This document shows, piece after piece, positions 1-64,000 of a stretch of DNA of 64,000 nucleotides. The notes below the pieces were generated by a model that searched no databases, was not told the DNA's origin, and was given only the letters and a program-made list of their open reading frames with translations. The stretch covers positions 893 to 64,892 of the forward strand of contig JBAYWE010000001.1 in the NCBI GenBank assembly GCA_041674185.1, given 5' to 3'. The DNA is from Minisyncoccota bacterium (GTDB lineage Bacteria; Patescibacteriota; Minisyncoccia; UBA6257; JAGOQP01). The stretch's first letter is position 1, and each line of letters starts with the position of its first letter. Made by a program: the position numbers and the translations under genes.

Positions 1-577
1 TATTATCAGTTGCTAAACGAAGATTTTTTTCAGAAACTTCGATAAGAGTCCGCACAACTGTTTCTGGATTACTTCCTCTATAAAATTGATACGTATCAGG
101 GGCTAATAATCCCTCTAAATTTGTTGCATACGTACAAGGAGAACAAGAAGATCTTAATAAAGTAGGCATGATCGTTTGTAACAAACCAGCGGGGATAATA
201 CCCCGTTCAGAAAAGAGCGCATCTATTTCCCGCAAAGTCATACCAGGAACGATCGTAATACGAATTTCTTGAGGACCGAGTGAGAGCGCACGAGAAATAT
301 CACTGAGAGAAGTAGACGTTATTTCATATACCCCAGGTTTAAAAGCACTAAAATGACCAGAAAATAAAGCACGAACCACAAACCATAAAGGGGAACGAAT
401 AATCTGTTGCTCTGATAATCTATGAGCTATATTCCACACACTATCTCCCGACATAACTTCAAAGACAGTCGAATGAGTACGTACCATAGGAGTAGTAACG
501 TCCGCCAAAACGGCAACAGTACCCCCAACTAATATAATAAAAAGAATTGAAATAATAATAAAACGACGAGATAACAT
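1..577 (-). CDS. mltG: Endolytic murein transglycosylase MltG/YceG-like, N-terminal part (gene runs off window start)
   Basis: Minus-strand translation from ATG at 577: MLSRRFIIISILFIILVGG...GVYEITSTSLSDISRALS...IRITIVPGMTLREI. N-terminal TM anchor plus YceG-like core. Missing from the ORF track because it is truncated by the window edge. Confidence 0.55.
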   Translation of the reverse strand, partial: MLSRRFIIISILFIILVGGTVAVLADVTTPMVRTHSTVFEVMSGDSVWNIAHRLSEQQIIRSPLWFVVRALFSGHFSAFKPGVYEITSTSLSDISRALSLGPQEIRITIVPGMTLREIDALFSERGIIPAGLLQTIMPTLLRSSCSPCTYATNLEGLLAPDTYQFYRGSNPETVVRTLIEVSEKNLRLATDN

Positions 578-658
578 AATGAGGATAATTTCTAACAAGA
601 GAGATATATCAGATATTTCGATTGAATGCTAAAAATTAGATATAAAATATTTATACAA

Positions 659-1771
659 CTATTTCTTTACATAAAAAGACTGTACTAATCCAATAAGCAT
701 AAGATTAACTAGCATACTCGACCCTCCATAACTCACAAAAGGAAACGTGACTCCAATAACAGGAATAATACCAGTAACCGAACCAACATTACAAATAAAC
801 TGTATAAAAAATAATACCGCCGTTCCTAAACAAAGAAATTTAGCTATATTCCCATCAACTAACATACCCATACGCAATAATCGCATCATAAACCACAGAA
901 ACGCCACGAGTACAACACCCGCCCCCACCAACCCTCCCTCTTCGGTAATGGCAGCAAAAATAAAATCAGTTTGCGCTTCTGGTAAAAAACCAAGTTGTGT
1001 TTGAGTCCCCTGTCGAAAACCTTGTCCAAATACCCCTCCTGACCCAAGAGCTATACGTGATTGAATAACATTATAATTTGCCCCCAAAGGATCTTGTTGT
1101 GGTTGAAAGAGCCCGACAATACGATCTTTCTGATATTCCTGAAACACCGACGTCCAAAGAAGGACAAACGCAAACAAGAAAAATACTCCCGCAACAACAA
1201 GTCGTCGAATAGGAATACCAGATAACAACAAGAATCCAACCCAAATACCCAACACCATAAGAGCAGATCCCATATCTGGTTGGGCAGCAATAATTAAGAC
1301 AGGGATAAGCGCATATAAAAATGATCCAATAATAACTCTCCACCGTGCGATACCTACATGTCTCTTTGCAAAAAATACAGCCAACACACAAATAAGAGCG
1401 AGTTTTGCAAGCTCTGCTGGTTGAAATTGAAATGGCCCCATAAGTAACCAGGCACGGTTTCCATTAATACTGGGAGCAAAAATAAAGGTAATAAGTAATA
1501 AAATAATCGTCCCTATGTAAAAAAAGACGCTCACACTCGTGTGACTAAAAAATGATCTAAAATCTAAAAAGGAAAATACTATAATAAATATAAATCCAAT
1601 AGCAATCCATAATAATTGTTTATAAAAAAGCTCTGGGCGAGAACTCAATAAAGAAAGTAATCCAGCCGCCAAAAGAAGAGATAGAGAGACCCATAATTTC
1701 CAATCTATATTCCGAGAAAGTGTTTTAAATAAAGACATAAAAAAATAAAATTTCAGATTATCAATATCCAA
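659..1771 (-). CDS. SEDS-family peptidoglycan glycosyltransferase (FtsW/RodA/SpoVE)
   Basis: Polytopic membrane protein, 370 aa. Motifs GPFQFQPAELAKLALI and GGSSMLVNLMLIGL are typical of FtsW/RodA. Lies in a cell-wall gene neighbourhood (mltG, murC). True start may be the internal M (MSLFKTLS...). Confidence 0.75.
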   Translation of the reverse strand: MDIDNLKFYFFMSLFKTLSRNIDWKLWVSLSLLLAAGLLSLLSSRPELFYKQLLWIAIGFIFIIVFSFLDFRSFFSHTSVSVFFYIGTIILLLITFIFAPSINGNRAWLLMGPFQFQPAELAKLALICVLAVFFAKRHVGIARWRVIIGSFLYALIPVLIIAAQPDMGSALMVLGIWVGFLLLSGIPIRRLVVAGVFFLFAFVLLWTSVFQEYQKDRIVGLFQPQQDPLGANYNVIQSRIALGSGGVFGQGFRQGTQTQLGFLPEAQTDFIFAAITEEGGLVGAGVVLVAFLWFMMRLLRMGMLVDGNIAKFLCLGTAVLFFIQFICNVGSVTGIIPVIGVTFPFVSYGGSSMLVNLMLIGLVQSFYVKK

Positions 1772-1785
1772 TTACCATAGTATCA

Positions 1786-2883
1786 TTATATATTCATCGT
1801 TCCATCGGCTTTGAGAAGGTACGGCTTCCTTTTTGAGTTATACCGCATATACCCAGCCACCGCAATCATCGCGGCATTATCCTGACAATAGGCAAATGGA
1901 GGAACAACAACAGAGACATTAGCTTCCAGTTTATTTTCTAATAATTCAGGGAGTTTTTTGTTTGCCGCTACACCACCTCCAATACACACACTTCGTGCAC
2001 CATATTCCTGAACAGCACGAGAAACTTTTGCAACGAGGGGAGCAAATGCTGCCTCTTGAAAAGAAGCTGATAAATCTCTTTGTAATTGAGAAGATATTTT
2101 TGCTTTTTTTGCAACCGCACGCGGAGAAAAATTTTGAGAAACAATACCTTGCGATTTTAGGTAATATAATACTGCTGTTTTTAACCCCGCATAACTAAAA
2201 TTATAATTTTTTTGATGAATCATCGGATGAGGCAGCACAATCGCGTGCGCATCCCCCTCTTTCGCAAGTTGCTCAATTAATGGACCCCCAGGATACGGAA
2301 GATCAAGCAATCGTGCTACTTTATCAAATGACTCTCCAACAGCATCATCAAGCGTCTCTCCTAACTTTATGTATTTTGTGAATGACTCTAAAACACCTAA
2401 GATGGTATGTCCCCCACTCACCACTAAAGAAATCATCGGAAATATATCTTCAGTTTTCAGTTTTTTGTTTTCAGTTAATAAGAAGCTGTATAAGTGTCCC
2501 TCTAAGTGATTTACACCGACAAGAGGAATAGTTTCATTAAAATAATTTTTATGAATTTCTTGTGCAAATTGAATTCCTGTCCACAGCGCTGGTTCAAGTC
2601 CCGGACCAACCGTTACCACTAAAAGATCTATTTTTTTATCTCGTACCTCTGATACCCTCTGTATCTCCTTCCATAGGATAGGTAAATTCTTAATATGCTC
2701 TCGTTTTGCGAGCATAGGAACTACACCACCAAATGGGGCGTGAAGTGCTATTTGAGATGCCACAATGTTTTTTTCAACTGTTACTAAAGGAAATTTAGCT
2801 TGTTCCTTAATAGAAACAACCGCAAAAGAGGTCTCATCACAACTTGTTTCAATAGCCAAGATACGCATACACACAAGATACAA
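1786..2883 (-). CDS. tsaD: tRNA N6-adenosine threonylcarbamoyltransferase TsaD (Kae1/Gcp family)
   Basis: N-terminus MRILAIETSCDETSFAVV and GVNHLEGH metal-binding motif. Length ~365 aa. Confidence 0.85.
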   Translation of the reverse strand: MYLVCMRILAIETSCDETSFAVVSIKEQAKFPLVTVEKNIVASQIALHAPFGGVVPMLAKREHIKNLPILWKEIQRVSEVRDKKIDLLVVTVGPGLEPALWTGIQFAQEIHKNYFNETIPLVGVNHLEGHLYSFLLTENKKLKTEDIFPMISLVVSGGHTILGVLESFTKYIKLGETLDDAVGESFDKVARLLDLPYPGGPLIEQLAKEGDAHAIVLPHPMIHQKNYNFSYAGLKTAVLYYLKSQGIVSQNFSPRAVAKKAKISSQLQRDLSASFQEAAFAPLVAKVSRAVQEYGARSVCIGGGVAANKKLPELLENKLEANVSVVVPPFAYCQDNAAMIAVAGYMRYNSKRKPYLLKADGTMNI

Positions 2884-2942
2884 CGTAAAAGAAAAAACTC
2901 AAAACTAAAACAATTCAACGATTGACGCTCATCATTGAATAA

Positions 2943-2972
2943 ATAAAAAAAATCCCGGTCGTAACCGGGATT
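2943..2972 (-). terminator. Rho-independent terminator
   Basis: Hairpin aatcccggt-cgta-accgggatt. On the minus strand it is followed by a T8 run, directly downstream of the stop of the 2994..3578 gene. Confidence 0.6.
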
Positions 2973-2993
2973 CTTGGCTAAAGCTAACAAAAT

Positions 2994-3578
2994 CTAAAAT
3001 GTATGCTTTAGACCAAAGACAAATAAAGGTTGTTCCCCATCAACAGTATAACCAACTGATAGGGAATAATTCCAAGATGGATTCAGGTCTCCGTCGTATC
3101 GAAGCTCAGGAAGTTGATCGGCGTGACCGTTATCAAACTTACAAACGGCATATGTTGCTGAGAAACTACCAACTCTAAGAACAACAGCATTATATACAAT
3201 AAGAATATTTGCTGTAAAACTTGGTTGATCAGGATGTCCAGCAGAAATCCCGTACCAGTGAACTGTAGAAATGAATGGGAATGGTTTTACAACCACCATG
3301 GGACCAACCCAAGGGCAGTTTTTAAAGAACCCACCACTAGCTGAAGCAGATAACCACGAAGTTCCCGTCGGAATCGAAAAAGTACCATAGACCCTCTGAT
3401 GATTACCAACAATATTTAAATTGTTAGTTCCATTAGAGAACCCCAGATTAATGTCATATCCACTAGAAAGAGCCCCTTTTCCGATAGACGCCGCTACGGA
3501 CTTCAATCCAAAAGATTGGGCAAAAATACTACAAACAGATAAAAACATAATTACGATTATTGCACAAACAGATTTCAT
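2994..3578 (-). CDS. Small beta-barrel outer-membrane-protein-like secreted protein (OmpW/OmpA-like 8-strand barrel?)
   Basis: Signal peptide MKSVCAIIVIMFLSVCSIFAQSF. Alternating hydrophobic/polar beta-strand pattern. Aromatic-rich, with C-terminal ...FVFGLKHTF ending in Phe as in OMP beta-barrel signatures. Confidence 0.4.
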   Translation of the reverse strand: MKSVCAIIVIMFLSVCSIFAQSFGLKSVAASIGKGALSSGYDINLGFSNGTNNLNIVGNHQRVYGTFSIPTGTSWLSASASGGFFKNCPWVGPMVVVKPFPFISTVHWYGISAGHPDQPSFTANILIVYNAVVLRVGSFSATYAVCKFDNGHADQLPELRYDGDLNPSWNYSLSVGYTVDGEQPLFVFGLKHTF

Positions 3579-4686
3579 TTCCTTTCTCCTTATTATTGAT
3601 TATTGAATTGTTTAAATTAAAAAACGAATACAATAATCCAGAGAGAGGAATATGTTCAATCTTTTGTATAAACTCCTGCGGAACAGATTCGTGCTCCTCA
3701 TAAGAAAGCATAAACGGGAAATCAGAATAAATCTTAAACTCATTTACAGGAACAAGCGCACAGATCCCAACATCGTAATCTACAGAATGAAGTCCCCCAG
3801 AATCAGCAACGGTTTCATATGAAGTAACCGTATGATTTTGTATTTCCGAGAAAGTGGCTTGCGTAGTAGACAAAGAACAAAGGATGAATGCGACAAGCCC
3901 CAGAGCAAACGATCTCTTAAAAGAACTCGAAAGTGACGTATTCCATGTTTTTAAAGACAAATTGCTTTGAGCAAATAATCTTACCGCGGCAACTTCATCT
4001 TCAGAGAGAATAGACAAAAACTTATCTTTGGTTCTCCTCAATTGAGTCTCTGCATACATTTCTCTTCCTTTTTCTCTCGTCCATTGGAAAAATACAACGG
4101 AAAAGAATATAGGATAAGAAATAAGAGATAACAGAATACTCAAAGGATTTTTAAATCGTTTCTTTTCATACGCCCATAATAATATAAGCAAGAAAGCGGG
4201 GATAAGGCCTAAAACATATTGTTTTAAAAACCATAAAAAAGTAGGACATATAATCTCCATTATAGGAGTATGTTTTACTTCTTTAAAGAACTTCTCGCGA
4301 AAATAACTATTCTTATCAGCGAGGTTTCTTCGCGCACGATCTATGTCGGCGTGTGAATATTTACCCTTATCAATAGATGCAATAAGCAATGCCTGCAATT
4401 CACTTGTTACCGAAGGTAACGTAGTGAAAACAGACAAACTATCCTCAAGACGAGAGATTTTATTTATGTCTCGAAAATAATTATCTGGAGAATAAGCAAT
4501 TCCCCTTCGTACTTGCTCTCGCGCATGATCTGCAATCTCTATAGACAAACGATTTGCAACTGGAATGTTTCTCAAATTAACCTTCTTATCAGAGGCAATC
4601 CGAGAAGACATTTCAGAGATAATACCTGTATTTACAAAAAATATCGTAAACACAAGCAATTTCAGAAGAAATGTTAGTTTTTTCAC
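3529..4686 (-). CDS. Hypothetical membrane protein with signal peptide
   Basis: 385 aa. N-terminal signal/TM, internal TM helices, no recognisable catalytic motif. Overlaps the downstream OMP-like gene by 50 nt on the same strand. Confidence 0.45.
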   Translation of the reverse strand: MKKLTFLLKLLVFTIFFVNTGIISEMSSRIASDKKVNLRNIPVANRLSIEIADHAREQVRRGIAYSPDNYFRDINKISRLEDSLSVFTTLPSVTSELQALLIASIDKGKYSHADIDRARRNLADKNSYFREKFFKEVKHTPIMEIICPTFLWFLKQYVLGLIPAFLLILLWAYEKKRFKNPLSILLSLISYPIFFSVVFFQWTREKGREMYAETQLRRTKDKFLSILSEDEVAAVRLFAQSNLSLKTWNTSLSSSFKRSFALGLVAFILCSLSTTQATFSEIQNHTVTSYETVADSGGLHSVDYDVGICALVPVNEFKIYSDFPFMLSYEEHESVPQEFIQKIEHIPLSGLLYSFFNLNNSIINNKEKGNEICLCNNRNYVFICL

Positions 4687-4856
4687 GAATTACTCCTTCA
4701 ATTAGTTAACTTAATTCTATAATTTAAACCCTTATTTTCTATATAATAAATTTCAAGGTACAAATACATTATATCACCAAATACGCAAAATGTCAATTTA
4801 TATAAAAACCGCTGATTAAGCAGTTATATTTCATAATATTGTATCTTTTGCCCATT

Positions 4857-5960
4857 CTATTCAGTAATCACCCCTCCCCCAAGAACCACACCCCTCTTTG
4901 TATACAACACGACTGACTGACCCGCTGTAGGAAATAGTTTATAGGTGCGTGAGGGATAAATAGTTAGAATACCATCTTTCAAAGAAACACGCGCCTTAAA
5001 TAATAACTGACGATATCGCACTCGAGCGAGAACGGTCATCTCTTTCCCCTCTCGTAATTTTTTCTCAAAACGAGCATTAAGAAAATTTATCTGTTGAGCA
5101 TAAAACACATTCATTGAGAGAGCTGCGTCTCCTTCAGGAGCAACAACGAGTGTATTTGAAGTAATATCACGTTTTATGACAAACAGTTCATGTCCCGCAG
5201 TATTTATAAATCCATGCCGTTGACCAAGGGTATACAATAAAACCCCATCATGTGTCCCCACCTTTTTGCCGTTGATATCTAACACTTCTCCGGGACCATA
5301 CGGAATATGTTTTTTAAGAAAATCAACAAAAGAAAATTTTCCTAAGAAACAAACCCCTTGCGAATCCTTTTTAGTTGCGGTAAACAAACCAGCTTTTTTT
5401 GCAAGTGCACGTACGCGTGGTTTTGTGAGCCCCCCAATAGGAAATAATATTTTAGAGAATCTATCGTGAGGAATTTGCCATAAAAAATAGGATTGATCTT
5501 TATTATCATCTTTTCCTGCCTTCAGTGCATAGTTATTTCCTATTATAAGTTTTCTGTTTTTAGTTTTTAGTTTCGTTTGTGCGTAGTGTCCACTCGCCAC
5601 CGCATCTGCTCCCAATTTCATTGCCGCATCATAGAGTAGTCCAAACTTAATCTCTGAATTACACACCACATCAGGGTTAGGTGTAATTCCACACGCATAC
5701 CCATCTAATAAATATTGTACAACCCGATTATAATATTCTTGTTCAAAATCCAATACATAAAACGGTATACCCAATGTATCAGCCACACGGCGCGCATCAT
5801 GTGCTTCTCTATCTTGGCATCCATCCACATTATACCCGCGCACAAAAACACCAAACACCTCGTGCCCCTGTTTTTTAAGTACATACGCCGCAACAGACGA
5901 GTCAACTCCGCCCGAGAGAGCTACGCATATTTTCTTCTTTTTCTGAAAATGCTTAAACAT
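4857..5960 (-). CDS. mnmA: tRNA-specific 2-thiouridylase MnmA
   Basis: PP-loop CVALSGGVDSSVAAYVL, plus PNPDVVCN and a C-terminal beta-barrel. Start placed at the internal M (MFKHFQKKKKICVALSGG), which removes most of the overlap with murC. The ORF-track start is at 6017. Confidence 0.85.
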   Translation of the reverse strand: MFKHFQKKKKICVALSGGVDSSVAAYVLKKQGHEVFGVFVRGYNVDGCQDREAHDARRVADTLGIPFYVLDFEQEYYNRVVQYLLDGYACGITPNPDVVCNSEIKFGLLYDAAMKLGADAVASGHYAQTKLKTKNRKLIIGNNYALKAGKDDNKDQSYFLWQIPHDRFSKILFPIGGLTKPRVRALAKKAGLFTATKKDSQGVCFLGKFSFVDFLKKHIPYGPGEVLDINGKKVGTHDGVLLYTLGQRHGFINTAGHELFVIKRDITSNTLVVAPEGDAALSMNVFYAQQINFLNARFEKKLREGKEMTVLARVRYRQLLFKARVSLKDGILTIYPSRTYKLFPTAGQSVVLYTKRGVVLGGGVITE

Positions 5961-5967
5961 ACATGAT

Positions 5968-7278
5968 TTATTTCTTACCCAAGAATGCATCCCCCACACG
6001 ATATGCTTCTCCCGCACCCATAGTAATGAGCAGTGAATCTTTGTCTATGTGTTTATAAACTTCTCGTACCGCACGTTCACACGAATCAGCATACACAGTC
6101 ACCTTTTCTTTCCGTCTTGCGCGAAGGGCTACAACAAGTTTTTGCGAAGAAATGGAAGGATCTTTTTTCTCTCGCGCTGCATAAATAGGAAGAATAATGA
6201 GTACATCGGGAATCAAAAAATTCTTTACAAAATCTTTGAATAACAGTTTCGTGCGCGAATACAAATGTGGTTGAAACACACATATAATTTTCTTATCAAT
6301 AAAATGATTTCGTATTGCGCGTAGAGTTGCGATAACTTCAGTCGGATGATGCGCATAATCATCATATATAATCATCCCCTGTTTTGTTATGCCTTTATAT
6401 TCTAACCGTCGCGCAGTTCCCGAAAACGAAGCGAGTGCTTTATAAATAGTACCCTGGGGAATATGGAGGGTGCGTAATACGGCAGACGCCGCGCGCATAT
6501 TCATAGCATTATGATCACCTATTAATTTTGCATCCGCAGGAGTAATAAGAGAACTGTAATCAATCACATGGCACGAAACAGCATCTGCGATACGGGCACA
6601 CGCAGAATCTTTCAAATTTGTAATTAAATATCCATTCTGGGGAATCTTTTGTGCGAATGCAGTAAATGCCTTAACAAGATTTGCCTTCGTTTTATAGTAA
6701 TCCAAATGATCATTATCTATATTCGTAATGACGGCAATGCGAGGATTTAAGTCTAAGAAAGATTTCCCATATTCGCACGCCTCAACCACAAAATAATCGC
6801 TTTTCCCAGCAATAAAGTTGGTTGGAATATCAGTAAGAAGACTCCCCACAATTACTGTAGGATCCTTTTTTGCTTGGAGAAGTCCCCAGGCAATCATCCC
6901 CGTCGTCGTTGTTTTTCCATGAGATCCTGCAACTGCAATCGTGTACATATCCGCCGAAATAATTCCCAGTGCCTGCGAATACGTGAAAGTTGGAATCCCT
7001 AGTTCTTGCGCGCGTACTAATTCTGGATTGTCATTTGAAACTGCCTTCGTGTAGATAACCACATCCACATCCTTTGTTATATGAGAAACAGTGTGTCCTT
7101 GCCAAATCCGCGCTCCTAATGACTGAAGATCTTTTACTAATGGAGAAACAACCATATCAGATCCAGTAATAATCTTCTTTTCTAACAAAAACTTACGCGC
7201 AATAGCGGATACACCAATTCCCCCAATACCAATAAAATGAATATGTTTTGCCTGTAACAAATAAGATGATATATCCAT
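5968..7278 (-). CDS. murC: UDP-N-acetylmuramate--L-alanine ligase MurC
   Basis: N-terminal IHFIGIGGIGVSAIA Rossmann motif, Mur ligase central motif GSHGKTTTT, ~436 aa. Confidence 0.85.
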   Translation of the reverse strand: MDISSYLLQAKHIHFIGIGGIGVSAIARKFLLEKKIITGSDMVVSPLVKDLQSLGARIWQGHTVSHITKDVDVVIYTKAVSNDNPELVRAQELGIPTFTYSQALGIISADMYTIAVAGSHGKTTTTGMIAWGLLQAKKDPTVIVGSLLTDIPTNFIAGKSDYFVVEACEYGKSFLDLNPRIAVITNIDNDHLDYYKTKANLVKAFTAFAQKIPQNGYLITNLKDSACARIADAVSCHVIDYSSLITPADAKLIGDHNAMNMRAASAVLRTLHIPQGTIYKALASFSGTARRLEYKGITKQGMIIYDDYAHHPTEVIATLRAIRNHFIDKKIICVFQPHLYSRTKLLFKDFVKNFLIPDVLIILPIYAAREKKDPSISSQKLVVALRARRKEKVTVYADSCERAVREVYKHIDKDSLLITMGAGEAYRVGDAFLGKK

Positions 7279-7366
7279 AAATTCACCATATAAGAAAAGA
7301 TAATTTCGTGCAAATGTAAAATGCCCTCCTCAAAGAGGAAGGCATAATATAAACAGAAAACAAAAA

Positions 7367-7792
7367 TTAAAACGGCAAATCATCTTGTGAATCGAGATGA
7401 TTCGTCCCAGAACGCCATGTGCTTTCTGGATGATTTCTTTTTATGGAACAGAAGTACATACCAAACGATTTTGGAGACCATATAAAACAGACAGCATAAG
7501 AACAAATATCGAATATAGCATCTGTTTGATAACCACTCATAATTTGAGGCCCTTTATGAGGAAGCGTTGTTTCGGAAAAAGGAATTTTTATCTTAGCACT
7601 ATATACAACACCATCCCCTTCAATAAGATAGTGGACAACCTCATCAATAAAATAAGAACAAATTCCTCGAAGATCTTGTTTTTTCTTCATAGATACATCA
7701 AGGAGTATAATTCTTTTTTGAAACCATACTTCTAGTGCCATGTGAGTAAGACGAACACAGAGCATTTTTTGTTTTGAAAGTACTACTTTCAT
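7367..7792 (-). CDS. Hypothetical protein with SSB-like acidic C-terminal tip (..DSQDDLPF)
   Basis: 141-aa ORF. Chosen over the overlapping + strand ORF 7397..7735 because its C-terminus mimics the SSB DDDIPF tail. No other motif recognised. Confidence 0.3.
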   Translation of the reverse strand: MKVVLSKQKMLCVRLTHMALEVWFQKRIILLDVSMKKKQDLRGICSYFIDEVVHYLIEGDGVVYSAKIKIPFSETTLPHKGPQIMSGYQTDAIFDICSYAVCFIWSPKSFGMYFCSIKRNHPESTWRSGTNHLDSQDDLPF

Positions 7793-8058
7793 AAGTCCTC
7801 CAATTACTGAAGGTTTATCTACAAGGATATCTCATAGATAATTATCATTTCGATAACAAAAATATCATAAGACACAACAAGATAGAAAGTCAAGAGACTC
7901 ACCATTTTTATCATTATAAAAATAAAAAACAACTCCTCAAGCTGTTTTTTATTTTTACTCTCAATACCATATACTAATTCTATCTATCCTGATACAAGGT
8001 CGGGACTCTCGCTCATCAGTCTCTTTCAAAAGAGTATTGAAGCTATCCACGAAATTAT

Positions 8059-8625
8059 CTATTTCTGCACCCGTTCTACATATTCCCCTGTTTCCGTATT
8101 CACGCGTATCATATCTCCCTCATTCACAAACATCGGCGTATTAACCGTTGCACCCGTTTCCAAAGTGACTAGTTTATTCCCTCCTTGCGCAGTATTTCCC
8201 TTTATCGCTGGAGGCGCTTCGGTCACCAAAAATTCCATTTTAATAGGGAGCTGAACAGTAATAATCCTTTCTCCAAATTTCACCGTCGTTACTTCGCTAT
8301 TCGGTTTCAAAAATTGAGCAGAAACTCCTAAATCAGATTCGGAAAGCATAAATCTATTCTTTGGGTTTCCTTTTTCGCAAAACCAAAATTCTCCCTTTCC
8401 TTTATATAAGAAGGATGAAGGCACACGATCCAATTCAGCTTCTTCAAATTCATCACTTGATTGAAATGATGTTTCTTTTACCTTACCACTTGCCAACTCA
8501 CGCATTTTTACTTTCATAACTGGTTTGCGTTGTTGCATACGCAAAAAATCCGCTGATAAAATTTCGTATGCAGATCCTTCATACACAATCACGTGTCCTT
8601 TTCGTACTTCATTATATGCTAACAT
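8059..8625 (-). CDS. efp: Elongation factor P
   Basis: 188 aa. MLAYNEVRKGHVIVYEGSAYEIL... KOW-like N-domain and two OB domains, typical EF-P architecture. Confidence 0.9.
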   Translation of the reverse strand: MLAYNEVRKGHVIVYEGSAYEILSADFLRMQQRKPVMKVKMRELASGKVKETSFQSSDEFEEAELDRVPSSFLYKGKGEFWFCEKGNPKNRFMLSESDLGVSAQFLKPNSEVTTVKFGERIITVQLPIKMEFLVTEAPPAIKGNTAQGGNKLVTLETGATVNTPMFVNEGDMIRVNTETGEYVERVQK

Positions 8626-8643
8626 GAGATTTTTTGATTAAAA

Positions 8644-10215
8644 TTATTCTTGAGTTTCTTCTTCTGAGGTTTTAATTTCAGGAGATGGATCTATATGTGA
8701 ATCATGAGACTTTTGAAGAGAACCTCGAATTAAATCCTTTAATGCGTCCACATTCATTCGTTCTTCGATAGGCTTTCGCTCCCGTGGTGCCGACGAGACA
8801 TGACCATGGTCTCGTTTTTTCTGTATATCAGAAGACACATCTTTCTTAAGCACTTCGTGTAACGAACGTTCATCTCGACGAGATACCATTTCTCCCGCCT
8901 TATCTCCTACAGAGCCATAATAATCAGTACGAATCTTTTCGTCAACTCGTTCTTTAGAAATAGAGTATTTTGAACGTGACGATTGTAAAATAGCATCAAA
9001 AAGTGAGGGTGCGGGCAGTGGAGGTGGAGGAAGGGTTTTTGCAGAAAAAGGACGCGACGAAACACCATCTACCATAATACGCGCATAAATATGTGCGTTT
9101 GGTAAATTTACAAAATCACTTGCCAAAAATTCTTCAAAAAATTCTTTCTCCAAAAATTCTGCGTCATCCGCTCCCACCCGAAATGAAATCATAGTTCCCA
9201 CGTTTCCAAAAATAGCATCGCGCACTTTCGTATTTTTATCCTGTTCTAATTGAGCGATGTATTGATGCGCCACAATAAGAGAAAGACGATATTTACGAGC
9301 CTCAGAAAGAATTGTCGCGAATGATTCAGTTGCAAAGTTCTGAAATTCATCAACATAGAGAAAGAAATCCTTACGTTCCGCCATGGGAATATCTACACGA
9401 GACATAGCAGCTAACTGCAATTTCGTAATCAACATAGCTCCCAATAAATTAGAATTATCTTCTCCAATTTTTCCTTTAGACAAATTGATAATAATAATTT
9501 TTCCTTCATCCATTGCTTGCCGAAAATCAAAGGAAGATTTTACCTGTCCAACAATACTACGAATTAACGGGTTGGTAACAAATTGTCCAATCTTGTTTTG
9601 AATAGCGGCAACTCCTTCTGTTTCCAACTTCTGCGTATATTTTGCAAACTCATCAACCCAAAACGAACGGACGCTCGGATCTTGCAGATCATTCACAATT
9701 TTACGACGAAATTCTTTATCAGAATACATCTTCATAACCCCCAGTAACGTTGACCCAGGATATTCAAGGAGTGCCAACAAGGTATTATTGAGAATATATT
9801 CCATACGCGCAGACCATGCATCTGGCCATATTTTTTTAAAAACCGACATAAGCCCCGATGCCACCAAATGACGCATATCAAAATCAACCCGTTCTAGAGG
9901 ATTAAACGCAACAGGAAAATTAATATCTGCGGGGTTTATATAAATAACATCATCAACTCGATCTTCAGGAATAAAATGTAAAATTTCTTCAGCTGTTTCT
10001 CCATGAGGATCCACAAAACAGACACCGTGTCCCGCCTTCACATCAGAAATAACCATGTTTAAAAGAAGGGTGCTTTTCCCAGTACCTGATTTTCCAATAA
10101 TATACGTATGCTGACGACGATCTGCTAGTTTGATGCCAAACGTACGCTCTTGATTACGAAAATTAGTTTTTCCTAAATATAATATAGAATCTGCCATAAT
10201 AGTTTTCTCATTCAA
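8644..10215 (-). CDS. HerA/FtsK/VirD4-superfamily P-loop ATPase (DUF87 / T4SS coupling-protein-like), soluble
   Basis: Walker A IIGKSGTGKSTLL, then FVDPHGE (HerA/TraG-type motif), Walker B FFLYVDEFQNF, and a C-terminal Pro-rich/charged tail (LPPPPLPAPS...). No N-terminal TM segment. Confidence 0.6.
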   Translation of the reverse strand: MNEKTIMADSILYLGKTNFRNQERTFGIKLADRRQHTYIIGKSGTGKSTLLLNMVISDVKAGHGVCFVDPHGETAEEILHFIPEDRVDDVIYINPADINFPVAFNPLERVDFDMRHLVASGLMSVFKKIWPDAWSARMEYILNNTLLALLEYPGSTLLGVMKMYSDKEFRRKIVNDLQDPSVRSFWVDEFAKYTQKLETEGVAAIQNKIGQFVTNPLIRSIVGQVKSSFDFRQAMDEGKIIIINLSKGKIGEDNSNLLGAMLITKLQLAAMSRVDIPMAERKDFFLYVDEFQNFATESFATILSEARKYRLSLIVAHQYIAQLEQDKNTKVRDAIFGNVGTMISFRVGADDAEFLEKEFFEEFLASDFVNLPNAHIYARIMVDGVSSRPFSAKTLPPPPLPAPSLFDAILQSSRSKYSISKERVDEKIRTDYYGSVGDKAGEMVSRRDERSLHEVLKKDVSSDIQKKRDHGHVSSAPRERKPIEERMNVDALKDLIRGSLQKSHDSHIDPSPEIKTSEEETQE

Positions 10216-10248
10216 AATATATTATCCACACGGATGAAATATGTAAAA

Positions 10249-11484
10249 TTATTCAAGGGGTAAATTGGGAGGAGGACTACCGCGACGAGAATCAATTTTT
10301 TGCAAACGGGGTGCACGCGTTACATTCGCAGGAGCATGAAATAAAGTAGCAAGTTCTTCAGTATTTAACACAGGAAGTTTTTCATCAGCCGTTCTATTAG
10401 ACATACCAAAATAACGAGCAACATATGAATCATAAATCATACGCTTTTTTGAAAGAACGACTGATTTTTTATACCAAGGAAAAATTTTTCCCGGAATCCC
10501 CGCATAGAACGGCATAGAGGTAGGTTTTAATGCATTCATGGTTTGCGTATTAAATTGTTGAAATGCAGCCATAACAGTTCCCCAATTTTGACCATCAAAG
10601 GTATCTTTCTTATCAATATAAATAAAACGCATGGTCATTTCGAATATATGCTTCGAAACTTTATTCTCTACAGCTTTAATAATATCTTTCGTATTAGCAG
10701 AAACACCAGACATATTTAATATCCCCGCCTCATTTGCTTTCACCCCCTTTTTTTCTAATAATTCTTTTACTTCCTTTTCTGCTTCTTTTGCGATATCTAC
10801 GCCCGTTGGCTTTCCCGTAGGACTAACAAGAAGTTGAATCCAAATTTGTTCTTCTCCTTTTAATTTAGACATAATTTCAAATAACGGAGAAAGTGGGTCT
10901 ATTCCTTTTTCGTTCTTCATATCATTTCGCTCTTCAAAAAAATCATACGTACGAATGGGATAGGGATTTGCTTTTGCTAATTCAAACGCTGCGCCAAATA
11001 TATCATACGCATCATTCGGAAGAAGAGAGGGCATTTCCGCGGTATAGTCGGTCCCTGGAACAATTTCGGCCTCTGGGTATTGGGCATATAAAGCGGCTTC
11101 AACCATATTACGACGTGCGGTAGGAAGTCGTATAAAAAAATGAATACCATCAGCACGTCCTACGATTTCAAAAGAAATCCAGAGTTCAACTTTTCCATCT
11201 AAATATTTATCAAATGATTTAATACCAAACGAATAAATACCATAGAGCGTGGTAAATACATGTTCCATGGACTTTGGGGTGCGTACGTTATCAGCAGGAA
11301 ACCGTATCTCAAGCATTTCCCATTTTACATTCTTTAAAAATTCTCCTCGAATATAAAACAAGCGCACTTTCCAAAAAAGCGCAATAAAAAATACGGGAAC
11401 CATAAACCACGCAACCGTGGAAAGGGTCTGATTCAGACTCGAAAATGCAATTTGTATAAAGTCCACCATATCCGTATGAGACAT
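10249..11484 (-). CDS. Hypothetical single-pass membrane protein, ATPase partner
   Basis: 411 aa. N-terminal TM helix (VAWFMVPVFFIALFW) followed by a large soluble domain. 34 nt upstream of, and co-oriented with, the ATPase gene. Confidence 0.45.
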   Translation of the reverse strand: MSHTDMVDFIQIAFSSLNQTLSTVAWFMVPVFFIALFWKVRLFYIRGEFLKNVKWEMLEIRFPADNVRTPKSMEHVFTTLYGIYSFGIKSFDKYLDGKVELWISFEIVGRADGIHFFIRLPTARRNMVEAALYAQYPEAEIVPGTDYTAEMPSLLPNDAYDIFGAAFELAKANPYPIRTYDFFEERNDMKNEKGIDPLSPLFEIMSKLKGEEQIWIQLLVSPTGKPTGVDIAKEAEKEVKELLEKKGVKANEAGILNMSGVSANTKDIIKAVENKVSKHIFEMTMRFIYIDKKDTFDGQNWGTVMAAFQQFNTQTMNALKPTSMPFYAGIPGKIFPWYKKSVVLSKKRMIYDSYVARYFGMSNRTADEKLPVLNTEELATLFHAPANVTRAPRLQKIDSRRGSPPPNLPLE

Positions 11485-11577
11485 CAGTTTCGTAATAGAA
11501 ATATAGTACCATTTTTATAACAAAATAACACCCCCACACAAGATAAGAGAGTACGATCAGAAAAAAAGTACTTGTTA

Positions 11578-12606
11578 TTAAGCAAGGTGGTAATTACCGT
11601 TATTCTTTTTAAAGAATTTCTTGTTCTGTAAATTAAGAAAGATGGTATTGTGTTTTAACACCCGTTCACGTGAAACTAATTGTACTAATTGATCAAGTCC
11701 CATGGGACCGTTCTTTTTCAATAAACGAAGAAGAACATCTCTGGTGTTTCCTGGTTCAATACCAAATTCACGCAATGAATATAACCCACGTCCCACAAGA
11801 ACAAAACGATCACTCGCCTTAATAAGTTCATTATGAACTGTTTGTGGGTGAGCCTTCTTTGTATCAAATTTTACCTTATTAATTTCTTGCGCAATATCAC
11901 GAAAATGCATAGGAGCTTTTTGCTTCTTAAGCACGAGATATGCTTTATCACGAATCGTGCTGGGAGTTATTTCTGGCCACTTTGCTAATCCAAAATTACC
12001 ATAGGCATTCACACGAAATTCTTTAGAGTTAGAGATGAAGTTCAATGCAACAAATTCTTTCACGTTATGTTGTTTCGTGACTTGAGCAAATAACATATCA
12101 AATTCATTCCGTTCAATAAGAGCTTCCTTTTTATTTTTAAGAAAAAGAGCCATCTTCTGTATAAATGTTTTTACCTCTTTAAGAGCAGTTGTATCAGTAT
12201 ACCAAAACGCACACAACTCATCTGTCTCAGAAAAATAGAGCGGTGATTTAAAAAGAGAGAAAAGCAAGGTAAGATATGAACCACTTATTGTTTTATCTTT
12301 CAATACCACTTTTAAATCTTCAACCAAAAAATCAGCGCGACGAACACCTCCGAGTGAAACGACATGATTAACAGCCTCTTTCAGAATCCCCTGAATTTCT
12401 TTTTGTTCTTGCGCCACTTTTAAAAGAGTGCGTAATGAAGCAGCCTCAATCTGACGAACGCGTTCACGCGTAATACCATATTTTTCTCCGAGATACGCAA
12501 GCGTACGCACTTGATTTGATCCCAATCCAAATCGTTGTACGATAATATCTTTTTGACGCTTCGGAAGCGTTGCAACAATAGCATCTAATAAAACTTTAAG
12601 TGTCAT
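11578..12606 (-). CDS. Sigma-70 region-4-like HTH protein with unknown C-terminal domain
   Basis: N-terminus QKDIIVQRFGLGSNQVRTLAYLGEKYGITRERVRQIEAASLRTL matches the sigma-70 region 4 HTH. Regions 2/3 are absent and the remaining ~270 aa is uncharacterised. Confidence 0.5.
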   Translation of the reverse strand: MTLKVLLDAIVATLPKRQKDIIVQRFGLGSNQVRTLAYLGEKYGITRERVRQIEAASLRTLLKVAQEQKEIQGILKEAVNHVVSLGGVRRADFLVEDLKVVLKDKTISGSYLTLLFSLFKSPLYFSETDELCAFWYTDTTALKEVKTFIQKMALFLKNKKEALIERNEFDMLFAQVTKQHNVKEFVALNFISNSKEFRVNAYGNFGLAKWPEITPSTIRDKAYLVLKKQKAPMHFRDIAQEINKVKFDTKKAHPQTVHNELIKASDRFVLVGRGLYSLREFGIEPGNTRDVLLRLLKKNGPMGLDQLVQLVSRERVLKHNTIFLNLQNKKFFKKNNGNYHLA

Positions 12607-12692
12607 AACAATGTAATACGTTTAATGTATATAATAACCAATCCTTTCGTTATAGTATACCACAATACCAGGGTACACCGCAAGGTTTTTGA

Positions 12693-13607
12693 TTAATTCT
12701 TTATATCAAATTTATGCCAAAGAGTCAAGAGCGGACTCGCAAGAAAGATCGAGGAGTATGTTCCAAAGACGGTACCAATAAGTAAAACACCAGTAAATAC
12801 GCGCAAATTAGCGGGTCCAAAGATAATAAGGGCAACCAACATAAGAACGAGAGTGAGTGAGGTATTAATAGAACGAGCCATTGTTTGTGTAATGCTTTCA
12901 TTAACCGTGTAATCAAAAGACTGTTTTGTTGAACGATGTATTAATAGATTTTCACGAATACGATCAAACACAACGATAGTATCGTGAACAGAAAATCCTA
13001 TAATAACCAGTACCGCGACCACAAAGTTTGTATCTATTTCTATACCATGTGTCTTTCCTAGAACAGCTAATATTCCCACAGGAATAATTGCATCGTGAAA
13101 CAAAGCAATGAGTGTTGCAATACCATATTTCCAAGAAGGAACAGGGTGTGAAACTTTACGAAATGAGAAAGTAATATAAAGAGAAATTCCTAAGAGGACA
13201 AGAATAGATGCCCATATAGCCCGCGAACGCAATTGATCTCCTATGGTAGGACCAATAGATTGATATTGTATCTCCTCAACAGAAGAGAATTTATTTTTTA
13301 AGATTTCTAAAAGTCGTGCATGATCTACTTCACTCAAGGTCTGTGTTTTTATTAAGAAAGAGTCAGAGGTTAATTCTTTATATACAACAGGACTCTCTAC
13401 TCCCCCAACAGTGACAAGAACATCTTGAATATTTTGTTCCTGTACTATTTGTGTCTGATCACTGACACGCACTTGCCAAAGTGTTCCTCCCGTAAAATCA
13501 ATTGAGGGGCGAAATCCAAAAATAATAAGACACGCAATACTCGCAACAACTAACACAGCTGATACAGAAATAAATATTCCCCGATATTTTATAATATTCA
13601 TACCCAA
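12693..13607 (-). CDS. secF: Protein translocase subunit SecF
   Basis: 304 aa, 6-TM SecDF-type architecture, immediately downstream of secD. Confidence 0.85.
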   Translation of the reverse strand: MGMNIIKYRGIFISVSAVLVVASIACLIIFGFRPSIDFTGGTLWQVRVSDQTQIVQEQNIQDVLVTVGGVESPVVYKELTSDSFLIKTQTLSEVDHARLLEILKNKFSSVEEIQYQSIGPTIGDQLRSRAIWASILVLLGISLYITFSFRKVSHPVPSWKYGIATLIALFHDAIIPVGILAVLGKTHGIEIDTNFVVAVLVIIGFSVHDTIVVFDRIRENLLIHRSTKQSFDYTVNESITQTMARSINTSLTLVLMLVALIIFGPANLRVFTGVLLIGTVFGTYSSIFLASPLLTLWHKFDIKN

Positions 13608-13618
13608 TTTTTATAGTA

Positions 13619-14884
13619 TTAAATTTTATTTTTATTTTGAATTATCGACTTCCCTGGGAAAATAATCATAAGTGCGCGGGTAACCGTAATTGCCGTAAAC
13701 ATACTCACCAATACACCGAGTAAAAGTGTGAGAGCTAGTCCCTTTACAAATCCAGAGGTGAGATTGAAAAGAATAAGTGTTGTAATAATAGTACTCACAT
13801 TCGAATCTCGAATAGCAGACCACGCTCGATGAAATCCTTCTCGAATTGCGGCTGTCTTTTCTAATCCTTTCTTCATTTCCTCTTTTGTGCGTTCAAATAT
13901 AAGAATATTTGCATCTACTGCCATACCAATAGAAAGAAGAAATCCCGCGATACCAGCCAATGACATAGTCACAAATAATTTAAAGATAATAAGAGAAAGA
14001 ACAATATATACCAACAAAGCGATACAGGCTAAAAATCCGCGTTGATGATAATACGATATCATGAACAACATAATAATAATGGTACCTATAAGTCCCGCAA
14101 ACAATGAGGCGTTCAATGAATGAGTACCTAAACTTGCTCCCACAGTTTGCTGATTCACCAAAGTAATAGGAGCAGGAAGAGCACCTGCATTTATATTTTG
14201 AGCAAGAGATTTCGCCTCATCGATAGTAAATTGACCGTTAATAACCGCGCTTCCAGACGGAATTTTTTCATTTACCACGGGAGCACTAATAAGAACATTA
14301 TCAACGAATATACCGATTTGCTTTCCCACATTCTGTTCTGTTAATTGTGCAAAGATATCTCCTCCCTCAGTCGTGAATTGCAATTGTACCTGTGGTTGTG
14401 AGGTCTGTTGACCAAAAGAAAGAGAGGCGGATTTAATATATTGTCCTTTTAACTCAGTCGGAATCCACGCAGGAGTTCCTGAAGCATCAAGAGCACCCAC
14501 CGTTCTAAAATCTAAGAACGGAGTTTGTCCAATTTGTTGGATGGCCTCATTCACATCTGATATACCCGCTAAATCAACCATAAGAAATTGCTCCCCCGCT
14601 GATTGTGAAATAGCAATTTGTGGTTCTTTTACTCCAAAGGTATTCACTCGTTTTTCAATCACATCACGAAGACCCGCCAAAGTATCAGAGATTTGAGCTT
14701 GTTCAATTGCGGAAGTGTCTATTTTATAGGTGAGATGAGACCCTCCGACTAAATCTAATCCCAATTTCCAAGGAGACCATGAACTTATAGATGCTGACCA
14801 TGGTGCGGGATATACAAAAAATACTCCTGCGATAGTTATTGCGAAGACGACCGCTAACAAAAGTGACGCTTTTCGTTTATTCAT
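13619..14884 (-). CDS. secD: Protein translocase subunit SecD
   Basis: 421 aa. N-terminal TM, periplasmic domain and C-terminal 5-TM SecD block (GLALTLLLGVLVSMFTAITVTR). Confidence 0.85.
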   Translation of the reverse strand: MNKRKASLLLAVVFAITIAGVFFVYPAPWSASISSWSPWKLGLDLVGGSHLTYKIDTSAIEQAQISDTLAGLRDVIEKRVNTFGVKEPQIAISQSAGEQFLMVDLAGISDVNEAIQQIGQTPFLDFRTVGALDASGTPAWIPTELKGQYIKSASLSFGQQTSQPQVQLQFTTEGGDIFAQLTEQNVGKQIGIFVDNVLISAPVVNEKIPSGSAVINGQFTIDEAKSLAQNINAGALPAPITLVNQQTVGASLGTHSLNASLFAGLIGTIIIMLFMISYYHQRGFLACIALLVYIVLSLIIFKLFVTMSLAGIAGFLLSIGMAVDANILIFERTKEEMKKGLEKTAAIREGFHRAWSAIRDSNVSTIITTLILFNLTSGFVKGLALTLLLGVLVSMFTAITVTRALMIIFPGKSIIQNKNKI

Positions 14885-15046
14885 ATTAAAAATAACATAT
14901 CACAAAAAGCTGAAAAAGCAACAGATACAAAAAGAAAAAAGAGTGCGTAGGCACTCTTTCCTCTATAGTATCTTTGTTTCCTCACGAGACAAAGATTATA
15001 TGCACAGTATGAACTATTTTGTTTTTTTTCGCAAGAGATATCTCTT

Positions 15047-18000
15047 TTATTTTTTTCTTGCTCCCATCCATAAACGCTTCCCGTCTAATTTGGTATCTAT
15101 CTCTGCATCAAATTTTTCCATCTTTCCAATGGTAAGGACACGAGCCCCCACTTCCTTCTTAATAAATGCTTCGTGTATGCGTACCATTGCTTCAATATCC
15201 GAGGTACTTGAGAGTGCAAGAATAATACTATCCTTGGGTACGTATCCGGCATCTTGGCGTAATTCTTGTACTGCCCGAGTCAACTCACGCAATAATCCCT
15301 CCGTTTTTAACTCAGGAGTAATAGTAGTATCAAGAATAAACATCTCTCCATCAACAAGCTCTGAAGAGAAGGTAATTTCTTTTACATTCACTTCATCACG
15401 AATAATTTCAAGAATATCGGGAACAAAAGATCCTTTTGGTTTTTTACCTTGAAGAGTGAGTTTTGCAAGTGGTTGGCGTACTTTAATTTGTAATTCTGCT
15501 CGTTTTGCAAGAACACTACTCGCTATATCACGCGCCCACGACATAACCGATACTAATCCCTCATCAGAAGCTTTTATCTTAAATGTAGGAACAAGTTCTA
15601 AATGAACAGAATCCTTTTTTGAGAAACTATGATCTTTTTTAAGCGATTGATAAATACTCTCTGCAAAAAATGGAGTAAAGGGAGCAATTATTTTTGAAAA
15701 TTGAAGCAGTGTATAGGCTAAAACCTGAGAAGCACTTTGTAGATCTTTTATATTTTCTGGTTTTTGGAATCGACGACGTGAACGACGAATATACCATCGA
15801 GAAAGATCATCAATAAAAGATTCAATAGCAATAGTTGCCTTCGTAAGATCATACATATCCATGTTAGTAGTCACTTCACGCGTCATAAGAGCAAGACGCA
15901 CAAGAATCCATCTATCTAATACATACGGAGTAGAAGGCATATCAATAAGATTTCTTTTATCTAATCCATACATTTGCAAAAATGCAAACGAATTATAGAT
16001 AACCATAAGCGTACGACGAAATGCCTTTCCCACCTCCTCTTCATCAAAATTCTTTGGATCTCCTGGCGCATTGACGGTATAAAAATACCACCGAATAGAA
16101 TCCACTCCATATTTTTGTATTAAAGCCCACGGATCAACAATATTTCCTTTTGACTTAGACATTTTTTGTCCATGTTTATCATGAATAAGTCCCAAACAAA
16201 TAACATTTTTATACGGAGTAGGAAGATCTAATGCGGTCGCAACAGCAAGAAGCGTATAAAACCACCCTCGAGTTTGATCCACTGCTTCAGAAATATAATC
16301 AGCGGGATACAGTTCTGGTTTTGATATCTTCTGTGACTTTGAATTCTTTTGAGCAAAGGGAAAGTGTCCTTGTGCAAACGGCATGGATCCCGAATCAAAC
16401 CAAACGTCGGCAACTTCTTTTACTCGACGCATGGGCGCATGACATTTTTCACATGCAAAAGTAATCTCATCAATATACGGACGATGTAAATCCCCCAACC
16501 CCTGTTCATTTCGAGGAAAAGGAACAAAAGAAACATCCATACTCTGCGCAGTTTTTATAAAATCACCCCCTCTCTGTTTCTTATACGTAATGCTTTCTTC
16601 TTGACTCTTTCCCGAAAGAACTGACTCAAGCATCCATAATGGATACTCATGACTCACCACAAGAACATTTTTACCGGCATATTTCTTCTCAATATCTTTC
16701 ACAAAATCATACATACGTGCAGCAACAGCTATAAGCGCTTCTCCTTTTTCTGGGAATTTTAGAAATCGATCCTCGTAGGTAGGAAAGAGAGCATCATATC
16801 GATCAACCGACTGCCCCTCAAGTTCTCCTAGGTATATCTCCCGCAATCGTTTATCAAAAACTACTTTTGCTCCCGTGAACTGTGAGACAATTTCAGCAGT
16901 TTGATGAGTACGATAAAGATCAGAAGAAATAATAATATCAATATGCTTCTGTACAAGTTTCTGAGCAGTTCGCTTTACATCCCCTATTCCCTTTTTAGTA
17001 AGAGGAAATTGTACACTCTTTTTTACATCACCGCTAATAATGTGTTTCGTGTTATGGAGTGCTCCTCCATGACGCATCAGTATGAATCGAGTCATACTTT
17101 TAGGTTGTGTAGCAATTAATTCTTCTTTCGATCCCAAAACCTGAATGTGGGTACAGTGGGTGCATCGCCACACCGGGAGTGGAGTCCCCCAGTACCGTTC
17201 ACGAGAAAAATTCCAATCTTTTACCTCCTTGAGCCATTCTCCAAATCGCCCCTGCTTAATATGACTCGGAACCCAGTTCACAGACTCGTTTGAAGCAATA
17301 AGTTTCTTTTTCAGTTGAGTCATCTCCACAAACCATGAGGTGCGCGCATAATATAACAAGGGAGTTCCACAACGCCAACAATACGGATATTCATGTTCAT
17401 ATGGAACAGTAGATACGAGCCTCTTTTGTTTTTCAAGGTATTCAAAAATAATTTTCTCAGTTTCATTACTTTTCACAAACCGTCCTGCAAGATCAGGAAC
17501 ACCTTTTATAAATTTGCCCGCTTCATCTACGGTATGATACTGGGGTAATCCTATTTTTTTACCCAATGTATAGTCATCCTCTCCATACATAACTGCGGTA
17601 TGCACAACCCCTGTTCCATCAGTCGTAGTAACAAAATCAGCGCTATATACTTTATATGCGGTCTCTGATTTTTTGAATTCCGCAATATCAAACAAAGGTT
17701 CATATGAAAGACCCACAAGATTTTTTCCTAAAATATTCTTATGTATAGTTTCAATTTGTTCATGAGGAAACACAGCACGAACCAACTCTGACGCAATAAC
17801 ATATAATTCAGATTTTCCATCTACACGAATCACATCGTATGAAATATCCTCTCCCACAGCTAACGCAACATTTCCTGGAAGTGTCCACGGCGTTGTCGTC
17901 CACGAAAGAATATAGGTATTCTCTCCTATGTGAATTTGCTTGTTGTTTATTGCTTGTTGTTTGTTATTTACAAGAAGTTTAAACTTTATATATACCGATT

Positions 18001-18613
18001 TATCAGTCACTGTTTTATAACCCTGTGCGATTTCATGGGAAGAAAGAGCGGTTCCGCAACGAGGACACCACGGTACCACTTTATGTCCTTCATAAAGAAG
18101 CCCCTTGAGCGACAACTGTTTAATAATCCACCATAATGACTCTATATAGGTATTGTGATAGGTAACATACGGATCTTCCATATCTAACCAAAATCCAATA
18201 CGCTCAGTTAGTTTTTCAAACTCAGATTTATGCACCCCAGCCGATTCTCTGCACTTTTGATTAAAAGCAGAAATACCATACGCCTCAATATCTTTTTTAG
18301 AAGAAAGTTCTAATTGTTTTTCAACTTGTAATTCTACAGGAAGTCCATGAGTATCCCACCCAGCCTTACGGGGTACCACAAAACCTTGCATCGTTTTATA
18401 GCGGACAAAAACATCCTTAAAAACGCGCGCAAGAACATGGTGTATTCCCGGGCGTCCATTCGCCGTCGGAGGACCTTCCCAAAAATTAAACTGCTTTACT
18501 TTTTTTCCTTTTGCAGGAGTTATTGATTTTTTAAAAATCCCCCGCTCTTTCCAAAGTGCGAGTACTTTTTCCTCTATTTCAGGGAGGTTGAATGATTTGA
18601 TGTTTCGTAACAT
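15047..18613 (-). CDS. ileS: Isoleucine--tRNA ligase (type 2) with an inserted histidine-phosphatase (PGAM-like) domain
   Basis: Class I HIGH motif (PPTANGRPGIHHV), KMSKS (KMSKSKGN), CP1 editing region and C-terminal anticodon-binding region. Start placed at ATG 18613 (MLRNIKSFNLPEIEE), not the ORF-track 18784 whose first 57 codons are low-complexity. About 180 aa between VLGS..EEL and DLHRP carry the RHG...R...SHE histidine phosphatase motifs. Confidence 0.9.
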   Translation of the reverse strand: MLRNIKSFNLPEIEEKVLALWKERGIFKKSITPAKGKKVKQFNFWEGPPTANGRPGIHHVLARVFKDVFVRYKTMQGFVVPRKAGWDTHGLPVELQVEKQLELSSKKDIEAYGISAFNQKCRESAGVHKSEFEKLTERIGFWLDMEDPYVTYHNTYIESLWWIIKQLSLKGLLYEGHKVVPWCPRCGTALSSHEIAQGYKTVTDKSVYIKFKLLVNNKQQAINNKQIHIGENTYILSWTTTPWTLPGNVALAVGEDISYDVIRVDGKSELYVIASELVRAVFPHEQIETIHKNILGKNLVGLSYEPLFDIAEFKKSETAYKVYSADFVTTTDGTGVVHTAVMYGEDDYTLGKKIGLPQYHTVDEAGKFIKGVPDLAGRFVKSNETEKIIFEYLEKQKRLVSTVPYEHEYPYCWRCGTPLLYYARTSWFVEMTQLKKKLIASNESVNWVPSHIKQGRFGEWLKEVKDWNFSRERYWGTPLPVWRCTHCTHIQVLGSKEELIATQPKSMTRFILMRHGGALHNTKHIISGDVKKSVQFPLTKKGIGDVKRTAQKLVQKHIDIIISSDLYRTHQTAEIVSQFTGAKVVFDKRLREIYLGELEGQSVDRYDALFPTYEDRFLKFPEKGEALIAVAARMYDFVKDIEKKYAGKNVLVVSHEYPLWMLESVLSGKSQEESITYKKQRGGDFIKTAQSMDVSFVPFPRNEQGLGDLHRPYIDEITFACEKCHAPMRRVKEVADVWFDSGSMPFAQGHFPFAQKNSKSQKISKPELYPADYISEAVDQTRGWFYTLLAVATALDLPTPYKNVICLGLIHDKHGQKMSKSKGNIVDPWALIQKYGVDSIRWYFYTVNAPGDPKNFDEEEVGKAFRRTLMVIYNSFAFLQMYGLDKRNLIDMPSTPYVLDRWILVRLALMTREVTTNMDMYDLTKATIAIESFIDDLSRWYIRRSRRRFQKPENIKDLQSASQVLAYTLLQFSKIIAPFTPFFAESIYQSLKKDHSFSKKDSVHLELVPTFKIKASDEGLVSVMSWARDIASSVLAKRAELQIKVRQPLAKLTLQGKKPKGSFVPDILEIIRDEVNVKEITFSSELVDGEMFILDTTITPELKTEGLLRELTRAVQELRQDAGYVPKDSIILALSSTSDIEAMVRIHEAFIKKEVGARVLTIGKMEKFDAEIDTKLDGKRLWMGARKK

Positions 18614-18666
18614 ATAGAACTTCACTATACAAAAAAAAGGAGGAGAAGTGAAGTAAAATAAAAATA

Positions 18667-19749
18667 TTGACACATATAAATAAAAGATGTACGTTAAACA
18701 CACCAAAAAATAACGGAGGCACCTTGAAAATTTTAGTAGATGAAAAGAGAGCGGTTGAGGTCTTTTCAAAATTAGTAGAGGCATTTAAAAATAAACTGCC
18801 TCCCTATGATACTGCACCACTCCCTCAGATACTCACCCCCACACAGATACAAAAGAAATCCGCAGAACATGCACGATTTCTATTCTGTTGTTGTTACTAT
18901 ATGCGCGGAGGTATTCGAAGTGATACAGCTATGAAAAGTTTAGCGGTATTATACGAAAACCATCCTGAATATTTTGATTCAGCGTATGTCGCACAAGCAG
19001 ATGAAAAATCACTACTCCAGTCTTTAAAACAACATCTGCAGGAAGTGAAGCTGAATTATAACGCAAGTGTAATACCACAGTTTTGGATTGATAATTTCAA
19101 AAAAATCAATACATTTTGGGGTGATAATCCAGCACAACTCATTCAAGATGCGGATTATGAAGAAATCACAGAACGCATTATGAATAGCGGAAAAATAAAA
19201 TCAGAAAATCCACATGGATTCTTTGGTTTTAGAGAAAAAATGGTCAGTATGATCATTTATTTTCTCGTAGATGCGGAATTTATAGATCCTCTACATTTTC
19301 CTGTGCCCATTGATTTCCACGCATTGAGAATCATAACGGCACACGAAATTCTTGATACAGAAACAAATACCAAAACAAATATTCTTTCACCAGAATATTT
19401 ACAAGCGGCGCGAGATATATCAGTGAAATTCTGCTTAGAACACAATGAAAGCCCACTCGACTTATGTGGCGCATTGTGGCTTCTCTCACGTACGTGGTGT
19501 AGCCTTCACCCAGGAAATGCAAGTGAAGTTGGTATATATCACGGAAGGAAAACTCACATAGGAGTTTCAAAAAAAAGTAGGTGGACGCAGAAGAACGCAT
19601 TCACTTATGAGGCAACGTGTGGAAGATGTCCTATAGAAAAAACGTGTAAGTATCTCATACCAGCAGGATATTATTACCGACAAGGAAAGATAATTATCCG
19701 CGGAGAAAGAAATAACCATCCACAACTCAATCTCTTTTCAACAAAATAG
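18667..19749 (+). CDS. Hypothetical protein, possible HhH-GPD (endonuclease III-like) base-excision repair fold
   Basis: 360 aa. PVPIDFHALRI resembles the VDTHVxR catalytic segment of HhH-GPD glycosylases. Cys cluster near the C-terminus (CGRCPIEKTC). ORF-track start is TTG; start uncertain. Confidence 0.35.
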   Translation: MTHINKRCTLNTPKNNGGTLKILVDEKRAVEVFSKLVEAFKNKLPPYDTAPLPQILTPTQIQKKSAEHARFLFCCCYYMRGGIRSDTAMKSLAVLYENHPEYFDSAYVAQADEKSLLQSLKQHLQEVKLNYNASVIPQFWIDNFKKINTFWGDNPAQLIQDADYEEITERIMNSGKIKSENPHGFFGFREKMVSMIIYFLVDAEFIDPLHFPVPIDFHALRIITAHEILDTETNTKTNILSPEYLQAARDISVKFCLEHNESPLDLCGALWLLSRTWCSLHPGNASEVGIYHGRKTHIGVSKKSRWTQKNAFTYEATCGRCPIEKTCKYLIPAGYYYRQGKIIIRGERNNHPQLNLFSTK

Positions 19750-19750
19750 C

Positions 19751-19805
19751 CCGCCACACGCGTATCATATGAAAAACATGATACGCGTGTAGACGGGCTT
19801 TTATT
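19751..19805. terminator. Bidirectional terminator hairpin between convergent genes
   Basis: Nested perfect stem gcccg..acacgcgtatcat-atgaaaaac-atgatacgcgtgt..cgggc followed by ttttatttt. Sits between the convergent genes 18667..19749 (+) and 19806..20927 (-). Confidence 0.55.
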
Positions 19806-20927
19806 TTACAACGTCACTTGAACTTGAGAAACAAGGCTGTGTGTAGTCGTCACAACTTCTTTTCCATGAGCAACTATATACATACCCTTTTTATCATTAA
19901 TAACTCGCTGAAGGTGCGGAATAATTCTTTCTTCTAAAAGCACTATAAGCGATTGGAATGAGTTTAGTGGTCCTCGCAAAGAAAACGGCGAATCATCCAT
20001 TCCCAGAAATCCCTGGTCAAATAAATATAAAACCTTTAAAAAATAGCGGGATTGATAATGAAATGCCTCAGAAATTTTACTATCAATAATTCGTTTTCTA
20101 TGCTCTTTCTTAAATTCTTTATCATCCTCAAGTTTAAAGAGGTTAATAAGATCTCCTTGTGAATCACGTTCGCGAAGATGCTTCCTCACAAGATCTTGAA
20201 ATTTCTTAACCGGATAATCTTGTAAGACAGCAGACACAAACCAGTCACGCAATTCTTGTCCACGAATTCTATGATCACGCAACCTTCCTAATTCACAGGC
20301 AACGCCAAAAGAAATGACATTATTTTCAGTTGCGGTTTGAATATACCGAGGGACGTTTGTGAATCGTAATGCCTGTTTTATCGTCTCAGGGGATTTCATC
20401 ATTATCCGAGAAAATTCAGCAAGAGACATGTCCTTTCTTTTATAGAATCGAAAGCATCGCGTGATGAACAAAGCTTCTTCATCTGGACGGACTGGGTCAC
20501 GCACGTTTTCAGATATTTGTAACTTGATAGCCTCCTCAGCTGAAATACCCACGCATAAAACAGCTTTAATACGATTTCTAAATTCTTTATCGTATCTTCC
20601 TTGTTCAATAAGTAATCGGGTAGCTCGAAGACGTCGTTCTCCCGCGATTAAAAAACAGTATTGTCCCTGATACAAAACGAACTGAGAATCATCAAGGTGG
20701 GTCTTAAATATCTCGCTAAAATGAGCAATGTATTTTTTCATCTCACGATAGTCGAGACAAGCAACCGTAACAGCATTAATGAGTCCATGTTCAAAAATAT
20801 TTTCCGCAAGACTAGGGATATTTTCAAATATTTTACGTATTTGCGGAAGTACATTAATTTTGAATAGAGACAGAAAGACATCCTGAGTCTTATATTGCTT
20901 TGATTTGTACTCCATGAGTTCCTCCAC
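19806..20927 (-). CDS. ParB-like nuclease domain protein
   Basis: ParB/Srx N-domain motif LIAGERRLRATRLL. 373 aa with an uncharacterised C-terminal half. Confidence 0.55.
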   Translation of the reverse strand: MEELMEYKSKQYKTQDVFLSLFKINVLPQIRKIFENIPSLAENIFEHGLINAVTVACLDYREMKKYIAHFSEIFKTHLDDSQFVLYQGQYCFLIAGERRLRATRLLIEQGRYDKEFRNRIKAVLCVGISAEEAIKLQISENVRDPVRPDEEALFITRCFRFYKRKDMSLAEFSRIMMKSPETIKQALRFTNVPRYIQTATENNVISFGVACELGRLRDHRIRGQELRDWFVSAVLQDYPVKKFQDLVRKHLRERDSQGDLINLFKLEDDKEFKKEHRKRIIDSKISEAFHYQSRYFLKVLYLFDQGFLGMDDSPFSLRGPLNSFQSLIVLLEERIIPHLQRVINDKKGMYIVAHGKEVVTTTHSLVSQVQVTL

Positions 20928-21046
20928 GGAATTATTATGAATAAAATTTTCAATATTTACTGCCTATACTCTGAAATAAAAGTGGGGAAAAAGCAAGTCT
21001 TATACAATAAAAAAGCCGGGGGTTCCCGGCTCTATAAACTTTACCT

Positions 21047-21328
21047 CTATTTCTTATCGCGGAATGGAATATACCCAAAAACGTCTTCAACTAATTTTTT
21101 TACCCAATTTACAACGGCCATAGAAATAGTTTCACCGCCTGCTGAAACAAGGAGATGGTCCTGACGTCCATGGTGGGGAACATCTTTCCCAATTACCCAT
21201 CCTCCACGAGATCCATCATTATGTCCAAGCTCCAACTCTTCATGGATAAAATGCTGTACACCATCCATATTCGTTGGTGGAACTATTGGATTATCAGAAA
21301 CAATAAATAATACATACACTTTTTTCAT
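21047..21328 (-). CDS. Hypothetical small protein
   Basis: 93-aa ORF co-oriented with and upstream of the ParB-like gene. No motif recognised. Confidence 0.25.
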   Translation of the reverse strand: MKKVYVLFIVSDNPIVPPTNMDGVQHFIHEELELGHNDGSRGGWVIGKDVPHHGRQDHLLVSAGGETISMAVVNWVKKLVEDVFGYIPFRDKK

Positions 21329-21436
21329 ACAACCACCTTTCTTATTTAGTTATAGTTATAAAATAAAAGTCTGTTTAGCTTTGATTTACTAAAATAACGA
21401 TAACACCAAAATATAATTGTGTCAATATTTAAAACA

Positions 21437-21549
21437 GCGGGGAGATTGGTCTCACCTCTCGTCGCGCCGTCGCAAAACACGAAATGCGGGGAGATTTCAC
21501 GTCGTTACACCACTCTTCTTTAAAAATTAGGCGGGGAGATTTCACGTCG
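21437..21549. repeat. Three degenerate direct copies of the tmRNA 3'-end segment (att-like scars): gcggggagatt at 21437-21447, gcggggagatttcacgtcg at 21486-21504 and 21531-21549
   Basis: The 11-mer gcggggagatt is the reverse complement of the tmRNA T-arm/acceptor 3' half (AAUCUCCCCGC). A fourth, genuine copy lies inside ssrA at 21718-21728. The two 19-mers are identical and 26 nt apart. Confidence 0.5.
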
Positions 21550-21673
21550 CACTTCGTGCTCTTTAGAAACCCTCGGTTTCTAACATCCTTCGGATTGTTT
21601 TCCTACACGGTGAACTACAAGTTCCCCGACCCCCTCCGATTCAATCTCCCTAACACCGTCCACTTTATTACCA

Positions 21674-21710
21674 AACAAAAACACCCAACAAGTGGGTGTT
21701 TTTGTTTGGT
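21674..21710 (-). terminator. Perfect 16-bp stem hairpin immediately 3' of tmRNA
   Basis: ccaaacaaaaacaccc-aacaagt-gggtgtttttgtttgg, abutting the ssrA 3' end at 21713. Confidence 0.45.
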
Positions 21711-21712
21711 AG

Positions 21713-22037
21713 TGGAGGCGGGGAGATTGAACTCCCGTCCATAGATATCTTCAAAAACCGTCTACACGCTTAGTTGATAAACAACAATGATTTAGTTCTA
21801 TGTTTAACCATGATCTACGAACCACTCAACCATAGCGATTCTCATATATAACACCGGTAAAATCCCTATGAGAAATCGGGGACCGATGCCTTTCATAAAA
21901 GAAAGGATAACCCGTGTTCGTTCTTAGGCAAACGCGAGAGCCATAGGTTTGGCAATTATTGGTTTGATTGGTTTACAAGACAATCGGCTTGGCATGCAAG
22001 TTTTCAAAGGAGTACCTCTGTCAAAGCGTACGCCCCC
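21713..22037 (-). ncRNA. ssrA: tmRNA (SsrA), ~325 nt
   Basis: Minus-strand 5' end GGGGGCGUACGCUUUGACAGAGG...UUGCAUGCC (matches the conserved tmRNA GCAUGCC region). 3' end GGACGGGAGUUCAAUCUCCCCGCCUCCAC(U)A has a tRNA-like T-arm and an acceptor with G3-U. Internal tag ORF GCC AAA CCU AUG GCU CUC GCG UUU GCC UAA (AKPMALAFA*) at 21924-21953. smpB is immediately upstream on the same strand. Confidence 0.75.
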
Positions 22038-22064
22038 ATATATAATTCTCAATGTCCACAGTAT

Positions 22065-22526
22065 TTATCTGCTCTTAGTGAAACGATCTATATCACGTTT
22101 TGTTTCACGTTTTTTGATGGTTTCACGCTTATCACGCTGTTTTTTACCACGCGCTAATGCTACCTCAACTTTTATTCTACCACTTTTTTCACGTATCTGC
22201 AAGGGTATGAGTGAAAATCCCTTTTCGCGTGTTTTCTCAAGTAATTCCCCTATTTCCTTCTTGTGTAACAGTAGTTTACGAGCATGGAGCGGATCATATT
22301 CTGAAGTAGTATTTTTTTCTTGGTAGGGAGTAATATGCGCATTTACCAACCACGCCTCATCTCCATACACCTTTATATATGAACCAAGAAGAGACGCCTT
22401 ACCGGTACGTATGGACTTCACCTCTCCCCCAGACAATACTAACCCCGCCTGATACGTTTCAAGAATTTCATATTCCATGCGCGCCTTTCTATTCTGTATT
22501 GATTCCATAGAAGAAGTATATCTCAT
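22065..22526 (-). CDS. smpB: SsrA-binding protein SmpB
   Basis: IQNRKARMEYEILETYQAGLVLSGGEVKSIR...LLLHKKEIGEL, a canonical SmpB. Adjacent to ssrA. Confidence 0.85.
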   Translation of the reverse strand: MRYTSSMESIQNRKARMEYEILETYQAGLVLSGGEVKSIRTGKASLLGSYIKVYGDEAWLVNAHITPYQEKNTTSEYDPLHARKLLLHKKEIGELLEKTREKGFSLIPLQIREKSGRIKVEVALARGKKQRDKRETIKKRETKRDIDRFTKSR

Positions 22527-22618
22527 GTAGGAGATAAATTGCCAGAATCTTGCTTAAAAAATAAAAACTGTATACGATATCCTTAGAAATTTTAACAACA
22601 GCCAAAGAGGAAAATAAA

Positions 22619-23164
22619 ATGAATCACTTCTTCAACAAAGAAGACTTAGATTTAAAAACTGTATTTACCCAAAGCTTAAGCACCGTTCTTAAATGGGATA
22701 ACCACAGGAAAAACGGTACGTATATAGAAGAAATCTCGAAAACCAACCTTGTTTCGTTCAACTTCTTGAAAGAATTTTTAAAGACAGCCTTAGTAGGATT
22801 ATCAATATTAGAAAAATTCTCCCTACGAAACTCTTTTGAAGGAAGCCTTGAAGGAGGAGAACAGGAAATAAAAATTCTAAACACAGATCAGCAACATGCT
22901 ATTCTTGATCTATATGAACTAGTGGGAAAAGAAAGAGAAAAAGAATTGAATTATTACAGAGAAAAGATTATTAGTCTCCTCACTATAGTTCAAATTATCC
23001 ATACCCAAATCAGAACAAAAGAAATCCCAGATGTATCTCCTTTACTCGGCGGATTGTGGTTCTGTGTTGACGAAAAAGGATTTATAGAAACTATCTCGGG
23101 ACCACAGCTTCTAGAAAAAAACATTGAAAAATTAAAACATTTCTTAGCAAAAGAGGAATTATAA
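22619..23164 (+). CDS. Hypothetical protein
   Basis: 181-aa ORF with no recognisable motif. Sits between smpB and infC. Confidence 0.35.
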   Translation: MNHFFNKEDLDLKTVFTQSLSTVLKWDNHRKNGTYIEEISKTNLVSFNFLKEFLKTALVGLSILEKFSLRNSFEGSLEGGEQEIKILNTDQQHAILDLYELVGKEREKELNYYREKIISLLTIVQIIHTQIRTKEIPDVSPLLGGLWFCVDEKGFIETISGPQLLEKNIEKLKHFLAKEEL

Positions 23165-23279
23165 GACCTCTCCCCAATCCCCGGCTTGCCGGGGATTATT
23201 ATTACCCAAAAATAGAGGTGTGTTTGACTTTTACTCGCATAAAATGGTATTGTTTTGTGGTAAGTAACGTTTAAAACAT

Positions 23280-23792
23280 ATTATTATAAAACGAGTAAAC
23301 ATCAACGAGCAGATACGAGCAACGCAACTGCGCGTCATAGATGATCAAGGACAAAATATTGGCGTAATTTCACGTGAAGAAGCGCTTGCACTCGCGCGGG
23401 AAAAAGGACTCGATTTAATCGAAGTAACCGCAACCACGAATCCTCCGATCGCAAAACTGATTAGTTATGATAAGTTTCGCTATCAACAGGAAAAAGAGTA
23501 CAAAAAACAATACGCGAGTCAGAAACAAACTGATTTAAAACAAGTCCGCATCACTAATCGCGCTGCAGAAAACGATTTACGCATCAAAGCAAAAAAAGTT
23601 GATGATTTTCTTGAAAAAGGACATAAGGTTGAGATTATGCTTGCGCTCCGCGGACGCGAAAAAGCAAATGAGGCATGGGCATTTGAACGATTACGATTAT
23701 TTATAAGCATGATTACCCCAGAACACAAAGTAAGTGTTGCTCCTAAAAAGGGAGGGAGAGGTATCGTTATGCAAGTTATTAAGAACAAATAA
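23280..23792 (+). CDS. infC: Translation initiation factor IF-3, probable non-AUG (AUU/AUA) start
   Basis: Frame translation ...IIKRVNINEQIRATQLRVIDDQGQNIGVISREEALALAREKGLDLIEVTATTNPPIAKLISYDKFRYQ...RGREKANEAWAFERL matches IF-3 N- and C-domains. No in-frame ATG lies upstream of the conserved N-terminus. The frame opens after TAA at 23265-67 and has ATT ATT ATA at 23280-23288. Confidence 0.75.
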   Translation: MIIKRVNINEQIRATQLRVIDDQGQNIGVISREEALALAREKGLDLIEVTATTNPPIAKLISYDKFRYQQEKEYKKQYASQKQTDLKQVRITNRAAENDLRIKAKKVDDFLEKGHKVEIMLALRGREKANEAWAFERLRLFISMITPEHKVSVAPKKGGRGIVMQVIKNK

Positions 23793-23805
23793 TTATTTTA
23801 GAAAA

Positions 23806-23988
23806 ATGAAAAAATCAATCACCACACGATTTAAAATCACCAAAACAGGAAAAGGAATGCGTCGTAAGATGGCACAATGTCATTTCAGAGCAAAGAAAAC
23901 ATCCCTCCAACAACGTCGTAAAGATGGTAATTATGTAGCAGACAAAAACGTCACGAGACGCATAAAATCAAAACCCGGAACACTCTAA
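23806..23988 (+). CDS. rpmI: 50S ribosomal protein L35
   Basis: MKKSITTRFKITKTGKGMRRK..., basic and 60 aa. Canonical infC-rpmI-rplT order. Confidence 0.8.
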   Translation: MKKSITTRFKITKTGKGMRRKMAQCHFRAKKTSLQQRRKDGNYVADKNVTRRIKSKPGTL

Positions 23989-24021
23989 ACACTAATCACT
24001 ATTTACTAATCACTAATTCAT

Positions 24022-24369
24022 ATGACTAGAGTAAAACGAGGAACGATTGCTCATAAAAAACGAGAAAAAGTCCTCAAAAAAACAAAAGGATATAAGTGGG
24101 GTCGCAAATCAAAAGAAAAGGCAGCAAAAGAAGCTCTCTTACATGCGCAATCTCGCATGTTGCGTGGACGCAAAGAAAAGAAGCGCGACTATCGCCGTGT
24201 ATGGCAAGTGCGTATTAATGCCGCGGTACGCTTAGAAGGAACTACCTACAGCAAATTTATTGCTGCACTGAAAGCAAAGAAAATCGTCATCGATAGAAAA
24301 ATTCTTGCTGAACTCGCACAAAAACATCCCGCAGCATTTAAGATGGTATACACCATGGCAATGAAATAA
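24022..24369 (+). CDS. rplT: 50S ribosomal protein L20
   Basis: MTRVKRGTIAHKKREKVLKKTKGYKWGRKS...WQVRINAAVRLEGTTYSKFIAALKAKKIVIDRKILAELA matches L20 throughout. Confidence 0.9.
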   Translation: MTRVKRGTIAHKKREKVLKKTKGYKWGRKSKEKAAKEALLHAQSRMLRGRKEKKRDYRRVWQVRINAAVRLEGTTYSKFIAALKAKKIVIDRKILAELAQKHPAAFKMVYTMAMK

Positions 24370-24389
24370 CGTTTTAAAGATCACATATA

Positions 24390-24420
24390 AAAAAACCCCG
24401 CATAAAACGCGGGGTTTTTA
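24390..24420 (+). terminator. Rho-independent terminator after rplT
   Basis: aaaaaaccccgc-ataaaac-gcggggttttt: a GC stem, a U-tract, and an A-tract upstream, so it is bidirectional. Confidence 0.7.
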
Positions 24421-24450
24421 ATATAATAGATGAGATATGAGATATTTCCC

Positions 24451-25032
24451 CTATGCTCCCTCTGTATGCTTCTGAGGTGTATGAGTTACCCGAGGGGTAT
24501 GCGTGACAGATGAGGTTTGGTGTACCCGAGAGGGGGCTTTATTTTTGGCTCCCAGAAAATCATGGGCTTGTTTTAAAACTTTTCTATTTTCATTATTTTT
24601 AGGACCCACAAATATTTGCAATGCCTCCCGATAGGTAAACCAACCATATCCTTCAAAACTTGGTTCAATACGGGGGTGTTTTTTGCTCGTTTCTGCAAGA
24701 TAATAAATAATGGTTTTAAAAACTTTCTGTCCATTTTTAAGAAATGTCCAATTTTCGTATGCTTTAAAATGATCCGCAAAACGTAAGTCGGCACGAGTAA
24801 ATCCAGTTTCTTCACGCGTTTCTCGCAATGCTGCTACAAAACTTCTCTCCTCTGCCTCTATTTTACCCCGAGGAATCTCCCATTGGTTTCTACCATGATA
24901 CAACACCAAAAAACGAGCCTCATTATTCACGCGCCTATAAATAATAACCCCAGAAGATATTTCACGCCGCTCAACACGAGGGACATGCCCAGGAGTTTTT
25001 TCCCGTATGATTTTATGATTCGGAACCATCAT
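24451..25032 (-). CDS. NUDIX hydrolase
   Basis: Nudix box GKIEAEERSFVAALRETREETGF (GX5EX7REUXEEXGU). Confidence 0.75.
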   Translation of the reverse strand: MMVPNHKIIREKTPGHVPRVERREISSGVIIYRRVNNEARFLVLYHGRNQWEIPRGKIEAEERSFVAALRETREETGFTRADLRFADHFKAYENWTFLKNGQKVFKTIIYYLAETSKKHPRIEPSFEGYGWFTYREALQIFVGPKNNENRKVLKQAHDFLGAKNKAPSRVHQTSSVTHTPRVTHTPQKHTEGA

Positions 25033-25123
25033 ATACTATAGTACGAGACTAACATAAAAAAGACTTCTTCTCAAACTGAGAAAAAAGTATAGTAAAAAAG
25101 GTCACTATGCTATCCCTAATCAC

Positions 25124-27703
25124 TTACTGAAACACAAAAGTTCCCTGTGCATCAATATCTACTTGTATCGTTGCTCCCCGATGGATTTCTCCTGATAATA
25201 TTTTCTGAGCAAATACCGCTTTGAGAGAATTATCAATAACCTTGCGAAGAGGACGCGCTCCAAACGAGGGATCATATCCTAATTCTGCAATACGATGTAC
25301 CGCTGCATCACTTATTTCCATTTGGATACCATTCGTTTCCTGCAATAACTTCTGTAATGTAGCAAGATTAAGTCGGGCAATTTGTTCTATATGTTCTTGA
25401 GCAAGAGGGCGAAACACAACGATATCAGAGAAACGATTTAAAAATTCAGGTTTAAATAATTCTGTTAATTTCTTCTTGAGTGTATCACCAAACTGAGAAA
25501 CATGCTCCCCTGCTTGAATACGCTCCTGAATAAATACTGAGTGTGCATTCGATGTTGCAATGATAATCGTATTTTGAAAATCAACCACCCGTCCGAGTGA
25601 ATCGGTTAAACGGCCATCGTCCAAGACCTGTAAGAATAAGTTTAAAATATCCGGATGGGCTTTTTCTAATTCATCAAGCAATACAAGACTATACGGATGT
25701 GCGAGTACTGCTTCAGTAAGCGAACCAGAAACACGACCATCAGGAGAACCAATGAATCGAGTGATGGATTCTTTTTGTTGATATTCAGACATATCAAAAC
25801 GCGCCATTAAGGAATCCGATCCAAAATTGATCTTTGCAAGTAATTTAGAGAGTTCAGTTTTACCAACTCCTGTGGGGCCGACAAACAAGAACGAAGCAAT
25901 AGGACCTCCGCTGCGAGAAAGCCCGCTTCTATATTGACGCAATGCTTGAGAAACAGCGGTTACTGCTTCTTCTTGATCAATAAAATGTTTGTGTATTTCA
26001 TCTTCTAAATGCAATAATTTTTCAGCCTCAATTCCAGAAACTGCATGAATAGGAATTTGGACCCGTCGTTCGACAGTCGCAATAACATCAGACCCCTTCA
26101 CGACTCGCTCTCCTCGTTGTAATATACCCGAAATAACTTCAGCTAGTAACTCTTGAGCACTCGAGGGTAATGGTTTCGCGTGAAGATATTTTGCAGCCAA
26201 TACCGCCGCTTGACGAATCGCAGAAAAATAAATAGTTACTTTGTGTTTTTTCTCCATCACCAACGCATCATAACTTAATAAACGTACCGTATCGGAGACC
26301 GATAATTCTTGTATACGAATCGATTGGAAGAGTCCTGAAATAGCGGTGTTTGATTGTATATATTCTTTTTCTTCGCGAGGATAGGTAGATCCAACCACAG
26401 GGAATATATTATTACGCAGAATAGGCATAAGTATATCTACAAGAAGAACGCCTCCTATTTGCGGTTGTGCAAGAACATGAACATCAGAAATGTATAATAT
26501 AATATTTCCTGCTCGTAGAATTTCATCAGCAACACGAGAAAGTCTCCCTGAAACATCTTCAGCAGAGGCCCCTGCAATTAATTGACTCAACGAAAGAGAA
26601 ACGACACGCCTATCAAAGAGCGATCCAGGCACTGAATCAGAAATAATCTCAAAGGCGAGGTGATACAACAATGATTCCTTCCCAACTCCCTGTTCTCCCA
26701 CAAGAAGTACATTACGATTTGTAGATCCAGACAACATATCAACCATGCGTCGATACTCATCTTCATGACCAATAAGAAACCCCTCTAACCCCATACGAGC
26801 ATACTCAGTAATATCTTCGGAAAATTCATCAAGGGTTGGGGTGGGTCGAGAGGTAAGAGTTCGATTGACTCTATGCGCATGAACACGAGATTGAGCCTGG
26901 GCAAATCCACTTAAAGAAGCGGGAATAGATGATCGTGATATAAAACCACCAAAAGCTACGGCCTCAGAAATATCAGATCCGGTAATATGAAAGAGGTCTA
27001 ATATTTTAGTGATGCGCGGATGAGAGATGTTCATTAAAGCGGCGAAAAAAGATTCTTCGTCTACGATAGGTTTACGCAACATACGGGCAATCTGAACAGC
27101 TTCTATACACACAACTCCAATACGGTCCGTAAGTTGTGCTCGATATTCGTGCGGTGCCATAGTAGAAGTAGGAGCCGACGCTTGTGGTGCGGTTTTTGTT
27201 TTTTCATATTCCTGAGAAAGTTCACGAATAAATTCATCAAAAGATATATCAAGTCGTTCAATAATAACACGGATAGGATGACGCGTTACGGCAAGTTGAT
27301 GAGCAAGCCAACACCATAAATCCCCCCCTCGTGTTTCAGTACGTTCAAGAGCAGAAAGCGTTAAGCGAAGTGTTTTTCTATTCATACAGAGAGCCACATT
27401 ATTTTGAGGCACTTGCCCCGCATATAATTCATCAAGGGTATAATGAGCTCGTCGTATATGCACAATATAATCAAGAAAGAAACAAAACAATAACATACCA
27501 AACCACTGAATACGAGAAACATCAGAAAGAAGAAATGCTATGGTTGCCCCCCACCACACAATAAGAAAAATACTCGAAATAATACGTACAAGAGAACGAG
27601 CCATGGGAGACAAAAGAAAAAGACGCCTATGAAAAGTAAACTGAGAGGGATCAATAAATGAAAATTGTTTTTTAGAAAAAATATGCATATCGAAATATAT
27701 CAC
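25124..27703 (-). CDS. Membrane-anchored Hsp100/Clp-family AAA+ protein (ClpC/ClpB-like) with degenerate D1 ATPase
   Basis: Two N-terminal TM helices. D1 Walker A GEQGVGKE (K-E instead of K-T/S) and Walker B LYISDVH (no DE). D2 is intact: GPTGVGKT, LLDELEKAH, sensor-2 GARPLRK. No long M-domain coiled coil and no IGF/LGF loop seen. Confidence 0.7.
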   Translation of the reverse strand: MIYFDMHIFSKKQFSFIDPSQFTFHRRLFLLSPMARSLVRIISSIFLIVWWGATIAFLLSDVSRIQWFGMLLFCFFLDYIVHIRRAHYTLDELYAGQVPQNNVALCMNRKTLRLTLSALERTETRGGDLWCWLAHQLAVTRHPIRVIIERLDISFDEFIRELSQEYEKTKTAPQASAPTSTMAPHEYRAQLTDRIGVVCIEAVQIARMLRKPIVDEESFFAALMNISHPRITKILDLFHITGSDISEAVAFGGFISRSSIPASLSGFAQAQSRVHAHRVNRTLTSRPTPTLDEFSEDITEYARMGLEGFLIGHEDEYRRMVDMLSGSTNRNVLLVGEQGVGKESLLYHLAFEIISDSVPGSLFDRRVVSLSLSQLIAGASAEDVSGRLSRVADEILRAGNIILYISDVHVLAQPQIGGVLLVDILMPILRNNIFPVVGSTYPREEKEYIQSNTAISGLFQSIRIQELSVSDTVRLLSYDALVMEKKHKVTIYFSAIRQAAVLAAKYLHAKPLPSSAQELLAEVISGILQRGERVVKGSDVIATVERRVQIPIHAVSGIEAEKLLHLEDEIHKHFIDQEEAVTAVSQALRQYRSGLSRSGGPIASFLFVGPTGVGKTELSKLLAKINFGSDSLMARFDMSEYQQKESITRFIGSPDGRVSGSLTEAVLAHPYSLVLLDELEKAHPDILNLFLQVLDDGRLTDSLGRVVDFQNTIIIATSNAHSVFIQERIQAGEHVSQFGDTLKKKLTELFKPEFLNRFSDIVVFRPLAQEHIEQIARLNLATLQKLLQETNGIQMEISDAAVHRIAELGYDPSFGARPLRKVIDNSLKAVFAQKILSGEIHRGATIQVDIDAQGTFVFQ

Positions 27704-28062
27704 GAACCAAAAATTCCCCTATAGATAAGAATCGCAGGAAAAAGCGCCCATACAATATAGATCCCAAAGGTTACAATTCCAGTACCCACATATAAAATTC
27801 CCCCAAAGAGAATTTTTATAAAACGATATAAGAATCCAAGCACATACCCCACAATATTACGTTCTTGATACAGAGGCTGGAATAAAAATCGCACATTAAT
27901 ACGAATGGCGAGTTTTCGCTCACACATACGCAAAAAACGCATCCATACCCCATAGAAAGCGAAAAAGCCATCTACATACCAATGACGAAAAAAGACACCC
28001 ACACGAAACACGAACGTCTTTGAGAGATATATAACGACTTGCGAGACCATTTCCATATACAT
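27700..28062 (-). CDS. Hypothetical small membrane protein
   Basis: 120 aa, hydrophobic. Its stop overlaps the clp-like gene start by 4 nt (ATGA coupling). Confidence 0.4.
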   Translation of the reverse strand: MYMEMVSQVVIYLSKTFVFRVGVFFRHWYVDGFFAFYGVWMRFLRMCERKLAIRINVRFLFQPLYQERNIVGYVLGFLYRFIKILFGGILYVGTGIVTFGIYIVWALFPAILIYRGIFGS

Positions 28063-28135
28063 AAGTATATCAAAAAACAGATAAAAATGTTATCACAAAT
28101 ATAAAACTCCTCTCTGTTTCCAATTATACATGTAT

Positions 28136-28163
28136 AAAAGACCGCCATTAAAGGCGGTCTTTT
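28136..28163 (-). terminator. Rho-independent (bidirectional) terminator
   Basis: aaaagaccgcc-attaa-ggcggtctttt. On the minus strand it is followed by TTTTAT, just downstream of the small ORF 28202..28357. Confidence 0.6.
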
Positions 28164-28201
28164 ATACAATCTTGTAATGAGAACCTTCTCATATAGAGAG
28201 A

Positions 28202-28357
28202 CTAAACCTGTTCTGGAGTTTCCTCTTGAGGAACTGCATCTAAAGCCGGAGCTTCTGTAGTAGTTACTTCTTCTTCCTTTTTTTCTTCTGTTGAAGCCAC
28301 AACGGGTTCGGTTGAACCTACAATTTCGTCAGGTACTATGTTTGTATTTTGATCCAT
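28202..28357 (-). CDS. Small acidic protein (51 aa) or small-transcript unit
   Basis: MDQNTNIVPDEIVGSTEPVVASTEEKKEEEVTTTEAPALDAVPQEETPEQV*, with its own sigma70-like promoter and terminator. Below the ORF-track length cutoff. Confidence 0.3.
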   Translation of the reverse strand: MDQNTNIVPDEIVGSTEPVVASTEEKKEEEVTTTEAPALDAVPQEETPEQV

Positions 28358-28449
28358 AATAGTATTATGTAATTATTTAAGACGGCTTACGACGATCACC
28401 TAAGTAAGATTGACCATATCACACAGTTTACAGAAAGCAAGGGTATTTC

Positions 28450-28479
28450 ATTATACGGGCATCATGATGTTATGTTCAA
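28450..28479 (-). promoter_or_regulatory. Sigma-70-like promoter (TTGAAC-N18-TATAAT) reading toward the small acidic ORF
   Basis: Minus strand TTGAACataacatcatgatgcccgTATAAT. Directly abuts the 34-bp palindrome at 28483. Confidence 0.35.
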
Positions 28480-28482
28480 TTC

Positions 28483-28516
28483 TCCATATTTTTTCGCGAT
28501 CGCGAAAAAATATGGA
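28483..28516. repeat. Perfect palindrome copy 1: TCCATATTTTTTCGCGATCGCGAAAAAATATGGA
   Basis: 34-bp perfect inverted repeat. The same core recurs at 49382 and 50508. Confidence 0.8.
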
Positions 28517-28597
28517 AAGTTATCTACAGAGAAATTATAGCTAAAAAAGAAGCACCCCTCTCTCCCTTCCTACCCCTCATTCCTCACAACTCACGAC

Positions 28598-29518
28598 TCA
28601 CCTCAAAGTTTCGTATATATTAAGGATCGCCTTTACCGCATCTCCCGCGGCAGTGTTGTTTTGATGGTAGAGTCCGTCCGTACAATCACCAGCAGACCAA
28701 ATACCTTCACGAGAGGTTTGCATTGTTTTATGATCAACAACAATTTGTCCTCGTTCATTCAAAGTAACTAAGTCTTTTATCAAAGCAGTATTTGGATTAT
28801 ATCCAATCGCCACAAACGCCCCAGAAATAGCCATATCCTCTTCTTGTCCAGTACTCGTATTACGAAGATGCGCTTGTTGTAAGAAAACATCTCCGCTAAA
28901 CTCAGTCACCACGGTATTCATACGAATAGACACATGAGGATACGAAGTTATTTTCTCTTGATACACCGGATCACCCCTCAACACATCAGAGCGATTTAAC
29001 AACGTCACGTGTTGCGCATACGGAATCAAATCCAATACGGCTTCGAGTCCACTATTCCCCCCTCCCACAACAATAACGTCTTTTCCCTTCATAAGAGGTG
29101 CGTCACAAATAGAACAGTAGAATACTCCCTTCCCTTCAAATTGTTTTTCTCCAGGTATATCCAATCGTTTATAAGAACTTCCCAAAGCAACAAGAATTGT
29201 CTTTGTGGAAAAAACTTTTCCGGTATGTACCCGTACGTCAAATCCCCCTCCTTCATGAGTAGTAATCTCAGAAACCGTAGACCCGAGAAAAATATCAATA
29301 TCTTGTTGTGCGCGAAGATGTTTTTCTAGTTGTTGAGCAAAATCAAAACCAGATATAGTCTCAATGCCAATAAAATTTTCTATAGATCCCGAATTAACTG
29401 ATTGTCCCCCAATATCTTGGGATATAAGAGCTGTTTTTAATCGTTTTCGCGCAGCATAAATTCCTGCTGCAACACCCGCAGGACCTCCGCCGATAATAAT
29501 AAGATCATACATAATCAA
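28598..29518 (-). CDS. trxB: Thioredoxin-disulfide reductase
   Basis: FAD motif MYDLIIIGGGPAGVAAGIYAARKRL, redox CSICDAP, NADPH GxGxxG (VVGGGNSGLEA). 306 aa. Confidence 0.85.
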   Translation of the reverse strand: MIMYDLIIIGGGPAGVAAGIYAARKRLKTALISQDIGGQSVNSGSIENFIGIETISGFDFAQQLEKHLRAQQDIDIFLGSTVSEITTHEGGGFDVRVHTGKVFSTKTILVALGSSYKRLDIPGEKQFEGKGVFYCSICDAPLMKGKDVIVVGGGNSGLEAVLDLIPYAQHVTLLNRSDVLRGDPVYQEKITSYPHVSIRMNTVVTEFSGDVFLQQAHLRNTSTGQEEDMAISGAFVAIGYNPNTALIKDLVTLNERGQIVVDHKTMQTSREGIWSAGDCTDGLYHQNNTAAGDAVKAILNIYETLR

Positions 29519-29530
29519 TTTTTGAATAAA

Positions 29531-29998
29531 TTATTTTTCTGTAGGAGTGATCGGGTGAATACGAATACCCTTAAGAAGAAAAAGGAGTACCGTAATAAGA
29601 AATCCCGCAATCACCCCAAACCATAGTAACCCGATACCAATCAAAATTCCCACTCCCGCCGTTGCCCAAATCACAGCCGCGGTCGTAAGTCCATGCACTC
29701 TATTTTCATGTTTCATGATAATTCCTGCCCCCAAGAAACCAATACCCACCACCACATTCGCAATCACACTCAAAAAACCACTATTGCGCGCAATAATATC
29801 AGAAACACCCTCAGGAGAAAGAGCAACAAGATACGGCAAAGAAAGAGCAATTAAAGAAAAAAGAGCGGCTCCTCCCGAAACCAACATAGAAGTACGGATT
29901 CCAGCCTCTTTTCCAATATATTCACGCTCAAGCCCAATCAGACATCCGACCGCAAGTGCAATAATAAAGCGCAAAACCATTTCTTCAAGTGATAGCAT
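29531..29998 (-). CDS. MgtC/SapB family membrane protein
   Basis: RFIIALAVGCLIGLEREY... is the MgtC N-terminal signature. 155 aa, 4-5 TM. Confidence 0.7.
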   Translation of the reverse strand: MLSLEEMVLRFIIALAVGCLIGLEREYIGKEAGIRTSMLVSGGAALFSLIALSLPYLVALSPEGVSDIIARNSGFLSVIANVVVGIGFLGAGIIMKHENRVHGLTTAAVIWATAGVGILIGIGLLWFGVIAGFLITVLLFLLKGIRIHPITPTEK

Positions 29999-30103
29999 GT
30001 GTAAGTTAAAATTTAAAGTTAAAAAGTATAAAGTAAGTATAGATTAAATACCATAAAACTCAATGTATAAAACAACACTTTATAACGTGAGAATTTGATG
30101 GCT

Positions 30104-30331
30104 TTATGACTGTAGTGCCTCATCTATCGCCCCCCGATCAAAACCAACGATAATTTTCCCATCAATATCTAACACGGGAACTCCCATTTGACCCGATTTA
30201 CGGATCATTTCTGCTGCCGCCGCATCATCTTCTTGTACATTTACTTCTTTGTACGAAACCTTTTTTTCGTCTAAGTATGCCTTTGCTAATTTGCAGTAAG
30301 AACAAAATGTTGTTGAGTATATAGTAATCAT
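30104..30331 (-). CDS. Glutaredoxin-like protein (NrdH/YruB-type)
   Basis: 75 aa. CxxC CSYC at the N-terminus (TFCSYCKLAKAYL), GVPVL and a thioredoxin-fold pattern. Confidence 0.65.
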   Translation of the reverse strand: MITIYSTTFCSYCKLAKAYLDEKKVSYKEVNVQEDDAAAAEMIRKSGQMGVPVLDIDGKIIVGFDRGAIDEALQS

Positions 30332-30531
30332 GAATTTAAAGTTTTTAATTTTGTAATTTTATGAATAAATTCCAACTCTCAATTTTTAAATAGGTGCATT
30401 TGAAACATTATTTAAAAATTAGAAATTATTCTATCATCCCCCATCAGCTATTTTAAGAAAACATTTCATAAATAAGTATTTAAATAGTATGCATGAAGGA
30501 TGAAATCTCAAAAACAAAAATTGGAACTTGT

Positions 30532-31260
30532 TTATTGAATGAGTGCTTCGTATTCCTTCAGATCAAACGCATTTTCCAAACGGGTTCCATTAATAAATAT
30601 CGTGGGAGTCGAGATATTATTACCAAGAAGTACCTGAGCATCTTTCAAATATTCATCAGTTATAGAGGCGTACGAATCAGAGTCATAACATGTCGTGAAT
30701 GCAGGAATATTCAACCCCCCCTGTTCTGCAAATCCAATAAAAGTATCTCGTGTCAGATTGTTATTATTTTCATTATTCTTTTTCGCAATAATCTCAGAGC
30801 TCTCCACAGAAAGAATTGCATCATGCATGTTCCAAAAACCTTTTTGTTCTCGTGCACATTGTGCAGCACGCGCAGCAGCAAATGATTCTCCTCTCTTGCT
30901 GTATCCATCAATGAAAGAAAGTGTTTTAACAATCATTTTTGCTTTTCCGGTATCAATATACTGTGCCCGTATCTGGGGCTCTATCTGAGCAAAAAATATG
31001 GCACAGGCACTACATTGAAAATCTAAAAACCCTACAATAGTAGAAGATGCATCGGGGTTTCCGAGAACTTCCTCAGAGCGTATTTCGAGGCCAGTACGAC
31101 CATCAGTCACAGGGTCCCCACTCCCGTCAATAGGTTGAGGAGAAGAATTTTTTCCAAAAATAAGAGCTATACTTATAATAGCTATACCCAAAACAACCGC
31201 ACTTCCAATAATAATCCGTTCAAACGAAGATTCCTTTTTATTTGTATTTTTTTCTTGCAT
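30532..31260 (-). CDS. DsbA-like thiol:disulfide oxidoreductase, membrane-anchored
   Basis: TM anchor then FLDFQCSACAIF CxxC in a thioredoxin-like fold. Start placed at the internal M (MQEKNTNKK). The ORF-track start at 31326 would overlap the divergent PGT gene. Confidence 0.55.
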   Translation of the reverse strand: MQEKNTNKKESSFERIIIGSAVVLGIAIISIALIFGKNSSPQPIDGSGDPVTDGRTGLEIRSEEVLGNPDASSTIVGFLDFQCSACAIFFAQIEPQIRAQYIDTGKAKMIVKTLSFIDGYSKRGESFAAARAAQCAREQKGFWNMHDAILSVESSEIIAKKNNENNNNLTRDTFIGFAEQGGLNIPAFTTCYDSDSYASITDEYLKDAQVLLGNNISTPTIFINGTRLENAFDLKEYEALIQ

Positions 31261-31305
31261 AACATACGATATATATATTACCAAATCGACTAACCAAGAG
31301 TATAA

Positions 31306-32619
31306 ATGATCGTAAAAATAAAGCAAACATTGCTGGCAATAGGAGATATTATCGCATTATATCTCAGTTTAATAGCGGCGCTGCTCATGCGGTATGGGTA
31401 TATAAATGAAGAATATAGCCATGCACACCTCGGTCCATTTTCAATTATTTTCATACTATGGATTGCTATATTCTATATCGTAGGACTGTATGATATCCGC
31501 AATTTAAAAAATACGCTCTCATTTATGAGAAAATTTGGCGTCAGCATTCTCGCGGGTGCCGTAAGTTCCATAACATTATTTTATATCATTCCGTACTTCC
31601 ATATTTCTCCCAAAAGAAATCTCGCGCTATTTTTAGGTATATTTATTATAGTAGGAGGAATGTGGCGATTATTTTTTAATCGTACCATTCGCGTACCGCA
31701 ACGACGCGTCGTACTTATGGGAGAAGGAGAAGAATTAAATGAACTCGCTGTACATATGCGCGAAAATCCACAGATTGGATACCACGTAGTGCATCATATC
31801 ACCACCCTCCAAGAAAATCAGACGGCCCAAGAATTGAAAGCTATCCACCATCCAGATACCATTATCATCAGCGAAACACTGCACGCGCCAACCCTTATGA
31901 AAGAATTATCATCGGAGGCAATGCACGGAATAGAAATTATTGATAGCACGACCGCCTATCAAATAATATTTAAAAAACTACCTCTTTCACAAATGCACGA
32001 ATTGTGGATTATTACACGACTCTCTCGTGCAAAACGAGTACATGAAACCATGAAGCAGGTGTATGAGCCTATAGCCGCTCTATTACTTTGTATAGGACTC
32101 TCACCTCTCTTACTCGCTATCTACATACTTATTATAAGCACCTCTCGAGGACCAGGGATTTATAAACAAATACGAGTGGGAAAAGGAGAAGAAAAATTTT
32201 GGATATATAAATTCCGTACCATGCGCGTAGACGCAGAAAAGAATGGAGCGGTCTTTGCACAGAAAAATGACACACGTATTACGAAAGTCGGCACCTGGTT
32301 ACGGTTTTCTCACCTCGATGAACTCCCTCAAATTTTTAATGTGATACGCGGAGACCTATCTTTCGTAGGACCTCGTCCTGAACGTCCCGAGTTTATTATT
32401 CAGCTCAAAAAAGAAATTCCTCACTATGAGTTACGACATCTCGTGCGACCCGGTATCACCGGATGGGCACAGGTAAACTATCGAGCAAATGTAAATTTAG
32501 TAGAAGACACCTATCATAAATTGCAATACGACATGTTTTATATTCAAGAACGATCCTTTATATTTGATGTTCTCACCATATTAAAAACAATTAAAATGTT
32601 TCTCTTTAATTATAGATAG
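31306..32619 (+). CDS. Polyprenyl-phosphate sugar phosphotransferase (bacterial sugar transferase, WbaP/WecA-like initiating PGT)
   Basis: 4 N-terminal TMs plus C-terminal motifs ISTSRGPGIYKQIRVGKGEEKFWIYKFRTM and LDELPQIFNVIRGDLSFVGPRPERPEF (PF02397). Confidence 0.8.
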   Translation: MIVKIKQTLLAIGDIIALYLSLIAALLMRYGYINEEYSHAHLGPFSIIFILWIAIFYIVGLYDIRNLKNTLSFMRKFGVSILAGAVSSITLFYIIPYFHISPKRNLALFLGIFIIVGGMWRLFFNRTIRVPQRRVVLMGEGEELNELAVHMRENPQIGYHVVHHITTLQENQTAQELKAIHHPDTIIISETLHAPTLMKELSSEAMHGIEIIDSTTAYQIIFKKLPLSQMHELWIITRLSRAKRVHETMKQVYEPIAALLLCIGLSPLLLAIYILIISTSRGPGIYKQIRVGKGEEKFWIYKFRTMRVDAEKNGAVFAQKNDTRITKVGTWLRFSHLDELPQIFNVIRGDLSFVGPRPERPEFIIQLKKEIPHYELRHLVRPGITGWAQVNYRANVNLVEDTYHKLQYDMFYIQERSFIFDVLTILKTIKMFLFNYR

Positions 32620-32716
32620 ATAGGTATTACCTTACTTATTTTAAAATATGCCCTTGATTAGGGCGTATTTTTATGGTATCATATAGTCAGTTCATAATAA
32701 CAATTAGGAAGGAAAA

Positions 32717-33325
32717 ATGAAAACATGGATTAGGGAACATATCCTAGAAATGAGATTATCCATAGAAAAAAAGCGGGGGGCTATAGAACAGCAAAAAATA
32801 AAAATGAAAGGCTTTTTAAGAGGAGAATATATTGCCCTTAAAAAAGATTTTGGCGCAGGAGTAATACTCATCCTCACCATAGGAGTGATCCTATTGCTCA
32901 TCCAAGTAGTTATGAAAGTACTCGCACCAATCGTACTCATAACCAACAATGAATTATTTCAAATATTATTGTCTCTTGGTATAATACTCATTCTTGGACT
33001 TCTCTCACGGAAATTAAAGGAAAACGAGAAGACCGCATGGCTCGTTGACTTCTTGCCATCAAAATCAATGGATCAACCAGAGATGATCTTCTGGCATGAA
33101 GAAAAATATTGTTCTGGAATCTTAATAGGATATAGAGAAATTAAGACTCCAGGAGGAATCACTATAAAATTTGCGGAAATATCGGAGGTAAATATAGGAC
33201 CAACAGGAATAAGCATGTTATCTCCAAAATTTATTTCCGTGCTGTCGGAGGATTTACAGCCAACAGGAAGGAAACTAAAAGACGTAGCAAAGAGACTGGC
33301 TACATTAGGAACTATACCAAATTAA
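32717..33325 (+). CDS. Hypothetical membrane protein
   Basis: 202 aa, two TM helices. Good RBS AGGAAGGAAAAATG. Confidence 0.4.
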   Translation: MKTWIREHILEMRLSIEKKRGAIEQQKIKMKGFLRGEYIALKKDFGAGVILILTIGVILLLIQVVMKVLAPIVLITNNELFQILLSLGIILILGLLSRKLKENEKTAWLVDFLPSKSMDQPEMIFWHEEKYCSGILIGYREIKTPGGITIKFAEISEVNIGPTGISMLSPKFISVLSEDLQPTGRKLKDVAKRLATLGTIPN

Positions 33326-33344
33326 TTTTTCTAAAAACAAGTTC

Positions 33345-33369
33345 GGAGCGCAAAACGCTCCATTTTTTT
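33345..33369. terminator. Bidirectional terminator
   Basis: ggagcg-caaaa-cgctcc + attttttt, between the converging genes. Confidence 0.5.
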
Positions 33370-34855
33370 ATTCTATTTCAGTTTGAGGAACATTCCCTTT
33401 TCGCAATGCCATAGCCTTATTCCATACAAATATAACACTCTCTTCGCGCAACAGAAAAAGCGCAATAGCATAAACCACCATACTTATAAAAATATTTATA
33501 TATAAATTAATTTCCAACATACGGAACAATAAAAGTATGAGAGCCATAGCTACAGTTGCCCCAATCAATTTTTCAATTTGATGTAGAATACGAAATTGTA
33601 ACTCCTTGCGTAAGAAATGAATAAGATATAGCGTGAGAATAACCTGATTAAGTACGGTTGAAATCGCTGCTCCCTCAATACCAAATAATGGAATTAAGAG
33701 AAGATTAAATAGAAAGTTTCCAAAAATACCAATAAGAACATAGGCAATAAGCTTCTTTTCCTTATTAAGAGCAAAAAAGGCGTTACCAAACATAATAGCA
33801 ATAAAAGCAGGAACAAAAGTCAAACTCAATATACCAAACGGACCAGCGGCAGAGTAATATAGAGAACCATAGAGAAGCTGAATGATTTGTCGCGAAAGAA
33901 GAAATCCCCCAACCGTAAGAGGAATCGCAAATAACATCAATAATGAGACACCTCGTTCTAATAATTTTCTTAGTAGTTCGCTATCTTTAATAGCCCGAGA
34001 CATAGAAGGAAAAAAGGCGGTGGCAAGCAACGCGGGGATCATATAAATAATTTGTATGATGCGCTGAGCAGCACCATAGTATCCAACATCATCTATGGTA
34101 CCAAACCATCCAACCATAATCGTATCCGTGTTAAGCATAATCGCCCCCATAACTCCCAGCATACCAAACGGCCAACATGAAACTAATATTTTCTTCGCGA
34201 GTTTTTTATCAAAATTATTCCACAGATTCTTAAAATAAGATCGGTATGGATAAAATGCGACTATCATACCAAGCCCTGTGCCCGCAACATACCCCCACAC
34301 TAAAGAATATGCAGTACGAGAAATATATAAAGAAAGAAATCCAACAAGAGCAATTATTGCATTCGTAAAGACCTGAACGAATGACTCAACTTCCATACGA
34401 TCCCATGCACGAGAGAGAGTTGCTCCAAAATCCCGAAGTCCATCTAATCCAAGCATGAACAACGTAAGTGGAATAAGGATCAGCACCTCATGTTGTTTAA
34501 CAAAATATGGAGCACCGAGAACCACTGCACAAATAACAATAAAAAGAAATAGAATCTTTACTAAGAGAGCAGTAGAAAAATATTTATGCTGTAAACTAAT
34601 ATCACGAGCAGACTCTCTCGTGATAATCGCGTTAATACCAAAATCTACAAATATAGTGAATAGCGCCGCTAAACTAAGCACATAAGAAAACACCCCCCAT
34701 TCAGTAGTTCCCATAACCCGGGCGGCATATATTAGAATAACCGCCTTAAGAAAACGAGATAGAATAGATCCAAAAAACAGCCAAAAAGTATTTTTCGCTA
34801 TAGTCTGTCCAGTAGTTTTATTTTCTAAGAGGAAAGACTTTACACGCTGTATCAT
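33368..34855 (-). CDS. Polysaccharide flippase (Wzx/MOP superfamily)
   Basis: 495 aa, ~12-14 TM helices, typical oligosaccharide flippase composition. Confidence 0.65.
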   Translation of the reverse strand: MIQRVKSFLLENKTTGQTIAKNTFWLFFGSILSRFLKAVILIYAARVMGTTEWGVFSYVLSLAALFTIFVDFGINAIITRESARDISLQHKYFSTALLVKILFLFIVICAVVLGAPYFVKQHEVLILIPLTLFMLGLDGLRDFGATLSRAWDRMEVESFVQVFTNAIIALVGFLSLYISRTAYSLVWGYVAGTGLGMIVAFYPYRSYFKNLWNNFDKKLAKKILVSCWPFGMLGVMGAIMLNTDTIMVGWFGTIDDVGYYGAAQRIIQIIYMIPALLATAFFPSMSRAIKDSELLRKLLERGVSLLMLFAIPLTVGGFLLSRQIIQLLYGSLYYSAAGPFGILSLTFVPAFIAIMFGNAFFALNKEKKLIAYVLIGIFGNFLFNLLLIPLFGIEGAAISTVLNQVILTLYLIHFLRKELQFRILHQIEKLIGATVAMALILLLFRMLEINLYINIFISMVVYAIALFLLREESVIFVWNKAMALRKGNVPQTEIE

Positions 34856-34867
34856 ATATAAACCACA

Positions 34868-35986
34868 TTACATGGTTTTTAAATATTTTTCCACCTCATC
34901 AATAAATCGAGTATATATAAATAGAGCGTGAGCCTTCTGACATGCGGCTTGTGCATATTTCTCTCTTAATACATCGTCATTAAGAAGAGTTATTATTGCT
35001 TTAGCAAACCCCTCAACATCTCGTATAGCAACCGTAATGCCCGTCTCACCATCAACACTGACCTCAGGAACTCCTGTAGGAAGATTGGTATTTATCACAC
35101 ATTTACCACACATCATAGCTTCCGCTTGTGTGATACCAAACACCTCTCCATTTCCACAAGAAGGGAATGCGAAGATATCACACGCATAATAATATGGAAC
35201 GAGTTCATGCGAAGAAATGAGCGAAGGAATAATATGAACACGATCCGAAACACCAAGATGGATGGCAAGAGATATAAGCTTATCATGGAGAATCCCCGAT
35301 CCAATAATTAATACATGGACAGAAGGAACTGAAACGATTGATCTAATGAGATATTCAAATCCTTTATAATAAATAAGTCTTCCAACCCCTAAAATAAGAG
35401 GTGTTCCGTATATATTCCGAATATCCTGAGCTTTTTGTACGATCTCAGGGGTTTGGGCGTACGCCTCTGGCTTTAATCCAAAATAAATTATTCGGCATGA
35501 ATCAGAAAATTTTTTTAAAATGGGTGAATATGAAACAAGACGAGAATTTGAAACAAAAATATGACGAGCGCGACGCAACATAAACAATAAAAATGGCTGA
35601 AAAAATATTCGCGTTATTTTTTGTCGAATAATATCAGAATGATACCAAACAACAACTTGTTTTCGTCTTCCAAATAACCAATATGCAACACAGGCAAGGG
35701 GAAATGGATGATGTATAAGAATTACATCAAAATCCTGAGCCATTTTCCTAAATAAAGAAAAAAACTGTAAAGAAAGAGGCATCCCCATAAATACACCAAA
35801 ACTTTTTGCGCGATGAGTAACAACATCATCTATAATATCCCGAGCATACGAACCCCGCGACTGGCAAACTAAATTCTCTATGTATATACCGTCTTTCATA
35901 GACAAACCAGAGGCGATATCACGCGCCACAGTCTCGACTCCCCCAACCCAAGGAGCATATAATTTATTGATTTGAAGAATTTTCAT
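34868..35986 (-). CDS. Glycosyltransferase family 4
   Basis: EVFGITQAEAMMCGKCVINTNLPTGVPE is the GT4 E-x7-E region. Start placed at the internal M (MKILQINKLYAPWVGG). Confidence 0.7.
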   Translation of the reverse strand: MKILQINKLYAPWVGGVETVARDIASGLSMKDGIYIENLVCQSRGSYARDIIDDVVTHRAKSFGVFMGMPLSLQFFSLFRKMAQDFDVILIHHPFPLACVAYWLFGRRKQVVVWYHSDIIRQKITRIFFQPFLLFMLRRARHIFVSNSRLVSYSPILKKFSDSCRIIYFGLKPEAYAQTPEIVQKAQDIRNIYGTPLILGVGRLIYYKGFEYLIRSIVSVPSVHVLIIGSGILHDKLISLAIHLGVSDRVHIIPSLISSHELVPYYYACDIFAFPSCGNGEVFGITQAEAMMCGKCVINTNLPTGVPEVSVDGETGITVAIRDVEGFAKAIITLLNDDVLREKYAQAACQKAHALFIYTRFIDEVEKYLKTM

Positions 35987-37091
35987 GATTTGTGTGTGAT
36001 ATAAGTGAATTGTATACAACGTGGTATTGAGAAACCATACCTGAGATAGAATACCGTTCGGTCACCAGCTGGTATGCGCGCTGAACCATATACTCAGAGT
36101 CTTTAGGATGCTCTTGTATGAACCGTATACACCGAGCAAGAGCATTAAAATCTCCCCTTTCAAAAAGTAATCCAGTTTGATTATTATGTACTAATTCCAC
36201 CACTCCGTGAACTCGAGATGCTATGACTGGTTTTTTAAGAATCATGGATTCTAGTAGTGCTATGGGAAGACCCTCCCATCGAGTAGAAAGAACAGAAACA
36301 TCAAAAACTTCCTTAATAAAGAATAAAGTATTCTGCCCATCACCAAGAAAAAGAATGTTGGTTAAATGCAAATTATTTGCTTCTTTTTGTAACATATTCA
36401 AATCAGGACCAGAGCCAATAACAAGAAGACAAAACAGGTGTTGATCTAAAAGATTCATTGCACGAAGAAGCGTTTTTATATCTTTCTGATAATGCAATCG
36501 AGCAATAGTCCCAATAACAAATCTTTTTGAAATAAAATCTTTTATCTCTTTTCGGAGAATGTGAGGTAAAACAGCAGTATTTTTAACACCATTTTCTATA
36601 ACCTGCACTCGCTCAAGAGGAGCTAGGTTTTTTGATATCAACAATTTTCCATCATCTTGACCGACACAAATAATCCGATCGACACAGTAATTACTTATCT
36701 TCTCAAAAAGAAACAAACATCCGGTAATAATAGTTTTTCTGTGCAAAAAATGCAGTCCGTGAATGGTGTAAATGATGCGTGGCTTCTTTCCTCTTATAAG
36801 GAGAATGGGGGTGATTATTTTAATAAGAAAACCAGCCCGTACCCCATGTGCATGTACTATATCTGGAGATTCTCGAATAACGCAACGATAGAGGGTAAAC
36901 ACAGTAGTTAAAATATTTAACGAAGACGGAAAATAGGAAATGACACCCATGTCTTCTAAGAAAATAGCCCGCTGGGGAGAAAAAAATACAAAAGTAAAAA
37001 AAGAATGAAGCCCGTGGTAAATACTCAAAGAAACCCGCTCTCCCCCACTCAGAGAACCACTCGAATGTATAACAAAAATCTTAGGCTTCAT
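35964..37091 (-). CDS. Glycosyltransferase family 4
   Basis: WEGLPIALLESMILKKPVIASRVHGVVELV, GT4 motif. Confidence 0.7.
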   Translation of the reverse strand: MKPKIFVIHSSGSLSGGERVSLSIYHGLHSFFTFVFFSPQRAIFLEDMGVISYFPSSLNILTTVFTLYRCVIRESPDIVHAHGVRAGFLIKIITPILLIRGKKPRIIYTIHGLHFLHRKTIITGCLFLFEKISNYCVDRIICVGQDDGKLLISKNLAPLERVQVIENGVKNTAVLPHILRKEIKDFISKRFVIGTIARLHYQKDIKTLLRAMNLLDQHLFCLLVIGSGPDLNMLQKEANNLHLTNILFLGDGQNTLFFIKEVFDVSVLSTRWEGLPIALLESMILKKPVIASRVHGVVELVHNNQTGLLFERGDFNALARCIRFIQEHPKDSEYMVQRAYQLVTERYSISGMVSQYHVVYNSLISHTNHENSSNQ

Positions 37092-38058
37092 ATTTTTGAA
37101 TTATTGATTTGAAAATATTAAAAGATTCTGGAAAACGTATACGAAACGTATATAATCGAAATCTCCACAGAAGAGTCCTCTGAATAAATCTTAGAAGGCT
37201 TTCTATTACTAAGTATACACGAGTTCCAAAAAAAGAAATAAAGTAAAGTAATAACGAAAATATGGAAAACTTAACTCTAAGCGCTTTTTTAAAATAACAT
37301 CTTCCCATAGAAAGATCTCCGGTACGACTATAGAAATTTCCCAGACGAGAATAGAGTGAAACTGCGTCTTCCGGAAATAGAGTAGTATCGGAAAGATCAT
37401 TAAGTAGTGACTGAATACGTTGTATAAATATTTTATTGTGGATTAAATCAATGTGAGAATTTTGCTTTCGATGTCGATTATAAATAGTAAGTGGCTCAGT
37501 ATATATAGCTATATGTGTTTTCGTTTTTTTCTGTTGTGTATCTCGAATTAACAGTCCAATTTCATCAACACCATTCTGGTCTGCTTTAAAAAATTGACCA
37601 GACACAAGAACGTCCTTCTTCATCATAAGATTAAGCGGAACAAATGTCGCACAATCAATAAATTTTCTGGTATCTAAATCAAAAACCCAACTGAAACCAC
37701 TTAAAATAGTAATGTGTGGATGATCTTTAAAAAATTGTAGCTTCTTGGCAATATACTCGGGAAAGAAGAGATCGTCTTGATCTATAAACGCAATAAAATC
37801 CCCTCGCGCAATTTTGCACCCCTGCGTTCGAGGAATTGCAGGACCACCCATATTCGAATCTAAAAAAATGGTCTGGATCCGTTGATCAGTAAAAGATGAG
37901 ATAATATTTCTTGTTGTGTCAGATGAATTATCGTCAATAATAATAAGCTCAAAATTAGAAAAAGTTTGAGCAAGAACACTCCGAATAGTGCGGGCAACAG
38001 TACGCTCGCCATTATATGTGGGCAATATCACCGAAACAGTAGCATGTGAAGTTTCCAT
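37081..38058 (-). CDS. Glycosyltransferase family 2
   Basis: VSVILPTYNGERTVARTIRSVLAQTFSNFELIIIDDNSSD, GT2 DxD context. Confidence 0.75.
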   Translation of the reverse strand: METSHATVSVILPTYNGERTVARTIRSVLAQTFSNFELIIIDDNSSDTTRNIISSFTDQRIQTIFLDSNMGGPAIPRTQGCKIARGDFIAFIDQDDLFFPEYIAKKLQFFKDHPHITILSGFSWVFDLDTRKFIDCATFVPLNLMMKKDVLVSGQFFKADQNGVDEIGLLIRDTQQKKTKTHIAIYTEPLTIYNRHRKQNSHIDLIHNKIFIQRIQSLLNDLSDTTLFPEDAVSLYSRLGNFYSRTGDLSMGRCYFKKALRVKFSIFSLLLYFISFFGTRVYLVIESLLRFIQRTLLWRFRLYTFRIRFPESFNIFKSIIQKYEA

Positions 38059-38077
38059 AAAGAGTGTGTTGATTATA

Positions 38078-39244
38078 TCACTCTTTCAAGAAAGGACGTA
38101 AAGCATCAAATACGATTTCTGGTTGTATATTTTTCATGTGCGGACAAGGATATGTACACGTGACAAGAGAACACTGGTGAGAGGTGTCCGTGCCATGTAA
38201 AGTAACGACGTGGTGTCCTAGAGCATAGCAACTTTGAACAGAAGTACCCCCGTTCAGAAGCTGAACTGTCGGAATATCATATGAAGCGGCAAAATGAGCA
38301 AGAACAGAATCATTTCCCACAAACAAAGAAGCATATTTTAAAAATGCATAACATAAACGTAAAGAAAGACTCCCCGTCATATCTTTTATGGGGATTGTAG
38401 GACATAACGATATAACAGTTTTTGCAAATTTCTTATCAGAGGCAGATCCACACAATACAATGTCATACCCACGACCATACAGTGTATGAGCTAAATGAGA
38501 AAAATAATCAAGTGGCCACATTTTGAAATAGTGTCCTGCGGATATATGAAAAGCCACAAAATGTCTTGGGGTGATATCTGTAATAAGAGATGAGATTTGT
38601 TTGCTTTCTTCTTGAGTAAGAAATATTTGCGGCTTCCATGTGGAAATCTTTATCCCTAAAAGGGCAAGCATATTTCGATAACGATGCCATGCGGGATCCT
38701 GTAGATGATATCGAATAACATGAGTATATAAGAAAGAAAGAACCTCCTCATACAAAATACCCACTCTATAACGAGCCCCTATACATATTCCTAAAAAACT
38801 AATAAACGGCTCTCCCCGTGGATCAATATATACATCATACGATCCTTTTCGAAGTGTGCGTATCAACTGCCATATATTTTTAAAAGATGCCTCAACACGC
38901 CGAGAAGGAGACGTCCTTCCTTGATTAAATCGAGTATATGGAAATGTGTGTATAGTATGTATGTACGGGTTGTGAGAATAAATGGGCCGTGTGGCTTCTG
39001 TACACAGAACATCAATTTCGGCCTGAGGAAATTTTTCCTTTAGGTGAAAGAATATGGGGGAAATATAAAATGCGTCGCCCAACTGATCAAATCGGACAAC
39101 GAGAATTCTTTTAACCAATTGAGTATTAATAGGTACATTTTTCCTTATGCAGAAGAATAAAAAACTTCCCACACTATCAATAATGCGAGCAATAATACGA
39201 AACACAGGATTCTGATATACATAATAATTAAGGCTATCTTTCAT
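38078..39244 (-). CDS. Glycosyltransferase family 9 (heptosyltransferase-like)
   Basis: ILVVRFDQLGDAFYISPIFFHLKEKFPQAEIDVLCTE, the GT9 N-terminal signature. Confidence 0.6.
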   Translation of the reverse strand: MKDSLNYYVYQNPVFRIIARIIDSVGSFLFFCIRKNVPINTQLVKRILVVRFDQLGDAFYISPIFFHLKEKFPQAEIDVLCTEATRPIYSHNPYIHTIHTFPYTRFNQGRTSPSRRVEASFKNIWQLIRTLRKGSYDVYIDPRGEPFISFLGICIGARYRVGILYEEVLSFLYTHVIRYHLQDPAWHRYRNMLALLGIKISTWKPQIFLTQEESKQISSLITDITPRHFVAFHISAGHYFKMWPLDYFSHLAHTLYGRGYDIVLCGSASDKKFAKTVISLCPTIPIKDMTGSLSLRLCYAFLKYASLFVGNDSVLAHFAASYDIPTVQLLNGGTSVQSCYALGHHVVTLHGTDTSHQCSLVTCTYPCPHMKNIQPEIVFDALRPFLKE

Positions 39245-40565
39245 ATGTAGTGGAAAATAAAATGGAAGAAGGAATATGAGAGGTTGTGTGCGAAAGAAGT
39301 TCGTCTACTCGAGCACACACATCTGTACTCGCAATAGAGGCCACGCAAGGAGATGCAGTAGATACCCCCCAACCACATAACCAATTATCTCCCAAACAAG
39401 AAGCGTGAGCATCATACACCCACATAGTATACGATGGATACCCATATAAGGAACATCTTCCTATATGCCCTCCTCCTACAACACAAACCGTAGGAACGCG
39501 CAGCGCTATAGCCAAATGAACAAAGGATGTTTCGTTACTAATACACATACAAGCTCCCTGTATAAGAGCACACACATCCAATAAGGAGGTCTTATTTACA
39601 TGATTCTGTACAAAAGGAGCTTTTTGCACAATATACTGAGATAAAGCAAGCTCTTGTTCACCGGAACCAATAAGAATAACAGTACATCCCTTTTTATATA
39701 TATGGTGTATAACCTCAAGAAATCTATCTACGGGCCATTGTCTATACATAACAGCAGCACCACATCCCAGAACCACATACGGAGTCTGAGGAATTGTATA
39801 CGAGGAAATAATTTTAATATGGGTACTATAGTCCAATTCTTCTTTGTGGGTAACCGTCTCATAAAAAGAGATAAGGTGTTTAAAAATTGATGTTATGGGA
39901 ACAGTTCTAGGCGCACATGAATCAATACTCGAAACACAGGTTGATAACGCACGACGATACATAGGAAAAAGGACCGAGATAAGATATCGATTATATACAG
40001 TATTCACCGCAGCATCAAAAAATATTTTTTCCCCCTCATATCCAATAATTTCTTTTGCAGAGATATTTGAAACGATACCGAAATATTCCACAAAAGAAAG
40101 TTGATTTGTACTATGGTAAATCACTCGCGAAAAACCCTCTTGATGTATATTTTTTAGAACCCCCACACTATAAAAAATATTCCATAAAAACTTATTTCGG
40201 TTAATATATATAACACGATCAAAGAACGATTCACACAATCCTCGTACAGATCGATGGGCTAGTAAAACAATTTCACACCCAGGAAATGCATTCCGATAAT
40301 GTTTGAATACAGAAGTTGAGCAAACTACATCACCCACATTATCAAGTTGTATAATAAGAATTTTTTTATCTTGAGGCTGAACAATGACAAAGCGACGATA
40401 TAAAAATAAAGATACCTTTCGTAAGAATTGAAACAGACCAAAAAAAATAACTGTTTTAAAAACTATTTTTACAATATCAGAAATGAGACCAATAATAACA
40501 TTATATATGCGCATATATCGTATTTTTTCTAAAAGAAGACACGGTATACGTAGGCACCAGATCAT
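39234..40565 (-). CDS. Glycosyltransferase family 9 (heptosyltransferase-like), Cys-rich C-terminus
   Basis: KILIIQLDNVGDVVCSTSVFKHYRNAFPGCEIVLLAH. Start uncertain; the internal M at ~40514 is also possible. Confidence 0.55.
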   Translation of the reverse strand: MIWCLRIPCLLLEKIRYMRIYNVIIGLISDIVKIVFKTVIFFGLFQFLRKVSLFLYRRFVIVQPQDKKILIIQLDNVGDVVCSTSVFKHYRNAFPGCEIVLLAHRSVRGLCESFFDRVIYINRNKFLWNIFYSVGVLKNIHQEGFSRVIYHSTNQLSFVEYFGIVSNISAKEIIGYEGEKIFFDAAVNTVYNRYLISVLFPMYRRALSTCVSSIDSCAPRTVPITSIFKHLISFYETVTHKEELDYSTHIKIISSYTIPQTPYVVLGCGAAVMYRQWPVDRFLEVIHHIYKKGCTVILIGSGEQELALSQYIVQKAPFVQNHVNKTSLLDVCALIQGACMCISNETSFVHLAIALRVPTVCVVGGGHIGRCSLYGYPSYTMWVYDAHASCLGDNWLCGWGVSTASPCVASIASTDVCARVDELLSHTTSHIPSSILFSTTYER

Positions 40566-41439
40566 GTATGGTGCTAGAAATCACATTATAATCATGGGGA
40601 AAATGGTACGTTCGAATGGCAAGTGTTGGAAGAAATTTCTGTATAACGGATTTACTCCCTAATAATAAATCATTTTCTGCGCCCTCTATGTCTGCTTTTA
40701 TAAAATCTATTCTTTCTATTGCATAACTGGAAACAAAAGAATCAAGTTTCGTTTGAATAATGGTTCTCGTCACGCCCGAGCGACGTATATATTTTGAAGA
40801 TCCCTCAAAAGAATCTGCGAGGTCAATACTCATGGAAATATCTGTGTCTTTTTCTCCAAGCGCTTGAGAGATAAACTGTACATTCTGTAAATCATTGACA
40901 TGAACGTTGCGCTGAGCATATGAAAGAACTTCTGCGATAGGATCAAACGCAAATACTTTTCCAGAGGGCCCCGTGAGTTTCGCCGCAACAACAGAAAATA
41001 AGCCAATATTACAGCCAGCATCAATAACATAATCTCCATTTCGTAACATCTCTAAAGAAGTAATATAGGGGCCATCAAAAAAGTCTCCAAAGTTTATGTG
41101 ATAATATTTTTCAAACACATCCCCCTCCTTCTCTATAGAAACAAGATAGGGAACGATAATATCAAAAAAGTCACCCTGCTCCAATCCATGCAAGGGAGCA
41201 TAGAATGTTAACCCACGTATAACAATACAAATTTCTGTTTCTGTTTTCGTAATTGATCCAATGGGAAATTTCTTAAAAAAACGATGTATCAGAAAATATT
41301 CCCCAAAAAATCTATTGCGTAAAGACCCCACACAAAGAAAAAACAGCATACTCCCCCAATCAAAAACAGTACTAGTAAGAGATCGATACACCGACTTAAA
41401 TACATATATTATTCTCCAGATAATTCCTTTCATATTCAT
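40501..41439 (-). CDS. FkbM-family SAM-dependent methyltransferase
   Basis: YVIDAGCNIGLFSVVAA...KVFAFDPIAEVLSYAQRNV. Confidence 0.7.
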   Translation of the reverse strand: MNMKGIIWRIIYVFKSVYRSLTSTVFDWGSMLFFLCVGSLRNRFFGEYFLIHRFFKKFPIGSITKTETEICIVIRGLTFYAPLHGLEQGDFFDIIVPYLVSIEKEGDVFEKYYHINFGDFFDGPYITSLEMLRNGDYVIDAGCNIGLFSVVAAKLTGPSGKVFAFDPIAEVLSYAQRNVHVNDLQNVQFISQALGEKDTDISMSIDLADSFEGSSKYIRRSGVTRTIIQTKLDSFVSSYAIERIDFIKADIEGAENDLLLGSKSVIQKFLPTLAIRTYHFPHDYNVISSTIHDLVPTYTVSSFRKNTIYAHI

Positions 41440-42590
41440 GTGATATATACTCGCTTTATAGCCTGTTCATAGGCTCGTACAGACTTTTCTATAGAGAAGG
41501 ATTCTACAATATCTTTCTGAACGGAAGATGGGCTAGGGAGTGTCCGTGGACAAGACAGGACGGCTAGTAACTTTTCACCCATAAGCATACCATCACCCAC
41601 AGGAATAAGAAATCCGTTTAAACCGTCACGAATAGATTCCCGCGGACCAAAATCACAATCGGTTGCTACCACAGGAATTCCACAGGCAAGTGCTTCTGTA
41701 ATAACACGAGGATTTCCTTCATACCGAGAAGCAAATGAAAAAACATCACTTTGAGCAATATACTTTATGGGGTTATCCTTAAATCCAAACAAAAAAACAT
41801 CTTTTTGTAAAATAAGATTATATTTTTCAAGTAAGGGGGAAATAATACGAGGATCTCCTGACCCCAACAATACCAAAACAGCTGACACATTTTTCCTAAC
41901 AAAATCAAAGGCAGTAAATAATGTATCAAAATCCTTATCTGCACGACTAAGACGCATACTACTAATAACAATCTTATATTCTCTTTTTGCATCGAAAACA
42001 GCCTCGGAAACAGGCTCTCTCATATACAATGGAAATTTTTCAGCATCAATAACGGGAGAATGAATGGTTATTATGTTTCGTGAATGAATACAAAATTCTT
42101 CCTGCATTCTTGTGAGAGCTTCTTGGTTATTCACTATGGTGAGTTTTAATTTCGGAAAGTATCTTTTTGCTAAATGAAAATATATTGCAGAAAATTGTGA
42201 AGCAGAAAAAAATTTAAAAATATTAGTATACTCAATACGAATTATTGGAGTGTGTAGACACAACCGTGAAATATATAACAAAATGAGAATTGCAAGATCA
42301 ATACTCGGACTTGCACTTAAAATAACACCATCATACGCGTGTTTTTTAAAAAAACAAAAACAACGATACAATAAATTAATTATACCCGAGACAGAAATAC
42401 TATGTAGGGGAACATTTTCTCCCAGCACAGTGCGTCGATCTAACTGAGGAGAAGATGTATGTAATTCAAAATTGAGTACAGAAACAGAGAAATCGCTTTT
42501 TGCAAGATGTGTAATAATGTGAGCTGAATCTATACCCTTTCCACCAAAATCGCTCATCCAATCGTATGTGATCCAAATAAGTTTCTTCAT
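41436..42590 (-). CDS. Glycosyltransferase family 4
   Basis: YEGNPRVITEALACGIPVVATDCDFGPRE. 4-nt overlap with the upstream gene. Confidence 0.7.
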   Translation of the reverse strand: MKKLIWITYDWMSDFGGKGIDSAHIITHLAKSDFSVSVLNFELHTSSPQLDRRTVLGENVPLHSISVSGIINLLYRCFCFFKKHAYDGVILSASPSIDLAILILLYISRLCLHTPIIRIEYTNIFKFFSASQFSAIYFHLAKRYFPKLKLTIVNNQEALTRMQEEFCIHSRNIITIHSPVIDAEKFPLYMREPVSEAVFDAKREYKIVISSMRLSRADKDFDTLFTAFDFVRKNVSAVLVLLGSGDPRIISPLLEKYNLILQKDVFLFGFKDNPIKYIAQSDVFSFASRYEGNPRVITEALACGIPVVATDCDFGPRESIRDGLNGFLIPVGDGMLMGEKLLAVLSCPRTLPSPSSVQKDIVESFSIEKSVRAYEQAIKRVYIT

Positions 42591-43528
42591 TTTATAAAGA
42601 TAATATTATCAAAATCAGAAACATCACCAATACGATCATACTGCGTCTGAATAAGCAAAAAATATTTTGAAATTTGAGAATACTCAATTTGTTGCAAAGA
42701 ACCATCGTGAGAAATAGAGAACATAGAAAATCCATTCTTCTGCATAAATTCCAACACCGTACTATAATTTTCTGAAAATGGTCTAAAACGAATTTCTATA
42801 CAAGCAACAAGATGCTCCTGCGCCAGAATATGTTCCGCACCACGCAGCACTAATGATTCGGCGCCCTCAACATCTATCTTAATAAGTGTAGGTTGTATTA
42901 CATGATCAGAAGAAAAAGAATCGAGGGTTACTGACGATGTATGTATTTCTTCAAAGGGGGCATCCTCATTCTGAGTGCCATCAAAATTATCAAGAACTAG
43001 AGTAGAAATCCACGACCCAGAAAGAGGGCGAGAAAAGAAAGACACTACATCATTCTTCTCAGAAACAGCCTTCTCAACAATAGTCATATTGTCCCTTTTG
43101 TTCTTTCTTAAATACACTAATGTGTGTGGATCTGGTTCAAATGCATATACACGGGAGTCTTTTGATATCTCTGCAATTAAACATGAGTAATATCCAATAT
43201 GCGCCCCCACATCAAAAAATATCTCATTGTCCTTCACTTGATGTAAAAGAAACTTAGTTAGTCGAATCTCTGGATCGGTCAAAAGAAAGGCTCCAAATTT
43301 CCACATATCAGCACACAATGGAACGGGGATTGTCATCGTCGAGCCAAAAAACATTTTTCTTTTTTGAGGAAAAATAAAATCACCTCCATAAAAAATATTG
43401 GAAATTCTTCCTACGCACGAAGCCATGAAAACACGTACAGGATTATACATAAGTTGAGACCATCTCCCTCGACGCCAAATAGTTTCTATCTTTTCAAATT
43501 TCTTTATTAAAAAATCTTTGTGTATCAT
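42587..43528 (-). CDS. FkbM-family methyltransferase
   Basis: FFDVGAHIGYYSCLIAE...RVYAFEPDPHTLVYLRKN. Confidence 0.7.
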   Translation of the reverse strand: MIHKDFLIKKFEKIETIWRRGRWSQLMYNPVRVFMASCVGRISNIFYGGDFIFPQKRKMFFGSTMTIPVPLCADMWKFGAFLLTDPEIRLTKFLLHQVKDNEIFFDVGAHIGYYSCLIAEISKDSRVYAFEPDPHTLVYLRKNKRDNMTIVEKAVSEKNDVVSFFSRPLSGSWISTLVLDNFDGTQNEDAPFEEIHTSSVTLDSFSSDHVIQPTLIKIDVEGAESLVLRGAEHILAQEHLVACIEIRFRPFSENYSTVLEFMQKNGFSMFSISHDGSLQQIEYSQISKYFLLIQTQYDRIGDVSDFDNIIFIK

Positions 43529-44412
43529 ATGTTCTTTTTAAAGACAATAAATCCATCGGATGTGCTATCCACCACACACAATCCTCCCTGAGAATCTATA
43601 AAAGACGGTGCATATCCTACCTGTTCTAAATATGCTCGTGCCTCTTGGTGCATAGGAAGATCAGGATTATATTCCATAACAATAATAGGATTGTGTGATG
43701 AAAGCAACCGGTGAGCTCCTTGTAATATCCTAAATTCAGCACCCTCAGCATCTATTTTTATTACATACGGAGCAATATTATATTTTTGTATAATACCGTC
43801 AAGAGTAAATGATGGTACCCATATCTCTTCCTGAATACTTCTAAACTGCTCGTTAAGGTCAACAATGCTTTGTTCTGTACTACTATTTTCAGAATAAAGA
43901 AGGGGGAGTTTAATAAAAGACTCACCTTCTTCATGAGAAGAAACAGTCCCACAAAAAAGTGAAATATTATCGTGAGATTTCTTATTAATATTTAAATATT
44001 CCCAAGCCTCTACATTTGGTTCAAATGATAAGACGCGTCCTTTTTTACCAACAAGAAAACTAGCTAATAAAGAATAGAATCCAAAATGAGCACCTACATC
44101 AAAAAACACAGCTCCCTCGGTAAGGGTGTTTAATAAAAATCTTGCAAGACGAATCTCAGACGGATGCGCCTTCGCCCCATATAGATAATATTCTAAGCCA
44201 ATGGGAGCAGGAATACACATGCGCCACCCAAAAAACAAAGGACCCGATATCAACGTTACCTTTTTAGAAAACCTATATCTAACCTTACTATATATACCCA
44301 CAACAAATCTGATGGGATGTTTTAAAAATACAGAAAATAACCGCCCTATTCTATTTTTAACAGTTGTGTGCTCCACCGCATCAAGAATCAAAGAAAAATT
44401 ATCTGCATACAT
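43525..44412 (-). CDS. FkbM-family methyltransferase
   Basis: VFFDVGAHFGFYSLLASF...RVLSFEPNVEAWEYL. Confidence 0.7.
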   Translation of the reverse strand: MYADNFSLILDAVEHTTVKNRIGRLFSVFLKHPIRFVVGIYSKVRYRFSKKVTLISGPLFFGWRMCIPAPIGLEYYLYGAKAHPSEIRLARFLLNTLTEGAVFFDVGAHFGFYSLLASFLVGKKGRVLSFEPNVEAWEYLNINKKSHDNISLFCGTVSSHEEGESFIKLPLLYSENSSTEQSIVDLNEQFRSIQEEIWVPSFTLDGIIQKYNIAPYVIKIDAEGAEFRILQGAHRLLSSHNPIIVMEYNPDLPMHQEARAYLEQVGYAPSFIDSQGGLCVVDSTSDGFIVFKKNI

Positions 44413-44420
44413 AAAGAAAT

Positions 44421-46652
44421 CTATTGAAAATTAATGGGCTGCCATATTTTATCGTCTATGTTCTTGATAATCATATCAAGTGCATCTTTCTTCTCAGGAA
44501 CCATTATTTGTAGTGCTTCGGCGCATATCTTTGCTCGTTTGTCGTGTATTTTATAATAGTGCTGTAACAATATATAGTATCCAGACACCATCCCTTGTTC
44601 TTGTTGATAAATACCAGGACTAAGTTTTCGAACAAATTCTAACGAATCAAATCCATCATCATAATAGATTTCTCCTGCGGATATCTGAACTAAGGCAAGA
44701 TATAGATGAGATTGAGCCACTTTATCATCAAGCACAACCACATCCTTTAAGACAGTAATGGCTTCGTTATATCTCTTCTGAAATCCAAGATTATACGCGC
44801 GCATATAATATAAATCTTGACGCTGAGGAGATAATTCTTGCGCTTTTTGATACGCCTCTTGTGCCAAAGGAAGATATTCAGTTAATCCCCCTTTCCCCAA
44901 CGCATCATATCCACCCCCTAAATTAGCCCAGTAGCGAGGATTGTAGGGTTCACGCACAAGTAAATCTTTTATTTGATCAATAGCAAAGAGTACTAATTGT
45001 TTTTCACTTTCTTTTCCTTTATACAAATCCTTTACATTATCCAACATATTAGTACGAATAACATCCTGCGCATATGTATAAGGATGGAGTGCTGAATCCA
45101 TATTTTCTTTAAATTCATCTAAAGAGACTGATGCTTGTGAATTACGAATAAGAGAAAGGTACGAACTCATTTGAGAAAACGGAATAACAGTCCAAAAGAT
45201 AAGAGTATAGAAGAAGAAGATTGCGACGACACTAAAAACAGTGGTTAGAGCGTAGTAATTAGTATTAAGTGAAGAAGTCTTCTTTCCTGAATTTTTGCTC
45301 GTTCTCAAGCCCCTATCTCTAATATCTCCTTCTTCCCCTCGTTCCTTGTTTCTCGTCACTTCAGCTACTACATAACCGAGGAATCCAAACCATAAAATAT
45401 AGGTAATAATTGAGTCAAATACCGTAAGGTTTTGTATAAAATAAGCGGTTCCAAAAAACAAAATCATCGCTTTTACAAAAGAGAAGGCACGACCTCGAAT
45501 ACAATACCACAATAGAAGTCCCCATATACTCAGATAAATGAGTAATCCGATGACTCCATTCATAACCAATACATCAAAAATCTTGTTGTGAGCTCTATCA
45601 AACCACTTATTTTCAAATTCAAAATATCGAGGATTATAGTTTGCATTGTAGGCAATATTAAAATTCTCAGGACCCCAACCCAATAAGAACTTCTGTACTC
45701 CATACTCAGAAGGATTTACCGCATCCAAACTCACCCCCGCGGAGATCAAACGAGTCTGAGTGCTGTTGTCTTGAAGAGTAAACTGGGCAAGACGATCAAA
45801 TCCAGGAATTTTCTGCCAAAATTGAGCATTTTTTGTTGAAAAGAAAAATACTCCACAAAAAACTAGAATAAGCAGTATATATCCTGCAATACGTGAAAGT
45901 GAACGAGAACTAATATGTACGTTCTTTCCTGAATACCACACATATAAAAATACAAGAATAATACCAACCCCCACACCTACAATAACACCACGCGTTTCAG
46001 TAATAAAAATACCAAAAAACGAAGTTATGCCGACAACAATAGATGCAATAATCCAAAACAAGCGTACACCTGTTTTATTTTCTTTTTGTCGATAGTATTC
46101 CCAAAAAACAATTCCCGCCGAAAATAAAGCAAATAAAAATACCTCCGCAAGATAAATGGGATTTCCGGTAAATGAGGTGGGGCGTATCACACCACGGGAA
46201 AAATCAACAAGCGCATCAAAAAATAAAACAAAACTCACACCTAAAGAAATCTGAAAAAAACGAACCCAATCTTTATATTCAAATAAAAGATATGAAAACA
46301 CAAAAAATCCAAAAAAGAAAAGAAGCCCCAAAAGTCCCTCCCCTCGTTCAATGTCTCCAAAAAAAGCACGATATGAATCAAAAGCAAAAAGAGTACTCAC
46401 CACATTAAGAGCAATAAAAGAAAAAATCGCAATACCCAAAGGATTCTTTAATAACGTATGCACCTTACGACCAATATCTTCACGAAACTCTCTGTTATAC
46501 CATAGATAGCCCCCAACTAACAAGACAACAATAGTAACAATCCAACGAATTAATAAATTCTTCCCACTAATATAGGGGAAAAAATATGACTTCGCAATGA
46601 CCAAGGGGATAAACGCCAATACATACAGAAAATACTTTATAATATTTTTCAT
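44421..46652 (-). CDS. Wzy_C (O-antigen ligase/polymerase-like) membrane protein with C-terminal TPR repeats; candidate O-oligosaccharyltransferase
   Basis: ~12 TM helices with an O-antigen-ligase-like core (RAHNKIFDVLVMNGVIGLLIYLSIWGLLLWY), then a ~250-aa soluble TPR-like tail (AYQKAQELSPQRQDLYYMRAYNLGFQKRYNEAI). Confidence 0.6.
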   Translation of the reverse strand: MKNIIKYFLYVLAFIPLVIAKSYFFPYISGKNLLIRWIVTIVVLLVGGYLWYNREFREDIGRKVHTLLKNPLGIAIFSFIALNVVSTLFAFDSYRAFFGDIERGEGLLGLLFFFGFFVFSYLLFEYKDWVRFFQISLGVSFVLFFDALVDFSRGVIRPTSFTGNPIYLAEVFLFALFSAGIVFWEYYRQKENKTGVRLFWIIASIVVGITSFFGIFITETRGVIVGVGVGIILVFLYVWYSGKNVHISSRSLSRIAGYILLILVFCGVFFFSTKNAQFWQKIPGFDRLAQFTLQDNSTQTRLISAGVSLDAVNPSEYGVQKFLLGWGPENFNIAYNANYNPRYFEFENKWFDRAHNKIFDVLVMNGVIGLLIYLSIWGLLLWYCIRGRAFSFVKAMILFFGTAYFIQNLTVFDSIITYILWFGFLGYVVAEVTRNKERGEEGDIRDRGLRTSKNSGKKTSSLNTNYYALTTVFSVVAIFFFYTLIFWTVIPFSQMSSYLSLIRNSQASVSLDEFKENMDSALHPYTYAQDVIRTNMLDNVKDLYKGKESEKQLVLFAIDQIKDLLVREPYNPRYWANLGGGYDALGKGGLTEYLPLAQEAYQKAQELSPQRQDLYYMRAYNLGFQKRYNEAITVLKDVVVLDDKVAQSHLYLALVQISAGEIYYDDGFDSLEFVRKLSPGIYQQEQGMVSGYYILLQHYYKIHDKRAKICAEALQIMVPEKKDALDMIIKNIDDKIWQPINFQ

Positions 46653-46844
46653 TCAAGAAAATTAATAGCGGTCTTCTATAACCGATATTATAAAAATTAA
46701 TAATATGAAGCAGTATAACCTAATTTAAGTATAATGGAAAGATAGTAAATAAGATTTTTGCCAACAAAAAACAGCCCCGAAGGGCTGTTTTTTGTTTTTA
46801 CCTCTTATGTGAAATCAAAAGATAACACACGAATAGTTAAACTA

Positions 46845-48701
46845 TTAAGGTAAGGTTACACCAGCTCCTGTGGTCTTATACACACTTGAATCAAGTGATG
46901 TAGTGACAGGAGAAGCTAAAGCAGAATCTGTGCTCCAAATGATATTTTTAACAAACATCATGTAAGAACCAGAAGTTACTGTTGAAGGAATTTCTCCCTT
47001 TACAGTAATGCTTGCAGTAGTATCCTTTGAAACTTTGTAAACTCCACCAGTGTACGCATTGTATCCGGTTACAACCAAGCTGTTATTAGCAGTTGATGAA
47101 CCAGTTGCACCTGCGCTGACTGAAGTTGCATAGGTAAGATTCGTTGAGGTTGAATCGCTCAAGTAGATATCTCCACCTGCTGCGGTTACGCTCAATACGA
47201 AGGTTGCCATACCTTTATAGGTAGGAGTTGCATTTGCTCCTGCAGTGTTCTGAGTAGTGATACCAGAAGCTGAGGTCAATGATACAACCAAACCTTTGCT
47301 CAATACAGTCATGGTGTCAGACAAAGCTGAACCACTCAAGTATCCTCCAGTGACTGAATCGCCACGTGAGTTTTCTGCTACGAATCCTGCTGCAGAATCC
47401 AAGCTTGCGGTTGAAGTTGCTGCAGTGGTGGTAGCACCAGTGTAGTCAGCTTTAATCGTAATGGTCTTGGTTGAATCTGCTGGTACATAGAGGGTCATGC
47501 TGGTAAAGGTTGCACGATTGCTTGAAACAGTCGCTGAACCCAACAAGGTTGATCCATCATATGCATATACAGTTGATTCTGAAGCATTTCCTCCCAAGGT
47601 TACTACAAAGTCAGTAACTTTGATTTGATCCTTTTCAGAGCGCAAATCAACAGCCAATAAGGTTGCTTCTTTTACATCTCCGTTAGTATCAGACACAATG
47701 TTTGCTGCCTTTGGTGAATTTCCGTTCTTGGAAACAGTCAAAGTAGCATTGGTAACTTGGCTCTTTTCAGGATTGAATGTGCGGCTGATAGCTGAAGCTG
47801 GGCCGTATTGATCAATTCCCAAACCATCCTTTCCACGTACTCCGTTTGCAGGAACAGTAACGGTGCGATTTGCTGCGTTTGCATCTGCAGTATCAATGGT
47901 GCTGTACAAATCACCAGCTACAGTAAGAACTTTGTATTCACCTGCTTTTACAAGGAATGAAAGTCCACTAACAGTAACATAGTAATTGGTTCCATCTTTA
48001 ACCACAGTGTTTGAATTCAAAGCAGATGATGACAAGACGGTTGAACCATCCATGACATACAAGGTGCTCAAAATTTTGTTGTAAAGCGCAGTTGAGCTAC
48101 CAAGATCAATCTTGACGCGCTCTACGTTTACATCACCATTGGTTGCCTTAAGTTTCAAACCAATTAAGGCAAACTTGGTTGCTCCTTCATAAGCCTTCTG
48201 TCCATCGGCTGGAGTTGGGTTCAACTCAACAGTCAAAGTTCCTTCGGTTTTGGTCATTCCGGTAGGAGTGGTTGGAGTAGTAGGGGTAGTAGGAGTGGTT
48301 GGGGTAGTAGGGGTCGTAACAACACTCATTGAATTGAAGTGTGCGCGAGTTACTGCTCCAAAGTATCCAACAGCAGGAGAGATTCCTACTGATTTTTGAT
48401 AAGCGGCCAACGCAGCTTTAGTCATAGGACCAAAGAATCCGGTTGGTGCTACTGACAAGAATCCTTTTGAATTAAGGAATCCTTGCAAAGCGGTTACTTC
48501 TGCTCCCTTTGAACCAACAGTGAGGTTGCTGGTGTAAGTTGCTGAAGTTGCTGGGGTTGTACCTGCTTGTGCCTGTAATGCTTGAATCTGAGCCAAGAGG
48601 GCTTGGATTTGAGCGTTGATGTCAGTCTGCGCGGACGCTGACGGAGCAACAATTGCTACAGCCAACAAAGCAAATACGAAAATTTTTGAAAATTTATTCA
48701 T
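46845..48701 (-). CDS. Secreted Thr/Ser-rich surface (S-layer-like) protein with PG_binding_1 domain and (TTP)n linker
   Basis: Signal peptide. Coiled AQIQALLAQIQALQAQ. Peptidoglycan-binding motif GSKGAEVTALQGFLNSKGF...FGPMTKAALAAYQKSVGI. (TTP)x5 linker. ~450 aa beta-rich, T/S/G/A-dominated domain. Confidence 0.6.
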   Translation of the reverse strand: MNKFSKIFVFALLAVAIVAPSASAQTDINAQIQALLAQIQALQAQAGTTPATSATYTSNLTVGSKGAEVTALQGFLNSKGFLSVAPTGFFGPMTKAALAAYQKSVGISPAVGYFGAVTRAHFNSMSVVTTPTTPTTPTTPTTPTTPTGMTKTEGTLTVELNPTPADGQKAYEGATKFALIGLKLKATNGDVNVERVKIDLGSSTALYNKILSTLYVMDGSTVLSSSALNSNTVVKDGTNYYVTVSGLSFLVKAGEYKVLTVAGDLYSTIDTADANAANRTVTVPANGVRGKDGLGIDQYGPASAISRTFNPEKSQVTNATLTVSKNGNSPKAANIVSDTNGDVKEATLLAVDLRSEKDQIKVTDFVVTLGGNASESTVYAYDGSTLLGSATVSSNRATFTSMTLYVPADSTKTITIKADYTGATTTAATSTASLDSAAGFVAENSRGDSVTGGYLSGSALSDTMTVLSKGLVVSLTSASGITTQNTAGANATPTYKGMATFVLSVTAAGGDIYLSDSTSTNLTYATSVSAGATGSSTANNSLVVTGYNAYTGGVYKVSKDTTASITVKGEIPSTVTSGSYMMFVKNIIWSTDSALASPVTTSLDSSVYKTTGAGVTLP

Positions 48702-49381
48702 ATCGAATTTTTGTTTGTTCTGAATTAAGTGATTTTTGTAATTGTTAGAAAATTCTTGCAGCGGTGACTACCCTTATTACCGACCCACTACTCCATCGGT
48801 GAGGACGAATAAGTAAGTTAATAATAGTGATCACGCTTGTGTGCGAGAATCTTGACTTCCCATAAGGAAGCCACGCGCTTGTATAATAGACAAGTATTAT
48901 ACCAGCGCGCGAATCCCCTATTTAGTTTTAGTCCGGATGAGATAAAGAAAAACCTCATAGAGATGAGGCGTTAAAAACAACAGTATACAATACTGAATCA
49001 TACAATATATATACAGAGCTCGTATTCCGCCTCACACGGAAAAACTTTTATTGATTTATATAGTACAAAGATAGTATAGCAAGTATTGGCATAAATGTCC
49101 AATAAACCTTTTATACTTATCTCTACCCCGTCACATATCTGTCTTCGTCAGGGCTTATTATAAGAAACGAGCAACCCTCCAAAACGTTACAAGAATACAT
49201 CTCAAGGGAGTTCTGGGGGATATTATTCTGCTTATACATACCCACATATACCCTCATTTTACACTTTCACGCACACAATGAAGCGCACCATACACACATA
49301 AAATATACACATAATATCTATATCCGCACACATCCATATATATATAACAGATACCCCTCGCACACACACCCTGTACACAAC

Positions 49382-49417
49382 TTTCCATATTTTTTCGCGA
49401 TCGCGAAAAAATATGGA
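49382..49417. repeat. Perfect palindrome copy 2: TTCCATATTTTTTCGCGATCGCGAAAAAATATGGAA
   Basis: 36-bp perfect inverted repeat, ~90 nt downstream of the stop of the HTH gene. Confidence 0.8.
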
Positions 49418-49508
49418 AGTCTTACCCAAAGAGGAAAAACCAACCAAAAACGCCCCTATAATGGCGTTTTATCTATATATTCTATATATAATCGTATATA
49501 AAAGCTTA

Positions 49509-50384
49509 TTATTGCTCTTTTTTTCGTAGTCTTAAAAACGAATTCGGCCCCCCATTCCCCACACGCTCAACAATCTTACTATCCACCAAGGTTTTAATAT
49601 CATATCGCACCGTGCGATCACTCACCTTCGGAAGACGTTCTAAAATGTCATTAATATTACAAAAATTCTTACTCTTCAATATAGAAACGATCCGCTCCTT
49701 ACGCTCTGCAGAAGAAAGGACAACGCGATCATTTTGAGCTGTTTCTCTCGATATTTCATTGCCAGTATTTCCGGAAATAGAACCCCTATTTTTTTCCGAC
49801 TTATTTCCGGAAAACACATTGCCAGACTCAGTAATATCGTTTGCCGGACTTTTTCCGGAAAATGATAGGGCATTGTAAGAATCAGTAAAAGAGCCATTTT
49901 GGGTGGCTTTTCCGGAAAGGACTTTGCCAGACTCGGAAATATCGTTTGCCGGATTAACGTCTATATGAGAACTCTCACCATGGGGATATATCTCGCTTGT
50001 GTTGGCATCAGAATGTATCATCTGGGCGAAGTCGGAAAAAAGCACAGGGGGTTCGGAAAACATATGTTCTATTGATTCCTGTTCAAGGATTCCAGAGTTT
50101 TCTTCAAGAGTTTGTTTGGCTTCTATAAGAAGTACCTGTAAGGCACCTATTTCTCTCAAGAGCACCGCAGAATTTATTGCGGTAATATCTCCCAATTTTG
50201 AACCAAGCTGAACTACCTCCTCAAGAGCATCTAACGTCTCACTATTTTTGTGAGAAAAATACTGTAAAGCACGGTCTTCGAGAAGTTGTTTGAGACCTAC
50301 ATGCGGAACAACCTGAGCCACACGAAACACAGCCCATACCACCTCAAAAGAACGCTTTTTTATAAATTCACTTGGGTAGTTCAT
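49509..50384 (-). CDS. Winged-helix (DeoR/HTH_11-like) DNA-binding protein with internally repeated low-complexity middle region
   Basis: C-terminal ERKERIVSILKSKNFCNINDILERLPKVSDRTVRYDIKTLVDSKIVERVGNGG is an HTH_11/DeoR-type wHTH. The middle has two ~35-aa repeats (ANDISESGKVLSGK / ANDITESGNVFSGNK) encoded by a ~105-bp imperfect tandem DNA duplication carrying 4 TTCCGGAA palindromes. Confidence 0.55.
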   Translation of the reverse strand: MNYPSEFIKKRSFEVVWAVFRVAQVVPHVGLKQLLEDRALQYFSHKNSETLDALEEVVQLGSKLGDITAINSAVLLREIGALQVLLIEAKQTLEENSGILEQESIEHMFSEPPVLFSDFAQMIHSDANTSEIYPHGESSHIDVNPANDISESGKVLSGKATQNGSFTDSYNALSFSGKSPANDITESGNVFSGNKSEKNRGSISGNTGNEISRETAQNDRVVLSSAERKERIVSILKSKNFCNINDILERLPKVSDRTVRYDIKTLVDSKIVERVGNGGPNSFLRLRKKEQ

Positions 50385-50400
50385 AACGTGTAATTGACTT

Positions 50401-50430
50401 AAAAATATACCACCCCACCCAAGGAGTCAA
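50401..50430 (-). promoter_or_regulatory. Candidate sigma-70 promoter for the HTH gene (TTGACT-N17-TATTTT)
   Basis: Minus strand TTGACTccttgggtggggtggtaTATTTT, ~20 nt upstream of ATG 50384. Confidence 0.25.
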
Positions 50431-50507
50431 GTGAAGATATCATTCCTACTGTTTTCGTGTTTTTATCATTTTTACTAAAATCACTGTTATAAAAAACCTC
50501 CCAACCT

Positions 50508-50545
50508 TTTCCATATTTTTTCGCGATCGCGAAAAAATATGGAAA
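50508..50545. repeat. Perfect palindrome copy 3: TTTCCATATTTTTTCGCGATCGCGAAAAAATATGGAAA (38 bp)
   Basis: Same core as copies 1 and 2, ~125 nt upstream of the HTH gene start. The flank GGAAAGTTAT[C/A][T/C]ACAGA is shared with copy 1. Confidence 0.8.
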
Positions 50546-50903
50546 GTTATACACAGATAAAAAAATATCAAAAAATAAGAATGATATAATAAAAACCATA
50601 CGAGAGAGATACTATAAAAAAACAAAAGAATAAGAAAAATAAAAAAATCTATTTCTCTCAAATCATACAATTTATTTTCTCTCCTCTGCGTCACAGCCCT
50701 CTCTCTCAGTCCTCATCTACACCTCTCGTGAGGATAACCGGAAGAATCTTCCCTCATCATACACGCCGACCTATTGCTACGACTTTTATAGCACCATACT
50801 TACACTGCATAAGTGAGTGGTTCTTTTTTATAATATACCCGGTACCCCACCCAAAAACAAAACTATTTTAAAAAATAAATATAATTTAATTAAAACATAA
50901 CAC

Positions 50904-51149
50904 ATGGACGAACCTATTATACAAACAATCCCCCAAGACCCCACACCCACTCGTCATCAAACACCGTGGTGGAAATTTGCGATTGGATTTTTAGTTATTA
51001 TCGCACTCGGCATTATTGTAGATGCTATTTGGGTACAGTACTTTAGCCCCGCCGCCCAAGACACAAAACAAATGGAGGAACAATACGCGGCGTACGAACA
51101 ACAACAAAAAGAATATGAAGAGGCAATGCAACAAGACACTCCACAATAA
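50904..51149 (+). CDS. Hypothetical small membrane protein
   Basis: 81 aa, one TM (WWKFAIGFLVIIALGIIV), Gln/Glu-rich tail. Followed by a terminator. Confidence 0.3.
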   Translation: MDEPIIQTIPQDPTPTRHQTPWWKFAIGFLVIIALGIIVDAIWVQYFSPAAQDTKQMEEQYAAYEQQQKEYEEAMQQDTPQ

Positions 51150-51221
51150 ATAAATTCTCTCGCACAAATAACACAAAACATCTATTACGAAAAATTTACT
51201 TATTATATACACCTTCTTCCT

Positions 51222-51246
51222 AAAACCCCGCATCCGCGGGGTTTTA
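51222..51246. terminator. Bidirectional rho-independent terminator
   Basis: aaaaccccgc-atcc-gcggggtttt, between the small + ORF and the convergent clpP. Confidence 0.65.
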
Positions 51247-51280
51247 GAAAACTTTATTCAAAGAATACTACATTAAAAAC

Positions 51281-51868
51281 TTATTTTGCTTTCGTTTTGA
51301 TGATATTATCAATAACTCCATACGCTTTTGCATCTTCAGCAGAAAGGAAAAAATCTCTATCTGTATCTTTCTCGATACGAGATACTGGTTGACCTGTATG
51401 CTTTACTAAAATTTGATTTAAACGATCTTTTAATTTCAATAAATGTTTGGTCGCAATTTCAATGTCGGTTGCTTGTCCTTCAGTACCTCCCATAATCTGG
51501 TGAAGCATCACCTCAGCGTTGGGAAGCGCAAACCGCTTTCCTTTTGCCCCTGAGGCCAAGAGAACCGCCCCCATAGAAGCCGCCATACCCACACAGATTG
51601 TAGAAACATCTGGTTTAATGTGTTGCATGGTATCATAAATAGCTAATCCTGCCGTCACCGATCCTCCGGGACTATTAATATAGAGTTGAATATCTTTTTT
51701 GGGGTCTTCATGATCTAAAAAGAGCAATTGGGCCACGATGGAATTTGCTTCTTCATCAGTAATCACTCCGCCTAAAAAGACAATACGTTCTTTCAATAAT
51801 CGCGAATAAATATCGTAGGCACGTTCACCATATTGTGAACGATCTATAACCATAGGTACTAAATTCAT
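51281..51868 (-). CDS. clpP: ATP-dependent Clp protease proteolytic subunit
   Basis: 195 aa, [25 protein letters not shown]...[19 protein letters not shown]...[11 protein letters not shown]. The Ser-His-Asp triad context is present. Confidence 0.9.
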
Positions 51869-51928
51869 ACAAGTATATATATTAAAAATAATACTAATTG
51901 TATATATTCGATAGTATACACATCTATT

Positions 51929-53155
51929 TTATTCTTCCTCTGTTTCATCAGAAATAGGAGTAACCTCTTCAGCATCAACAACCCCCCCTTCCTGTGCTTG
52001 ATCAGGATTAGATTGTGAACGAACATCTATACGAAAATGAGTCAATAAAGCAGCTAAACGCACATTCTGACCCCCTTTTCCAATCGCCAAACTAATTTGA
52101 TCTTCAGGAACTAATACCCGAGCTTCACGCTGACCCGTTAATTCTACACTCGTTACCGTCGCGGGAGAAAGAGACGCTCCTACAAATTTTTCCATATCCT
52201 CTGACCACTCAATAATATCTATTTTTTCATTTCCCAATTCACTATTCACCGCAAGTACACGCGCACCTCGCTGTCCGACACAAGATCCCACGGGATCAAC
52301 TCCATCTGCAGTTGAAGCAACTGCAATCTTCGTGCGACTTCCTGCTTCTCGCACAATTCCTTTTATTTGCACGGTTCCATCTCCCACCTCTGGAACTTCT
52401 AATTCAAATAATTTCGCAACAAAACGAGGGTGTGAGCGTGAAAGCACTAAATTAGGACCACGCATATTATCCTGTACGGATAGCAAAAAGAATTTTAAGC
52501 GCTCACCAATACGATAATGTTCTCCCGGAATAGATTCGGTGCGGAACATAATACCCGACGCCTTACCCATGTCCACAAATATATTTCCTCGTTCAATGCG
52601 TTGAACAATACCAAACACAAGACCGCCTATTTTACTCTCATACTCTTTACGCATAGAATCTTTCTCAATTTCACGTAATTTTTGCAAGATAACTTGTTTT
52701 GCAGTTTGTGCCGCAATACGTCCAAACTCTGACGAGGGAGATTCTAAATCAAATTCAATTTCATCTCCCACCTTCGCATCAGATTTTATAAGCTGTGCTT
52801 CAGCTAATAATAAATGACGTTCGGGACTATACAAAGGCAATAAAGGCTCTCCCTCTTCTTCTGTGTGCGTTATACGATCAGAAGAACGCCGATCGGAATA
52901 TTCAGGATTTTCTTCTTCTCCCTCTTGTTTAAAACGCACCGTCGTTTCATCTACTACTGTTTTTATTTGCACAAATTGAGTTGAACCATCTTTCATATTC
53001 AACGCACAACGCACCACTTCACCACGTTTGTTGTATTCTTTTTTATATGCCGAAGCAAGTGCAGCTTCTATTGCTTCAATAATTTGTGCTGCATCGAGTT
53101 CTTTTTCTGAGGCTAATTGTTCAATTGCCTTTTGTAATACTTTTATATCAAACAT
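51929..53155 (-). CDS. nusA: Transcription termination/antitermination factor NusA
   Basis: N-terminal domain MFDIKVLQKAIEQLASEKELDAAQIIEAIEAALASAYKK, an S1 domain, and two KH domains (VGSCVGQRGARV; IGKGGQNVRLAALLT). 408 aa, no AR repeats. Confidence 0.85.
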   Translation of the reverse strand: MFDIKVLQKAIEQLASEKELDAAQIIEAIEAALASAYKKEYNKRGEVVRCALNMKDGSTQFVQIKTVVDETTVRFKQEGEEENPEYSDRRSSDRITHTEEEGEPLLPLYSPERHLLLAEAQLIKSDAKVGDEIEFDLESPSSEFGRIAAQTAKQVILQKLREIEKDSMRKEYESKIGGLVFGIVQRIERGNIFVDMGKASGIMFRTESIPGEHYRIGERLKFFLLSVQDNMRGPNLVLSRSHPRFVAKLFELEVPEVGDGTVQIKGIVREAGSRTKIAVASTADGVDPVGSCVGQRGARVLAVNSELGNEKIDIIEWSEDMEKFVGASLSPATVTSVELTGQREARVLVPEDQISLAIGKGGQNVRLAALLTHFRIDVRSQSNPDQAQEGGVVDAEEVTPISDETEEE

Positions 53156-53351
53156 ATTTTTTGATCTTGAACACGGTACTAAATTTATACCCCATTCATA
53201 TTTTTCTCTATTTAGTTTTATAATAAAATCCGCTCAAGGCGGATATAACAGATGCTTATAGTATACTCTCGGGAGCATATTTGTCAAACGACGTACTTTA
53301 TGGAAGGATTTAACTAGAACCCACCACAAAAACTATGAAGGAGATACTATA

Positions 53352-53558
53352 ATGACAATACCCGTTTTAGAAAAAGACGACCATTTGCTTAATTTTAAGC
53401 TCGCCATGAAAGATCTCGTTAACATAAGCGAGACAGACGCAGAACAAGTTTTTCTAAAAACAGAGATAACATCACAAGAAGATATTGCAACCGTAGTAGA
53501 TTATCTAAAACAATATCGCCCCAATCTGTACAAAAAATATGTGGGTAAGATCCATTAA
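53352..53558 (+). CDS. Hypothetical small protein
   Basis: 68 aa. Strong RBS GAAGGAGAT 8 nt upstream of ATG. Preferred over the overlapping minus ORF 53419..53712. Confidence 0.4.
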   Translation: MTIPVLEKDDHLLNFKLAMKDLVNISETDAEQVFLKTEITSQEDIATVVDYLKQYRPNLYKKYVGKIH

Positions 53559-53629
53559 CCCCTACAAGATATAAAAAGAGCGGATTTCTCCGCTCTTTCA
53601 TATTCATATTATATTGAAGAGAATTATCG

Positions 53630-54310
53630 TTATTCAACTCTCTCTCGTAATTTTTTAAGCAAATCCGCCGCATAATCTTTTCCCCCCAATCCAAAAGCAA
53701 TACCACCCGCAAGGGAAATCATGGCTATAGCACCCATAATAATAGATTCAACAATTTGCGTTGCGACTCCCAATTGGAGAAGAGACGCAAGAATACCAAA
53801 GATAACAGTCACCCACCACACAAGAGTTCCTAAGAAATGGGCCGCGTGTAACTTTGCGCCCTTAACTGAACCGCGCACCAATGAACGTAAGAAATTTCCT
53901 GCGATCACCGCAATCAACACAATAAATGCAGCTACAATGATATTAGGAAGGAACAAGAGAACCTGACTCAAAAATGAAGAAAGTCCCCATAAACCAAGAA
54001 TGTCTGACGCCGCAAGTACCAAAACGATAACAAAAAACCAATATACGATACCCCCAATAAACACGCCACTATTCAAAGAAAACCCTCCTCGCTGTGCAAA
54101 TTCGGCAATACCCATTCTTTTGAGCGCCGCATCAAGCTTGATCGCTGAAATAAATCGCTCAACAACCAAACGAAAGAGCGAAGCAATAAATAATCCGACC
54201 AACAACACAATAATCGCCGCAATGAGCGACGGAATAAAACTCGCCACAAGCATCCACGCATTACTAAATGCATGTTCAATGCTTTGAGTCCACAATAATG
54301 AATAACTCAT
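53630..54310 (-). CDS. Hypothetical polytopic membrane protein (conserved-TM-helix repeat, MscS-N-terminal-like)
   Basis: 226 aa, ~6 TM helices with repeated A/G/I/L-rich helices. Confidence 0.45.
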   Translation of the reverse strand: MSYSLLWTQSIEHAFSNAWMLVASFIPSLIAAIIVLLVGLFIASLFRLVVERFISAIKLDAALKRMGIAEFAQRGGFSLNSGVFIGGIVYWFFVIVLVLAASDILGLWGLSSFLSQVLLFLPNIIVAAFIVLIAVIAGNFLRSLVRGSVKGAKLHAAHFLGTLVWWVTVIFGILASLLQLGVATQIVESIIMGAIAMISLAGGIAFGLGGKDYAADLLKKLRERVE

Positions 54311-54512
54311 ATACTATGATGTTAAATTAATAGTACTCTTAGTATATCGCTAATATCCCTCAAAATCTACTACTATTACATTTGACATATTACATATATA
54401 AGTGTACAATATAAACAGAAACTTAACACCCTTGAATTACTCATATAGATCACCTTTTTGGCTATTTATGTGAGTAATTCAAACTAATCTCAAATTGAAA
54501 GTGGAGTAGAAG

Positions 54513-54926
54513 ATGAAAACTGCATTATTAATATTTTTACTCGTTATTGTTGGACTTTTATTCGTCATATATTTAAGACCGTCCTCAAAAGAACCCGAGG
54601 GAAAGAAGATAGCTCTTATAAATACACCCGACTCATTGGTGATTCTGTACGAAGGAGTTATTGTAAAGTCGGAATCAGAAAATTTTTCTGGATCATCATT
54701 TCTGTCTTGTAGATATAAGATGGAAAACGATCGGATATCGGACATTACTGTTATTACCCCCATGGCAATCGCGATGAACATGCGCATTGGAGATACTATA
54801 TATTTTCAGAGAACAAGTGTATCATCCTTGTCACAACACGGAACACATCACACAACATTTATTGGCGCCTTCTACGACACAGAGAGTTTGAGAGAGCCAA
54901 AGCACATTCAGAGATTTAAAGAGTAG
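54513..54926 (+). CDS. Hypothetical secreted/anchored protein
   Basis: 137 aa. N-terminal signal/TM (MKTALLIFLLVIVGLLFVIYL). RBS GGAG 9 nt upstream. Confidence 0.4.
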   Translation: MKTALLIFLLVIVGLLFVIYLRPSSKEPEGKKIALINTPDSLVILYEGVIVKSESENFSGSSFLSCRYKMENDRISDITVITPMAIAMNMRIGDTIYFQRTSVSSLSQHGTHHTTFIGAFYDTESLREPKHIQRFKE

Positions 54927-55025
54927 ACAAACCGCCGTAGCCCCCCTCAAGGGGGCATTTGCTTTTTATAAACAACTTTACCCACCCCTATTTATGCCGT
55001 ATACTTATATATATCCTCTATATAT

Positions 55026-55400
55026 ATGCATTTCTTAACACGCATCATAATCCTTTTCATATGTAACGCGATCGCACTCTTTGCGGCGGTATACTTTGTA
55101 AATGGGTTCAGTATCGCTCCTGGGTGGGAGTCATATGCAAAAGTCGCTCTTATTTTAACTATAATCAATATATTCATCCGTCCGCTTCTCAAAGCTATCC
55201 TAAGCCCACTCATATTTATTACTCTGGGTATAGGTGTTTTAGTCGTGAATGCAGTCATTTTATATGCCGTTGATTCATTTTCTCCAGAACTCACCGTTGC
55301 TGGACTTTATCCGCTCGTCTATGCTACGTTACTCATTAGTGTTGTGAATGCAATTCTCTCGGTTATCTCAAAAAAGGTCCGTGAAGATGAAAATGCATAA
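55026..55400 (+). CDS. Phage-holin-family / DUF360 small membrane protein
   Basis: MHFLTRIIILFICNAIALFAAVYFV...NIFIRPLLKAILSPLIFITLGIGVLVVNAVILYAV is the PF04020-like pattern. 124 aa, 4 TM. Confidence 0.5.
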   Translation: MHFLTRIIILFICNAIALFAAVYFVNGFSIAPGWESYAKVALILTIINIFIRPLLKAILSPLIFITLGIGVLVVNAVILYAVDSFSPELTVAGLYPLVYATLLISVVNAILSVISKKVREDENA

Positions 55401-55468
55401 ATCACAAAAGAATATATACCATCTAACTAAGAGAAAAATCTCTTAATAAGACATAATTTCTTAATCTT

Positions 55469-55690
55469 ATGAAAAACATTATTTCAATTGCACAAGTAGT
55501 TATTGCCTGTATTATCGTTGTCCTCGTCGTTATACAAGGGAATGGATCGGGTATGGGAGAAGCACTCGGAGGAGACACCTCTGGTTTTAGTCATCAACGT
55601 CGTGGCGTAGAACGAGGAGTTTTTGTTCTCACCTTAGTAGCACTCGCACTCTTCATTGCAACCTCTCTTGCAAATCTATTAGTACGATAA
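55469..55690 (+). CDS. secG: Preprotein translocase subunit SecG-like
   Basis: 73 aa, two TM helices flanking the Gly-rich loop VIQGNGSGMGEALGGDTSGF. Confidence 0.5.
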   Translation: MKNIISIAQVVIACIIVVLVVIQGNGSGMGEALGGDTSGFSHQRRGVERGVFVLTLVALALFIATSLANLLVR

Positions 55691-55723
55691 CATCGTTTTT
55701 CTTAATTATTAGCATCACCTGTT

Positions 55724-57385
55724 ATGCTTACATCTATACAAAAAACGTTAAAAACGTTTATTCGCATCCTTCTCGCTTTTTCAAAAAGAGAACGTCTTAT
55801 ATTTGGTATTTGTGTAGGAGCGCTCCTTATTTCTGGATTTTTCATAGGAACCTCAATTATACAATCCGTTACTATAGTCGTTCCTGATTCTGGGGGTGAT
55901 TACAGCGAAGGTATTGTGGGGCAAATATCATATGTAAATCCAATTCTTGCAAAAGATGGATCATCAGATAAAGATTTAATAGCGCTTCTCTTCGCAAATA
56001 CTATTGACCTTGCAGAAACAATCAAGAACAGCACCGATTTTAAAAAATGGAATATACGCATAAAAGAGGGGGCGGTGTGGCATGATAACAAACCTATTAC
56101 CAGTGATGATTTCGTATTCACCGTAGAAACCATACAAAACCCAGACACACTTTCCCCTCTATATCCAGATTGGCAACACATAACCATATCTCGAGTCAGC
56201 GAACGTGAAATAGCCTTTCAATTAGAACAACCCTATGCTTCATTTGAAACGGTCTTAGCTGAATTACGCCCCATTCCTAAACACATATTTGAATCAATCT
56301 CGCCCGCAAATATGCGTCTCTCAAAATATAACTTCGAACCAATTGGAAGTGGACCCTTCTCAATTGTGGGATCAGAAGTAGAAGATACCGGATTTGTAAG
56401 ATCATACGAAGTACAACGAAATAATCTCTACACACCCATTGGACACCTTGCGTATCTAGATACCATTACTCTTAAATTTTTTGAAGATGAGGAAGGATTG
56501 ATCGAAGCATATAATAAGGGACGTATTGATGGTATTTGCACTACAAATCCAACACTAAAAGACGCCATAACACTCCGTACACAAGAATATGCTATCCCCA
56601 GTATGAAATACTACGCAGTATTCTTAAACCAAAATTCAAGCTCATTATTACGATACCCAGAAGTACGCAAAGCACTCGCACAAGCACTTAATAAAGATAC
56701 TCTTATAGAAGAAATCTTTCATGGACAAGCAACTTCTATGAAAGGACCCCTTCCAGACGCACTTACTATTGAGCAAAGAAATAATCCCACAGGATCTCCC
56801 GAATCAACACTCTCACAGGCGGGATGGAAACAAAATGAAACTACAGGCATATGGGAAAAAGGCTCAATCTCATTATCGGCAATACTTAGTATCCCCAACA
56901 GTGAACCGCTACAAACACTCGCAAAAAAAATAGTACAACAATGGCAAGATGTAGGAATGAATATTACTATAGACGCACGTGACCCAAAGACACTTGCTGA
57001 TGAAATAATAAAAACGCGCAATTATCAAATGTTACTCTTCGGAAATATTTTACTTTCTCATCCAGATCTTTTTCATTTTTGGGATTCAAGCGAAAAATTT
57101 TATCCCGGATTAAATTATTCACTCTATGAAAATAAAGCTGTTGATGGAAGCATTACCGCTCTGAAACGCATCGGTATCCACGATACAAGACGAACACAAT
57201 ATTTAGAAAACATCGCCTCCCAAATTAATACAGACATTCCCGCAATCTTTTTGATCTCACCGTATTATACGTATATCACTAAAACATCACTTGAGGGTAT
57301 TATACAAGAAGCCATTTCTCTTCCCGACGAACGCTTTAAAAATATTACTGACTGGCATATCAAAACGAAAAGAGTATTGAAATAA
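55724..57385 (+). CDS. Solute-binding protein family 5-like (peptide/nickel ABC SBP-like), N-terminally anchored
   Basis: 553 aa, N-terminal TM anchor, size and composition of SBP_bac_5. No permease or ATPase genes adjacent. Confidence 0.45.
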   Translation: MLTSIQKTLKTFIRILLAFSKRERLIFGICVGALLISGFFIGTSIIQSVTIVVPDSGGDYSEGIVGQISYVNPILAKDGSSDKDLIALLFANTIDLAETIKNSTDFKKWNIRIKEGAVWHDNKPITSDDFVFTVETIQNPDTLSPLYPDWQHITISRVSEREIAFQLEQPYASFETVLAELRPIPKHIFESISPANMRLSKYNFEPIGSGPFSIVGSEVEDTGFVRSYEVQRNNLYTPIGHLAYLDTITLKFFEDEEGLIEAYNKGRIDGICTTNPTLKDAITLRTQEYAIPSMKYYAVFLNQNSSSLLRYPEVRKALAQALNKDTLIEEIFHGQATSMKGPLPDALTIEQRNNPTGSPESTLSQAGWKQNETTGIWEKGSISLSAILSIPNSEPLQTLAKKIVQQWQDVGMNITIDARDPKTLADEIIKTRNYQMLLFGNILLSHPDLFHFWDSSEKFYPGLNYSLYENKAVDGSITALKRIGIHDTRRTQYLENIASQINTDIPAIFLISPYYTYITKTSLEGIIQEAISLPDERFKNITDWHIKTKRVLK

Positions 57386-57632
57386 GAACTCTTACTAGAG
57401 TACACCCTTTACTTTAAATCTTAGGTATGCTATAGTACCAGTACTTTAATTCTCTTACTTTACTTAACGCATGTGAGGCGCTCGTTTACTATTTTTGCAC
57501 CCATAGATAGAACGTCTATTTACTGAACGATATCTCATATAAGACCAGAACAGCATACATGAAACTGAAGGAGCGAAATTGATAAATACCCCCCCACAAC
57601 AATACAGTTTATATACAGGAAAAACTTTGTAC

Positions 57633-57716
57633 GCCGAGGTGGCGAAATTGGTAGACGCACTAGCTTCAGATGCTAGCGACCGAAAGGTTGTGCAGGTTCA
57701 AATCCTGTCCTCGGCA
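57633..57716 (+). tRNA. tRNA-Leu (anticodon CAG), class II with long variable arm
   Basis: GCCGAGG acceptor paired with CCTCGGC. D-arm TGGCGAAATTGGTAGACGCA. Anticodon stem-loop CTAGC-TTCAGAT-GCTAG. Long variable arm CGACCGAAAGGTTGTG. T-arm CAGGTTCAAATCCTG. Discriminator A. CCA not encoded. Confidence 0.85.
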
Positions 57717-57856
57717 CAAAAAAATAAAAGAAATATAAAGTAAATAATAGTACTTATAACACGAGAATAAGTTCTGTTAGAAAATTATAAAATTGATAAA
57801 AATAAATTCGTGAATAGAGATATATTTAAATTATCTCATACACAAAAAAATACATT

Positions 57857-59692
57857 ATGGAACAAATACAAAAAACAAAAGGACGCCCAAGCGTTTCTAC
57901 GACTCGTCGTGCAGTCACATCGACGACCTCTCGTCGTACACCCACACGATCAACAGGACACAACCCACATACAGTTCATCAAGGATACTCCGCTCAACAT
58001 TCAGTGCGTAGTACTTCAAACGAACAAGAGAAGACGGTAAAATTTACTCCTTTAGGAGGATTAGAAGAGATAGGACGCAATATGTCTGTCTTTGAATATG
58101 AGAATGAAATTCTTATTGTTGATATGGGACTACAATTCCCCGAAGAAGAGACACCGGGAATAGATTTTATCATTCCCAATATCACCAGCCTTATCCCTAA
58201 AAAGAAAAATATTAAAGGAATTGTTATCACCCATGGTCACTTTGACCATATTGGGGCAATACCCTATTTGATATCAAAACTAGGAAACGATATCCCTATT
58301 TACACAGCCGCTTTTAGTAAAGCTATTATTACCAAACGACAAGATGAATTTAACAATGGAGGAAAATTACATATTATAGTCGTAAAACCGGGAGAAAAAA
58401 TTCGTATATCTGAACACTTCAACGCAGAATTTTTTGACGCCGATCATACAATCCCCGATTCACTCTCTATGGTACTACAAACGCCCGTAGGAAATATGGT
58501 GTATTGTTCTGATCTTAAAATCACGCGTGATATTGATGGAGAACCACACCACACAGATTTATATAAATATGTAGGAGAAAAAAATATCCATACCTTATTC
58601 CTCGAAAGCACAAACGCATGGAAGCCAGGAAAGTCTGTATCAGAAGAAACAGTTATAAAGAATCTAGATGATTTCTTCATACACGCAAAAGGACGTATCA
58701 TCATTGGACTCTTCTCATCTTTGATTACGCGCGTCGTAGATATATTCCGTCTTGCAGAACAACATGGACGCAAAGTAGTTCTGAGTGGATTTTCGTTAAA
58801 AAATAACGTACAAATAGCTCAAAATCTTGGATATTTAAAAGCAAAAAAAGATACTATTGTTCCTATGGAAAGTATCCATAAATATAAAGATGACAATATT
58901 CTCGTACTCAGTACAGGCGCACAGGGAGAAGCACGTGCCAGTTTAAATAAAATTGTTAGTGGAGAAAATAAAAACATTACCATTAAAAAAGGTGACACCA
59001 TCATCTTCTCCTCTTCGGTCATTCCAGGAAATGAGCGTCCCATTCAAACACTCAAGGATAATCTCACACGCCAGGGGGCCCGTGTGTATCAGACACAACA
59101 TATTGATATTCATGCAAGTGGGCATGGTCCCGCAGAAGACCTAAAATTAGTTATCCAATTAATCAAACCGAAATTCTTTGTACCGATTCATGGTATGTAT
59201 TTTATGCGCGCTGCAAATGCAGACCTCGCACAAGAAACGGGAGTTCCTGAACAAAATACACTCCTTCTCGATAACGGACAGGTACTTGCACTCACCTCAA
59301 CAAAAGCAGTTATAACTCACGAAACAGCCCTCACCTCATATGTTATGGTAGATGGTCTCGGTGTAGGAGATGTTGAAGAGGTGGTCGTACGTGACCGCGT
59401 AGCCCTTTCTCAGGAAGGAATGTTTGTGATGATTCTCACGCTTGATAGACGTACGGGACGATTCTTAAAAAATCCAGATATTATTTCCCGAGGATTTATT
59501 TATCTAAAGGAAAATAAAGATATTATAGAAGAAGTGCGTAAGAAAATTAAAGCCATTATCGGCCGCATCCCTCATTTTCAGTCAGTAGAATCAGACTACT
59601 TAAAATCAATGCTACGAGATCAAATAGGACAATATATTTATCGTATCACGAAACGTCGTCCTATGATTATTCCCGTTATTATTGAAGTCTAG
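57857..59692 (+). CDS. rnj: Ribonuclease J with ~55-aa basic Ser/Thr/Arg-rich N-terminal extension
   Basis: VKFTPLGGLEEIGRNM..., MBL motif VITHGHFDHIGAIPYL, beta-CASP motif IDIHASGHG, and a C-terminal domain. The N-terminus MEQIQKTKGRPSVSTTRRAVTSTTSRRTPTRSTGHNPHTVHQ precedes the conserved core. Confidence 0.85.
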   Translation: MEQIQKTKGRPSVSTTRRAVTSTTSRRTPTRSTGHNPHTVHQGYSAQHSVRSTSNEQEKTVKFTPLGGLEEIGRNMSVFEYENEILIVDMGLQFPEEETPGIDFIIPNITSLIPKKKNIKGIVITHGHFDHIGAIPYLISKLGNDIPIYTAAFSKAIITKRQDEFNNGGKLHIIVVKPGEKIRISEHFNAEFFDADHTIPDSLSMVLQTPVGNMVYCSDLKITRDIDGEPHHTDLYKYVGEKNIHTLFLESTNAWKPGKSVSEETVIKNLDDFFIHAKGRIIIGLFSSLITRVVDIFRLAEQHGRKVVLSGFSLKNNVQIAQNLGYLKAKKDTIVPMESIHKYKDDNILVLSTGAQGEARASLNKIVSGENKNITIKKGDTIIFSSSVIPGNERPIQTLKDNLTRQGARVYQTQHIDIHASGHGPAEDLKLVIQLIKPKFFVPIHGMYFMRAANADLAQETGVPEQNTLLLDNGQVLALTSTKAVITHETALTSYVMVDGLGVGDVEEVVVRDRVALSQEGMFVMILTLDRRTGRFLKNPDIISRGFIYLKENKDIIEEVRKKIKAIIGRIPHFQSVESDYLKSMLRDQIGQYIYRITKRRPMIIPVIIEV

Positions 59693-59698
59693 TAATCT

Positions 59699-59727
59699 AA
59701 AAAATTCCACATATGTGGAATTTTTTA
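59699..59727. terminator. Bidirectional terminator (perfect 20-bp palindrome flanked by A6/T6)
   Basis: aaaaaattccacatatgtggaatttttt, between the convergent rnj (+) and pilin (-) genes. Confidence 0.65.
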
Positions 59728-59740
59728 GATTCATAATCAA

Positions 59741-60820
59741 TTAATACATAGGACGAACAATAACATTATCCAAATAAAATTCACTGGGAATGGAGGTTGG
59801 TTGTGAAAAATAGGCCGCATTCACATTCGTAGTACCAGTAGTATCATCAACATATGTTTTCTTTTTCCAGTCGGTGCTACTGATACCAACTGAATGAAAC
59901 AACCAGCAACAAGATGTATTACTACACTCACAATTCCATCCAAATGTCTTCGTAGGAGCAGTCTTATAGTATAATTGAACAAATATTTTTTTACTCACTG
60001 GATTTAATATCGAACCAAATCCATAATAAACTCCCTCATTCAGGGTTGTACTATCAGTAATAATATGTAGCGCATACCCCCCACCAACACCATCAAAAAC
60101 CTTCTCAACAAGAAGAGGAGTACTATAATCAGACCAAGAACCCCGTCCTACTACCTCCATATCTCCATCGCGTACCAAATTTTCATTATCAAGGAACACC
60201 GTAAGATTTGATCCCACCTCATACAAATAGTCATTATTTCCTCCATCAGAAGACGGCTTCCCGGAAAAATCTTCCTTAAATCCATATTTTGAAGAGCTCA
60301 ATCGTGCATTTAATTCCCACGCATTATTCACCGTCGTATACATATAATACGAACCAGACGAGGTTGTATTAGTTGGATCAACGGGGAGCGTAGAAAGGAG
60401 TGTTCCCGCAGAAGATTGAGTTACAACGAGAGGGATCCAACCTGTACCATCGATATCTCTATAAGAATCAGGAGAATGACATTCATAATTCCACCCAAAA
60501 GGAGGAGGAAGTAATCCCAAACTCCCACACGTAGAGGTTGCATTACCGACAAGAGTGGTGTCGGGTATTGATATATAGATAACATTATTCACTCCTATAG
60601 AAGACACAGACTGTTCAAGTTGTAATAGTGAAATAGCTTTATGGAGAACAGCAAGATCAGTCATGCGTGATGAGTCTCTACTTTGTTGTAATAATTCAGA
60701 GGGATTAAGCACTACAACCACCGCTGCGGTTAGAATAGCAAGAATACCAATAACAATCAGTAATTCAATAAGAGTAAATGATTGAGTATTTCTTGTAAAC
60801 ATACACAAAATGACTTTCAA
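59741..60820 (-). CDS. Type IV pilin-like protein (prepilin-type N-terminal cleavage/methylation domain), large 359-aa form
   Basis: N-terminus ...QSFTLIELLIVIGILAILTAAVVVVL is the class III signal peptide plus N-methylation motif. Large Cys-containing C-terminal globular domain. Confidence 0.7.
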   Translation of the reverse strand: MKVILCMFTRNTQSFTLIELLIVIGILAILTAAVVVVLNPSELLQQSRDSSRMTDLAVLHKAISLLQLEQSVSSIGVNNVIYISIPDTTLVGNATSTCGSLGLLPPPFGWNYECHSPDSYRDIDGTGWIPLVVTQSSAGTLLSTLPVDPTNTTSSGSYYMYTTVNNAWELNARLSSSKYGFKEDFSGKPSSDGGNNDYLYEVGSNLTVFLDNENLVRDGDMEVVGRGSWSDYSTPLLVEKVFDGVGGGYALHIITDSTTLNEGVYYGFGSILNPVSKKIFVQLYYKTAPTKTFGWNCECSNTSCCWLFHSVGISSTDWKKKTYVDDTTGTTNVNAAYFSQPTSIPSEFYLDNVIVRPMY

Positions 60821-60825
60821 AAAAT

Positions 60826-62190
60826 CTACACAAGATCAACTACCTCCCCTGCTTTTGGGATAATAGCTTGTATTTTTAACTCTTTTATAACCACATCCTG
60901 AAGCGCCTTCTGCTCTTCACTATCTCCCTGTACCACAAACAAAGTCTTGGGTGCTGGTTGTATTGCTTGTATCCATTTTAAAAGCAGTGGTTGATCAGCG
61001 TGTGCACTATATCCCCCTAATACTTCTACCCGCGCACGCACAGAAACAACGTCTCCCATAATAGATACCTCTTGAGCACCGTCTATAATACGCCTCCCAA
61101 TAGAATGATCGGGTTGATACCCCACAAAAATAATAGTGCTTTGCGGATCAGATAAATATCGTAATTCATGATGAAGCACGCGACCTCCATTCGACATACC
61201 TGAACCAGCAATAATAATTTTAGGAGGAGGTACTGAATTTATTTTCTTCGATTCCTCTGTGGTTACCGTAAAATTCAATCCCGTAAAATCAAAAATTTCA
61301 TCTCCTGATTTTACCAGGCCGCGCGTTTCACTATCCACAAACGATGGATTATTTAAATATTTTTTATATACCGACGTCATTTTTATGGCGAGTGGACTAT
61401 CAATAAAAATAGGTACTTCAGGAATACGTTTATGTTCCACTAATTCATTTAATTCATACAATAACTCCTGAGTACGCTCCATCGCAAAAGCAGGAATTAG
61501 CACGGTACCCCCAACCGCAACAGTTTCTTGAATAATCGTGCGTAATTTTTCTTTTCGTTCTCCGATAAGAGGATGAAGCCGCCCCCCATAGGTTGATTCT
61601 ATAAGTGCATAATCAACGGCAGGAAGGTATTCAGTATCCTTTACCAAGGGCGCAGGAACATTCCCCAAATCACCAGAAAAACCAACTCGTACACCCCCAG
61701 CCTGCACAACCACAGAAGCAGATCCCAATATATGCCCCGCATCATAATACGTAACCTCAAAGGGACCAACGTGTATGGTTTGGTGATACGCTATAACATC
61801 CCATTGAGTCATCGCATCATCAATATCAGATATTTCAAACAACGGTTTTGGAGGATTAATATCTCCCTTATATTTATGCGTCATGAGTGTATACGCATCA
61901 AGCAACAATTCATATGCCTCATCTTTGGCCGGAGCCGTTGAATAAATAGATCGATGATATCCATTTTTGACCAATAAAGGAACTCGTCCAATATGGTCTA
62001 TATGTGCGTGAGTGATAAACACCGCATCAATGGTATGCACATCAAAAGGAAGTGGCTCTGCATTTTTCTGTTCTAATGTTTCATCTCCTTGAAACATCCC
62101 GCAATCAATCAAAATACGTTTCCCTTCATGTTCTAATAAATAATTCGATCCCGTGACACTTTCAGCCCCTCCTAAAAAATGTAGTTTCAT
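60826..62190 (-). CDS. MBL-fold beta-CASP family hydrolase (CPSF/RNase J-like RNA-metabolising enzyme)
   Basis: HAHIDHIGRVPLL (HxHxDH), ...YSAHADQPLLLKWIQ (beta-CASP motif C). 454 aa. Confidence 0.7.
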   Translation of the reverse strand: MKLHFLGGAESVTGSNYLLEHEGKRILIDCGMFQGDETLEQKNAEPLPFDVHTIDAVFITHAHIDHIGRVPLLVKNGYHRSIYSTAPAKDEAYELLLDAYTLMTHKYKGDINPPKPLFEISDIDDAMTQWDVIAYHQTIHVGPFEVTYYDAGHILGSASVVVQAGGVRVGFSGDLGNVPAPLVKDTEYLPAVDYALIESTYGGRLHPLIGERKEKLRTIIQETVAVGGTVLIPAFAMERTQELLYELNELVEHKRIPEVPIFIDSPLAIKMTSVYKKYLNNPSFVDSETRGLVKSGDEIFDFTGLNFTVTTEESKKINSVPPPKIIIAGSGMSNGGRVLHHELRYLSDPQSTIIFVGYQPDHSIGRRIIDGAQEVSIMGDVVSVRARVEVLGGYSAHADQPLLLKWIQAIQPAPKTLFVVQGDSEEQKALQDVVIKELKIQAIIPKAGEVVDLV

Positions 62191-62278
62191 ATGAACAAGT
62201 ATACTGTATTAGGTAGTAAGTATAAACCCCCATAACTATACATAAAAACGGAAAGGTAGAAATATGAAATTTTAATAA

Positions 62279-62310
62279 AAGCCTCAATTACCTGAGGCTT
62301 TTATTTTTTA
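62279..62310 (-). terminator. Rho-independent terminator downstream of gyrA
   Basis: gcctca-attacc-tgaggc followed by a T-rich run on both strands. Confidence 0.6.
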
Positions 62311-62342
62311 TTCGTTACAAACCACTCACAATTTGCGGCTCA

Positions 62343-64000
62343 TTACAGGCACGTACTTGAAACAATAGTATCTTTTTCTTCAACGCGCATGACACGAACC
62401 CCACTCGTGGCGCGAGAACTCTGACGAATATCAGCAAGTTTTGCACGAATTACTTGTCCTTTTGCTGAAAGCACAATCACTTCTTCTTCGTCAGCAATAA
62501 TTTTAAAGGATACAATATTTCCGGTTTTAGGAGTTATTTTTGCCGTCTTGATCCCCTGACCTCCTCGTGATTGAGTCTTGTACTCATTTATAGAGGTTTG
62601 TTTTGCAAAACCCTTTCCCATAACAACAAGGAGTAGTTGTTTCTTATCCGCATTTTGTTTCACAATATCGATACCCACCACCTCATCATTTTTTTTCAGT
62701 TTAATACCTCGTACTCCTGCGGCGGTACGTCCCATAGGACGTAATTGACTCTCTTTAAAACGAATTGCTTGTCCAAGTGCAGTAATCATAATAACCTCAT
62801 CCTTTCCTGACGAAGGCATAACCCACTTCAGAGAATCTCCTTTTTTAAGATTCAACGCGATAATGCCATTTCTGCGTACATTTTCAAAGTCTGCAATAGG
62901 TGTTTTTTTAATCACCCCATCTTTTGTTGCCATAACCAAAAACTTAATATCAGAATCTTTGGCATTATACGTCACAAACGCACGTACATTTTCTGAAGCG
63001 GGAATATCAAGGAAATTATGGATAATCTTTCCCTTGGAGGTACGTGATCCTTGTGGAATTTCATGTACTTTTGTTTGAAAAACTTTTCCCGAATCGGTAA
63101 AGAAGAGGGCATTATCATGCGTCTGTGCATTCTTCAGATGAGTAAGGAAATCGTCATCCCCCACATCAGATCCTATAAGTCCCTTTCCGCCACGGTGCTG
63201 CACCTTAAATATAGTAGGGCTAATACGCTTGATATATCCTCCCGCAGACATAGTTACTATTGCATCTTCTTGTGCAATAAGATCCTCATCAGTAAAGGTA
63301 GAAAGTCCACTATCGACAAGTTTGGTACGACGCGCATCTCCATACGATTCTTTCATATCAACTAATTCTTTTTCAACCACAAGAAGAATATTCTTTACGG
63401 AAGATAAAATACGTTCTAATTCTTTAATAAGCTTTCTTTTTTCTGCTAACTCATCATCAATCTTCTGACGTTCCAAAGAAGCAAGTGTTTGGAGACGTAT
63501 TTCCAAAATCGCAGTTGCTTGTAAATCAGAAAGTCCAAATTTCTTCTTCAAATTAGTATGCGCCTCTTCTCTATCTTTTGACTTTTTGATAGTAGTAATA
63601 ACCGCATCAATATGATCGAGGGCAGTAACCAATCCTTCCAAGATGTGTTCTCTGTCTCTTGCTTTCCCTAAATCAAATTCAGTACGACGACGAATAACTA
63701 TCTGTCTATGAGCAATATAATTTTCTAAAACATCTTTAATGGAAAGTTCTTGAGGTTGCGTACCACCCTGAACTAACCCGATCATATTCAAATTAAAGTT
63801 CTTCTGTAATTCAGTAAGCTTAAACAGTTGATTTAAGATTTTTTGAGGCGCGGCATCATTCTTTAGTTCAATCACAATAGAGAGCCCATCTTTATCACTT
63901 TCGTCACGCAAATCTTTAATACCCTCTAATTTTTTATCTGTTACCAACGCAGCAATTTTCTGAATTAACTCAGATTTATTTACTCGGTACGGAATTTCAG
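62343..64000 (-). CDS. gyrA: DNA gyrase subunit A, C-terminal portion (gene continues beyond window end)
   Basis: GyrA C-terminal beta-pinwheel repeats (QRGGKGL, GRTAAGVRGIKL, SRATSGVRVM). The reading frame stays open to position 64000, so the ORF-track M at 63947 is internal. Confidence 0.75.
   Translation of the reverse strand, partial: EIPYRVNKSELIQKIAALVTDKKLEGIKDLRDESDKDGLSIVIELKNDAAPQKILNQLFKLTELQKNFNLNMIGLVQGGTQPQELSIKDVLENYIAHRQIVIRRRTEFDLGKARDREHILEGLVTALDHIDAVITTIKKSKDREEAHTNLKKKFGLSDLQATAILEIRLQTLASLERQKIDDELAEKRKLIKELERILSSVKNILLVVEKELVDMKESYGDARRTKLVDSGLSTFTDEDLIAQEDAIVTMSAGGYIKRISPTIFKVQHRGGKGLIGSDVGDDDFLTHLKNAQTHDNALFFTDSGKVFQTKVHEIPQGSRTSKGKIIHNFLDIPASENVRAFVTYNAKDSDIKFLVMATKDGVIKKTPIADFENVRRNGIIALNLKKGDSLKWVMPSSGKDEVIMITALGQAIRFKESQLRPMGRTAAGVRGIKLKKNDEVVGIDIVKQNADKKQLLLVVMGKGFAKQTSINEYKTQSRGGQGIKTAKITPKTGNIVSFKIIADEEEVIVLSAKGQVIRAKLADIRQSSRATSGVRVMRVEEKDTIVSSTCL

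What the first reader, a model, noticed from the sequence alone, without database searches (positions are those of the whole stretch)
49382..50545. Winged-HTH gene bracketed by two copies of the palindrome and containing an internal ~105-bp tandem duplication with four TTCCGGAA sites
The gene 49509..50384 encodes a C-terminal DeoR/HTH_11-type wHTH and an N-terminal alpha-helical region. Its low-complexity middle is produced by an imperfect tandem duplication (49804-49850 versus 49907-49954), giving peptide repeats ANDISESGKVLSGK / ANDITESGNVFSGNK. The DNA repeats carry four TTCCGGAA mini-palindromes. The whole gene is flanked, ~90 nt after its stop and ~125 nt before its start, by the 36/38-bp palindromes. 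Possible explanations are autoregulation through flanking operators, a repeat-variable regulator (slipped-strand or recombinational length variation), or a small mobile unit.
Basis: seen in the sequence. Interest (0 to 1): 0.55.

Follow-up and report, generated by a model that had tools for sequence, protein, structure and literature searches.

The report
Regulator gene carrying two cis-element systems
A conserved chromosomal regulator gene of an uncultured CPR bacterium carries, in the DNA coding its floppy linker, an array of short motifs kept at the nucleotide level in several reading frames, and is flanked by long perfect palindromes of a CPR-wide class that travels with a different, PaaX/Cas2-like protein; neither feature appears to have been described.

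Summary
In detail: gene 49509..50384(-), identical palindromes 91 nt after its stop and 124 nt before its start, a 45-nt repeat at 105-nt spacing, and four TTCCGGAA sites.

The interpretation needs revising.

1. The gene is not mobile. It sits in a gene cluster conserved in nine related loci. No repeat copy-number variation was seen among strains.

2. The "duplication" and the TTCCGGAA sites belong to an array of eight direct copies of (AG)TCYGGMAA.
- Orthologs keep this motif in two or three reading frames (ESGK / SPA / VRQ).
- Codon choice is strongly skewed towards it (p = 4e-16).
- A distant family member has 12 copies of the variant TTCGGCAA in the gene, plus inverted copies in its promoter region.
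- This points to DNA-level binding sites, probably for the protein itself.

3. The palindromes belong to a CPR-wide class: genome-specific outer arms around a T-tract–CGATCG–A-tract centre.
- They occupy orthologous positions in the nearest relative.
- The arms diverge by mirrored substitutions.
- They bracket PaaX_M-type (winged-helix + Cas2-like) genes in about ten genomes, with the geometry of the E. coli PaaX operator.
- They are most likely that protein's sites, not operators of the bracketed gene. A REP/RAYT-like reading remains open.

No binding has been tested.

The parts
49509..50384 (-). Gene for a 291-aa protein: N-terminal four-helix bundle, ~90-residue disordered linker, C-terminal DeoR-type winged HTH
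   Evidence: ORF. Pfam HTH_DeoR, E = 4e-7. AF2 model. 43 full-length homologs. 634 cluster representatives at E <= 1e-10.
49768..49955 (-). Array of eight direct copies of (AG)TCYGGMAA in the linker-coding DNA. Gene positions 432, 454, 469, 526, 537, 559, 574, 610. Read as S-G-K/N in frame 0 and as (S/N)-P-A-N in frame 2.
   Evidence: Eight of the 18 occurrences in the whole 64-kb window, counting both strands, are here.
49804..49848 (-). Copy 2 of the 45-nt repeat core (peptide PANDITESGNVFSGN)
   Evidence: the repeat finder family D1.
49909..49953 (-). Copy 1 of the 45-nt repeat core (peptide PANDISESGKVLSGK), 105 nt from copy 2
   Evidence: the repeat finder family D1, 89% identity. The same two-unit layout is at the same gene coordinates in L006, L001 and L045.
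49383..49418 (.). Downstream palindrome (copy B), a perfect 36-mer, TTCCATATTTTTTCGCGATCGCGAAAAAATATGGAA
   Evidence: As single-stranded DNA it folds at -15.8 kcal/mol, z = -6.4. The orthologous position in L006 carries a palindrome with different arms.
49371..49381 (-). One-sided extension of copy B (GTTGTGTACAG on the - strand), a degenerate DnaA-box-like element
49447..49470 (-). Canonical intrinsic terminator of the gene (AAAACGCC-loop-GGCGTTTT plus a T-run), between the stop codon and palindrome B
   Evidence: The same order, gene then terminator then palindrome, is seen in L006.
50402..50430 (-). Promoter-like site TTGACT-N15/17-TATATT about 20 nt upstream of the ATG, conserved with L006
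50508..50545 (.). Upstream palindrome (copy C), a perfect 38-mer. It lies between the divergent promoters of this gene and of the truncated ~190-aa gene.
   Evidence: It is orthologous to L006 4946-4983. A palindrome is present at this intergenic position in every cluster examined except L040, where none was found upstream of the gene.
50546..50556 (+). Extension of copy C, GTTATACACAG. It contains TTATACACA, which matches the DnaA-box consensus TTATNCACA.
   Evidence: The orthologous site is a perfect TTATCCACA in L001 and L037.
28481..28518 (.). Third copy of the palindrome (copy A). It lies between the 3' end of a thioredoxin-reductase-like gene and a small ORF followed by a ClpB-like operon.
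28519..28529 (+). Extension of copy A, GTTATCTACAG
50904..51149 (+). 81-aa remnant of the ~190-aa membrane-protein gene that in relatives heads the divergent operon (190 aa, SNase/LTD nuclease, PaaX_M-like). The rest of that operon is deleted in the window.
   Evidence: 87% identity to the N-terminus of the L006 184-aa protein, and 58% identity to the L001 protein.

Best explanation
The gene is a stable, syntenic chromosomal gene of a Paceibacterota (CPR) bacterium. It encodes a member of a large CPR family with a four-helix bundle, a disordered linker and a C-terminal DeoR-type wHTH. Two separate DNA-level cis-element systems overlie it.

(1) The internal repeat.
- It is part of an array of eight direct copies of the motif (AG)TCYGGMAA, written into the DNA that codes the disordered linker.
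- The family keeps this motif at the nucleotide level in two or three reading frames. The recurring linker peptides ESGK/N, SPA(N/K/S/R) and VRQ are by-products of it.
- Inferred: these are protein-binding sites, most likely for the gene's own wHTH. The protein would then bind inside (and in some relatives upstream of) its own gene, either to autoregulate by roadblock or to nucleate a larger complex. The layout recalls lambda ori iterons inside the O gene, or parS inside parB.

(2) The flanking palindromes.
- They belong to a CPR-wide class of 30-54-bp (mostly 36-54-bp) perfect palindromes: genome-specific outer arms of 5-12 nt, then a T-tract, (NN)CGATCG(NN), an A-tract, and the mirrored arm.
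- They are dispersed in intergenic DNA at unit boundaries.
- Inferred: they are binding sites of a dimeric PaaX_M-type (winged-helix + Cas2-like) protein whose own gene they bracket in many genomes. Here they would mark or regulate the boundaries of the cluster's transcription units.
- They are not operators of the bracketed gene and not transposon ends.
- The window has lost the cluster's PaaX-like gene, so the cognate protein would have to be encoded elsewhere in the genome.

Shown: anatomy, conservation, nucleotide-level constraint, positional orthology, mirrored evolution, and the association with the PaaX-like gene. Inferred: who binds what, and the regulatory outcome.
For: Synteny. The order PaaX_M-like, SNase/LTD giant protein, ~190-aa gene, then divergently the wHTH gene, a PG_binding protein and Wzy_C, holds in L001, L004, L006, L037-L040 and L045, with varying outside context.

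Internal motif.
- There are 8-9 TCYGGMAA copies per ortholog in two frames. In L037-L039 they occupy all three frames, often at an 11-nt period. Spacings of 11 and 22 nt account for 20 of 48 intervals.
- The decamer is virtually absent from the flanking 10 kb on either side, and all but a few one-mismatch copies have the same orientation.
- SG is coded TCY-GGM in 34 of 41 cases, against 60 of 321 in neighbouring genes (Fisher p = 4e-16). PA is coded CCG-GCA in 14 of 18 cases, against 15 of 173 (p = 3e-10).
- 38 of 43 homologs carry at least three of the motif-derived peptides.
- Distant member L046 has 12 copies of the variant TTCGGCAA in three frames. It also has 4-5 copies in both orientations in the non-coding upstream DNA, including TTGCCGAA-N10-TTCGGCAA.
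- Both peptide repeats change together between strains: LANDIMESG twice versus LANDITESG twice.

Palindromes.
- The core TTTTTCGCGATCGCGAAAAA occurs in 23 genome loci, mostly CPR. It is always extended by arms that are palindromic, genome-specific, and mostly identical among copies within a genome.
- Window and L006 palindromes align at the same positions in 81%-identical intergenic DNA, yet differ by at least 4 (upstream copy) and 6 (downstream copy) mirrored substitutions.
- Copies within one genome also differ by mirrored changes (L038, L039, L042).
- PaaX_M-like genes are bracketed or abutted by such palindromes in L001, L007, L016, L018, L025, L037-L040 and L045, and in 4 of 4 randomly picked family members, L041-L044.
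- The E. coli PaaX operator is TGATTC-N27-GAATCA, which has the same wide-spaced inverted geometry (PMC9493321).
- In L039, L042 and L044 the outer arms are what stays constant between copies.
- The palindromes lie outside the predicted mRNA of this gene: beyond the terminator, and 85 nt upstream of the -35 box.
Against: - No binding has been tested, so both protein-to-site assignments rest on co-location.
- No PaaX-like gene is found in the 64-kb window or in the fetched stretches around the identical palindrome on seven metagenome contigs (about 50 kb in all).
- About 9 of ~42 palindromes lie between two gene 3' ends. Copies sit next to rRNA, tRNA, pilin and housekeeping genes. That fits a dispersed REP-like repeat better than a classical promoter operator.
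- Perfect symmetry of the non-contact spacer, and perfect identity among copies, is more than a transcription factor should need.
- The CGATCG centre is conserved across phyla without explanation.
- One genome (WY3.bin166) holds at least three arm types.
- The conserved helix-3 residues of the wHTH are a generic DeoR-HTH signature, so they say nothing about the target.
- In the window's own subfamily the internal motif is not found in the promoter region.
Confidence: 0.5

Rival explanations
1. REP/RAYT-like system. The palindromes are a dispersed family of repeats that is copied or homogenised among intergenic sites by the winged-helix + Cas2-like protein they bracket. That protein would act on hairpin or cruciform DNA rather than as a repressor. 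The copies around the wHTH gene would then be bystanders or boundary insertions.
For: - Copies within a genome are mostly identical, while arms are genome-specific.
- A single cognate gene is flanked on both sides, including 3' sides that face no promoter.
- Copies are dispersed in unrelated and convergent intergenic regions, roughly one per 20-40 kb.
- Mirrored substitutions preserve hairpin potential even in the spacer.
- All three window copies share the one-sided 11-nt extension, as if a ~50-nt segment had been copied.
- The window's upstream site changed palindrome type relative to L006 and L045.
- The Cas2-like domain keeps the FDIPE motif of the Cas2 beta-1 strand.
Against: - Palindromes occupy the same cluster positions across orthologs of only 34-68% identity. 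That indicates long-lived cis elements rather than mobile ones.
- No HUH/Y1 transposase is present, and no REP-type GTAG motif.
- Copy number appears to be tens, not hundreds.
- L044 has non-palindromic spacers.
- Quasi-palindrome template-switch mutation could keep the symmetry without any selection on a hairpin.
Confidence: 0.2
2. The two palindromes are operators of the bracketed wHTH protein, which represses its own gene by binding both and looping the 1.1 kb between them.
For: - The bracket is also present in the nearest relative, L006.
- An upstream palindrome is present in every ortholog cluster examined except L040.
- A family with a four-helix bundle, a long linker and a wHTH could bridge distant sites.
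- The window keeps three perfect copies although its cluster has lost the PaaX-like gene.
Against: - The downstream copy exists only in the window and L006.
- The same palindrome class occurs in Saccharibacteria and other CPR loci next to PaaX_M-like genes, with no member of this family in the fetched stretches.
- The palindrome's distance to the conserved promoter differs (85 versus 31 nt), and the arms differ although the HTH is nearly unchanged.
- Copies are dispersed near unrelated genes.
- A better candidate site for this protein exists inside and upstream of family genes.
Confidence: 0.13
3. The internal repeats act only at the protein level. They would be short linear peptide motifs (ANDIxESGN and similar) in a disordered linker, duplicated and kept alike by gene conversion. 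The nucleotide identity would be a side effect of recent duplication or slippage, possibly allowing frame or length variation.
For: - The linker is disordered and varies in length across the family.
- The two 15-residue repeats evolve in concert.
- An 11-nt unit in perfect tandem, as in L039, would be prone to slippage.
Against: - The same decamer is read in three frames, giving unrelated peptides.
- It is conserved down to 34% protein identity.
- The codon-choice skew is extreme.
- The variant motif also occurs in non-coding upstream DNA in both orientations.
- No copy-number or frame variants were seen among strain-level cluster members.
Confidence: 0.1
4. The palindromes act as RNA hairpins, as terminators, mRNA stabilisers or RNase III sites.
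For: - Stable 16-17-bp hairpins are predicted.
- The function would be orientation-independent, which fits positions at unit ends.
Against: - The stem is flanked by a 5' T-run and a 3' A-run, the reverse of an intrinsic terminator.
- Canonical terminators already stand 17-30 nt in front of the downstream copies.
- The upstream copy lies upstream of the conserved promoter.
- Apart from rare one-base mismatches, the symmetry is strict and even the loop is self-complementary.
- There is no Rfam match beyond chance hits to hairpin precursors.
Confidence: 0.05

Closest known systems
DeoR-family transcription regulators (Pfam HTH_DeoR, PF08220)
   Same: The wHTH matches the DeoR HTH model above its cut-off and carries the signature S-x-R-T-[LIV]-R-x-D ... 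G ... R ... GG.
   Different: The HTH is at the C-terminus, not the N-terminus. There is no DeoR C-terminal sugar-phosphate sensor domain. Instead there is a CPR-specific four-helix bundle and a ~90-residue disordered linker. NCBIfam equivalog scores are far below cut-off.
PaaX repressor and its operator TGATTC-N27-GAATCA (E. coli, Pseudomonas)
   Same: The proteins that the palindromes bracket contain the PaaX central Cas2-like domain (E = 1e-10 to 1e-21) behind a winged helix. The palindromes have the same geometry: short specific inverted arms about 20-28 bp apart, about 36-48 bp in all.
   Different: The CPR proteins are 175-225 aa and lack the PaaX C-terminal ligand domain. There is no paa pathway nearby. 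The spacer is itself palindromic, with a conserved CGATCG centre. The sites bracket the gene and are dispersed. Binding is untested.
REP elements and their RAYT genes
   Same: Short (~35-45 bp), genome-specific, intergenic palindromic repeats, with a single cognate gene flanked on both sides by copies.
   Different: The flanked gene is not a Y1/HUH transposase. The palindromes are perfect and have a conserved centre rather than a 5' GTAG. Copy number appears far lower. Positions are conserved between genera.
Phage lambda ori iterons inside the O gene; parS inside parB/spo0J (from general knowledge)
   Same: Repeated binding sites for a DNA-binding protein lie inside that protein's own coding sequence, in a segment coding a flexible linker.
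   Different: There is no sign of an origin or a partition system. GC skew is monotonic across the window, and the locus is a chromosomal surface-protein and nuclease cluster. The motif is 8-11 nt, present in 8-12 copies, and read in three frames.
HIP1 (GCGATCGC), the highly iterated palindrome of cyanobacteria
   Same: The octamer GCGATCGC forms the centre of the window's palindrome. CGATCG and GATC are methyltransferase sites in cyanobacteria (PMC4390886).
   Different: HIP1 is a bare 8-mer present thousands of times, including in genes. Here there are tens of 36-48-bp intergenic palindromes. The centre varies (ACGATCGT, CCGATCGG, GCGGCCGC) or is absent.

Membership tests
DeoR-family regulator | HTH_DeoR DNA-binding domain | tested here: met
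   Pfam PF08220, E = 4.2e-7, 30 bits against a cut-off of 21, residues 228-278.
DeoR-family regulator | N-terminal position of the HTH plus a C-terminal DeoR sensor/oligomerisation domain (DeoRC) | tested here: not met
   The HTH is C-terminal. There is no DeoRC hit at E <= 1. NCBIfam DeoR/GlpR equivalogs score 12-24 bits against cut-offs of 244-400.
Insertion sequence / MITE / composite transposon | Transposase or recombinase gene, terminal inverted repeats, target-site duplication, variable genomic location | tested here: not met
   48-nt inverted repeats are present. But the only gene inside is the wHTH gene. The flanks (..cacaccc / ataaaaa..) show no duplication. The gene and both palindromes are at orthologous positions in relatives.
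Phase- or length-variable repeat locus | Repeat copy number differs among close strains | tested here: not met
   Members of seven 90%-identity clusters differ in length only at the N-terminal start call. The linker repeats are constant in number. No read-level data were available.
Intrinsic (Rho-independent) terminator | GC-rich stem-loop followed by a T-run on the transcribed strand | tested here: not met
   The palindrome reads T-run, GC core, A-run on both strands. The terminator scan does not call it, but does call a separate terminator at 49447-49470.
REP/RAYT | Cognate flanked gene is a Y1 (HUH) RAYT transposase | tested here: not met
   The flanked genes hit PaaX_M and Cas2 only.
REP/RAYT | Genome-specific intergenic palindromic repeats, with copies flanking the cognate gene | tested here: met
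REP/RAYT | High copy number (hundreds per genome) | not testable with these tools
   Only fragments were available: 3 copies in 64 kb, and 8 copies on 7 metagenome contigs whose full lengths total ~305 kb, counted by scanning the whole collection.
PaaX-type operator | Two short inverted repeats separated by ~27 bp | tested here: met
   For example TTCCATAT-N20-ATATGGAA in the window, TGTCCGC-N22-GCGGACA in L039, and TACCATA-N14/20-TATGGTA in L044. The reference operator comes from PMC9493321.
PaaX-type operator | Bound by a PaaX-family protein; promoter-proximal | not testable with these tools
   Binding needs an experiment. About a fifth of the sites are not next to any gene start.
Chromosomal replication origin | Cluster of DnaA boxes with a switch in GC skew and gene orientation | tested here: not met
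   Single DnaA-box-like 9-mers abut the palindromes. But the boxes are not enriched, and cumulative skew is monotonic across the window.
Known RNA families (Rfam) | Covariance-model match at the gathering score | tested here: not met
   Only tmRNA and a tRNA in the window. The region 48600-50700 gives only sub-threshold hits to miRNA hairpin models.

The most novel reading that the evidence does not exclude
Two undescribed things at once.

(i) A large CPR family of regulators whose disordered linker is dual-purpose DNA. It would be an array of the protein's own binding sites, kept at the nucleotide level and translated in whichever of the three frames it happens to fall, so that the linker peptide sequence is largely a by-product.

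(ii) A CPR-wide system of perfectly symmetric intergenic palindromes maintained by, or co-evolving with, a winged-helix + Cas2-like protein. It would be a REP/RAYT-like partnership built on a Cas2 fold rather than an HUH transposase, marking the boundaries of transcription units in these very small genomes.
Probability: 0.3. Interest if true: 0.85.

Novelty: new variant of a known kind. Interest (0 to 1): 0.68.

Why it matters
CPR/Patescibacteria make up a large share of bacterial diversity, and almost nothing is known about how they regulate genes or organise their genomes. Three points follow.

1. The region offers a clean, statistically strong case of a coding segment under nucleotide-level rather than protein-level constraint. 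The same motif is read in three frames across a family with more than 600 clusters at 50% identity. This suggests that some "low-complexity linkers" are cis-regulatory DNA in disguise.

2. It defines a widespread class of palindromic elements with a candidate cognate protein, PaaX_M/Cas2-like. Pairs of protein and site can be read directly from genomes and tested in vitro without culturing the organisms.

3. The elements punctuate a conserved cluster that holds a giant secreted SNase/LTD nuclease and surface proteins. In related genomes they also lie upstream of type IV pilin genes. These are functions thought to be central to the DNA-scavenging, host-attached lifestyle of CPR bacteria.

Tried and rejected
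- **Heat-shock operator (CIRCE/HrcA-like).** The idea came from the nearby clpP and ClpB-like genes. It was dropped because other copies lie next to pilin, rRNA, tRNA, murG and prfA-like genes, and the sequence resembles no known heat-shock operator.
- **Empty site versus occupied site.** The hypothesis was insertion of the LTD cassette by recombination at the palindrome. It was rejected because the window retains an 81-aa remnant of the cassette's first gene (87% identity). The window therefore has an internal deletion, not an empty site.
- **Replication origin.** This was suggested by the DnaA-box-like extensions, the GATC centres and the iteron-like array. It was rejected on monotonic GC skew and the lack of DnaA-box enrichment.
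- **Invariant recognition helix as evidence for a conserved target.** Rejected as an argument, because the conserved residues are the generic DeoR-HTH signature.
- **Similarity between palindrome arms and the internal decamer** (GTCC, GGCAA). It is weak and inconsistent across genomes, so it is not claimed.
- **Avd / 23S-rRNA-IVS relationship of the N-terminal bundle.** The only support is a weak Foldseek hit (2gsc, E = 8e-3), with no sequence support. It is left open.
- **Sequence search of the PDB** found nothing informative.
- **Literature searches** for the palindrome, for CPR palindromic motifs and for Cas2-like PaaX proteins found no prior description.
- **Search for a PaaX-like gene** in the window and in the metagenome contigs that share the window's palindrome found none.
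- **The genome-collection scan** did not return the window's own genome, so no whole-genome census was possible.
Full report
**1. Observation**

The window is a low-GC (about 38%) stretch of a Candidatus Paceibacterota (CPR) metagenome-assembled genome. The product of ORF 49509..50384(-) is 100% identical to an NCBI protein named [quoted passage not shown] on a 69-kb contig.

- The 32-mer CCATATTTTTTCGCGATCGCGAAAAAATATGG occurs exactly three times, at 28484, 49385 and 50511. None is expected by chance.
- The two copies around the gene are 37-nt identical. With their outer flanks they form 48-nt inverted repeats that are 94% complementary.
- They lie 91 nt after the stop codon and 124 nt before the start codon.
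- A 45-nt segment recurs at 105-nt spacing with 89% identity.
- Four of the window's five TTCCGGAA sites lie in the gene, against 1.3 expected for the whole window.
- Tandem Repeats Finder sees no array. Only the first ~45 nt of each 105-nt unit is still alike.

**2. The protein and its family**

- Pfam finds HTH_DeoR at residues 228-278 (E = 4e-7) and nothing else.
- An AlphaFold2 model built from 23 homologs gives three parts:
  - a confident four-helix bundle, residues 5-100, pLDDT above 90;
  - a disordered stretch, residues 128-219, pLDDT below 40;
  - a confident winged HTH, residues 225-286.
- Foldseek against the PDB gives only weak, generic matches. They include the four-helix bundle 2gsc at E = 8e-3 and many wHTH repressors. 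A profile search of PDB sequences gives nothing useful.
- The word-indexed search found 43 full-length homologs. A full profile search found 634 cluster representatives at E <= 1e-10 and 1767 at E <= 1e-3. Most are 200-260 aa, with the two folded domains matched separately around a variable linker.
- The protein has a DeoR-type HTH but is not a DeoR-family regulator in architecture. The HTH is C-terminal and there is no sensor domain.

**3. The gene is syntenic, not mobile, and not repeat-variable**

In nine loci carrying orthologs of 34-68% identity the same cluster recurs:
- on one strand, a PaaX_M-like winged-helix + Cas2-like gene, a giant SNase/LTD protein of 1260-1710 aa, and a ~190-aa membrane protein (the PaaX_M-like gene is seen in six of the nine; L004 has an unannotated 140-aa ORF there, and the L006 contig ends before that position);
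- divergently, the wHTH gene, a 500-900-nt spacer, a PG_binding-domain surface protein and Wzy_C.

The DNA outside the cluster differs between loci. The neighbours are nusA-clpP in the window, L001, L004 and L045.

The window has lost the nuclease and the PaaX-like gene. Its ORF 50904-51149(+) is an 81-aa remnant, 87% identical to the N-terminus of the 184-aa L006 protein.

Within 90%-identity clusters, length differences are start-codon calls only. The number of linker repeats does not vary.

**4. The internal repeat is a nucleotide-level motif array**

On the coding strand the 8-mer TCYGGMAA (TCCGGAAA, TCCGGCAA or TCTGGCAA, usually preceded by AG) occurs eight times within ~190 nt. These are eight of the 18 occurrences in the entire window on both strands.

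The motif is read in more than one frame.
- In the window it is read as TCY-GGM-AAx, giving S-G-K/N, and as (AG)T-CCG-GCA-Axx, giving (S)-P-A-N.
- Orthologs L006, L001, L004 and L045 have 8-9 copies at matching positions.
- In L037, L038 and L039 (34-37% identity) the unit (G)AGTCCGGCAA(G) occurs 5-8 times in all three frames. It gives ESGK, SPA(S/R) and VRQ, partly as perfect 11-nt tandems.

Further properties point the same way.
- Spacings of 11 and 22 nt are the commonest, 20 of 48 intervals.
- The decamer is essentially absent from the 10 kb on either side, and nearly every copy has the same orientation.
- Codon choice confirms the constraint. SG is TCY-GGM in 34 of 41 cases, against 60 of 321 in neighbouring genes (p = 4e-16). 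PA is CCG-GCA in 14 of 18, against 15 of 173 (p = 3e-10).
- 38 of 43 homologs carry at least three of the derived peptides.
- More distant subfamilies show analogous peptide sets: IRQ/VRQ, NSA/SSA and FGN.
- In the one distant case where DNA could be fetched (L046), the variant TTCGGCAA occurs 12 times in three frames inside the gene. It also occurs 4-5 times in both orientations in the 248 nt of upstream non-coding DNA, including the inverted pair TTGCCGAA-N10-TTCGGCAA.

A motif that persists in non-coding DNA in both orientations, and in coding DNA regardless of frame, is a DNA-level site. The simplest reading, which is inferred, is a binding site of the gene's own product. It would have been accommodated in a linker whose amino-acid sequence matters little.

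The two 15-residue peptide repeats also change in concert between strains. That fits homogenisation or selection on the DNA.

**5. The palindromes are a CPR-wide class**

*Distribution and architecture.*
- A scan of one genome per species for the 20-nt core TTTTTCGCGATCGCGAAAAA returned 23 loci. Most are from Saccharibacteria, Parcubacteria, Moraniibacteriota, WS2 and unclassified Patescibacteria.
- In nearly all of these loci the core is extended by further palindromic arms. The arms are genome-specific and mostly identical among copies within a genome.
- Ortholog clusters of the wHTH family carry palindromes of the same build with other arms and slightly different centres: ACGATCGT, GACGATCGTC and CCGATCGG.
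- Other PaaX-like loci have GCGGCCGC centres or non-palindromic spacers.

*Positional orthology with mirrored divergence.*
- The window's two palindromes align with those of L006 at the same positions within intergenic DNA that is otherwise 81% identical.
- Their arms nevertheless differ by at least four (upstream copy) and six (downstream copy) substitutions, each mirrored on the other arm.
- Copies within one genome also differ by mirrored changes (L038, L039, L042).
- The two-fold symmetry itself is therefore maintained. The cause could be selection on a hairpin or cruciform, or quasi-palindrome template-switch correction.

*Position relative to the gene.*
- The downstream palindrome follows a canonical terminator by 17-30 nt in both genomes.
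- The upstream one lies 85 nt (window) or 31 nt (L006) upstream of a conserved TTGACT/TATATT promoter.
- This argues for a DNA-level role rather than an RNA-level one.
- Only the window and L006 have the downstream copy. The upstream copy, in the divergent intergenic region, is seen in every cluster except L040.

**6. Who owns the palindromes**

A 175-225-aa protein with a winged helix and the PaaX central Cas2-like domain (Pfam PaaX_M, E = 1e-10 to 1e-21) is tightly bracketed or abutted by these palindromes.
- This holds in L001, L007, L016, L018, L025, L037-L040 and L045.
- It also holds in all four family members picked at random from a homolog search, L041-L044.
- The E. coli PaaX operator is TGATTC-N27-GAATCA (PMC9493321). 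That is the same wide-spaced inverted geometry.
- Where copies within a genome differ, the outer arms are the constant part (L039, L042, L044).

I therefore assign the palindromes to the PaaX_M-like protein rather than to the bracketed wHTH protein.

There are caveats.
- No such gene lies in the window or in the fetched stretches around the identical palindrome on seven metagenome contigs (about 50 kb in all).
- Those copies lie in unrelated contexts: between convergent prfA-like and murG genes, beside 16S rRNA and tRNA genes, and upstream of several type IV pilin paralogs.
- About a fifth of all instances lie between two gene 3' ends.
- This dispersed pattern, together with perfect identity among copies and a shared one-sided 11-nt extension in all three window copies, keeps a REP/RAYT-like reading alive. 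In that reading the Cas2-like protein acts on the hairpins and homogenises them.

**7. Verdict**

- The gene is an ordinary resident of a conserved cluster, not a mobile or phase-variable unit.
Neither has been described in the literature I could search.
- Confidence is high for the anatomy and for the nucleotide-level constraint.
- Confidence is moderate that the motifs and the palindromes are protein-binding sites.
- Confidence is lower for the specific assignments of protein to site, and for what binding achieves.

Noticed in passing
window 48702-49101 (- strand); L006 6330-6800; L001 11050-11520: The ~400-nt leader of the PG_binding surface-protein gene is strongly conserved between genomes. 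It has a promoter-like site (49101-49073) and an internal terminator-like hairpin with a T-run (48969-48952). It has near-invariant blocks, for example ATTCGTCCTCACCGATGGAGTAGTGGGTCGGTAATAAGGGTAGTCA. There is no Rfam match. It is a candidate new riboswitch or attenuator leader.
   Followed up: partly
window 50546-50556, 28519-28529, 49371-49381; L001 ~9783-9792; L037 ~9876-9885; L040 2843-2888: A DnaA-box-like 9-mer abuts the palindromes. It reads TTATACACA, TTATCTACA and TTGTGTACA in the window, and is a perfect TTATCCACA at the orthologous site in L001 and L037. It forms both outer arms of the L040 palindrome. It is not an origin: there is no skew switch and no box enrichment.
   Followed up: partly
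window 50904-51149 (+) and 51150-51280: The SNase/LTD giant nuclease gene and the PaaX_M-like gene, present in the relatives examined (L004 has an unannotated 140-aa ORF in place of the latter), are deleted here. What remains is an 81-aa N-terminal remnant of the ~190-aa membrane-protein gene next to the clpP terminator.
   Followed up: yes
L031, L033, L036 (starts); L032, L034 (ends): Five metagenome contigs break 250-375 nt from a copy of the palindrome, inside the conserved N-terminus (FTLIELLIVIGILAIL...) of type IV pilin-like genes. Several pilin paralogs share both the N-terminal coding sequence and an upstream region containing the palindrome.
   Followed up: partly
L006, L008, L023 (MAG WY3.bin166): One genome carries at least three palindrome types with different arms and centres: GGCCAAAG..GACGATCGTC, CCTCTCAGG..CGCGATCGCG and TCCATAT..CACGATCGTG. 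The third resembles the window's type.
   Followed up: no
L043 2888-2941 and 3521-3572; L041 2950-2987 and 3527-3564: PaaX_M-like genes in other CPR lineages are bracketed by palindromes centred on GCGGCCGC instead of CGATCG, up to 54 bp long. In L044 the arms TACCATA/TATGGTA are separated by non-palindromic spacers.
   Followed up: partly
window 25124-28357 (- strand): Downstream of palindrome copy A lie a 51-aa highly acidic ORF (28202-28357), a bidirectional terminator-like palindrome (28131-28168), a 120-aa hydrophobic ORF, and a ClpB-like AAA+ protein with an unusual hydrophobic N-terminal region.
   Followed up: no
L001 ~11300-11350; L006 ~6560-6610: A short tandem repeat, GAAATT(A/G) repeated 4-5 times, sits inside the conserved leader of the PG_binding gene. 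It is absent from the window.
   Followed up: no
L011, L013, L015, L019, L028: The 20-nt core also occurs once each in MAGs not labelled CPR: Gammaproteobacteria, Trichodesmium, Pseudonocardiaceae, Verrucomicrobiia and Calditrichota. Some copies have palindromic extensions. These may reflect mis-binning, HIP1 in the cyanobacterium, or chance.
   Followed up: no
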